A stretch of 52,315 nucleotides of DNA, counting the filler, from Sphacelaria rigidula (taxonomy: Eukaryota), in the NCBI GenBank assembly GCA_964200075.2. It is 4 parts of 4 records of this genome, joined end to end, with 100 filler letters (N's around TTAATTAATTAA, not from the genome) between each part and the next. Parts side by side here need not be neighbours in the genome. Positions count along the whole stretch, not along the records: positions 13,106 to 26,109 come from CAXNAA020003237.1; 3 more parts are not named here. The stretch is one strand, 5' to 3'. Of the stretch, positions 1 through 52,315 are shown one piece after another. Each line of letters opens with the position of its first letter. The stretch's first letter is position 1. The translations under genes and the position numbers were made by a program. Below the pieces are notes generated by a model. It was not told the origin of the DNA, searched no databases, and saw only the letters and a program-made list of their open reading frames with translations.

Positions 1-3000
1 ATCCAAATTTTCAGTGCAGGGTTGACTATGTGCCCATTATTCACCCCGGTGGTCATGGAAGGTATGAAGCGAGTACCTTCGTGTTACACTGAGCCATGCA
101 CAAGCTAAGAAGCTGTATGAATTACAAATGATGTACGACTAGTATGATCTATTCATTGAAATGATGGCTCTGAGTTGACTCACGAGTTGATTTGTCCTAA
201 CCGTGCAATCATTTACCGTACCCGGAAAATTCATACTGGTACCCGACAGTTTTGAAAACTCCAGAACACTTTCATACCCTCATCCGGTAATGGTAAGAGT
301 TCTGTACGCCTCCCGTACCGTTACCAGGGGATCGGGTACGCTCTTGATTACGTACCCTGTTGAGGGTACGGTTTTCTGTGCAGTCTCCATATCGTACCAG
401 ACACTTTTCCGTGAGTTTTGTACACCTCCCATACCCTTGCCCCACAGTTATGCCAGTTATGATTTTCTTTCCTCATTTTCCGCTACATTTTATCGGAAAA
501 TAAGTCAAGTGTTTGTATCTGCGTTACGTCACAGAGATGAACGTGGGGGGAGATGCGCCTCCCTCTGTATGTTGACGGTTCTCATCTTCATTTCATTTCT
601 TCGCGTGTGTTTTCATTTTTAGGTGTACGGGAGTCTGTGCATGAACGACTCAATTTCCACCTCTTGCCACAGATGCCGGGGCATGATATCGACAAACCAC
701 CATACGCCTATGACCACTGTTTGGAGACACGCTCCTGATGCGCGGAAATACTACTGGTGGAAATAATGCGAACAAAAACGGTACTAGTGCTAGTCATTCC
801 ACGATGATTTCACTTATTGAATTAAAACAAATGAATCGTCAGCATCCGGGATTCCTACGGGCGACAGGTATTCCAAGAAGCAGGTGGGGCACAGCACCCA
901 ATCCTCGACTCCTCTATACCGGGTGATCGGACACGGCGTGTCGTTCATCGTGGAATGTTCTGTCCCGTCTCGCTCCCAGCACGTACTTCGATTCCATTCT
1001 AGCTCTGTGTACATGTTGCAAAAAACAGAAACCATTGAGTGCTCAACACGCCGCTGGAGGTGGGTGCTCCCATTCGCTCAGAAGTCCCCGGGCTCCGGTG
1101 AGCTTTCAGCATCCGACTCCTCCTCACTGTCTGCCTCGCTACTATTTGGTTACACCGACAACATGGTGAGGAAATTGGGGCTCCCGGCACAACTGCCGTC
1201 TTCGCCGCTGCGCCCTTGGTTGACACCCGATTCCAAAGTTCCACCGCGTGGGCGACTGCCTCGTAATCGGGAAGATGCCGAAATTGTGGTTCGGGGCCTC
1301 GTGTGTCCAGCGACCGCCGGTGGCACGCGCAGCACAGTAAATTGCCGGAGTGCACGGGATTCGGGACACACCGGATAGGGCGTCGGCCACGCTTCCGTGG
1401 CACCACAATCCGCCTTTCCGCATGATAGCGACACCTGTTTCCGCCTGTTGGGGATGTGCACGTCGGCCTGCCCTGCACGCGGTTCTTCTGTAGAGGTGGG
1501 TGGCGTCGGCAGTTGCCCCCCAAGAGGAATCCCGGCAGCATATCCGCGCTACCTCCTCCTCGCGCTGTAGACTGTCGGCGACTGCGTCGGCGGGTGCCGC
1601 CCGCCAACGATGGTGGGCGCTCGCCGCCGGCGATCAGTGTGCCGTCGCTGGTGATACCCGGCGACGGTTCATCGCCGGAATTGCCATCACGATGAGACCG
1701 CGCCAAGTGGAGCGAACGCCGGACCGCCGCGTCCGTCCTCTAATCCGTCGCCATACAGCCGGGTGCGCAGGGGGGGGGTGTACCGCTCCTACTACTGGAG
1801 CTGGCGGCCCCTCTCCGCCGACGCGCACTGTTCCGCCGCTCTAATCCTTCCCACCTGCATTCGATGGCATACACGATGATAGTAGGAGCAGTATGGATAA
1901 CATCCGGCGCGGGGGGTGCATCATGATCGTCGCATCGACGGTATATCAAACATGCGGGCATGAGTCGCACCCCGTCAACCGTGGGTCACATATTTTTTTG
2001 CCATGGGTCACATAACTGTGGCATATTCGGCAAAAGACAGTCCGTACAGTAGGCCCTACGAAAGATACCCGGTTGCACTATTCTTACTGCACGCAACTCA
2101 TTGTGCGTGGTACAGATCGTAAACGGAACCTAGCGCACGGGCTACGTTTACTGCCGCGCGGATAACTCGAAAGTACACGACTTCCATGTGATGCATGCTG
2201 CACTCATCATATGGTTCGGCGATGGTGATCTCCTTCGCCGACAGGAAGCTGTTGAGAACTACTACACGCCACATAATTTAGGGTAAGGACAAGCGACATT
2301 TCGGCGCACTGAACGATTTTTTTTCTGTTGGATTACGAAGATTCCACCACACCAAAAATCGTTTTGGACCTAAGTAGTTCGCCTCAACCCCCCTTAATTG
2401 ATTTTTCCACAAGACCCCAAAATATCGGTTATCGGAATTTCAATTGTTTGGGCGCATGGTGCTTCGCAATCGCAAGCAGTTGATTGAGGAATACAGCCGT
2501 ACTTACACGAATCGGAGCGGACGCGAATGTTTTATGTTGCGGGGCGTCATGCACAACGCAAATCTCCATCGTGAAGTTCAACGATGAGTTCAATCAAACT
2601 CAAGTTTTATTTACACCCAAATTGTTCCCTGCCATCATACCTGTTCAGGCAACAATGGTGCAATGAATTAAGGAAGGCGACTGGCGTATTTTAGAAATCA
2701 TAGCCTTTCACAAATCCGGCCCGCCTTGTCACAACAGCGGCACACCCGCGCGATCATGGCTGATGAACCGAAATCGATCGACGGCATCGTACGTGGCATC
2801 TCGACTCCGACTTTCGTTTTGGCACTTTCTTCACACACACGACTGCTGGCGCCCGCTTATATGAGCTGAAATGCGTGCATCACTCAAGGAAACGTTATCA
2901 CTCTGCACAACGATATGATCGTACAAGTCAACCTAATAATATCTATTCGTGTGCAACTCGCTGATGCCACAATCATCGCCGTGCGATTGCGGGACAGCAC

Positions 3001-3091
3001 CCTCATCGCTTCGCCGATTAAATGAAGAAAATGTCGATGTACTGGCCGCTGCCGCGCCCAGTTTGAACTCGAATGGCCAGAACTACCAGTC

Positions 3092-3900
3092 AGACCATCT
3101 TTTATGGCAGTCACCAATATCCTTTTTCGAGCATCGGGGGAAAAAAAGCGGGGAACGCATTTTATGGACACCGATTTGGACCGAATCGGGGGAGACAAAA
3201 TCGGGGTGTCACGATTTCAGAATGATTTCTCCTCGATTTTTTTGAGGTGACGTACGTGCATTGACGTACTATGGTAGGGTACGAGACGTTCGATACTTGA
3301 GCAGCCGCAGCAGCAGCCAGTCTCGTGACAGTGCGCAGTACGTGCCTGCCCTTGCCAGCTACCGAAGCAGCTTCGCACGGGGTTTGGCAAGCGGATAAAA
3401 AGTGCTGACGCCGTACGCTGTGGCGATGGTAATATTTTATGCGGCGCTGTGCTGCCACATGTATCACTATAACGAATGGTACTGTACTCTCCCAGCCTGT
3501 TGTCGCTGTACTCGCGGGGTGATAAATAGCCCTGCATTGCTGAACGCTGCTCGCGCTCTGTTTGTTCGCTGTTTTCGCAATACCGACTGTGCCATCATGT
3601 ACTACCCATCATGTATTGCACTGATGGAATGTCCTGCACTGTATTACCCTAGTGTACCGAGGTACGACACTGTACTCGAAGGATTATCCACTGCCTGCCT
3701 GCTCTTCGGCTTCATGCACGAGTACGCAGTACCACACTCATGCAGAAAATGATCGTCTGTGTACCGAACTGTTTCACAAGTCTGTGATACTGTCTGTACC
3801 ATACAACGATCCCCCCGATTTTGAGTTCACGAATTTGAGTCCCCTCGATCAAAATCGGGGCCTCGAAAAAATCAAGATTCCTTGCCATAAAAGTTGGTCT
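3092..3900. mobile_element. ~0.8-kb TIR element (family B), copy 1
   Basis: TIR AGACCA(T/A)CTTTTATGGCA. Colinear with 19359-20216. Confidence 0.75.
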
Positions 3901-4697
3901 CACAGACCCACGTTTTTCATTTATTTTGTTGTGCTTGACCTTTCTTCTGCGGTGCTTTCCTTACTTTTTATCGGAGAACGGTTCAATGGTGTATTGTAGC
4001 GGGCCCTTCTGTCGTCGACCATAAAGACTCGAATTTTGTATCTTGTGTACGAGCTGTAGATTGCAGGCCCATTCTCACCTCAATTTTTAGAGTTTGACTT
4101 TCAATATTGGGATGGATAATGAAGAGGGCACTAATAGAAGAAATAATCTTGACCGGTCGCCCCGGTGGCTCAGTCGGTAACCTCCAAACCTTCTGCGGCC
4201 GTATCTTTACCAAAGGAATATCGACTCGAAAACATGTGGTCGAGTCGAATTGGTCATGAAGTTAGCTCGTATCTCATATATCCCGGGCATTCATGTTCTC
4301 AGATGGCTCCAAGTCCATCATAATTATTTGCGCGCGACGGGCAGGGTGAAAAACAGAAATGCTAAGCTTTTTCAGCTGAAAACAAGCGGCGGAAACGAAC
4401 GAAGGGGCACATGACTCCTGTACTCTTACGCCCAGTATAATTTACCACTTGAGACGGGTGAGCAGCTCCGAGTTAGTCCGACTTGCTTTTAGTGTGAACA
4501 CAGAAATCCGGATCTTTAATCGGGCTGTGCTCCAAGCGTGCTCCTGGCGTGAGCAGAACGTGTTTTTTGTCTAAACCGGCGCTTGGGGCGCCGAGTTGAT
4601 GCCTGGCAACGCAGAGTTTGTCTAGCGAACACTCTGCACCCCCCTTGCCCGAGGGTTCTCGGTGTGCTTTCGTTTGGGTTAGGGTTAGGGTAAGTGT

Positions 4698-5150
4698 TAC
4701 GAGCTGGGCCAGCCCCAAAACGGATTTAAGCTCTCAAAGCAATATCTCATTGACACAGTCGAGTTGGGCCGTGATCCATATCATATTAATCGTCTAATCA
4801 AGGCGAAGGTGCCCATCTGCTCGAAATTTTGGCCAATATTTTTTCGTTGTTTGACCCCCATGTCTGGTAATTCCTACACCGTACGGAGAAAGCGTCCACA
4901 CTAAAATCTAGATGAAACCCCGAACGATACATTCAGCGGATGATGACGATTTCTGGTGTGGACCTTCCCTGGAGCATGGGGAGACGATATATACCCTTAC
5001 CATCACCTAATTCGTAGTTCATCTCTAGACATGGCGCACAACATTTTCTATACTAAAATCGATACATTACGAACAGAGGCACTAGATGTCCTAAATCTGG
5101 ACATCGCGTCTCAGTTTTCGAGAGTTGTGCCATGAAATGTCGTATAGAGA
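4698..5150 (+). repeat. Dispersed repeat family A (GAGCTGGGCCAGCC..AAAACGGATTTAAGCTC)
   Basis: Further copies at ~38446-38680, 39145-39213 and 39978-42500 (the last one interrupted). Confidence 0.8.
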
Positions 5151-5486
5151 ACCGCTAGTGCATAATAAGACAAAAATAAACAGTGTTACCTTTTTTCATT
5201 TCTTTCCATTTCTTTTTATTTGTTTCGTGTTTTCAGTGGAGTTTTGAGGGAAAATGAACATTGCTTTCAGGCCTTATCTCAATTTTTCAGCTCAATTTTT
5301 AGAATCGTGATTTGAAACTTAGCATGGAGAACCACGAAGGTGTGCAGCAGAATGCGGACCCTGCTGGCGGTGGACCTTTGCTGGCGGTGGATCTCCGCAA
5401 ACCAAAACAGACATGGAAGTAAAAACAGGGGGTTCGAAAAGTTTAGGATTGCTTCCTTCTTCAGGATACAACACTATTTTTTAAAG

Positions 5487-5846
5487 TTGCCGCATTTTCT
5501 ACAAATGAGCACTGGCGGTTTAATTTCGTTGATTGGTGGTGTGCAATACGATCGCATTGTAAAGTATGGGGAGTACACACCGAAAATTCGGGATCCTTGG
5601 AGAAACAAGATTTTGGATATTTACGGCGAGAGGCACCGGATATTCGAGGTCCTAGAGCAGAACAAGCTTTTGGATATTTACGACAAAAGCATTGGCCGAT
5701 AATGTCCAAATTCTTGCCTCTGCTCTGGGACCCCCAAGTATCCGGTTTATACCCCCCATACTTTGCAGTGCGATCGAATTCCCCAACATCAATTAATGGA
5801 TCCAAAAGTCACACTGCCGTTCTTTCTCTGCAGGAAGATGCGGCAA
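5487..5846. repeat. Degenerate foldback element with internal ~42-bp tandem unit
   Basis: CGATCGCATTGTAAAGTATGGGG pairs with CCCCATACTTTGCAGTGCGATCG. AACAAG.TTTTGGATATTTACG occurs twice. Confidence 0.6.
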
Positions 5847-6749
5847 TTTTCCAAATTCGTGTTTCATCTCAAGACTAACTCTTACGGGAGCCGTTCAATA
5901 TTTTATTTTCTGAAAAATATTGACGACGTTTTTTGGCTGCCACGATTTTGAAGGGAGTAATATATATATATATATATATATATGGCACAAACTCGGAGTT
6001 GTACATAAATTAAGTTGGCGTGACCTGCGAGTTGTGCACCGGTGCAACAAACAGCACCCGAAGGAGACATGACAGCTGCACAGTAAACAGTATTTTGTGC
6101 CTTCTAAAATGCTGTAGAGATCGGACCACATTGGCACTATACAGCAACGCAGGCAATCTCCAGCGTAGATCAAACCGTGTTCGTCGGGTTCAAACGCATC
6201 ACAACAGCGACAACTACAGCATAGACATGATGGGTGCGGGCATAAAGCGCGCTGTTGGTTTTGCGAGCACATATCGCAGCCAGTAAGTACACAATGATGG
6301 TGGGATTTTCGGCAGTCTGGACTTGTGTACCAACTGGTACACAACAACAGTACAGCAGTTCACGCCATCCTCAGCGCACATCAACCTGTCCTCGCACGGT
6401 TCAAACACACCACTCTACCGTGTCAGCTACAGCGCAGGATTGCTGTGTCTGGACTGTATCGGGCATGGGGGCGACCAGCAGCCCATTCCGCATAAATAAG
6501 GTTTGAAGAATAATACAAATAAAAATGTTCAGTTCGAACTGACACGGTCGTACCATAACAGACATTTCTGCATCAGGTCATAGCGAATCGACACAAGAAT
6601 CAAGCTCATAATTAATCAATTGCTTGAGAAATACGGGCTGGACTGTCGTGCGCTGTATCGGTCGCCGTTTACGTTGTAGTCACGGTGTGAACAACCCTGC
6701 CGTGGGGGTGACTTGACAGTTGGCTGAGAAAATGTACATAAATTTCTCG

Positions 6750-9300
6750 TTCCGCGCCGGCAAACTTCTCTAAACCCAAACCGCCAAAAGAAGCGAAAAT
6801 GGATAGAATATTCTCCGCCGCTTTGTCTTGCCTTGTCACTCGATGGTCGTCGGAATAATATCGCACCCTGGGTTCCGTGTGTGTGACCAAGCTCCGTCCT
6901 AGAACGCTTCAGCCGAGGCTCCAATGACTGGCGCGGCCTCACCTCTAGCTGGACCGCGACGCCAGAAAGGTACAGCTTTTCCTGTATCTTGAGCTTTGCC
7001 CAAAAGCGATACAAACGTCACTAAAAACGGCCCTGTTAGATGTTGGCGCTCACAGCAGAAACATGATACGTCCAACTTTAATCTTGGTGACTCGACAACC
7101 GCGATGGCATTCGGAACCAAACCAGATGTTTTCGAACGGCGTCATTGTTGGTGGTAGCTGCCTCTTTGCAGCTATGACCGTACACCAGGTCTAGGGCAGC
7201 TGAACGTTCGGGTAATTTGACTCCTGAATCATCATAACATCTCTGAGCAGTAGCACGAGGCTATGAGTCCGGGTAATATGATGACATTACCCTGTCCCAA
7301 GATCGTTTCAGTTGGCTTTGGCTGCAGTGATCGGGCCGTCAGAATATAATAGTGGTCCAGATCGCTCCACTGTAATACAGCGCTTTGCACAAACCATCTT
7401 GTACGTCTCAACTATTTTATCTCGCGTATCACCCCAACTTATTTCTCGATTCGAGGTCCTCACCAGTGTGACGCAAATGGGCAAATGATTTCCTGAATTT
7501 CGGACCGTTCTGCCTGATTTATCTGTGCTGCTTGTGTTACACGGCACTCTACTATAAAGTGCTGTACAAACCGTTTGTTTCGTCTCTTTGTGCGTGACTT
7601 TTCGAGGGCACGTCGCGGGGGTCGCCGATTTTTGTAGCCTCTTCAGGGGGTAGCCTCGGGTGGAGTCGACCAACCACATTGATTTTTATCATAGCCTGAC
7701 GAACATGTCAAATATCGCCCTGAAAAAAATGTCCTGTCGATTTTTTTCGTGTTTCGAAGGCAGAGGTTCATGTCGTCGAGACTTCGGGACTAGTTCGAGA
7801 ACTCGGTGTCAATGATTTAAAAACGTGAATCCTTTTGAGCAATCACATCTAGATGTCGGTGTGACGAACGCAAAATACTCACAGGCAGCGCGTGCTGGTC
7901 TCGAGACATATCCCACAATGGAGAAAGAACATGAGTTGTACCCATCCATACAGCTAATTGTATTTATGCCTTGAAACTGTGAGCTCGGGTCGTGAAAAAT
8001 GTAAAAAAATGTGTATGAGCTCGGTGCGGGTCCGCCATTTTTGTCGATTGAAGTCACGTCACGTAGGTCGTTATCCAGCATCCGGGATCGCAACGCTCGT
8101 ACCGCCGTCGTGCCGTGGCGTTCTCACGACACAAACGACCAATTGCAGTCATTTCGAGAAAAGCATATATTGAAACTATAATAGGTAGGAGCGCAATGAT
8201 GCCCTGCATGTTGCGGTTTTCGGTTGTTTGATTGGTTGTTGCACTTTGACCGATCCCGGAGGGACCGAGCCATGCTCATAAGATAGATACACGTAACCAC
8301 AGTATGCAAGATGGAAACACGCTTGCTCAAGAACAAAAAAAGCGCGGGAGAAGAAGATGGAACACACAAAGGGAGTAAAGTAAAACAAAAATCAGAAGAA
8401 CAAGAAGGAAACAACGCAGGAAAATAGAGGAACGGAACGGAGAACAACTAGCATGGAAAGGGAGACAGACAAGGTCAGCCCCTGCAGCATTGCTTCAGGT
8501 GAAAATGGCCTTGAGAAGAAAAAAAACGGGAAAAAAGCGCATGCACCCATCCATACACAGGAAACAGTAATGGGGCCATGGGAGAAGATCGCGGCTTGGG
8601 TCATATTAGCGGGAATGATTTGTCGCCCATGAGCGCTACGGAAGGAAGGCACCAAACCGTTACTGTATAACACCGAGAAGGGAGCAACAGCACAAGAGAC
8701 AAGACACGGACAGAAACACAAACACACAGAAAAAGAGAGATGAAGGAAGCGAGAGCAGAGAAGAAAGGAAACACGGAAGCGACGAAACCAGATAACACCG
8801 CAGGACCACAGGCCAAGGAAAAAGACGATAATCCATGATATAGGACAGGGGTGGATCAGTTTCCGTGTTATCCCAATTTCCCCCAGTAATTCCTACTCGG
8901 ATACAGAGCGGGACACCCCCTTGACAATTTCCATCCTGCGTTTCCTCGCGAACTATTTTTGTAGTGTCAGCGGTGGCGACTCTCCGATTGGAATTTGTTT
9001 TCGCATCGTTGCGTCTCCTCGACGTCTTGTGCCCCTTTCTCGACTCCAACATGCAATTTGCCACGTTTTTCGCTGCAATGACCCAATCGTGCGCATTTAT
9101 ATCACTGCACCGCAGACAAACCATTTCTATCGTGCTCCTTTGCGTAAAAGAGCCCCTAGTGCACGTAGGTTCTCCGCGCCATCCCCAGTGTTTGGGGTCC
9201 GGCCAGCCTTCTGGTCCCTTCTTCGGCTCACCACTCGAAAATAATGCACCCTGGACGCGTTTTGTCCTGCCGGACAAGGCTCCCGCATCAATGTGATGAG
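6750..9300 (-). pseudogene. Degenerate hAT-like transposase relic
   Basis: Fragments lie in the expected order on the minus strand: Cys/His N-terminal piece (VCLRC...H, ~9100), a CxxH-like CVRH (~7865), and a C-terminal dimerisation-like piece (FWAKLKIQEKLYLSGVA..., APVIGASAE, ~6900-7010). Many frameshifts, interrupted by a purine-rich tract at 8330-8830. Confidence 0.45.
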
Positions 9301-10024
9301 AAAAACGAAGTCCACGCTGTCGCGCACATATATGGTCCGGGACAAATAGTGCAGTAGTGCAACAGTAGGGCGGTACCCATGTTGGTGTCAAATCAAATTA
9401 TTCTGAAGTGTCAGGGCTAATGCTATGCTGTATTGGTTGCGGGGAAGAGGGTTTGTCTCCTTGTAATCGTGATGCCAAGAGAGGACTGGGCAGGTGCCGC
9501 CCTCAAGCTTGGAGATTCATGGTTGAATCGCATTTTAGTACAATGACTGAAAATTACTACACATTGCCATTGATCGCCTATTTCGTTCCGCAATGACGTA
9601 TTACGTAGCCACGAGGGCGGCCATAAAACGTTCGTCTCAAATTACAGAATACCAACAGCCGAAATTTTTGAACAATCCCCTGCAGGCACGTCAGCCCTCG
9701 TGATGCGGAGTGGGCTGTCAATCAAAATAGCCGGATACTGTCCAACTGTGCTAAATTTCACTGTTTACCTACTTTCTTATCGCCGGCAGAGAGGGGGATT
9801 TTCCCGCCACTTACGTAGTGTGATCCACGGCACTGTAGTGTAAAGATTTTGGGTCGTTCTCCAATCCTTCGCCAAAGAGTGTTTTGGGCAAAATTTGCGT
9901 TGACAAAGCTTAAAATAATCACCTGGCTCCGCGTGCGCAAATTTCCCCAAATTTTCTTGTCTGCTCATGATCGCCGTCGACCCCTCATCACCATTCGTGT
10001 CCCGCATAATCAATTATTCTCCAG

Positions 10025-10207
10025 TTTCTGCATCGCCAAAGGGCAAGATAAATGCGTGTACAGCAAGAGGCTAGCTCACAAGACCAAGCCACAACCTGCG
10101 GCAAAGTCTGCTGCTAGGAGAGGAAAATCACGTCTGCTGACCTCTGGCGAGTGGTCGCCTTTGCAGCTCAATCGGCCTGCTGCTGAACGAGTCGAGACGC
10201 TGAAAAG
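10025..10207 (+). CDS. Putative isolated exon encoding the second half of a Zn2Cys6 binuclear-cluster domain
   Basis: ttctccag acceptor and AG|gtgagc donor, symmetric phase 2. (S)FCIAKGQDKCVYSKR fits the C-x6-C-x-Y end of a Zn2Cys6 cluster. Partner exons were not found. Confidence 0.4.
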
Positions 10208-11528
10208 GTGAGCCTACTAGCCTTAAACTTGTCACCTAGGATACCATATCGTTCGATCCGAGTGCACCACGCTATCCCGTAAATGTTTGAAATATAGCTA
10301 CGTACACTGTAACCTTCGGGTAGGAATCAACTCCCACATATCCCAAGTATCAAGGAGCAAAGTAGTGGAGTATGGAGCTGCGGTGGAGCGTTGGATGGGT
10401 GGACACAGCACTTCAATTCAGGGCGGTTCCGCGTGGTAGAAACGTAGTGCAGGCCAAAATCTCGTAGGTCCAATTCTGGCTTGAATCGCGTAAAATAATC
10501 ATATTCCGACTGTTCATTTGGAGGAGCCGAATCCGAGGTGACTTTCGCAATATCGCCCCTTACTTCACTGAAAGAGGACGAGTTCACATATGAGATTGTC
10601 AATTAGGGGTATCCAACACCGAATATAGAAAAATGCAACATGAAAAATCGCATCTACGCTATCGAACTACTGGGGGCGGGCATGACGCTCGTCAATATTG
10701 GATCAAGTCCGGTTTCGAAAACGCCAAGTGAAGTTTTGTCTCTCGGATCGACGGGTCCTGACCAATTCATTTGAATTTAGAACCACTTGTGGGGTAATGT
10801 TGTCCCGCTTTTGTTTCGGCTGATGCAGTCCATTTCAAGACGTTCCCCACCCCCAAACGAGTAGGAATACACACTCCTAGGCAATGATTCAATACCAAAT
10901 CCTTTACAATAAATGAGGCGGCGTTGGAGGGAATTACCCTCCTCGACGGGGGGTGTGGCTTACGATCCACGTCCCCCCCTCACGCGTAGGTATAGAAATA
11001 ACAATAGAAAGCGAATGCAGTAAAAACAAATATGAAGATGAAACATGAATCAAGAATCGATAATTTGGTGTATGGTACGTATAACTATGTAGGAAACATC
11101 ATAGTGCGTTGGTGATGACTCGTGTGCAGGTTGGGCCCGTTGGTTGTGCCAGGGGGTTGAAAGTAGCTGTCCCCGGGGGACATGTCCACCGTTTTGTCCT
11201 GCAGCAAACCAACGGTGGTGCTCGTGACCGTGCCTAGTGGTGGATAGTAAGGGTATTAATGCTTTGACGATACCTCACAAGCGTTCGAAAGCATTGTGTA
11301 GTCCGCCCGCAAACGGCGAATACGCCGAATAACACCCCCAGGTAAGGGTGCTTGAGCAGGAGATATGCTTATCTCATTGTCGGGGAGGGGGAAAATACCC
11401 GTTTCGAAGCAGCAAGTTGAATACATCCGTTCCAGAGACATCCGCATCTTCCGGGGCATCGCAATTCGTAGTCAGGCGCTACGGTAGATTCTGATCACAG
11501 CACGTGCTTGAGGGGGGGGGGGGGGGGG

Positions 11529-12067
11529 GTACTCATTTGTTGCTTGCCATAGTCGTTTGACCATTGACCACGCATCCCTTTCGAGACACAGCACTGTTCG
11601 TACTCCTGATAAAGACACTTCCTACATTTGGGCGCTCGTTACGTTTATTTCATATATTACACAATGACTTTTTCCGTATCTTGTCCCCTTACTGATTCGT
11701 CATCTGTGGCCACCATCTATCTTCTACTGTCTAAATGCATCAAACATTTTCATGCCACCTTCGTTAACTTTCCACATTTCCCCCAACACGTCCCGTTCCT
11801 ACTTGTATCACTCACATTCTGCCACTATATGAGTTATACTCTCCATTGCTTGGCCACAGGGACACTTTTGTGCATCTAGGTTCCTCCTCCACTCGATTCC
11901 TCATATATATCTTCCTTCTCTCTGGGAGGTCTAGGTCTTCCACCGGAAATCGCAGTTTCAATTTTTCGCAGAGTCCATCGGGACATGCACATGTGTTTTT
12001 ATCCCTATCCCCTCGAAAGGGATGCGTGGTCAATGGTCAAACGACTGAGGCAAGCAACAAATGAGTA
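11529..12067. mobile_element. MITE-like unit bounded by ~57-bp inverted copies of a high-copy repeat
   Basis: GTACTCATTTGTTGCTTGCC..AGTCGTTTGACCATTGACCACGCATCCCTTTCGAG and its reverse complement. The motif recurs at ~17815, 20387-20580 (three in tandem), 32991 and 51588. Confidence 0.7.
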
Positions 12068-13005
12068 CGAGACCAACAAAAAAACCACAAAACACACACA
12101 CAACNNNNNNNNNNTTTTTTTTTTCTTCCCCCCCCGAAAGGGGGGGGGGGCGTGGGTCAAACCCACCGGCAAAAAACAAAAAAAACAACCCCCCCCCCCC
12201 CCCCCCCCCCCCTCCTCTCTCAAACCAACCCAGCTACTTTTGAACACAATCATTAGGCTTGGTAGATGCTGATGTATACTCTACAGACAGCACTGACAGT
12301 ACCGCACCGCCAACAATGCCGCCAAGTACATGCTGGTACAGTACTCGCGAGATATGACCATGCACAGAAAGACATCTTGCCTCCAGAAATCACTTCCCCT
12401 TTCTAGGCCAAATTTCGGCCAGGTATACGTGTTCTAGGAATCATTTTTCAATCGTACTTTATCTTGGCCACCAGTCGGCCCAGAAAGTACCTATCCTGGG
12501 CCATCGCTTCTCACACAGTACCATGGCGCCCACACATTCGGCTCTTTTTTCGCCCATTCGCCGTCCACGAACGCCACGACGACCACATATTACTAACCCT
12601 AACGCCACAAACGAGCAGGTGAACCTTTTCTAGGCCATTGCCCAAAATAAGTTGACCCTCAGGTCGCTCACCTTTAAGAAAGAAAAAGAAAAGGGTTGAT
12701 GGTTTTGTACCTACTATGCAAGGCTAGAGTGTGTTCGCCTTTGTCTCTGTCCTTCACCCTTTGGGCGGCAAGAAGGGGCGGTCGCCTGGGCGGATGAACC
12801 ACGTATAAAGATGAAGCGTTCTGGTGTGATGAGTGGGGATATAGGGACGTCTTTTTTCTTGAGGTGGCGAGTACATGATAAACAAGCATCTTGATTTCAA
12901 TCCTCGCCCCTACACATCATGGATACCTCAAAAGGAGGAACGGGACGTGCTAGAGGGGGAAATGTGAGACGTGAACAAATGTGGCATGAAATCGTTTGAT
13001 GCATT

Positions 13006-13105
13006 NNNNNNNNNNNNNNNNNNNNNNNNNNNNNNNNNNNNNNNNNNNNTTAATTAATTAANNNNNNNNNNNNNNNNNNNNNNNNNNNNNNNNNNNNNNN
13101 NNNNN
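13006..13105. other. Scaffold gap with artificial TTAATTAATTAA linker (also at ~26110-26209 and ~39214-39313)
   Basis: An identical N-run/linker/N-run structure occurs three times. Confidence 0.95.
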
Positions 13106-13820
13106 CTTTCCTTTCGTAGCTCATTACGTTTCTTCCATATATTACACAAGAACCTTTTACATATCTTATCCCGGTTCTGTTCATAGTGGGGGTATTTACT
13201 CGCATCGCTCGATGACACCAACCAACACCGACTCGGGCACTGTGTTTCGCTGATGATCTGTTCATTGTACCAAAATCTGTCGACGCTGGCAATTTTTAGT
13301 GCTATCGGAGAGCAGGGCGCGAGGAAAACCTCACAACATCCCTAAATAGTTAAATTGCCCACTACTTTGAGATGGGGGTGACCTGCTAAATTATCACACA
13401 CTTTTAACTTGCCCGACAACGTTGAACGTGAACGCTCGAATGCTCGACACATGCACAACTTTCACTGGAAATCGATCAACCTATCGAAAAGATAGTATCT
13501 TGCTGCACTCGGCGTAACGTCTGCGGCGGAACCCCTGGCCAGAGAGATCGACCGCAAATCAAGGAAAGCGACAGATTACTCGTGCGAGAAAAATAAAGGG
13601 GGGACTAGACTGCATGAGCTGGCGAGTCGGTTAGCTTGGAACAACTTCAGACAACATGGAATGGAAAAGGGACACGGAGAAACGCGGCTTTCTACCGAGT
13701 GTTATCAAGTGCCTTGCCTTGGGACAGTCTGGCACTTGTTGCAGTTTTCGAGCATGTATTCCGCGCACCCTCATATCAGCGTACTTTTCTGCTTCAAGAT
13801 CTGTGTTGTTCCGCTTCGTC

Positions 13821-14109
13821 GATGCCTCAGAGAATGGATCTAGATGGTCATCACAAATAATGCAGATTATTCGGTCATCCCCAGGGCGAGACCCCGGCGC
13901 CCACACGACAGAACCATCACCCGCGAAAACCGCGGGTAGCAGCGTCATGCGGACTTCCCCGATTCCTTTTCGAAAGCCACATCTCGTCTACATGTAATCA
14001 TCCCTCTCTTGACGAGAGTGAGGGAAAGAGCGACATAAGAAGAGACAAGGAGCGGGCTAAGAAATACCGGGTGGGGTACCATTGCCCCGGAGAACCCATC
14101 ATCGGCATC
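13821..14109 (-). ncRNA. Long box C/D snoRNA-like gene, copy 1 (~289 nt)
   Basis: Minus strand reads GATGCC-g-ATGATGG (C-like box) ... ATGA (D') ... GTGATGA (C') CCATCTAGATCCATTCT CTGA (D) GGCATC. Perfect 6-bp terminal stem GATGCC/GGCATC. Confidence 0.8.
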
Positions 14110-14291
14110 CACAACACGAAACCAACATGTAACCAAAGATGGTCAACAATAGCAGCAGCAGCAACAACAAAGAAGACATTCGAGAAAAGAAAGTGGACAC
14201 ACGGAACGGTATTTAGATTATTCAGATTCCCAGAGTAACGAACACGCTCACCACAGCCCAGTACACAACAGTCAGTATTCCGTCTCGTGGG

Positions 14292-14582
14292 CGCCTCAGA
14301 GAATGGATCTAGATGGTCATCACGTAATAGTGCAGATCATTTGGTCATCCCAAGGGCGGGACCCCGGCGCCCACACGAAGCCACCACCATCGAAAACCGT
14401 GGGTAACAGCATCATGCGGACTGCCCTGATTCCTCACCTAACTCGCATCTCCGTTCCCCCCCCCTCCCTTCTTCTTGTCCCCGTTTCGCAGCGAGGACAA
14501 GGGAAGGAGAGAGAAAATGATATACGAGCGGCGGACATAAACAGGGTGGTGTACTATTGCCCCAGAGAATCCATCATCGGCG
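14292..14582 (-). ncRNA. Long box C/D snoRNA-like gene, copy 2 (~291 nt)
   Basis: Same boxes and identical guide. Terminal stem is CGCC/GGCG, a compensatory change relative to TGCC/GGCA in the other copies. Confidence 0.8.
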
Positions 14583-14808
14583 AATCGTATCGAAACGAAC
14601 TCTACGAAAATGAGGAAAACACGACATGCTGGCAACGACAGACACAATAGCAGCAGCAGTAGCAGCAGCAACAACAACAACAACAATGACACTATAGTAG
14701 CACGAAACGTTGGACAACATTACCATGGGGAGGTATTTAAAATCTTCAAATGGTATATGACGCGCACGCTGCAGTGCAGTACAGTGCAGTATTTCGTATC
14801 TTCGGAGG

Positions 14809-15048
14809 TGCCTCAGAGAATGGATCTAGATGGTCATCACATGATGCAGATTATTTGGTCATCTCCGGGGCGACCCCCGCGCCCACACGACAAGACCGTC
14901 ACCCGCGAAAACCGCGGGCAGCAGCGTCACGCAGACTGCCCCGACTACAGCATACCGCTTCGTCCTCACGCCTAAGCGGTGGGCGTACAGCTGTGGAATG
15001 TTGTCATTGAGGTGGAGTACTACTGCTCCGGAGAATCCATCATCGGCA
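14809..15048 (-). ncRNA. Long box C/D snoRNA-like gene, copy 3 (~240 nt)
   Basis: TGCC-g-ATGATGG ... GTGATGA-CCATCTAGATCCATTCT-CTGA-GGCA, with internal hairpin CCCGCGGTTTTCGCGGG. Confidence 0.8.
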
Positions 15049-15880
15049 AATCGAAACGAAATTCAGACACCTACATACACACACGGGAGAAAACGTACAG
15101 GGAGTTGTTGACTGCAAAAGAAAAAACGACAACTTCTCTCGATCATTTTCTTCTTTCGAGTGCACGCATTTTCTTTTGTTTTGGTCGCAACCAAAACACA
15201 TGACACACAACACAGAACAAGGATAACACCGGTTGGCGACGGCATTTTTTTTCAATCACTAATTACTGTGCCACATTCAGCCCACCGAAACGTCGAGAGC
15301 GGTTCTCATCTACAACGATTTTGTTTTCACCACAAATCCCTCTGCACCATTTTCATCAGATGATTCATCCCCGAGACACGGCTGTCCAACAAACTCCATC
15401 AAAGCATGGCGGGTGAAGTAAAAGTAAATTGTACCACAAAAGTATGAAGGGCCTCAACCCCGTAAGACGACACGTTCCAATTACTTTCTCGTGCCCACAA
15501 AAACCGACACAGGCGAAGGTGTCATCCCCACATATATTTCCATGGATACAACCCAATACAACGACATGCCAAGCAGCCACCTTCGCTCTGAGTCCCACGG
15601 ATGAACAAGAGGCACGTAGCTGCGTGCCGGCTGCATTGCTGAAAAAACATGTTCCGTGGAGAAAGAACATATGAGTCAACAACCAGGATGAAAAAAAACA
15701 TTTTTTTTCATTTTCAAACTCATCACCCCGACGGTTAACCTGGCACACTATCCTCCGTCAAATCGGGAGCACGAATGCCTCGGGTCCTCCCTCTTTCTCC
15801 CCTCTCCCCTCCCCCCCGTAATTGAATACACCACACAGGCTCCATCATTTGAATATCTACAGGTTTATGTGTTGTGTCTT

Positions 15881-16124
15881 GATGCCTCAGAGAATGGATC
15901 TAGATGGTCATCACATAATGCAGAGCATTTGGTCATCTCCGGGGCGACCCCCGCGCCCACACGACAAGACCGTTACCCGCGAAAACCGCGGGCAGCAGCG
16001 TCACGCAGACTGCCCCGACTACAGCATACCGCTCCGACCTCACGCCTAAGCAGTGGGCGTACAGCTGTGGAATGTTGTCATTGGGGTGGAGTACTACTGC
16101 TCCGGAGAATCCATCATCGGCACC
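15881..16124 (-). ncRNA. Long box C/D snoRNA-like gene, copy 4 (~244 nt)
   Basis: Nearly identical to copy 3 inside the RNA but with unrelated flanks. Terminal stem GGTGCC/GGCATC. Confidence 0.8.
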
Positions 16125-17134
16125 GACACGGAATGAAAATAAATCAACATCATTGTACAGCGTCAGCAATTGGCCGTTCGTGCGTTGAAGTACACAGATT
16201 TTTGCGGAACCACCCCCCTCAACGACTTGATTGTCGTATATTACTCGCGTTTTCTTTGTACGCATGAGCTTAAATCCACCGTTCGAGATCGGTTTTATGA
16301 GTTACGCAACGAAACTTGATACAAACGTTCCTTGAACTACCTTGGAACGAGTCAAATTCGAATATTCCATTTTTGAAACAATCTGTACCGGCTTCTGGGC
16401 TTTTGCACGCTCGAACCCTCCAGAAGTTGGTGAGAGAGCGGACAAACTTTCAAATGTTCCTCAACGATTATTATCATTCGCAGAGATATCGACACTAAAT
16501 TGCCAAGCTTGAGGACGATAAGAGCTTCTTTCACGAAGGATTTCGGGGAAAACGTCAAGAGGCCTACTGGATCGTCGATGCATATCATCAGAGTAAATCC
16601 GACGATACGACAACCCTATGTCACGCAAATAACACACGTTCTCGGGTGTAGCTCAGTCAAATACAAACCGTTCTCGAATATGCTTTCTACTCTAGATTCC
16701 TCAGACGATGGATGTCACAAAGGTTCGATTCGTGATGACATTGGGTACAGATTGAGACGGGGAGACACATTATGATTTCAGAACAACTTGAAGGCCACTG
16801 ATTGGTCCAGAAACATTTTCACCATCGGCGCCACGGTGAAGGATGCAAGATAAAATCTGGCTATGTCAAACTGTTCGCTCGCTTGTGGGGGTCACTATGA
16901 TCACCATGATACCATATTTCTTTCCATGGGATCAATTCCGCGTTTTGTAACTGGGAAATCAATTTCAGGCATTTGTGCTGAACCAACATGCACAATTTTC
17001 TCGTCAAATATCACGCAATCGACAGGTTTTATCCTTTAAATTTCCTTACTTCGAAATTCACGTCGACGACCTCAACTAATGGGTCAATCTATCTGTGAAA
17101 AAAAAACGAATAAACAGAGTGCTTTTCGATTGGT

Positions 17135-17356
17135 TGCCTCAGAGAATGGATCTAGATGGTCATCATGCAATGGCAGGTAATCTTTGTCATCTTCCAATGC
17201 GCCCCAGGCGCCCATGTGCTAAGAGCTACCCACGAGAACCGCAGACAGTCTCAGCACAAGGGCTGCCCTTAGTTTAAAAACGCACGTCCAACCAGGAGGC
17301 GAGGACCATGCATAAAAAATAGGGTTGGTGCACACCAGAGGAATTCATCATTGGCA
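17135..17356 (-). ncRNA. Long box C/D snoRNA-like gene, copy 5 (divergent, ~222 nt)
   Basis: Canonical box C ATGATGA after TGCC-A. The interior is strongly diverged, yet the 30-nt C'-guide-D-GGC block is identical to the other copies. Confidence 0.8.
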
Positions 17357-18086
17357 CTTGAAAAGCACTTGTTTCTGTCTATCCTGCATCTGTTGAAAAT
17401 TGGGTCTTGAACGATGGCCCCGGCTTGCAATGAACAAAATTTGTGAATTTCCGGAATATTTTCAGCGCAAAAAAAAGACATATCAACCAACCCCCGACAG
17501 TCACTCGACGCGCGCCATGCTTTTTTTGTTCACCCGGCATCGTTTCCACCTGATGAATTAGCTACAGTATGAAGCTGTCCATCCCCGTCTGTACTCAGAG
17601 GAATCAAATCAAGCAAGAAATCGACACTGCCATACACAAGACAATAATTGAAATGGAGTGTCGTCCAATATTTAATATTTCAGTTACCATCCGTCGCCCC
17701 AACCTTGCGGAACTGTCGATGGCCATATGCTCGTGACGCAAAATCTCCTCCGTGTTTATTTCTCTTCCCGACTCCTCACCCCACTCCCCCTGTCCCCCCC
17801 CCGTGCTCCGTTTCGCGAGGGATGCGAAGTCAATGGCCAAACGACCAAGGCAAGCAACGCATGGGTACACCACCTGCTCCCCTATTTCCCCCGACACGTG
17901 CCCGACATTTTGGAGTCGCGGATTGGATCAGCACCCTTCACACACTCCCACCTCGTCTCGACTTCATTGATCGACTGCTTGTTGCAGACTGACTCATCCG
18001 TTCAGAGACCCAGCGGGGGGCAAAACATAGACAAGGCGGAAACACTCACCGAAGGAGAACTCGAGGAATGAGGAATATCAAGTAGA

Positions 18087-18331
18087 CCCTTTTGGAACCA
18101 TTGATGTAAAAGCAACAATCTACCAACTCCCATTCGCGAGCGTTCTTTCGTAACCCGAAAATCGTCAATTTGAGTTCGGTGTACGAATTTGTCACATTGC
18201 CATACTTCAACTGAGAGTGGTTCATCGTTTGGTGCGCTGTATCAGAAGACACTTGCAAGGAAACAACTAGATTTTGCGCAAGGAAACGTCAATTATGATT
18301 CGTCACCCTTTCTTCAACGGTTCCAAAAGGG
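18087..18331. mobile_element. piggyBac-like MITE
   Basis: TIRs CCCTTTTGGAACC(A/G)TTGA. Flanks are TAGA/TTAG, so the TSD is imperfect. Confidence 0.6.
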
Positions 18332-19144
18332 TTAGAGAGATAGAGACAGGGACGCAAACAGAGAGCAAACACATTTCACGTTATGTGCGTTGATTTGATT
18401 TCACTCACTGTTTCATCGATTCATTTATTGTCGCACTGTCACCAATCCCCCAGGGTCCCACCCACCATCACTATCCACAACATGAAGCGTATCCAAGGTA
18501 AAACAGAATTATACGTGAAAAAATACAACGAAGGGAGGAGAAAGCCGAAGCGAAAAACATTACTGTAATAATCAAGAAAAAATAATGCAAGCAGAAGATG
18601 AGAAAAAATATATATATGAAGAGGGAGGAGGGAGAATCAACGAAATAACTAGAAGTGGCCGGCCATTGCACAACAGTCAACAAAAAAACAGTGTGTGAGA
18701 GAGAAAGGGGAAAATGGAGAGAAGAAGGGTGGTTTTTACGTCATGCACGAACCATCGAAAAGCATACATGTCATTTCATTCAACGATCAGGCACAGGGAC
18801 AGGAGGACAAAAATAAGTGTTCTGCGATGGTGGAGTCGCCAGTTTTTCCTCAAGGTGAAGTGCCGTGCATTTGTGTGCTCATTCAAGAGCCCCCCCCTCC
18901 TATCCACCCTTCTCCCTTTGTTTTCACGACATCCAGGGTCCCACTGATTGCATACCTGGTCCACACACACCACAGCTATAATAGCAGAAAACATGCACGC
19001 GCCGAGGATCCCTCCATGAATCAAAGATTACGTCACATGTACACACCAAAGATTGATACCGTGCAGGACTGCTTCATATAACCGCAGCAGCAACAATGGA
19101 GACAAAAAACGACACAAGACCAGAGGCGAGGGCATCGCTCTCAC

Positions 19145-19290
19145 CCATCGTAGTCCATGCACAGCACTCGGTGCCCGCGAGTCTTGATTACCCTCTTGCA
19201 CTCTCCGCTAGCGATGTCCCAGTGCCGCAGCAACAGGTTTTGGCTGGCCGTCACGATTTCCCGATCGTTGGGGTGAAGAGCGAACGACAC
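19145..19290 (-). CDS. TBL3: Next exon of TBL3/UTP13-like WD40 protein
   Basis: caacag acceptor and gtgaga donor. Encodes VSFALHPNDREIVTASQNLLLRHWDIASGECKRVIKTRGHRVLCMDYDG, a WD repeat resembling TBL3 (F.L.P....LVTASR.LLL..W). The first exon and all downstream exons were not located. Confidence 0.78.
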
Positions 19291-19358
19291 CTGTTGACAC
19301 ACCAATACCAACACCAGAAGCAAACATATCATGCGTGTGTGTGAGTTTAGTGCACACG

Positions 19359-20216
19359 AGACCCACTTTCATGGCAGGCACGAATCTCGATTTTTCACAA
19401 CAGCGGGGGGAAAAAAATAGGGAACGCGTTGTTTGAACATGGATTTGGACCAAATCGGGGGGTGACGATCTCGGAACGGTTTCCCCCAATTTTCCGGGAA
19501 AAATCGGGGCAAATCGTTCCGAAATCGTGACTCCCTCCGATTTTTCTTGAGGTGACGCAAGTGCATTGACGTACATCGCCAGAGTACGAGGCGTTTGATA
19601 TTTTCGCAACGGCAGCAGAAGACAGTCTCGTGACAGCACAGGACGTGCCTGCTGCCCGCCCCGGCTGCTGAAGCAACTCCGCTCAGGGTTTGACAAGATA
19701 AGGAGTGCTGACGCCGTACCCTGTGGCGATGGTGATATTTCATGCTGCGCTGCGCTGCCATCTGTCATCACTATAACGAACGCTACTGTACTCTCCTAGC
19801 TGGTGTAGCTGTACTTGAGGGGTGATGTACGGCACTGCACTACTGAACTTTGCTCGCGCACTGTTTCTTCTCTGTTCTCGCAATACTAGTCATGCCATCA
19901 TGTACAACCACACGGCAATACCATGTATTACTGTACTGATGTCGTGTCTGCACTCTATCACCCCAGGGTACCAAGTTACGAGACTGTAATCAACGGATAG
20001 TTTACAGCCTGCTTGCTCTTCGGCTTCATGGACAAGTACGCAATACCACACATGCAGAAAATGACCGTGTACAGAACCGTTCCACAAATCTGTGATACCG
20101 CAGTCTGTGCCATAAAATGGTCCCCCCGATTTTGAGTCCACGAATTTGAGTCCCCCCGATTCTTCCAGAACCGGGGTCCCAAACAATCGAGATTTGTTGC
20201 CATAAAAAGTGGGTCT
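19359..20216. mobile_element. ~0.85-kb TIR element (family B), copy 2, in a TBL3 intron
   Basis: AGACCCACTTTCATGGCA ... TGCCATAAAAAGTGGGTCT. Inverted partial copies at ~24390-24810 and ~42560-42720. Confidence 0.75.
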
Positions 20217-22210
20217 GAGCACGGTTACCAGAGAAGTCACGTAGCGGTCGGTCTGCTTGTGACCGTGTCTTGTGTGAGAGAACGGAGAGGGCGCGGGGAG
20301 GGGGGGGGAGACTGTGACTAGCATTGAGCCCCGGTGTGTTTTGTTTCATGACCACTCGCACCCAACTCGGATCCTGTGAAGGAAGGAGTACTCATTTGTT
20401 GCTCGTCCTAGTCGTTTGAACGTTGACCACGCCGAGGGGGGGAGGGGGGGTACTCATTTGTTGCTCGTCCTAGTCGTTTGAACGTTGACCACGCAGAGGG
20501 GGGGAGGGGGGATACTCATTTGTTGCTTGACTTATGACTGTCGTTTGAACACCGACCACGCATCCCTTCCGAGACGGAGCACCGTGCCGAATTTTTATAG
20601 GAACACCTCCAACATTCCGGTGCTCATTTGGTGGGGGGGGGTACTCATTACCGACATGATACACCGGTGCACCCTGGCATCATGAAGCCCGTGGGACTTC
20701 CGCCAAGTCTTGACCGTCGTGCTAGCCGTGCGTGGGGGTGTTTTAGTCCGTACTCTTGTCCGACTGAGTCAGTTACGCTTTTGCAGATAAGGGAGGAAAG
20801 CCTTCTAGTTGTATTTTACAGCAGGTTCGTTCCACTTTCGTTCCACTGTTGAAGATTCCTCAGTATTGAGGGGGGGGGGGGGAAGAGAAGCACGATTTCA
20901 CGTACTGTGATACTCTTCGGAATTCACCTCACCAAACAGGATCACTGTTCACAAGCTGGTGCCCCTCATACTTGAATATCACGAAAAAACGGCGTCGTTC
21001 GACCAAACTACGTCATAACGTGATATAACACCATAGGTCACCAGAAATACACAGCGCCCTGCACATAGTCGTCGAGCTCCACTTGTTACAGCTCAATTAC
21101 CCCGTTACGGGAACAGAAACATCACCACACAAGTGTCCCGCGTGTGGAACACAAACTAGTTCCAGTTACAACGTCGAGGGATTGTAAAGAGCACCAGCTC
21201 ATCATGTATGGCATGATCCAACCACCCTTGGACCGCACGCCCCTCGCCATGCATGTACACCCCGGGCTGACGGACCTACACCCCCGCCCAGAAGCGCGCC
21301 ATGGGTCTCTACTCAACCCTGGCCTTCTAACTCCGGGCACCATGGACCCGAAAACAGCACGAGAAATCGAGGAACGAGGAAGATATCCAAGGTTGCAGTC
21401 CAAGACGCAAACACACGCATGACACACAAAGCACCCACACACACATCTTCAAACCTAAACGGAACGTCATCTCTCATTTTTCGACGCCAACACACCCCAC
21501 GCAAAGACCCATGACATGAATGCGGGAAACATACATGAGAATCTACATCCTGTATTTTCTGTGACGATCTCAATGAACGCGGGTATGCCCATACAGGTGC
21601 CAAAACTGCGCGAGTTGAGCGCTCACTTTTCTTGCGGTAAGTTTTTTCTTTGAAAACATGATAGTATACACAAGAATTCGACTCAAAGGTTGACGAGAGA
21701 AAGGGATCATGCTGAACCCCTCTCGCGATAAAAAGTAAGGCAAGCACCGCAGAAGGAAGGTGGAGTACTAATAACAAAATAAAAAAAGTCCTGTGTCGTC
21801 CTTCCTCGTATGGGACCCAGGCTGCTGCGCTCACAAATACCGAAAGGTCTAGACTGGCATCCAGAATAGATGGGATGTCAACACAGTACAGCTGACGCCA
21901 TCGGAGCTGGGGAAAACACAGCTTCGACTTCTCCCAGGTGCGTCTAGTGTGGATTATTTTCGCTCTCAGAGGTATCCAATCAGCTGAGTGTTGAATAAGA
22001 GTCGACGCGGTGCAGGAGTGCTGATAGTCATATGATCCAGTCCGCGATTTTCGAAATGCAAGGCATGTACCGGGGGAAACATAAGTGGGCTAAGTGATTC
22101 CTTGACATCACGGACTCGTTCCTTGAGAGGGGAGAAGGTGGAGAGAAGTTGGGAAAAGAATAACAAATTGAGGCGGTTGCCGAGAAGTAAAAAGGGCGGT
22201 CAGAACTCAC

Positions 22211-22352
22211 GATCTCTTCTTCCGCTCCTTCGCTTTCATCATTCCTCAATCGCCTCGTCGCTACGCCTTCTTCAACATCTACGAAGGAAACATCAGCCTC
22301 GTACAGACAGGCCAAGAAACTTCCGTCGCCGCTCAGATCAACCTTTCCTCCG
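22211..22352 (-). CDS. TBL3: Internal exon of WD40 protein, transducin beta-like 3 / U3-associated UTP13
   Basis: cag acceptor and gtgagt donor. Encodes GGKVDLSGDGSFLACLYEADVSFVDVEEGVATRRLRNDESEGAEEEI, matching the TBL3 N-terminal pattern (Y.GG...L...G..L.C). Joins the next exon in phase 0. Confidence 0.75.
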
Positions 22353-23726
22353 CTGCATGAATCAGAGTGGGGGAGAAGAGACAAAAATAAGTGGAGCAAG
22401 CATACGGAGACAAGAAAAAAAGGGGAGCGAGAAAAGGGAAATTTTATATAAAAAAAGAGAGTGTAAAAGAAGGAGACGTGAACACAGACGGGAACTGCTC
22501 CTTACTCCCGTGACACATGTATGACAGTGTCAGGGATCAAGTACAAGAAAGCCGTCAGTAGATTTCACCTCGGCTCGCTCACAAAATATCAGTGTAGTGT
22601 GGTGCCGTGGTAGGTAGTAGGAGGGCCTGGATGTAAGAGTAGAATGTTCCCGGGGATCATATCATCTCCTTACAACGCAGTATTACAGTGGTACTACACT
22701 GCACCGTACTTTAGGTGAAGGTCGAGAATGGCCCAGGGCCTGAGGGCATGTCTTAGCACATAAATTTTCGATCGAAAAAGTACGGTTAAAAACAAAAAAT
22801 CCTGTTCTGATAGGTCGTATTTCGACCATCGTCGTTGATTTCGAATGAGCGTTTCCGACCGTGGAACACAGTTCGTTTTACTTTGGTGCAATGAGCACGT
22901 AGAATTAAAAAAAACTGTACATTTCTTCGCAAATACAGAGAACCATCATCCCCATGGTGGGACCTACGTCACTACAACAGTGGCGAACTACAGATGACAG
23001 TACACGAAAACTTAGAACGGCTTCACGGGGTTCAAAGACTAAAGACTACACGAACACTTGCAGTAGCACATGTGCACGGGATCGTCAACATCGATCGGCT
23101 TCATGCACATTCACAGAGTACAAAGAGAAGCATTCACGGCTGCCCGCTTTCTGGAAGCCCTTTGGCACGAAAAAATCGTCGACAGCCTCGACTTCCGCTG
23201 GCCGTTTATACTCTTTGCTATGCACGTGACAGCAGCGTCGAGTTTGATGACCACGACGGGACCATGGACGTCGATGATGTACGTCTCGCTACTTGATACC
23301 CGGGTGTCGCAGATGAACCGCCCCCGCTCGAGCCACCACTCTAGTCTGGGGGCAGTCCACCCTAACGGTCTGCGGCAGAGCTGCTCATGTTTCGTGTTTC
23401 GACTCAGCAGTACTTCGTATCTCGTCAGATTTCAGACTAAAGAACCCGTCAACATTGATTTTTTGTTGGTGTGCGGTGTTGAATGAAAGAGTAGAGTGGG
23501 ATGATCGATGGGAGGCACAAGTTCAGGACATGAGGTTGTGCTAGGATTGAACCTATATCTTCACCATCCCCAAGGTATACACCTGTGTTCGTACCTGCAA
23601 TCTCGAATTATCTCCCATGGTATAACTTAATCCCGTGTTAGTGGGGGATCGGTCCGAAAAGATTCAATACGGGACATTAGATCAGCCCCGGATCGCAACG
23701 GCACTATGTCACGTAACTCTCCTCAA

Positions 23727-23822
23727 CCCTTAGACCGCGAGGTTAGTCTTCTGTTGAAACGGATCAATTCCAAGTGAAAAAAGTATGCATGATACAGAAG
23801 GACTAATCTCGCGGTCTAAGGG
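23727..23822. mobile_element. 96-bp piggyBac-like MITE
   Basis: ~30-bp TIRs starting CCCTTAGACCGCGAG, flanked by TCAA/TTGA (decayed TTAA). Partial relatives at ~25912 and 40011-40051. Confidence 0.75.
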
Positions 23823-24813
23823 TTGAGCGTAAAAGACCGAAGCGTTATGAGTTTTGAGTCAATTCATTGTGTCGATGCAGAGAAACTCGGAACCCATTTC
23901 CGGAGAGAAACGGTGTGGTAATTGTGACGTTCGTGAACGGAAACGGGCGGGAATAGAGCCGAACGTGTGAACATCGACAAGCCCCCCGATTGTTGTGTGA
24001 CAAATCCGGAGAGAAATCGGTGTAGATTGTGCGTTTTGCTTTTTTCACGTTTCTGATTATTTTTCGTAGCTTTTTTGAGCAAAGTAAGAGAAGGTATACC
24101 ATGTCTCGGCCATTGCCCTCTTTGTTTTTGGAACGTGGAGCAGATACAAGTGCTTTCCGATTCTGATTGTAATGAGCGATGGCAAGCGAAAGAGCCTGAG
24201 AAAATGGGCAAATATGAATAAATTGCATAATGAACAATTCAGGCGCACACTCCTGGAGGCGAAAGACATTGCCCAACGGCCTGGGGTCCGAAAATCAATC
24301 CGCGAGAGAAAATCGGCTGTGGGCGGGCTGAAATCCGCATAGTTGTACATGTACGGATTAGTTGCCATACAGTATGGTCGTGATGGTTCAAGACCATCTT
24401 CAACGGCAACAAATCTCGATATTTTCAAGACCTCGAATTCTTTACTCGTAAAATCAAGGCTCAAAATTTGGGGGACCGTTTCACGGTTTCACAGATTTGT
24501 GAAACAGTTCTGTATACAGACAAGTCATTTTCTGCATGAAGGGTATCGCATACTCGTGCATGAAGCCAAGGAGAAGGCAGGCGGTGAATAATTCTCTGGG
24601 TGCAGCACACTCCCATCATTACAGTACATGTCAATGCCGTGTGGTATTACATGATGGCATAGTCGGTATTGCGAGAACAGCGGACATTGCGAGAACAGCG
24701 GACAACAGTGTGCAAGGGTTCGGCAGTGCGGTGGATACATTACCCTGCAAGTACAGCAACAACAGACCAGGTTACGTGACATATGGCAGCGCAGTGCAGC
24801 ATAGAATATAGGT

Positions 24814-26350
24814 CAATGGCCTAGAAAAGGTATACCTTCTCGTTTTTGCGCAACAACGGTACGAAAAATGGCCAGGAACGCGAAAACAGCCAAACACGCC
24901 TTTTTGACCGTCTTCGCCCCATATGTTTCAGGCACGTCATTCGGCGGGGCCGTTGGCAACCGGGACTAAGAAAAAAACGGACAAAAAGCATGTTACGCGA
25001 GAGATGTGAGCACGCGAAAACGGACATGTCGCCTCCAAAAACCCCTTCCCTTTTGCAGGCCACATTTCGCCGAGGTATACCTGATCTAGGTATTCTTTTT
25101 CAGTCGTACCTTATCTGGGCCACCGATCGGCCGAGAACATACCTCTGCTAGGCCATGGCTCTCTACACAGCGCCGGGGAGTCTACGTGCCAACTCCAACC
25201 ATGGCGCCTACACATTCGGCTCTTTTCCCGCTCATTAGCCGTTCATGGTCGCCACAACGACCACGCCCCCTTCTCCCCGGAAATGGTTCCCGAGTCTCTC
25301 CACATCGACACAAACTGGACTCACAACGCGTCGGTCTTTTGTCGTGCGGGAGGTTGTGGGACACACCGTATTGTTCCGATCTCGGGGCTAGTGTTACGGT
25401 CAAGCTGGGCTTTTTCGTCACCAACGGGCAGTCGTCGCTTCATCGATGGTTGGTTCAAGCAACGTATACAGTACTGGCGTTCACGCATATACCAACAGGA
25501 AGAGAACACTTGCGGCGTTCAGCACTACAGCACGCGTGCCCCCAACGAGAATGAACGGCACACGTGCACGGCAATCCCAAACTGCCAGTGTGAAAACATG
25601 TACTGCTTACAGCATAGGATATATTGCTTGTTGCAATAGGTTCGAGAGTCTACATTACACGCAGTATTCTTTTTGAGTCAGGGTGTGGGTTATTCGACGG
25701 GTAAACGCGGTGCGGGCGTGGTGACCCAGTCCGCGACACCCTCAATGCAAAGCGTGTACCGGAGGAGGAGTGGGTTCATCCCTCAAGACAACGGACTCGT
25801 CCCGAAATATGACTTACGTGCGTCTGTAATGTGACCACGGCTGCTGGATCCCTCGGGGGTCAGTCAAAGCACGTCAATCAATCAAATCAAATCACATCAA
25901 GTTGGCCTGAACCCTCGGACCGCGAGGGTAGTCCATCTGGATAATGCATTTTTCTTTCAAGTTAGACTGATGCCGATTCAACACAGGGTCTCAGGCGAGA
26001 GGGGGGTCTCGTCGACAACGTGTTGGTGCTCAATACAGTAACACTAGCCCCGAGATCGGAACAATACGGTGTGTCCCACAACCTCCCGCACGACAAAAGA
26101 CCGACGCGTNNNNNNNNNNNNNNNNNNNNNNNNNNNNNNNNNNNNNNNNNNNNTTAATTAATTAANNNNNNNNNNNNNNNNNNNNNNNNNNNNNNNNNNN
26201 NNNNNNNNNCCCCCCCTGAACGATGTGGGTGAAAACTCCGGAGCGAAAACGGTCAAAATGACGTGTTTGGCTGTTTTTGCGTTTCTGGTCATTTTTCGCA
26301 CCTTTCCTGGGCAAAAAACGAGAAGGTATACCTTTTTTTCTAGGCCACTG
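24814..26350. mobile_element. Long-inverted-repeat element with CA(A/G)TGGCCTAG ends (hAT-like, non-autonomous); spans a gap
   Basis: 24814-24920 is inverted relative to 26240-26350. A perfect ~71-bp inversion pairs 25326-25396 with 26039-26109. Related ends at ~12640 and ~24115. No TSD seen. Confidence 0.55.
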
Positions 26351-26825
26351 CCCGTTTTATTATTTCTCTCATGAAACTTCCACACGCGACCATTCGGCTA
26401 CCCCCTGAAATACTCTGTCCCGGTCAACTTTTCGAGCCTCCAGTGCGCGGCTCTCCAGAGGGGTGGGATCGAACGCCTCCAGAGGCTTGTTTTGCTTCTG
26501 GAGAGCCGCGCACCCTCTGGAGGAACTTGGAGGATGCGCAGCCCTCCAGAGCACCATCTTTTCTGTTACTCTTGAGGAATTCAGACCTCAGAAGTCACCA
26601 GAGCATCATATGCTCTCCCAAGGATTCGTTTTATGACCGGAACTGAGGATGAAATGCCCTTTAAGGGGTATTTTTATCCTCCGGAGGGTCACTTTACCGT
26701 CGAGAGGATGAAAATCGCGATAGAGGATGTTTATCGGGATAGCCGAATAGCCGCGGGTGGTCCTCTAGCTTGCCTTGTCGGGCATTCTTGCTCCGGTGTC
26801 TCAAGTTATATATATTATTATTATG

Positions 26826-27188
26826 TATCTCTTTTCGCACATTCGAAACGGCGTTCACCAGGTGAGAGGGTGATGCCTTCGGCTTCCTTCGGGTTTCATC
26901 AAAAGCTTTCCCCTACTTTCGTCGAACTCTCTCGAAATAGTGATAGAAGAGGGAACACGTCCATGAGAAGTAAAGTGCCGCCGCTGGTCTTTCGGGAAAA
27001 AATTCCCGCAGCTGGAAACGTTTTATAACAGAAAAATAGGAAATTTCATCGGCGAGAAACTCGCCGCCCCTTGCGAATTTCTCTAGAACTCGAAGAAAAC
27101 TCCCGCACCATCTTCCGAGATGAGGGATACAATGAAAAGCGATTTCCCCCACATGGTGAGAGCCGCTTCGAATGTACGAAAGGATGTA
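26826..27188. repeat. Degenerate foldback MITE in TA-rich sequence
   Basis: TTTCGCACATTCGAAACGGCG pairs imperfectly with GCCGCTTCGAATGTACGAAAG. Confidence 0.5.
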
Positions 27189-27707
27189 TATATATATATA
27201 TATATATTGCTTTTAAGACGCTCCCATTCACTGTAATATTGTTTTAACCCCCAGTATTTCATAATCCTCTGGTTTGGTCGCTGTTACTCACTCGACAGTA
27301 TTTGCAGCCCTCTGCAATTCTTTGGAGGGCTTGATTCACTGTTGCAAGCACCTCCAGAGGAATACATGCACTAGAGAGCTTTGTGACGAAAATACGCCGT
27401 CACGTTGAGTTGGTAGCGATCATATGGATAATGACTAGGGGCACGGAGATCCTGGAGGATTCTGGATAATGGTCGGGGACACGGAGATAGTATGTATCTT
27501 CAGATCTAGAAAGCTGGTGCCCTGGAAGGTCACTCCTGGATAAGGAGAACGTTGTAAAGGCTGACAACTGAAACTGAGGCCGCAGTAAGACTGGGGAGTC
27601 CCTCAACAGCAGTGATCCAACAGTGCTTTCACTGGCTGGTGTCATATCGATATTAGTGCTAGTGCTAGTGTTAGTGCTAGAAATCTGCTGAACAGGATTT
27701 CGGGGGA

Positions 27708-29417
27708 GTGAATCTGGCAGCTGGGGACAACCTGACATCACGGACGCGTGACGGGGGTTCAAGCTGGTGGTGGCTGCAGAAAGGCGGCTGGTCTGTGGTT
27801 GATCCAGACTGGAGACTTGCTGAAGCTGCGTGCAGCGGGAGTTTGAAGGCTCCTACGACTGTGTGGTGCGGCGACGAAGCAAGGAAAGTGAAATTCGAGA
27901 AGGTCCTCTGGCCTGCAGAGGTTCGCAGGTAGCCGGTGACAGCTACAGCTATGGCTACCGGCTCACGAGGCACGTTCACCGTGACACCCGTGGTCATGCG
28001 GGAAGAATTGCGTCTTCCCCAATACGGGAACAGGTACTCAGAGAGGTATTTGGAACACAAGAAGCGTGTGGAGCACGCTAATGCAGGGAGTGCCGTGCGG
28101 CGTCAGGTGGTTACAATGGCTCAACAAGTGCCAACTCATGTATAGAGAGTGTTCGCTCGCTTGGAACATAATGAGAGCACTCTCACCTCGCCGCAATGGG
28201 TTGCGGCGATCAAAAAGCATGCTGGGCATGCGGCGGGCGCCGAGGTAGATCTGACCCAAGCGTTCGCGGCCGTGGCAAAAGCTGTCGCAATGCGTTCTCG
28301 GGGGAAAACGATGTTGAAGCATGTGGAGCCCGCCTTCACCAATTTGGAGAAGTACTTCACGGCAAATCCGAACGTAGAACTAGTATATCGTTCCCCCGAT
28401 GGTGAGTCCATTCCCGGCCCGGCAGCAGTGATCACTAAGGCCTCGATGGAGGGGTTGGCACCGGAAAATTTCAAGAAAACCGTGCAGCACCAAACATATT
28501 GGAAGGACGACCCGTCCCTGGTGATGAGCACCGTCATAGCCGAGGCCAAGCAGTGGCGGAAAATAGAGGCGTTCGGCCAGTCGTCCACCTCTTCGCCGAA
28601 ATCTTTGCGCGACAATTGCTCAAAATCGGCTGGTCACGCCGCGAGTATTACTTGCCACCGCTGTGACCAGGTCGGCCATTACGCGCGCGATTGCCCAACG
28701 TCTTCCGGTGGAGAGCCTGGGCAGTCTAGTGCCGCGCGCCATCAGCATCGTCAGCACAAGGGCAAAATATGAGGTAATCGTGGTGGTGGCGGCGGCGGAT
28801 CCTCCGGCGATGGAGGGTCGCAGGCGAGCCCTCAGCAGCAGCCACAGCAGCAGCAGAATCAGCAGCAGCAGGGGCAGCGGCGTCAGCATGAGCCTCGCTC
28901 TGGGTCCGGCGCCACCGTAGGTGCTGTTGCTCCGCAGCGGGCGGTGCAGGTAGGCCCGACTTCTACAGAGTCGAACACTGCGCCGGCGCCGGTAGTGGCG
29001 CCGGCGGCGACACCGGCAGCAGCGCCAGGCGCGACGCCTGTTGACACGCTGGCCGGAGGGTCGCCAAATTCTTGGTTTGCTGGGTGGGGGGCCTACCCGC
29101 CGGCGGTGCCGTTTGAACCTGCCGGGGCGTCTTCGCCTGCGCAGCTTGCGCAGCCGTGGCGTCAAGTGGAATTAGCGGCGCATAGGTCAGCGGACGAAGT
29201 TCCCGTGGAGCTTGCCGACAGACACATTCCGGCGGAGTTACGTCTTCCGAATCAACGGCAGCGTGGAGCCATTGTGGTTCGGTATGTGTTGGATTCTGGC
29301 GCTCATTTCACTAGTCTACCGGTACAGATGGTTGAGATGCTGGAGCCTTGGGCGAGAGTGGCCCGCTATCTTCCCAAGGTTTGTCGGAGGATGCTGGGTT
29401 TCGCTACATTTTGGTAA
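27708..29417 (+). pseudogene. gag: gag-protease reading frame with three in-frame stops
   Basis: ORFs 27708, 27936, 28149 and 28944 share one frame. Contains zinc knuckle CHRCDQVGHYARDC and aspartic protease motif VLDSGAHFTS. Confidence 0.85.
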
Positions 29418-30186
29418 TCATGGATGGTTTGAGCAAACTGTGTTGTACTGGAACCAGTAGCAGTGTGTACTGCTGAGTCGACCGCTGCATCTTTGCTGAA
29501 TTGGTGCAAAACTTTGGGGGTGCCGCGTGTGTTGGTGAGTGATACCGTCACGCATTTCAAGAATGCGATCGTGGCCCGATTGCGAGAGGCTTTGCGCGTT
29601 GATCACCTGTTTGCGGTAGCGTGTTCTCCGTGGTCTACCGGTACCTGCGAACGCATGGTCAAGGAAGTAGTTTGTGCTCTTCGCTCTATTATTCTCGAGC
29701 AGCGTAGAGCGGTTTCAGAGTGGGTGGACGTGTTGCCGGCGGTGACATGGGCGCTTAATACAGCGTATCGTCGTCGTTACGATAGTACGCCGTACCACGT
29801 GGTGTTTGGCCGTGCCCGTCGGACGTCTTTCTCGGTGCTGGCATCTTCGTCGGCGTGGGAATGGAAGTGTGATGTTTTGGACAATGTTCAAATTAAGAGT
29901 GCATTGCAAGGAGTCTTGGACTTGCAAGAACGTTCCACGTTCAAGTGCAGGAAGTGTTGCCGCTGAACGTGCGGGTAGACGCCAGGGGTCCTTGTCGGAG
30001 CTGGAATTGCCGAATTTTGAGGTAGGCGACTATGTCTTGTATGGACGCGTGCGTCGTCCGGGTGTTACGCCCAAGATGATGGCGACTTGGACTGGTCCAT
30101 GGAGAGTGGTTGGTGCTCACCAGCCGCACGTGTTTGAGATCCAGAGCTTTGTTTCGGGTCGTGTTCAGACCGCCCATGTAGCGTGC
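29411..30186 (+). pseudogene. Frameshifted retroviral-type integrase (rve core plus GPY/F-like tail)
   Basis: DDE triad in LVIMDGLS, GVPRVLVSD and PWSTGTCERMVKEV, followed by FEVGDYVL...WTGPWRVV...HV. Confidence 0.85.
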
Positions 30187-30445
30187 TGTGACGAAAATAC
30201 GCCGTCACGTTGCGTCGGTAGTGAACACATGGATAATGACTAGGGGCACGGAGATTCTGGATGATTCTGGATAATGACCGGGGACACGGAGATGGTATTA
30301 TCTGCAGGTCTAGAAAGCTGGTGCCCTGGAAGATCACTCCTGGGTAATGAGGATGTTGTAAAGGCTGACAACTGAAATTGGGGACTCCCTCAACAGCAGT
30401 GATCGAACAGTGCTTTCACTGGCTGGCGTCACAGCTTCCACGTAA

Positions 30446-30856
30446 CAGACAATTCTATAAAATAAGGTTGTACACTAAAATGAGCTTCAAGCCCCAAACA
30501 GTGCTCTCCCCCACACTTTCGGCGATGATGGCCGACGACGTTTTTGTCGGCCTAATGCCCCTTGATCGCGTAGATACTTTTTCAGCGCATTTTACCTACT
30601 CTGTGAGCTTACAGCGCTGACCGAAACCGCCAGTTTTCCTCACTTTTGAGGGGGGTGATACCAGGGAAAATGCCGGTTTCGGTAACCGCTGTAAGCTCAC
30701 AGAGTAGGTAAAATGCGCTGGAAAAGTATCTACGCGATCAAGGGGCATTAGGCCGACAAAAGTGTCATTGTTCATCATCGCTGTAAGTGTGGGGAAAGCA
30801 CTGTTTTGGTCTTGAAGCTCATTTTAGTGTACAACCTCATTTTATGGAATTGTCTG
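30446..30856. mobile_element. Foldback MITE with ~185-bp arms and TAA TSD (PIF/Harbinger Tourist-like)
   Basis: TAA|CAGACAATTC ... GAATTGTCTG|TAA. The arms are near-perfect reverse complements around a ~40-bp spacer. Confidence 0.8.
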
Positions 30857-31285
30857 TAACATGTTGCATAGAGTATATATACATAACTATTTTCAAGTCG
30901 CGACTAGGAAATAGCATTACCCATATATAGTATATATATATAGAATATTTCGAACTCACGAGCGTCAAGCGTACTTCGTAACGAGGCGTCCACGAGATTC
31001 ACTGCTGATTTTAGTGTGCAAGTTGCTCCGCACCCGCCCCGGGAGATGACTACTTGGACCAATGCCAATTCTAGGGGTCCGGTTAGCGGATTCGTACTTT
31101 TCTTTGAGCGGGGGTACACATGCGTTTGCGACCGTTTGAACGGACGCGCGATCGCGGTGGTCCTGCAATGTTTCCGGCGGGCATGAACATTTCGAGAGAG
31201 GGTCTTTTCTCACGAGGGCTTGGCAAGGCAAGAATACCGAGACCTCGAAAAAGACAGACGGGCCTGTACATACATATATATATAT

Positions 31286-31783
31286 CACACCCTGCACAAT
31301 ACAATATGTTTCCAATATATATTAGTCGATGATATTGGAGTTTTGCGATATATTGTCGGTGTAATATATATTGGTACCCTTAGACTGCACATGTATTGTG
31401 CGCCCAATATATATTGATGTCGTGGGAATGCATACATATTGCCCGCCCAATATATATGATTGGTAGTATTGGGTTGAACACATATTGTCCCATCAATATA
31501 TATTGGGGCAGCATGGGCGACAGCATTTTGCACGACCAATATATATTAGCGTCACATTGATGAGAACATATTGACCTGTCAATATATATTGGGTCTGCGT
31601 GGGTGACAACGCATTGGCCGATCAATATATATATATATATATATAAGATATTATAAGTATCGTGTACGCTCTAGGAGAGATGCAGACGCGATTGATGCCG
31701 GAGCCTGTGCAGATTGGGAAAAGCTTTAAAGGGAGCCGCAGAAGTTTGCGTGCATTACTCCGGAAAGTTGTCGAATACGTTTG

Positions 31784-31820
<37 letters not shown>

Positions 31821-32916
31821 CTGGTTAGAAAATATAGTGACAGAATACCTACAGGATACCTGTCTGGCCACCGGTGCGGGGCCGCCCACCCCCTTTCCAA
31901 CATGTAATATAAATATCTTGGCTGAACATCACGACGACAGGAAACGCGGGTCGATACGCGCCTTTTGGTACCCCTGTGGTCACCGGGGCTGTGTTGCTTA
32001 TACCCTGGACAACATAATATGTTCCAATATGATATCAATACTTTGTATTGGAGCCAGCGCAAATAATGTCCTTTAAATATATTTTGTGTTGAGATGTCCG
32101 CGGAGATATTGAAGCAACATCATATGTTATTGCTCGTGTCATGATTATGAAGTAATGTATGTCAATATATAGTGGACATGCAGTTGCTCCGAGAATAAAA
32201 CATTCAATATATATTGTGCATGCCGGCCGTGTATGTATTGAAGTGTCAATATATATTGAGTCGAGGTGATGCGTAGCATATTGTTACCATGATATATATT
32301 GTACGGAAACCATGCAGAAGTAATGTTTTTCCAATATAGATTGCGCACGCTGATCGGATAGCTATTGTGCAGCCAATATATATTAAATACGCTTGCGGAG
32401 GAATACATTGAGCATTTTCGGCATGTAAAATACGTCTTTGAATGGCGCCCGCGAACAAAGAACTGCGCACCATACTAATTCCATTACACTTTCCAATCTA
32501 TGTTGAAAATCAATATATTTTGCTACGCCAACATGTTTTGTGACCATCGGTTCCCTCGTGTATTGTCCGCCCAACATATTGGGGCGGCAATATACATTGG
32601 CGCTTCAGGTGTCGAGTATATTGAATCGTCAATATATGTTGACCTTAGGTGGCAGCAAAGATATTACTCCACAAATATATAGTGGTGCCTTTTTGCACCA
32701 ACATATTACTCGACCAATATATATTGAGGTGGCACGTGTCGTGATATATTGTTTGGTCGATATATACTGCATGTCGCGAGCCTTGACATATTGATGGCAC
32801 AATATATATTGACCCTCTCGTATCATCATATTGCTCGCCCAATATATATTGACCACCCGACGCGTCGATATATTGAGCGGGCAATATGTATTACATATTA
32901 TTTTGTCCAGGGTGTG
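31286..32916. mobile_element. CAC...GTG-terminated non-autonomous DNA transposon(s) with arrays of CAATATATATTG palindromes
   Basis: Ends CACACCCTG(C/G)ACAA.A.AATATGT and ACATATTATTTTGTCCAGGGTGTG, set in (TA)n. A second left end lies at ~31999. Related ends at 44463 and ~25680. Confidence 0.7.
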
Positions 32917-34425
32917 ATATATATATATATATATCCTCGAGAGTCTGTAACAATTTGCTCTACAAGAACTTTGGGCGGGGGGGGAGGAGGGTACTCATTT
33001 GTTGCTTAGTCGTTTGACCATTGACCACGCATCCCTTTCGAGATGGAGCACCGTTCCTACTCCTAGTCGAGACACCTCCAATATTTTGGCGCTATGGGGT
33101 GGGGGGTGGGGGGGAATTGACCACGTGTGTGCTCTTAATACAGCAATGAGGCAAGTGCCCGTGATGAAGCATTGATCATGACACATTTGAACAACACATA
33201 ACAGGAAGACATCGCGTCGGTCAAGCTTTCAAATTGTTATCGTGTACTACTTGTATTGTGGGTCTCCTACAGCTTGCCGAGAGGCAAGAGGGGCAAGGAT
33301 ATCAGTGCAAGTGAAACGATAACAAGGATCAGATGCAAAAGGGCCAGCTACACGAGCAACATCAACAACTTTCATGTCAGCCTGGGCGCCTTGTCTATAT
33401 GGGGAGTGAAAGTAGTAAAGACATTGATGAGTGATACCAAAATTTCCGTTGAGCTCGCACTGTACGCTGCAAGGTCAAAGCAGATAGAAGCAAGACACGT
33501 GTGGCGACTGTCGCCTTAGGCGTTCGATTGAGCGGACCTAAAATTGCGCATGTCAATGCCGTGTATCGCTCTACCGGAGGATGGACAGCATCAACTGGTC
33601 GCAACGACTTCTGACTGGAATCATCAATTCAACCCAACGATATATTCATCTAGGGTGGTGCGTGCGCTGCGCCGAGACATGGCTTTCCGTGGGTTGGACC
33701 CCCACACTGGCCTTGAGCAAAGCTTCCGAGCGCTCGAGGCGCCTACCCCGTACGACTGCCGCGCGGAGGTGTAGCCGAGCCTCTGGATAATTGTTGGATG
33801 AGGTTCTCCCCTTTCCTCAAGGAGAAAAAACGACGTACCTAATTCATGAGATTACTTCGAACAACTTCCAGGGTCGCGGGAACGGCACCATACTACTTGA
33901 AAGTGCATATTCGCCCCACTTGTGTACCGACATGATTCAAAGCTTCCACTGACTACAATTCCGCGCTCCAAAATTTAAGCGAAACTACAACTAACTATGC
34001 ATCGTAATCATCACACGCCTCATGTCTCGCGAAATGCGGTCGCAGAAACCGCTGGAAATATACCCGCGTATGTCATTTTCCCCCCAAAGCAAGAGAGTCT
34101 TCACCTATTGTGCACACGAAAACAATCCGGATATTTACTGTTGGGAGACTATCGTGACAAGCGATAGAGCACGCGTTTTCATCCGACAGAAAATAATTCG
34201 TAGTCTCTCATTGACCCGGAAGATTTTAGACCAAGGTTTTCGAAAGTCAGTGACCTGCACTCTATCCTAAGGAACAGCGTAAAACACATGTCAAACCTAC
34301 CTGGGTATTGCTTCAACACAGATCTGTCGAAGGCCACGCTCTGGACGCGTCACCAGGGTTTCGCCTACCCAAACTGGCGAAAACACCCTGGGAAATCAGA
34401 CCGCTAATATTCCATATTTTTCGTA

Positions 34426-35073
34426 TTATCCCAAAACTTGCGTGAACGTCTCAAGAACACTGATGGCCGCACCCAGCAACCCCATAACTACCCCGGTCAC
34501 CACGATGCCGTTATTGAGCGCGATCTCGCGGCGCACACCGGCAACGAGCTTCGATCCTCCGGCAACGACCTTCTTGCGCAGCACACGCAATATCATCATC
34601 GACGGGAATATGTACACGATCGCAGATCCAATCAGCGCACCGCAGAACGAGTTCACGAACCCGAGGTCTGTGATCCCCAGCGACACCGCGGACGTCAGAG
34701 CAACAAGCCCCGCGGTCCAAGCAGTGCGGCCTTTCGTCTCTTCCGGGCGGACCCCACGCATCTCCCGAATTCCATCCCGCAGCCCCACGAAGCACAAAGG
34801 GTACGAGAAAACGATGCTGACGGAGACGAAGATGCGGGCGAGCGCGGCCAACCGGTCTGAGTTGGCGTAGTTGTTGAGGATGTAGCCGCTGGAGGCGCCC
34901 CCGAAGGTGAGGAAGCCGAAGGCCGTGACGGCGGCAAGAGTCGCGACGGATAGAAAGAAGCTCGCCGAGACCATCTTGGTGTACCGCGGGACCGTGTTAT
35001 CCTTGAGTTCGCGGTAGAAAAGCGGCGCGTTGAAGTGGGCTTCGTATGCTGTGGAGAGCATGGAGACCAGCAC
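34426..35073 (-). CDS. Amino-acid transporter, terminal exon
   Basis: cag acceptor, then VLVSMLSTAYEAHFNAP.FY.EL...GFLTFG....YILNNY...FSYPL...YIFP. Several TM helices, TAA stop at 34426. Confidence 0.92.
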   Translation of the reverse strand: MLVSMLSTAYEAHFNAPLFYRELKDNTVPRYTKMVSASFFLSVATLAAVTAFGFLTFGGASSGYILNNYANSDRLAALARIFVSVSIVFSYPLCFVGLRDGIREMRGVRPEETKGRTAWTAGLVALTSAVSLGITDLGFVNSFCGALIGSAIVYIFPSMMILRVLRKKVVAGGSKLVAGVRREIALNNGIVVTGVVMGLLGAAISVLETFTQVLG

Positions 35074-35618
35074 CTGACGAGTTTGTGAGTTTCGACGGTA
35101 TGGAGGCCGATGGAATACAATGCAAGACAGGTCTAGGTTGAGAAAACGGGAGTTCAGTTGGTAATCAGGAGGGGAAGAGCGAGTAAAACGGAGAACATAG
35201 CGATGTTCAGGATACGGGTCTGATATCTTCTGTTCGTTGCAAGCCATGAAATTTTGTAACGAGTGATTGGCCGTTGACCATGCGCTCTAAGAAGTCATGC
35301 AGCAGAGCTACGGTTACCGCCATACGACCACACGCTTCTGCGACGTACAGGCAACGCAACACCACACACCTACAGCAGCCATCGTGCTCACGTACACACT
35401 AGATCAATAAGGAAGCGCACGAGATGTGGCACCCATCCCACACGGGTCAATGTTTCATTTACCGAAACACCCACATGAAAGCAAGCATACTACATAGCAG
35501 AGCTGCGTGCAAACGTGGTTTACGTCAAACACTGGATGATGGTAAATACCTCTCTCCTCATGGCATGGGTTAGGTACCCCAATTCAACTGCACTCTCTAG
35601 GGAGATCGGACAACACAC

Positions 35619-35800
35619 CAGGAAACGGATCGGATTGGCACCCTTGGTCCCGAATACCGGAGCCCCGCCCGCCGGTAGCATGTTGTAGAAGCGTCCACCA
35701 ATCGCGTAGGACCCGTCGAAAAATCGGATTCCCATCATTACTGCCGTGTATAACATCCCCAACGCACCCAACATGCTCGTGAATCCGAGGGACTTGAGAC
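35619..35800 (-). CDS. Amino-acid transporter, exon C
   Basis: A+GT gives S, then LKSLGFTSMLGALGMLYTAVMMGIRFFDGSY...NPIRFL. Phases match both neighbouring exons. Confidence 0.9.
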
Positions 35801-36316
35801 CTAGGGAACGGCATGCAACGGATGCAAGGAAACGGACGACGTGATTTTTTACGCTCACCCTATTGGTTTTGCAAAGAGTAATGTCCACAGCTCAACGTGG
35901 CACTGAGCGGGGCGGGGGGAGGGAAGAGCCAAGGCTCGACACGGCTAGCTCGCCACCAAATATCTTTCGCTTCAATCTCCCTCAGCACTTCTCAACGCGT
36001 ATCTGGCTACTGCAGTGTAGAGGCGGGGCTTGTCACGGTCCGAAGAGGGCGTGCTTCAGGGAAAACACAAGAAGTGAAAGCGAACGACGAAGGCAACTTG
36101 CGCATGTGCACTTGACACTGCTCGACAGATACATCTATCAGCTCATCAGCATGAAAGGCGAGCTAACTTCGCCAAACCTCTTCAGCATGACCATACGACT
36201 GCAGAATAACGATGTAGATCTAGATTTATCGTGGCTCAAGCCATCACCAGCCACCAGTGTACGAAAATTTTGAACACAATAACAACTGTACTCAACATCA
36301 ACGACAATAATCTCAC

Positions 36317-36648
36317 TCTTCAGTAGCGAAAGTGGCAGAAGAACGGCGGCGGACATAGCCACAATGATATTCGAGCGGTTTGCAACCATCGCAGGCGCTC
36401 CAAATGTCTTTGCCAAGGCCGAAAAGCTGTCGCCTATGATGATGGTGTAGGCAAGGCAGCCGGCGAAGCACGTGGCTACGCAGCTGCCTGCCGGCAACCA
36501 CGCAGACTTCTCGCCCACGGTTTTCCCCCAAGACTGCTCGTACGAGTCAGCGTCTGTCGTGGCGCATACACGGCCGAGGAGAATAAAGGTGTAGGCACAT
36601 ATAGCGCCCATAGTTGCGATGATGGCAGCGGCTGGCACGATGGCGCTC
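36317..36648 (-). CDS. Amino-acid transporter, exon B
   Basis: Phase-2 acceptor (AG+G gives R). SAIVPAAAIIATMGAICAYTFILLGRVC...YTIIIGDSF...LLPLSLLK, ending at a gtgaga donor in phase 1. Confidence 0.9.
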
Positions 36649-37218
36649 CTGTGACAGTTTTTCGTCGGTTTGGGCGAGGGGGAAGGGGAAGGGTGGGAAA
36701 GACGTCAACGTTGGCGGGCGCTCCTTCCACAGTTTGTTCATGTCGTGGGAAGAAAAGCAGCGCCCACGAGGGGCAAACGGGTGGATGAGCCAAGAGAGAC
36801 GGTGAGATGATGGCCCTGTTGTTCAGAAGTCACACCCGAGTTCGTTATCCATACCGCCTTGCAATGCCATGTCTATCATACCATGTTCCACATCAACGCG
36901 CGCCATCGAAGTACACTGCTTGCCCCCGTACCAAACTGCACTCCCGTCCCCCGAATATAGACATGTGAACTACCGTAGATGAGATGGGTAGAGTATCCCA
37001 GGTAAGAGTGTTTTGTGATGAGACGTGAGGGTGTTAGAGTACCTCCATGTTGAAATAGTGCGATTTTCAGACGCTCAGGAAAGACAATGAACCGTCAGCC
37101 CTGAGCTTGTGGCCAGCTGGTGTCATAAAACCACACACTTCCACTACAACCTCTTCTGCGGTCTCCGAGCACGAAAATCAACCCCTTCGATGTCGGCTAC
37201 CAATTTCGATTAGCGTAC

Positions 37219-37340
37219 CTGTTGTCGGAGAAGGCTGCGACTCCATTTGGCAGAGACAGAACTCCCGCACCCACGATGTTTTTCACCAAATTAAACACCG
37301 ACTGGGAGACAGTTGACTTGTCGGCTTCGTCGTTGATCAC
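37219..37340 (-). CDS. Amino-acid transporter (Aa_trans / SLC38-like, AAAP family), exon A
   Basis: tag acceptor and gtacgc donor. VINDEADKSTVSQSVFNLVKNIVGAGVLSLPNGVAAFSDN carries the family TM1 motif (FNL.K.IVGAGVLSLP). Not present in the ORF track. Start exon not found. Confidence 0.9.
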
Positions 37341-38149
37341 CTATGATCAGTATGCGACGGCAGTGAGCCGACCTGTGAACAAATAATTACATTTTGTGGA
37401 ATTCGCACTTTCCGACAGAGCGGTGGTGTGCTACGTGCATGCATGCTGTATTTTTCTCCTTAGCTCTGCATAGTTCCGAGGATCTGAATAGATGACAGCA
37501 CCGGAATTTGGGAACCATATAGCCTTGTCATCATACACCGGTCCAGCGCCCCGAGGCCCTGCAGGATCATGGAGAGGAAATACTGGCCAGCCATGCGCGT
37601 ACGTACAGATTAAAGGTCGACTTGTAATTGTTTTAGGGGGCGCGCAGCGGATGTTACGCGAGTTTGTCTTCCCACGTCTTGGTGGTAGTGCGAACGATGG
37701 CATGCGCATGATGAGAAGGCCGACAGTCCAAGGCGGTCTGCCAGCGTGCGCCGCACCTGTTTTAGCTCAAGGCGACGCCTGTTGGGCTCTGTTAAAGCGC
37801 ACCTTGCCAAGATCCTACGGGCGAAAGTCGACGAAGCGTGGGGATGCTGATCCACTATGCGATACCAATGTGTCAGGTGTATACGGGGGAAAGATGGGCT
37901 GATCCCTCGAGGCTGCGTGCTCATCCCGAGGATTTTTCTTGCCGCACTTCGAACCCCCCTCCTTCCTCGAGACGAGTCCGTGGTCTCAAAGGATCAACCC
38001 GTCTCTCCCCGGCACACGGCTTGCACTTGAATATCCCGGGTTGGGTTAGCATTCCCACACCGTGTCAACTCTTGTCAAACACACTAAGTTAACCAACTTC
38101 TTGTTTCATCACGTACTGACGCTTTCGATGGTGGGAATCAAATACTTCC

Positions 38150-38232
38150 AAGAAAAAAGTCAACGCATCGAGAATTGAACCCACGTTCTCTTAACGCAAA
38201 TGGTGACAATCGAACCATTACACCACCTGGGC
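38150..38232 (-). mobile_element. tRNA-derived SINE head or tRNA pseudogene
   Basis: Minus strand GCCCAGGTGGTGTAATGG (A box) ... GGGTTCAATTC (B box). No intact cloverleaf. Confidence 0.5.
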
Positions 38233-39400
38233 GCAGTGGATTGGAGGGGTTGTAAGTATAACGGAAATGCAAAAACTCTTGAGCCCTCTAAGGGTTCTTT
38301 ATCTGCTTCTAGTGGAGATTTGGGTCATGGAAATGGCGAGGGTCTACGGAAAACAGCACTTGGAAGCAAGTGTCATCCGGCGGCTTTGGAAAAATACAGG
38401 TGGAAAAAGGCTGCTTCAACCGGCCCAGCGATGAACTCCGTCCGCTACGAGCTGGTCCAGCCTAGAAACGGGTTTAAGCTCTCAAAGCAGTATCTGATCG
38501 ACACAGACGAGTTTGGCTGTGATCCGCATATCGTACTAATCGTTCAATCAGGGGAAAGGTGCCTATTCGTTCAAAAAGTCTGGGCCAATTTTTCGCGTTG
38601 ATTGAACACCACGTCCAGTAATTTCTATACCGTACGGAATATGCGTTCATACTAAAGTCTATTTGAAATCGATATGTTACGGGCAGAGGGACAAAATGCA
38701 CAAAATCTCAGTGTTGTGAACTGGTTTGGTTGACCAGTTACAGTTATCAATTAAAGCTGGATAACGGAAGGCGAAACCGCCCCGCGACTCCGCCAGCATT
38801 GCCTGGCAAGGCAACGCGGCGGAGTCGCGTAAACGACCTCCCCCCGGCTGGTGAGGGGGGGCCGTCGGAGGAAAAAGAAAAACACTATATTGTATGGGGG
38901 AAAATGACATTTCACTGAAACTTGCGACGTGAACAAAAAAACGAAGCGGTGAGACAGTTGTGGAGCATAAATAGCGCTCCGCGTGTACCACCCAAGCGCC
39001 AGCGACTACTCGTAGCACGACAGCATGGTAACGTTATTGAGTGTGGCTTCATCAGCCCGGAAAACTCAACAGAAACCTCGACTATTCCTCATTCTTGGGT
39101 ATCACATTGACCAGCCGCCACTGAACGCTCAATCCTTGATGCCTAACGAGCTGGGCCAGCCCAAAAACGGATTTAAGCTCTAAAAGCAATATCTCATCGA
39201 CACAGACGAGTTGNNNNNNNNNNNNNNNNNNNNNNNNNNNNNNNNNNNNNNNNNNNNTTAATTAATTAANNNNNNNNNNNNNNNNNNNNNNNNNNNNNNN
39301 NNNNNNNNNNNNNGGGGGGGGGGGGGGGGGGTATAAATCGTTTTCCAGTCTGTAGGGCCCCTTGGTTCACAACGTATATCTAAACTACAACGCTCATGAA

Positions 39401-39522
39401 ATGGCGACTCAAGGAGGACACCATTCTCGTGTCAGGGGAGATTCCGACTCAGGAGTGGAGGATGAAGAGATAGAGGTAGAGCTGGAGCTGCAAGGCCGCG
39501 GTGGCGGTCTAGGTCGGAACAG
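39401..39522 (+). CDS. Probable first exon of PhoD-family phosphatase (acidic cytosolic tail)
   Basis: MATQGGHHSRVRGDSDSGVEDEEIEVELELQGRGGGLGRN ending AG|gtacgc. Phase 2 fits the exon at 45122. The link is inferred from phase only. Confidence 0.55.
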
Positions 39523-40183
39523 GTACGCACCTACTGTTGTAGGTGACGGTGTATAACACCCGATGGTGACCGTAGGTAACACTCGAGTTTCTTGAAAAGC
39601 AGTTCTCTGCGCATACCATGTATGCAATATAGGGGGAAACCCGGGCGACACCGCCCTAATATCATGCATATCTTGCCGCGTTGTTTCTCCAGTTTTTGTG
39701 AAGTTTTTGGTTGACATCGTCGCCCAGGCGTGCTGTCTCAGTCACGCACTGGACTATACGGTGGACAGCACCTGGTTTGTGCACCAATGCACCTGCTACA
39801 CGCAGCCGTGCTGCGAGGTTCGATCACTTGCTGCCGAGATACATGCGGTGCGTTAGCTCCTTGGTATATGGTGAAGTTGTGGCCAGCTTTGGTACGAGTG
39901 CTATGTGCGGCGACAGGGGACGTTGCGTCCAATTTGCTCCGAATGTAAGATTCGAGGTTCGTCTACTGTGTTGAATGCTACGAGCTGGGCCAGCCTAAAA
40001 ACGGATTTGAAGTATGCATGATCCAGATGGACTACCGTCGCGGTCTAAGGGTTCAGCTCTCATAGCGATATCCCATCGACACTGATAAATCGGACCGTAA
40101 CCCGCATATCTTTCAAATCGTTTAATCAGGGGAAAAATGCCCATCTGCTCATGATGCCGGACCAATTTTTGTTCCTTGATTAA

Positions 40184-42238
40184 CCCTTAGACAGCGCCCC
40201 CCCCCCCCGGCAGCTGGACTGAGATGGACTACCTGTACAGGATGCGTGTAGTAGTGTTCTTTTTCCATGATATGGAGGTGGCGTTTTGGCAGCTGAGGCG
40301 TGAAGGGAATCCGCACCCTGCGTCAGATGACGCCGAAACGTGGAGAATGTGTAGATTGGTATTGGAGGAAGGTGTCACAGTCACACGTGCAACAGCAGGG
40401 GAAGTCGCTGACGACTCGGTCTATATTGATACGATGTTTACCCACGATGCGTGGGATTTTTATTATTTCGACACCCTGCTGTCTGATGACGATTGTAGTG
40501 GGTACTAAAATGTGGACAGTCGAAGGTTAAGCTCCTGTCGCGCGACCAGTGGGTGGTGCCACAGACCCTTGCTGGCGTACCTGGCACTGGGGGCGACATC
40601 CCAGTGCAGACAGTCCCATCACTACCGAGACGGCCGTGCAAACAGGTTGGCAGCCGGGATAATTGTTGCACTGGTGTTCTTCTAGCGTCATCAACTCAGA
40701 GTACGGCCGCACAGGCTTTGCACGTGAATATTTATGTAGTTGCCACACTTCCACTACCGCCATGTGCTGTGGATTATTTCACGATCTCACCGCCTAATAA
40801 ATATGTGTACATAAATAACACCCTCGACAAGAGTTTTCTACAATCAGTATACAATTTAAAAAAATGCGCAGTGTGGAAGCTATTGCCCATTGCGACGTGC
40901 GCAATACTCGTAGTGGAAACTGCGCGCAGTATCACTTCTAGACAGTGTAAAAATCTCCACGGTATGAATAATTACAGCCGGCTTTCGCGCTATGACGGCT
41001 GTTTTACCGTACAGCTGCGCTCAAAATACAGGCAGGCATTTTTGCGGCAGAGGCGGCATTTTACTCCTGCGTGCGTCGCCTAGGGCAAATGCACGCTTAG
41101 CTGCAACACCAACCGCTGTAAAAGATGTGGCGGGGCGAGAGGTGGTACAACTCGTACCCTCAGACAGCGAGCAGTATCATAAATTTATACAGTATACAAG
41201 TGTGGTACGAAATCCATGCGCGCGGGTGAGGGGCGGCCTGTAGAGGAACCCTGCACAAATTCGCCGTGTTCTACCGGGACGCGACCTTTTTCAGTAGCAA
41301 TCGCTTGCGATGTGTGCTGTCACGTGTCTCATGCGTGATGGCGCTTTTTCCATCTCCGCACACCGCTCGTGAAGCCAGCTCTTGATGCTGGAAGTGCCCA
41401 CCCCTCTTCCCGTGATGATCTCCACTCGCGGTCTGATACAATTGAAGCTGCGAGATATGGTCGTATCTACGAGAAGGTACATATTCTCCCACGCAAATGC
41501 CACCATAATATGGAGAAGGAATGACACTGCTATGCCACATTTTGGGCTCAGATCAGCTGTTATCTCGCTACATAACACGCCTCCTTTCATAACCATGTGG
41601 ATGCTGAGCATGTATATAGAAAATAGTTCTGGAGGACTTCTGACCGCTTTTGACCGTGCAGTCCATTGCGTGCAGAGTGAGTACAAGTGTGTTGTGTCTC
41701 CGCTGGATGCAACGGCAAGAAACATTCAGCGTGCCATCTCTCTCCACTGAACATACCCAAGTCGCTGCATCCTGCTGATGCCTTTGATTGTTCCACAACA
41801 ACCCTACCGACAGGGTGAAGCTATGCTAGCAACACATGAGGCGTCAGACAGGCGGGACAGACCACAGGCAGAGTACAAAGCATGTTACTTGTGCCCATGT
41901 TATTCATGGTTGCATTGCCATGGCCAAAATGAGAAATACCGCTAGATAGCGAAGTCGTCCACCTGTAGTTCACCTGTGGGGGAACTACGGGCTCATTATT
42001 GACGGCCATGATGAATCAGAATGGTCATTCCGCGCCTCTCGGGCCTCGTTCCTGGCTAAGAGTCTTCCGCGAGAAAATTCCAAACACACATGGTTGACTT
42101 GCTGAGCTTCCCGGCTGCTCTGCGAACGGACACCCCCTACCCCCCGTCGCTAACCATCCCCCCCTCCACCGCAAGACCCCGAATATCTCCGGACCGTCAG
42201 CCGGTGACTGTTCCGAGGCGACGCTCGCTGTCTGAGGG
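40184..42238. mobile_element. Non-autonomous piggyBac-type element (2055 bp)
   Basis: TIRs CCCTTAGACAGCG / CGCTGTCTGAGGG (12/13 match). TTAA at 40180-40183 and 42239-42242. It splits a host repeat whose uninterrupted copies lie near 4700 and 38446. Confidence 0.85.
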
Positions 42239-43725
42239 TTAAACGTCATGTCGAGTACTTCCTACACCGTACGGAGATGGGGCCCATACTCAAGTCCTTA
42301 TGAAATGCCGAACGATATGTACAATGGATTATTACGATTTCGGTGTGGACATTCCCTGGAGCGTGGGAAAACCGTCGATACCCTAACCTTCATGTGATTC
42401 GCTATCCTTCCAGCGATCTAGCGCCCATGATATCCTGTACTAAATTCAAAATGTTGCGTGCAGAGGCAATAAAAGCACTAAATCTATTGTACCACATATT
42501 TGTTAAAAATATTCTGTACACTGAGTCATTTTCTGAAGGAGTGGGTATCGCTTACTAGCGATGCCGAAGAACAGACAAGCAGGGAAACATCATTTCGAGC
42601 ACAGTGCCGTACTGTGGCACGCCAGGGTAGTACAATGCAGGACACTGATCATCACAGTAGACGGTAATGCCGTGCGGTAGTATGATGGTACAGAACAGTT
42701 CATAATACCGGTGTGTGATTACAGTATGAGTGCAGTGCCGTATATTACTGTCTGCTGCTCCGGTTTCAACGAGGTCAAACCCTTCCTGCTCTGTCACCTT
42801 ACGGCACTGTACATGAGCCGTACAGGTTGGGGTGGCCTCGAAATTTTGCAGATCGGGAGATGTTCGCGTGGAAATCGAGAAATCGAACCGGGGCTACCCT
42901 AATCTGGGCCATATCTGTACCTGTGATGGACGAAATGCAAATCTGAACGGCCCCAATCCGCGCATAGATCCAGACCTACGTCGCCACAGTACCTGGTGTT
43001 GAATCTTGAATATTGCGTCGAGCTATTCCCCTTTATTCTGTATATCGAAGACTGACACTTTTGTCAGGCTTCGAATGTTGATGGCAGCATGGCACAGTAG
43101 TACGATGAACAAGAACGACCTTACTGCTTATGCAAGGCAAAACCATGAAGGATGACCAATGCATTATTCTGTAATGGTGTCGAAACACTGAAGCCGCAGC
43201 GTACATCTTTCTCCCCAACTTCCATGAGACTTTCAACAGGCGGAAATGTCCCCAAAAACGTTTCGGCGCCCCTTTGGCTGTTGCTTCCTCACGTACTAGG
43301 TGCTCTTTCATCACGGGACGACCCGGGATCACAAGGAATGCCTCCATCTTTTTTTGGTTCGTTTCTCAATAACAGAGTGTGGGTCGGTAGTTTTCTTGAG
43401 ACCCGAAATCCCAACGCCTGCTGAAACCCCTTACGGATAGTCCAATCTTGGGCATCATGGGTGTGAGGGAGACGCATCCTCTCTCCACAGCACAGTGCCT
43501 TCACGTACAACCAAAACGCCATACACTCTTTCCAGGGAAGGGAAGCGAGACAGGTACGGTCGACAGCCGCCACCAACGACTTCTCTTGTGCCACTATTTT
43601 GAAAGGATCGTATCTTCGCCTTTGTACATGCTCTTTCGTTTTTGTCACATGGAATTGTACTCTGACATGCCACCACCCCCATTCTTCGGAAATAGCGAAC
43701 CTGGTGTTTTGAGTTCTTCTACTAG

Positions 43726-43727
<2 letters not shown>

Positions 43728-43771
<44 letters not shown>

Positions 43772-43940
43772 ACTACTACCACTACTACTACTTCGACTAC
43801 TGCTACTACTACTACTACTACTGCTACTACCACCACTACTACTATACTTGTTGTTATTAATGTTTTCATTATCATCATCATTATTGATGGATATATCTAT
43901 ATGATGATGATTATCATTATCGTCATTATTATCATTATTA
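43728..43940. repeat. Compound microsatellite (GCT)n(ACT)n(ATC/ATT)n
   Basis: Directly visible. It explains the poly-A/T/I/V ORFs at this position. Confidence 0.95.
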
Positions 43941-45121
43941 TGTGTTTTGGGTATACGTAGGTTTCAAATCCTGCACGAGTCAGACTCCAACCATTGTGGC
44001 TTTTCTTGTCCCTCTGCTGTCGTTAGCATGCGTACGATTGAAGACTACAATAGCAGGGCAACTAGAGAACGCAGGAAGGCACTAAGGTCGTTCCTTGAAC
44101 GATGAAAAACCCCGGCTCGAATATTTTCCTGTATTTTCGGAGAGATTTTTCAGACACCGTTTCTTGTGGGACGTGTTGTTCGAGACTGTTTGATAGAAAT
44201 GTTCCCAGCGAAAACCACCACTCACACAATCGCTTGAGAACTGCCCCCACTGCTCAAACTGGAACAGACTGGTTTGAGATTCGCTACAGCCGAGACGCCT
44301 CCGTATGCACGCGGCGGGTTAGGAGTATGGAGTTGGGACGATGTGTAGGTCTAACAGGGACATCAGAGCGGTTGGGTTGGCCATGGTACACCAGCTTCAC
44401 AACAGCACTGTCTTGATGGCGACCGTGATGACTCAGATGGCCGTCGCAGGCAGTGTATAGGTCACACCCTGGACAATGTATTCGATTGTAAAGAAATGTA
44501 CTGCGTACAGTATGGAATATGTTGTCTCTTGCAATAGGCGCAATAGTCGATACTGTACGCAGTACACTTTTTTACTTTGTATTATCCTGTCCGAGGTATG
44601 ATATCGTTAATGTCGAGAAATCTTCTAGAACTGACAGTGACGGTCTATTTTTCGACGAATAAACGCCGGTTGCTTCGGCGCTGCTTCCTGTCTTCGCGAT
44701 GCAGCGGTTGGTGAATATGCCGTAGTTACTCTGCGCGACACGATACACGTACTATTCAGCTTTCTACGCCGGTTGCGTATAATCGACATTATCCATTCCA
44801 TGACCAAGTACAACCCCGCCTCCGGAAAGTCACGTCTTCCAGTTGGCGTGCAACTCTTGAACTCTATAAGAAGCGATATTCAAGACAGGTTTGAAAAAAG
44901 TACGTATGTCCAAGAAAGCACAACGTTTTTTTATTTCAATGTACTGCTGCTCTCCAACGCCATAAAAAGCGTCCTCAATATGACTTTATGGTGACCGGAT
45001 TGCCCGCTTCTCACATCACGCCGCCGCATTCCAAGGCTGTCCTTAAAGGACCCGACTATGTTTTCGCAGGAATCACATGCCAGCTATTGTGACGTCTTCT
45101 TCTGTCCATACATGCATGCAG

Positions 45122-45278
45122 GGTCGGAGATATAGATGACAGCCGAGGCGTGCTGCGAGGAGCACGGGATGGATGGGGACTGGGCAATGACCATAGCGAC
45201 TGGGAAAAGATCGCGAGACGGAATCAACGCCTGTTAGTCGTTTCCACTGCATCTGTGGCGGGTCTTCTTGCCATCTTG
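45122..45278 (+). CDS. PhoD-family phosphatase exon, start of TM anchor
   Basis: tgcag acceptor and gtacga donor. VGDIDDSRGVLRGARDGWGLGNDHSDWEKIARRNQRLLVVSTASVAGLLAIL joins VALVSVAL of the next exon to give a continuous TM helix. Confidence 0.65.
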
Positions 45279-47283
45279 GTACGACTTGTTCCGTTTTTTT
45301 CTTTTCTTTCTTGAAGCTTTCACGTTCCTCTCACGTACGTTTTCAAATAATGATATCGACGAGACTGTTGACGCTGCCATTCGAAGATATACACGGTCAA
45401 AACGTCTTCGTTAATCCTTCCGTAACTGCGGCGTGCTAACAACCAGTGAGCCTGTCCGAGGGTATTCACCACCTGCTACGCTCAGGGGGTAACATGTGAG
45501 GCTCACGAAACAGTGCAGGAATATGTTGTTGCACAGTGTAGTTCAGCACAGTATAGTCAAAGTTGTGGTATACATCTGACATCCCAGCCACTTGCTGGCA
45601 GAGCGATTCGCGAAGGCTAAGAAGGGTCTTCGCCGCCACCTCAGATCGTTAGACTTCGCTGCCAGTATGACACATACCTGTGAAGCAGCGACGGCGTGTG
45701 TTGAGGATATGTAGACCACGGCAGGCGCCATTCCTGTGGCCATAGTGCCTACCGCTACTGGTAATGTGCTGGCCATACAATGGCCTGAGGGAATAACCAA
45801 AGCACGGCTCTCATCGATGGGTATGTATGGTCATTCATCGAGGGATCCGCCGCTTGTCTATCTCCTTTCAAACACAGAATTCGGCTGGAGCGGAACAGAA
45901 GTAATTTCCCGCGTACGCTAAAGGCAGTTACCGGGAACCATTACAGAAGTGCATGACCGTCACATCGCTTGTTGCGTGCGGAATCTCCGTCTCCTGCCCG
46001 GGATAGAAGGTGCACTAGACCAAAGCATGGCTGTGACATCCGGTCTGTGCATGGTTGCTCGCCCTTTCCCCCACTGGTGTACTTGTTGCTTTCGTTGTGC
46101 AATAAAGGTGTGAATTTACCACGGTTAGGACGACTAAACTCGTGATTCAACCCATATTCATCATTTCAACGAAGAAATCATACTATTTATACATCATCTG
46201 TGATTCATACAGCTCATCAGCTCGTGCGTCGTGCAGCATAACCCAAAGGTACCCGCTTCCTACCTTCCATGAATACCGGGGTAATTAATGGGCACACGGT
46301 CAACCCTGCACTGCAAATTTGAATGCATCGATTGTACATGCCACGCACTCCTCACCGTTATGAGTCGGGAACGTCATGTACAACTTGCTTGACCAAGTCG
46401 TTCGAGGTGAGCGCCCGTATATTTTCCCCACCTTCGGGCTAGTGCGGGACCGGCAAGTTGTACAGGTAGAATCTTCACTTCCGATGGGCCCTGAACCTCG
46501 CGTGATTTTCTCACAGCTGTAATGCGCGCAAGATGACTGCGCTGCATATGTGTTATCCACCCTCGACTCAGCTGGACCAACGGTTTATACAGCATGACTG
46601 CTTTCACATCATGGGGAGTCGACTGGTATGAACTCTGATTCGTCCTAACCGTTGAATCTATGTGGGCTCGTATGTAATTGGGTTTAAATTCACCGACCGT
46701 CAGGGAAGCCTCTGATGAGACCGGTGGTGAGCACCACTTTATATTAAAATCGATTTGTTTTTCGCAGAAACCTACCTCGCTGACTATCAATGTGCTTTCA
46801 ACCGTGCGTCTACACACTGTATACAAGAGCGGAATGCCATCGGCTGCACGCTTTTTATTCTCTCGATAACTCGTACATTGACGCCTCTGTTGGTCGTTCG
46901 ACGTGAAACCGCCGCGCTCCAGTGATCCAAAGCTACAACTGACGCCGTAACGGCGGGGAAAACGCGGGTTTCCATTCCGCCAGATGCGTGCGAGTATAGT
47001 TTGGCTTTTTTCTCAGAGAATCTGAGTTCCGTTTTCGAAAGCGTGAGGGTGTTAGTGGCGAAAGATTCTGCTCGGCTGGGTGTGTTGGGAAACGGTCGAC
47101 GCGATGCGGTAGTGCTCATCCACTTCCGCGATGCCACAATGCGAAGCGTGTGCCGAGAGACGGATGGGCTGATCGTCTAGTTTGGCATTTTGTGCAGGGA
47201 GAAACTGATCTCCGTTATTGAAAAGCTGAAGGCGCCAATTGCAAAACTTTCTGTTTGGCTAAGGTTTTGTCACTACAGACACA

Positions 47284-47400
47284 AGTCGACGCGGTGCGGG
47301 CGTGCTGATCCAATTCTGCGATACCACAACGTGAGGCGTGTTCCGAGGGAGATATGGGTCAATCCCTGTAGACACGGTCTCGTCCCGAGGAAGGAGAGTG
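47284..47400 (+). repeat. Dispersed ~120-150-bp repeat (GTCGACGCGGTGCGGGCGTGCTGATCC...)
   Basis: Other copies at ~17885 (-), 22000, 25705, 37825, 47095 and 47850-47970 (-). Confidence 0.7.
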
Positions 47401-49494
47401 ATTGAAAGTAGGACCATGGGAATGAATGTTGGTAGGTGAGCAATGTACACACGTGATTGATTCAGTCTACACCAAATGGTAATGATCGTAATAGTGATGT
47501 ACTGCCTGTGTGTTCGTTTATTCGCGCCGTGGTAGCTGAGGGTCACTGGAGCGGTTTACATCTAGAGCTGCCATTATATGTTGATACAGATCTCTGTTGA
47601 AATGTTGTGTATGCAGTTTGTGAGGGATAGCAAACAACGCCCTCGATCCTGGATCCGATTTTTTGTATCTTCCTTACACCTTACTTTGGATAGTTAGCTT
47701 GTGTCGACGGCGAGGCGTCCGCATCAGATGCCCAGTACAGAGTACTGTGCAGATATCGACATGGGTTTTAATGTGAAGATAACAACAACCCAGGCGCGGC
47801 ATAGTAAATGTCGAGCGGAGGGGGCCTCTGTGATGGTTTCACCTCCTGCCTTTCCTCGCGTCCGTAGTCTCAGAGGATCAACCCATCTCTTCATGGTGAA
47901 TGCCCGACATTTCGGTGTCACGAATTGGATCATGACCAGCACGCATTCTCGTACCGCGTCGACTCTCCTCAACGCTTCTGTGTTGTACTCACATCCTCAT
48001 TTTTCCAAGGACAAAAATAAGATCCTCTCCAGAAAACACTTATATATCAAGTTTCAAGCAGACGTGCGAATTCTATCTGGTCGCCTACTCCGTACCCTCC
48101 GGAATACCGTTACGTGCAGAGTTGATGTGGAGCGGTGGTGCGACTACTTTCCGAGCAACATCGAGTCTGGTGAGAGATCCAGAAAAAGCCGACTGAGCCT
48201 GATATGAGTGTCTCTCTCTCTCTCCGGGGACGATGCAAAGTACTCGTGAGGTCGTACCCCGTTCGCATCCTCCCCCACTGTCCCCTGGTCTGAAAACCAC
48301 TTCGGGTGCTCTATTTCGGCGATTTTGGCACAATACGCTACATATAGTGCTTCACCGGAGAGCTTTGCGTACCTACCACCCCCCCCCCCGCAGCCCTCGG
48401 CCCGCCCCCCCTTGGATGCGCGCGCCAATCGGCGGCTCATGGGGCGCGCAACCACCCCGTACGCCCCCCTTCCCCCCCGCGCGCACCCCCCCGAGTTCCG
48501 CCTCCGGGTGATAATTTTCCTGGGTTCAAACTGTTTACCCGAGATATGTAGATAAATTATTCTACGGGGATCTGATATCTTTCGACCGCAAGGTAATACA
48601 ATGCTGATGCGATGGTGAAAAAAAAGAGGTGGGAGAGGGTGTACTGATGATCTCGAATGCCGTATTCATCAGACCATTGACCTCGTATCCCTGCGAAGTC
48701 GCGACGAAGGACGCCGGGTTTTCGCTGGATCAGGCTCGCAGTCGCCAAGCCCGAAGCGCCGCGGTGTGTTCGGCGCGTCGCAGGAGGGGTGACGTGCATC
48801 CTACTAATTGTTGAGCCCGAAGCATACTAATTATCTTGCAAATGGAAGACAGCCTACAATGGTTTGCTTCATTTCCTGGTATCGCTACTCCCTGAGACAG
48901 CCAAGGGTTACACTGCCTCACGGGTATCTCACTATATAAACCCTGCGTAGTACGATCATCCCTTTCGCGCGGAGATCGGGTTCTCCCACCCCGCGAAATA
49001 TTATATGGCTCAACCACCATCATGGTTACCGTAAAACCGCGAGTGAGAAAGAAAACGGCAACCTGGTTGCCCAGCTTTCGCAGTTTGAGTGGCGTGCTTT
49101 ACGGTGTCGTTGCCAACCGACACCAACCCTTGAAGGGAGGGGAGGGGAGCAGTATACCGTATCCCTGCATGAAGTTATTGTTTCATTTGTTGATTCACTT
49201 TTGGTGTGATGTGTTTTGTCTTCTCTTTTGCTATGTGTACATGATTTCTTCTCGCATACGTGTTTCAGTGGTAGCTGTTACTGTAGCTCACGGAAAACCG
49301 GGTGGGGTTGTGTCCATGCCCTGAGTGATGTAGCGCAAGCATGTACTTGCCGCAGAAATATCTCCTTCTTGTGCGGACCAACGCAGCTAGCAAGTTTTTT
49401 CTGGGGGCGGGGATTTGCAGGATGCTGGGAAAACCAGGAACGTGCTCACCACGCTTCGCTCCCCAACCTACCCTCGTGTTTGTTGACGTTACAG

Positions 49495-49640
49495 GTAGCG
49501 CTCGTGTCTGTTGCTCTCCGCGAAGGAGTGCACGTGGGGGACGATGAAGTCGGGCACATCGCCGCGGGAGAGGCAAATGACAATTCGCATCCTGCTCTGG
49601 TGCCAAGGGAGGTGTCCAAGATAGCTTTTGGTTCGTGCAC
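49495..49640 (+). CDS. PhoD-family (alkaline phosphatase D-like) exon
   Basis: VALVSVALREG...EVSKIAFGSC(T). The IAFGSC motif opens the PhoD metallophosphatase domain. gtgagc donor in phase 2. Confidence 0.8.
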
Positions 49641-51709
49641 GTGAGCCAGTCTAGGGTTCGATTGGCAGGGAGTAGGTACATGACGAGCGCTCGACAGGTT
49701 TTTTCAATTCGTTTTTTTTTCCCTTCAGTGTACTCCGATTGTTCCGTCCTTCATTTTTCCTTCATATTTTCCCTGTCTCGCGTCTCTTTTTGCGATTGTG
49801 CCCCGTTTTTTTTCTTCCTTATGTACGTTTATCTTGTGACCACGTCTGAAGTCCTCGAGGACCAGTGAACGCGCAGCAATCACTCAAGCGATGTAATCCG
49901 CAGCCCCTCTCTTCTTCTTTTTTGTCGGAGGCCGCTTCTTCTGGTCCGAACAAGGGCGGGCGATGGCATTTTCCCTATGCCTGTTCTCGGGGGAAACGGT
50001 TTCCGAAAGCGTTTGTCATGTCTAGAGAAAGTGTGGCGAGTTTTACGCCAAGATGCAAGCACCCGCTCCCTTCGTATTTGCCATCATTCATTTTGGCAAA
50101 CGAAGTAGCTGCTGCTGTACCGTCCGTTCTTTAGAGCTATCTAGTGCCTGCACTGCTCTGACCCGTGCTTTGCATGTACTGTACAGTGCTCTGTCTTCGC
50201 TGCCGTTCTGCATGTGCCGTGTAGTATGCTGCTGCCATTTCACAGGAATGTCCTATATAGATCTCTGCTGCAGCTGAGGGTACTGTCCGTACTGTTGCAC
50301 AGAGGTACTGGCTGCGTTGTACTGGTGCTGCACTGCGCAGTGCTGTGTGCTGTCTGTACTGTGCTGTGCATAGCTGTACTCCATGCATGTACTCTATGTA
50401 CTTCTAGTCGCAACGCATTTGATGGGTAGAGCGTCTCAATGAAACCTTTCTCCGACGACCGTTGATCTCTCCGAGAACGGCCTACTTTTGTCGTCGAGAT
50501 GAGCGAGGGAAACACCTCTCTGGCAAAACTCCTGACCGCGGAGAACTTGTCTCCGAGGAAAGGGTCCATGAGAAACTGTTTCAGAACGACTTTAGGATAA
50601 TCATCTGGATATAGAAGAAAACGGCCATTTTCCCAGAGTGTTTGGTTGTGGGACATTGATGACAAGGAGAATGACCCATGCGTCACGCACGCACACACGT
50701 TCAACACATACACACACACATTTTCGACAGTACGGGCAAAACCTATCAAGAATGTGAGAAAATATGGAGGTGAGAACTCTTACCGTTCAGTTACCATCTT
50801 GGAACCATTTTTAACCATGAAAGCACAAGGCCAGTTTGTTCATTTTTGCATGTTGTTCATTTTCGTTCCGGGGAAGGGGGAAAGTTGCACTATCTTTTCC
50901 AATCACATTGTTTGTTGTAATTTCCAGATTTAAAAATTGGACATCTCCACGAAGATCATCACTGCTGCTTTTTCCATGCAGCATGGGGTAGGCGCAACCC
51001 TGATTCTGCGCTATTGTGATATAACTGCGTGTAAATATGATTTTGGCGGTGATTATGGGGATATTCGGAACTTACATTGCTGGCAAGAAAACGTGTTATA
51101 AAATGTAGAATGCGGGATGTTGGCCCCACATCGTTTAGCATGGACCAGCCGTTTTTCATTTTTGCAGGTGCAAAATGAAGAAGCTGGTTACCTAAAGCAT
51201 CCCTTTAGTCGAAAACCGCTTTCTGACCACAAAAACAGATTCTTCGGGTAACCTGTCGAATATTCGGACTATTTTCATTGTGACTGTTGATGGTTTGTTT
51301 GCTCCAGGATGTATATTCGCGATGTGTGCCCTCTCTTTCAATTTTCCTTAATTTTTCTTAATTTTATATCTTATATCTGTCCACCCTCAACCATCTCAAT
51401 TCTCTCCTCCTTGGGACGAGTCTGTCGTCCCAAGGGATCGATCAATCCATTTCCCGCGCGATATTGCACCTGCATTGCACTGCATTGTTGGCCATTTGTA
51501 TTACAATACCCCTCCCGCAGCCCGTCAATATCCATGAAAGTAAGCCGTTGTCTTCCCTACATTCCCCCCGTCCATCACCCTCCGTCTTGAAAGGGATGCG
51601 CGGTCAATGGTCAAACGACAAAGGCAAGCAACAAATGAGTACGCCCCCCTCCCCCCGTCCATCACCCCCTCGATACCTTTTGACGGATAAAAATTCCCGG
51701 ATCGAGCAG

Positions 51710-51821
51710 GTCGAGAGGAGTGCAAGATGACCCAGGGCAGCCGATCTGGACGCAAGCTATCATACCGGCGGAGCCCGATGCTTGGATATGGCTCGGCGAC
51801 ATGGCTTATCTCGACCACCCG
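51710..51821 (+). CDS. PhoD-family phosphatase exon
   Basis: AC+G gives T, then SRGVQDDPGQPIWTQAIIPAEPDAWIWLGDMAYLDHP, matching the PhoD pattern QPIW...PD..IWLGD..Y.D. gtacgc donor. The gene continues beyond the window. Confidence 0.85.
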
Positions 51822-52315
51822 GTACGCATACCAAACGTTCGTGACGAAGTAAAACCCTCCCTTCCACGGGCCGGCGAAAACCCGGCGTGCTCCGTCCCGC
51901 CTTTGTAGGGATACGAGGTCGATGGTCTTATGACTACGGCATGCAAGATCGTGTGTACACCCCTTCGCGCGCGCACGCACAAACACACACTGCTGCCGGC
52001 TCGGCGAGTTCTGGTTGGGGTGGGTCAAGTATCTTTCGCACTCGAGGGAAGTCTCAGGCCGGTGTTTCCGAGCGAGACCTTGTTTGTCAACAATTCTTGA
52101 CGAAACTCTTCCCGATGACGATGTTCTTCTCGTCATGGCTGTCCTATATTTTTGCTCGAGGCAATCGAAGTTACTGCAGCGGTGGACCCGATGCAAGGCG
52201 GTATCGTGCAAGCCGAACGAAGCAAAACAAGCGCCTCATATCTCAAACGTTGCACGGTTAGGACAAATAATGATTCGTCAGGAAATTACTTGGTTTTAGT
52301 ACAATAAGTTGACTC

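Follow-up and report, generated by a model that had tools for sequence, protein, structure and literature searches.

The 52-kb window from a brown alga (the whole stretch of DNA that was analyzed, 52,315 nt with filler) contains a tandem array of five related units in the same orientation. Each carries the 30-mer GCCTCAGAGAATGGATCTAGATGGTCATCA, which the first-pass annotation had described as identical in five copies. A pattern search allowing up to 3 mismatches returned five matches, all of them exact and on the + strand (starts at 13824, 14293, 14810, 15884 and 17136), while none of 100 shuffled sequences contained any match to the 30-mer, with 0 expected by chance. When read on the minus strand, the 30-mer yields, in all five copies and in the order originally proposed, box C′ (UGAUGA), a 17-nt element (CCAUCUAGAUCCAUUCU), box D (CUGA) and GGC. 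The 5′ start of the unit on the same strand, GCC-N-AUGAUG(G/A), was found 220-289 nt upstream of the 3′ end, in agreement with the 220-290 nt given earlier, and the lengths from GCC to GGC in copies 1-5 are 283, 289, 238, 238 and 220 nt, respectively. Copies 1-3 are spaced by 469 and 517 bp, and the wide spacing between copies 4 and 5 is due to dispersed-repeat fragments inserted into the spacer. A nhmmer search of the window with E values up to 10 revealed no copies beyond these five, all of which lie in the single array. The features are listed below by window position.

13823-14107, minus strand: copy 1 unit, 283 nt from GCC to GGC plus the U-A fourth stem pair
14096-14102, 13848-13853 and 13827-13830, minus strand: copy 1 box C, box C′ and box D
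14073-14088 and 13896-13958, minus strand: copy 1 5′ hairpin and long conserved hairpin
13874-13879, 13862-13865 and 13831-13847, minus strand: copy 1 internal GAUGAC, D′-like CUGC and 17-nt element
14292-14582, minus strand: copy 2 unit, 289 nt, terminal stem CGCC/GGCG with both sides altered
14571-14577, 14317-14322 and 14296-14299, minus strand: copy 2 box C, box C′ and box D
14366-14425, 14332-14335 and 14300-14316, minus strand: copy 2 long hairpin, CUGC and 17-nt element
about 14444-14526, minus strand: copy 2 expanded pyrimidine/purine hairpin in the variable middle
14809-15048, minus strand: copy 3 unit, 238 nt
15037-15043, 14834-14839 and 14813-14816, minus strand: copy 3 box C, box C′ and box D
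14878-14940, 14846-14849 and 14817-14833, minus strand: copy 3 long hairpin, CUGC and 17-nt element
15883-16122, minus strand: copy 4 unit, 238 nt
16111-16117, 15908-15913 and 15887-15890, minus strand: copy 4 box C, box C′ and box D
15952-16014, 15920-15923 and 15891-15907, minus strand: copy 4 long hairpin, CUGC and 17-nt element
16160-16901, no strand assigned: dispersed-repeat fragments in the copy 4-5 spacer, outside the RNA family
17135-17356, minus strand: copy 5 unit, 220 nt, the most divergent (58-64% identity to the other copies)
17345-17351, 17160-17165 and 17139-17142, minus strand: copy 5 perfect box C (AUGAUGA), box C′ and box D
17207-17267, 17173-17176 and 17143-17159, minus strand: copy 5 long hairpin, CUGC and 17-nt element

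Box C, which starts at RNA position 5, is AUGAUGA in copy 5 and AUGAUGG in the other four, and its seventh base (G or A) is able to pair with the U preceding box D; the latter is an invariant CUGA in 5/5 copies, and the GGC stem half ends 3 nt after it. The ends of every unit are complementary over 4 bp, (U/C)GCC with GGC(A/G), and the compensatory change reported for copy 2 is real, the fourth stem pair being C-G in that copy and U-A in copies 1, 3, 4 and 5. The stem is separated from the GA of box C by exactly 3 nt, (G/A)AU, which is the bulge spacing of a kink-turn, and as judged from the letters alone the unit ends can form the canonical C/D kink-turn (G.A, A.G, U.U, G-C, then G.U or A-U). 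Box C′ is perfect in 5/5 copies, and the sole conserved D′-like word is a degenerate CUGC found 6-9 nt upstream of C′ in all five, with the bases upstream of it differing among copies. At the sequence level, boxes C and D, the terminal stem, the 3-nt bulge spacing and box C′ are all present on the minus strand.

The excerpted text of PMC8162545 gives as canonical C/D features a 5′ box C (RUGAUGA), a 3′ box D (CUGA), a short terminal stem, a C′ box and an antisense element, and as the average length 60-90 nt. The units resemble such RNAs, as described there (PMC8162545), in their boxes C and D, terminal stem, C′ box and antisense-type element directly upstream of D, but at 220-289 nt they are 2.5-4 times that average, contain a big structured insert, have only CUGC for a D′ box, and are orphans without an Rfam family. 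The length by itself is less unusual than initially implied, as the Rfam model of the C/D family SNORD17 already has 238 positions.

The Rfam comparison proposed in the first-pass annotation gave no assignment: none of 4227 models matched the window at its gathering threshold, and relaxing the cut-off to E values up to 10 placed on the copies nothing but generic matches at the level of box C (9-13 bits), with a best score of 13.2 bits vs. thresholds of 35-96. Models for U3, U8, U13, U14, snR4 and snR45 did not match the copies at E up to 10, nor did any scaRNA model in Rfam, and the single SNORD17 row, which aligns model positions 1-46 with the RNA 3′ end, is weak at 9.2 bits and E 4.4. U3, snR4 and snR45 are also long C/D RNAs, and U3 gene families can be multi-copy and tandem. 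The size and layout of the array, together with the existence of long C/D families such as SNORD17, could accordingly be read as marks of a very divergent homologue of U3, U8, U13, U14, snR4/snR45 or SNORD17 that the Rfam models have missed. We regard this as improbable: besides the lack of matches, conservation ends at the 5′ stem, upstream of which identity is at background, and a U3-type 5′ domain with boxes A′/A is therefore absent. All of these RNAs share with the array units C/D termini around a long structured interior, and several of them act via long-range pairing with pre-rRNA, instead of or besides methylation, but none has a sequence or structure match to the units. The orphan-type guides snR4 and snR45 direct rRNA acetylation, according to the excerpted text of PMC8162545.

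Composite C/D-H/ACA scaRNAs of the U85 type, about 250-330 nt long, have C/D ends around a large inserted domain. The units are similar in total length and in having C/D ends that enclose an insert, but differ in that, by eye, neither an H box (ANANNA) nor an ACA box is conserved within the aligned inserts. The H/ACA-composite reading was rejected on this ground, as was a telomerase-RNA reading (no telomere-template word, also by eye); a Pol III reading was discarded since no T-run follows the 3′ end (by eye).

Between box C and the D′-like box lies a structured insert of about 170-230 nt, formed by a small hairpin that shows compensatory changes, an expansion hairpin that varies among copies, a conserved 63-column hairpin and a second GAUGAC motif. 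In the alignment of the five units, 95 of the 296 columns are invariant (65/266 outside the 30-mer run), and the longest invariant run is 30 columns, with the next longest being 7. The 63-column hairpin is kept by changes on both sides and by many G-U pairs. Across 33 named pairs, six of which have changed on both sides, 94.4% of 162 cells are paired vs. 34-49% when the partners are slid by 1-3 columns; the observed percentage was matched by none of 500 shuffles and the covariation score by 1/500, in a test for which the pair structure was derived from the same five sequences of one genome, two of them nearly identical.

This conserved internal structure favours the minus strand, on which 280 of 305 cells pair, 68/305 as G-U, compared to 218/305 for the same pairs mirrored on the + strand. 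The consensus folding energy is -54.4 kcal/mol for the minus strand vs. -39.2 for the plus strand, and for the 3′ domain alone -42.8 vs. -24.8 kcal/mol. Single-sequence folds agree for copy 1 (minus z = -3.06, 0/200 shuffles as good; plus z = -1.32), copy 2 (minus z = -3.24, 0/200; plus z = -0.66) and copy 5 (minus z = -2.34, 1/200; plus z = -0.23), while copy 4 has the opposite bias (plus z = -3.09, 1/200, vs. minus z = -0.83). Copy 4, along with a palindrome in the core that could be a DNA-binding site, is what can be said for function residing in the + strand, as an RNA or as a protein-binding site at the DNA level, with a coincidental C/D reading on the other strand. Such a coincidence is very unlikely, given the preference for the minus strand in three of the four copies tested, in the consensus energy and in the 68 G-U cells, and given that the + strand has no motif or Rfam match and that its two long open frames over the units are inconsistent between copies. 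A search of protein collections with the spurious + strand frame across copy 3, aimed at miscalled ORFs in related algae, yielded no candidate.

The RNA bodies are 58-74% identical among copies, rising to 97% between copies 3 and 4. The earlier statement that similarity stops at the stems largely stands, with 100-nt flanks 44-53% identical vs. 47 +/- 3% for shuffled 100-mers, except that the downstream flanks of copies 2 and 3 reach 61% and that a short CAG-type repeat is common to spacers 1-2 and 2-3. None of the five copies has a word of at least 5 nt common to its 30-nt flanks, as would be the case for target-site duplications, and no A-run follows the 3′ end in the five-copy alignment. The array could in principle be non-functional repeat DNA, i.e. 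a young tandem duplication or satellite, a transposon or a retroposed fragment, in which the C/D words are fortuitous or are relics of an ancestral snoRNA pseudogene; the spacing of copies 1-3, the CAG-type repeat common to the spacers, the abundance of dispersed repeats in the region and the near-identity of copies 3 and 4 would all fit such an origin. This is nevertheless very improbable, as flanks at background adjoin units that are still 58-74% identical and that have retained compensated pairs and an invariant run of 30 nt, and decay of the flanks with preservation of the unit indicates purifying selection on the unit rather than neutral decay. Contig depth in a DNA run, which is not the same as copy number, is 23.5-30.9 over copies 1, 2 and 5, i.e. 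the same as in neighbouring unique pieces (22-28.5). With no target-site duplications, no further copies in the window and flanks at background, the units are neither satellite nor transposon by the available tests, as the first-pass annotation had argued.

Copies 3 and 4 are 97% identical over exactly the 240-nt RNA unit, their flanks being at background, and gene conversion is the best explanation for this confined identity. No 7- or 8-mer that might represent a promoter or terminator word is common to at least four of the five copies within 185 nt on each side. The flanks of copy 5 can pair in an additional external stem of some 10 bp, but an external flanking stem was rejected as a general feature: shuffles were as good in 1/500 cases for copy 5 and 11/500 for copy 3, and in 171, 227 and 331 of 500 for copies 1, 2 and 4, respectively, and the pairing energy of cognate flanks (-17.9 kcal/mol) is not clearly better than that of non-cognate ones (-15.4 kcal/mol).

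The invariant, putatively single-stranded 17-nt element is flanked by a perfect box C′ on its 5′ side and by box D on its 3′ side, exactly the place of a D-box guide. No Watson-Crick complement to it of at least 10 nt was found in 62 eukaryotic rDNA loci from metagenomes, of which 33 extend 1700 nt or more upstream from the 18S 3′ end and 15 extend 3500 nt or more downstream. The best conserved matches of 9-10 bp, LSU UGAAUGGAU(U/C)AACGAG, LSU GAGCUGGGUUUAGACCG and the 5.8S 5′ end, do not exceed background, with 31 of 100 shuffled guides performing equally well. No antisense word of 10-12 nt common to the copies matches conserved 18S/28S in the 62 loci; only copy-specific words do so, such as the copy 1 12-mer UCUUUCCCUCAC, which is antisense to a conserved rRNA word in 11/62 loci and was rejected for being at chance level and having no counterpart in other copies. 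The lack of a common antisense word likewise speaks against homology with a known long C/D snoRNA. The 21-mer composed of the 17-nt element and box D has no exact match in metagenome, genome and viral contig collections, and the 17-mer and its complement, in DNA or RNA letters, do not occur in the literature searched.

A perfect 8-nt palindrome, AUCUAGAU, can be read within the 17-nt element, and energy-based folds prefer an 8-bp helix between GAUGGAUU, overlapping box C, and GAUCCAUU, inside the element; in these models the helix would compete both with the kink-turn and with target pairing. The unit could then be a structured non-guide RNA in which the C/D kink-turn serves only as an end-cap, with the invariant element used for protein binding, for pairing with its own 5′ end or for dimerization via the palindrome. 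The lack of an rRNA target in the 62 loci is in line with this, as is the large conserved hairpin, for which a plain methylation guide has no need. We consider it unlikely, however, because the 5′ side of this helix is not constant, copy 1 having G.U and copy 5 an A.C mismatch, while the 3′ element never changes, so that self-pairing alone cannot explain the invariance, and because the element occupies the guide position between a perfect C′ box and box D.

Overall, the array is probably a multi-copy family, specific to the lineage, of genes for long, orphan RNAs of the box C/D snoRNA type, which would probably be cut from a longer precursor; we put the probability of this reading at roughly 65%. 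The five paralogous genes would encode C/D small nucleolar-type RNAs of 220-289 nt on the minus strand of a brown-alga chromosome. Snu13, Nop58, Nop56 and fibrillarin would bind the terminal motif and shield the RNA against exonucleases, which would account for conservation not going beyond the stems. The RNAs may be trimmed from a longer polycistronic or host transcript; the upstream regions have no promoter-like word in common. The 17-nt element may pair with a target RNA and direct 2′-O-methylation of the nucleotide facing the fifth base upstream of box D. Alternatively, it may act as a processing chaperone in the manner of U8 and U14. Since no obvious conserved-core rRNA site was found, the target would most likely be a spacer or expansion segment of pre-rRNA peculiar to the lineage, or else a non-rRNA. 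The amplified family of long C/D RNAs proposed at the outset is supported in part, by the boxes, stem, bulge and C′ on the minus strand; its guide role is inferred, the searches with the 17-nt element having given no target.

We also put forward, tentatively, a more specific version, in which the genes encode the RNA of a multi-copy, brown-alga-specific long C/D RNP. Its invariant 17-nt element, with the palindromic core, would not guide conserved rRNA methylation but would pair either with a pre-rRNA spacer or expansion segment particular to this lineage, or with an RNA from outside the ribosome. The RNA would then be a new snoRNA for processing or regulation, comparable to U8, U14 or SNORD115 in role but not in descent, with the large covarying hairpin docking an extra protein.

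Long C/D RNAs, orphan C/D RNAs and snoRNA genes in tandem are all familiar from other organisms, and polycistronic snoRNA clusters occur in plants and protists; the array is not a new kind of system. The mammalian SNORD115/SNORD116 arrays (PMC3413130, abstract) are alike in being same-strand tandem repeats of orphan RNAs probably processed from a long precursor. They differ in having dozens of copies vs. five, units three times shorter than those described here, and an unrelated host lineage. In the portion of PMC4513859 considered, the sole source for brown-alga snoRNAs is their prediction in Ectocarpus by CDseeker and ACAseeker, and the literature searched on brown-alga or stramenopile snoRNAs and on long orphan C/D snoRNAs, which did not cover those prediction lists, describes no such family. 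Brown algae are an independent multicellular lineage; if the preferred reading is true, the family is a lineage-specific part added to their ribosome-biogenesis or RNA-modification machinery, and the 17-nt element is a defined probe for locating its target.

Dispersed repeats abound in the region. Between copies 4 and 5, the summed contig depth over 16179-17024 is 110-450 in most bins vs. 22-31 around it, with 32.9 in the 16602-16742 bin, and many partly aligned contigs with loose ends accumulate at 16160-16166, 16773-16807 and 16895-16901. None of the runs recorded as RNA contains the stretch. Contigs from three further runs, the type of which is only guessed to be RNA, carry no ends or strand and permit no inference about expression. 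Two of these runs, X5 and X6, cover only the repeat-rich stretch at 16160-16901 and none of the five RNA units. The third, X1, has a 151-nt contig with 128 nt on 13717-13844, across the copy 1 3′ end, and a 227-nt contig on 15886-16112 that corresponds to nearly all of copy 4 and contains no other letters.

Five exact matches to the 30-mer were found in the window, all on the plus strand (starting at 13824, 14293, 14810, 15884 and 17136), and none in 100 dinucleotide-preserving shuffles, which bears out the claim of the first-pass annotation that it is identical in five copies. The 17-nt core taken alone occurs only at the same five places, even with up to 3 mismatches allowed. On the minus strand, the 30-mer reads box C′ (UGAUGA), the 17-nt element, box D (CUGA) and GGC, and it ends each of five putative long box C/D snoRNA-like units:

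13823-14107, minus strand, copy 1 (283 nt from GCC to GGC)
14292-14582, minus strand, copy 2 (289 nt)
14809-15048, minus strand, copy 3 (238 nt)
15883-16122, minus strand, copy 4 (238 nt)
17135-17356, minus strand, copy 5 (220 nt)

The minus-strand alignment of the five units is conserved over ~40 nt at the 5′ end and ~140 nt in the 3′ part, and varies in the zone between them, where large insertions and deletions occur. Invariant columns number 95 of 296, with the final 30 forming a single unbroken run; the second-longest run comprises 7 columns, and 65 of the 266 columns outside the 30-column run are invariant.

Each unit begins with (U/C)GCC, followed by (G/A)AU and GAUG(G/A), an order in which we recognize stem I, a bulge of three bases, and box C with its GA, U and G, and ends with CUGA and GGC(A/G). 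Judged by sequence, stem, bulge and boxes are spaced as required for a C/D kink-turn according to excerpts of the review PMC8162545. The fourth stem pair is C-G in copy 2 and U-A in the other four copies, upholding the compensatory change proposed earlier for copy 2. Box C is followed by a 4-bp hairpin with changes on both sides of its middle pairs (GGGG/CCCC, GGAG/CUCC, GGUG/CACC), then by a variable hairpin, and then by a conserved long hairpin extending over 63 alignment columns, with a conserved GAUGAC downstream of it; a conserved D′-like word, CUGC, lies 6-9 nt upstream of the perfect UGAUGA of box C′. Between box C′ and box D, in the putative guide position, is the absolutely invariant 17-nt element CCAUCUAGAUCCAUUCU, which has a palindromic core.

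Pairing was scored for 33 pairs (the terminal GCC/GGC, the 5′ hairpin and the long hairpin) in a structure predicted from the same five sequences, two of them nearly identical: 94.4% of 162 cells pair, versus 34-49% with the 3′ partners slid by 1-3 columns. Six pairs have changes on both sides, a number matched in 12 of 500 shuffles, while the percentage paired was matched by none and the covariation score by one of 500. Over the whole predicted structure, which has 305 cells, G-U pairs account for 68. The minus strand keeps 280 of 305 paired cells, versus 218 of 305 when the structure is mirrored onto the plus strand, and is favored by energy both for the consensus (-54.4 versus -39.2 kcal/mol) and for the 3′ domain (-42.8 versus -24.8), as well as by single-sequence z-scores for copies 1, 2 and 5 (-3.06, -3.24 and -2.34, versus -1.32, -0.66 and -0.23 on the plus strand). 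Copy 4, however, favors the plus strand (-3.09 versus -0.83 on the minus strand), which counts against the minus-strand reading. In energy folds, GAUGGAUU, which overlaps box C, pairs with GAUCCAUU inside the 17-nt element, and the modeled helix would be in competition with both the kink-turn and target pairing. Since this helix is variable on the 5′ side alone, with G.U in copy 1 and A.C in copy 5, and constant on the 3′ side, self-pairing alone cannot explain the invariance of the 17-nt element.

Targets of this element were sought in 62 eukaryotic rDNA loci, recovered from metagenome contigs via a universal 18S 3′-end primer; in 33 of them the upstream sequence was 1700 nt or longer, and in 15 the downstream sequence was 3500 nt or longer. 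A Watson-Crick complement of at least 10 nt was present in none of the 62 loci, none of which is known to be brown-algal. The best recurring matches were 9-10 bp long, such as LSU UGAAUGGAU(U/C)AACGAG (about 19 loci) and LSU GAGCUGGGUUUAGACCG (20 loci, with two G-U pairs), with the 5′ end of 5.8S as a further recurring match; under the same rule, 31 of 100 shuffled guides reached at least 10 loci. Antisense words of 10-12 nt common to the copies had no match in these loci, and a 12-mer of copy 1 only was matched in 11, at chance level. As rRNA spacers are species-specific and the loci not known to be brown-algal, the RNA should be regarded as an orphan for now, not as target-less.

The proposed Rfam check yielded no family in the window at the gathering threshold, and no tRNAs were found there. 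In the 4.2-kb region, with E up to 10, the copies were touched only by miRNA-like matches to the expansion hairpin of copy 2 (14444-14526, minus strand), a long near-perfect pyrimidine/purine hairpin with a shorter version in copy 1; these matches to miRNA precursors are weak (E 0.4-4) and far under threshold. Single-copy searches with laxer filters gave only weak matches of 9-13 bits: generic box-C matches to SNORD18 and sR1, one row for SNORD17 with model positions 1-46 placed on the 3′ end of the RNA, a trypanosomatid H/ACA family and two bacterial families. The curated C/D families nevertheless include SNORD17, whose model has 238 positions, so the length of the units (220-289 nt) is not in itself unprecedented. 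Conservation does not extend beyond the stem, so a 5′ domain of the U3 type is absent from the units. Neither the 17-mer nor its complement occurs in the literature searched; snoRNA loci of Ectocarpus have been predicted with CDseeker and ACAseeker, according to excerpts of PMC4513859, the one relevant paper found on snoRNAs of brown algae or stramenopiles. As regards sequence and conserved structure, the notion of an amplified family of long C/D RNAs is supported, and the five units probably represent a new, lineage-specific family within a well-known class. It stands out by the length of the units, by their large covarying insert and by an invariant orphan element in guide position with a palindromic core.

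RNA bodies are 58-74% identical, except for copies 3 and 4 (97%), while 100-nt flanks on each side show 44-53% identity, compared with 47 ± 3% for shuffled 100-mers; similarity largely stops at the stems, as had been claimed, with one exception in the sequences downstream of copies 2 and 3 (61%). Since spacers 1-2 and 2-3 share a CAG-type repeat and flanks are mostly near background, copies 1-3 are old tandem duplicates that preserved the unit while their spacers decayed. In copies 3 and 4, the stretch of 97% identity is exactly 240 nt long (14809-15048 and 15883-16122) and lies between flanks at background, and we infer gene conversion. The array may be longer and continue in unassembled sequence, as an assembly gap, the run of N at 13007-13086 that surrounds the linker TTAATTAATTAA, lies ~740 nt beyond copy 1. 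Another such gap occupies 12106-12115.

As far as could be tested, the unit is neither a satellite nor a transposon, in line with the first-pass annotation: nhmmer with a five-unit profile (E up to 10) found no copy in the window beyond the five, none of the five has a word of at least 5 nt common to its 30-nt flanks as a target-site duplication, and none carries an A-tail after its 3′ end. Contig depth in the DNA run, which is not a copy number and offers only a rough hint, was 25.1, 23.5 and 30.9 for copies 1, 2 and 5, 22-28.5 for adjoining unique pieces, and 48.6 for the piece common to copies 3 and 4. Short pieces of 16160-16901 match many partly aligned contigs in all four sequencing runs, with summed depth of 110-450 in most bins versus ~25 nearby (DNA run); these are dispersed-repeat fragments inserted between copies 4 and 5.

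Within 185 nt upstream or downstream, no 7- or 8-mer recurs in at least four copies; we therefore prefer a longer precursor, from which the RNAs would be released, to five independent promoters. External flanking stems are significant in copy 5 only and marginal in copy 3. The flanks of copy 5 (17357-17396 and 17095-17134) are complementary over ~10 bp (AGUGCUUUUC with GAAAAGCACU) and further; one of 500 shuffles equaled the energy of the predicted duplex (-25.2 kcal/mol), which may act as a processing stem or belong to a longer form of copy 5.

The surroundings contain the following features:

34426-35286 and 36138-36704, minus strand, two exons of an amino-acid transporter (Pfam Aa_trans)
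28146-30243, plus strand, open frames with a CCHC zinc knuckle (Pfam zf-CCHC, E 5e-07)
11526-11587, 12012-12068, ~17800-17860 and 20385-20534, both orientations, dispersed ~60-nt element GTACTCATTTGTTGCT...GACCACGCATCCC

The best named relatives of the transporter exon at 34426-35286 are from the brown algae Undaria (73% identity), Ectocarpus (72%), Hapterophycus (71%) and Choristocarpus (64%), which assigns the window to the Phaeophyceae. The frames following the zinc knuckle have no Pfam match, and the region is probably a degraded retrotransposon gag-pol. The ~60-nt element adjoins long G or C runs, occurs to either side of the array, and is tandem at 20388-20527 (62-nt period, 2.3 copies). 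Long trinucleotide runs occupy 43728-43848 (CTG, 14.7 copies; CTA, 26.7 copies).
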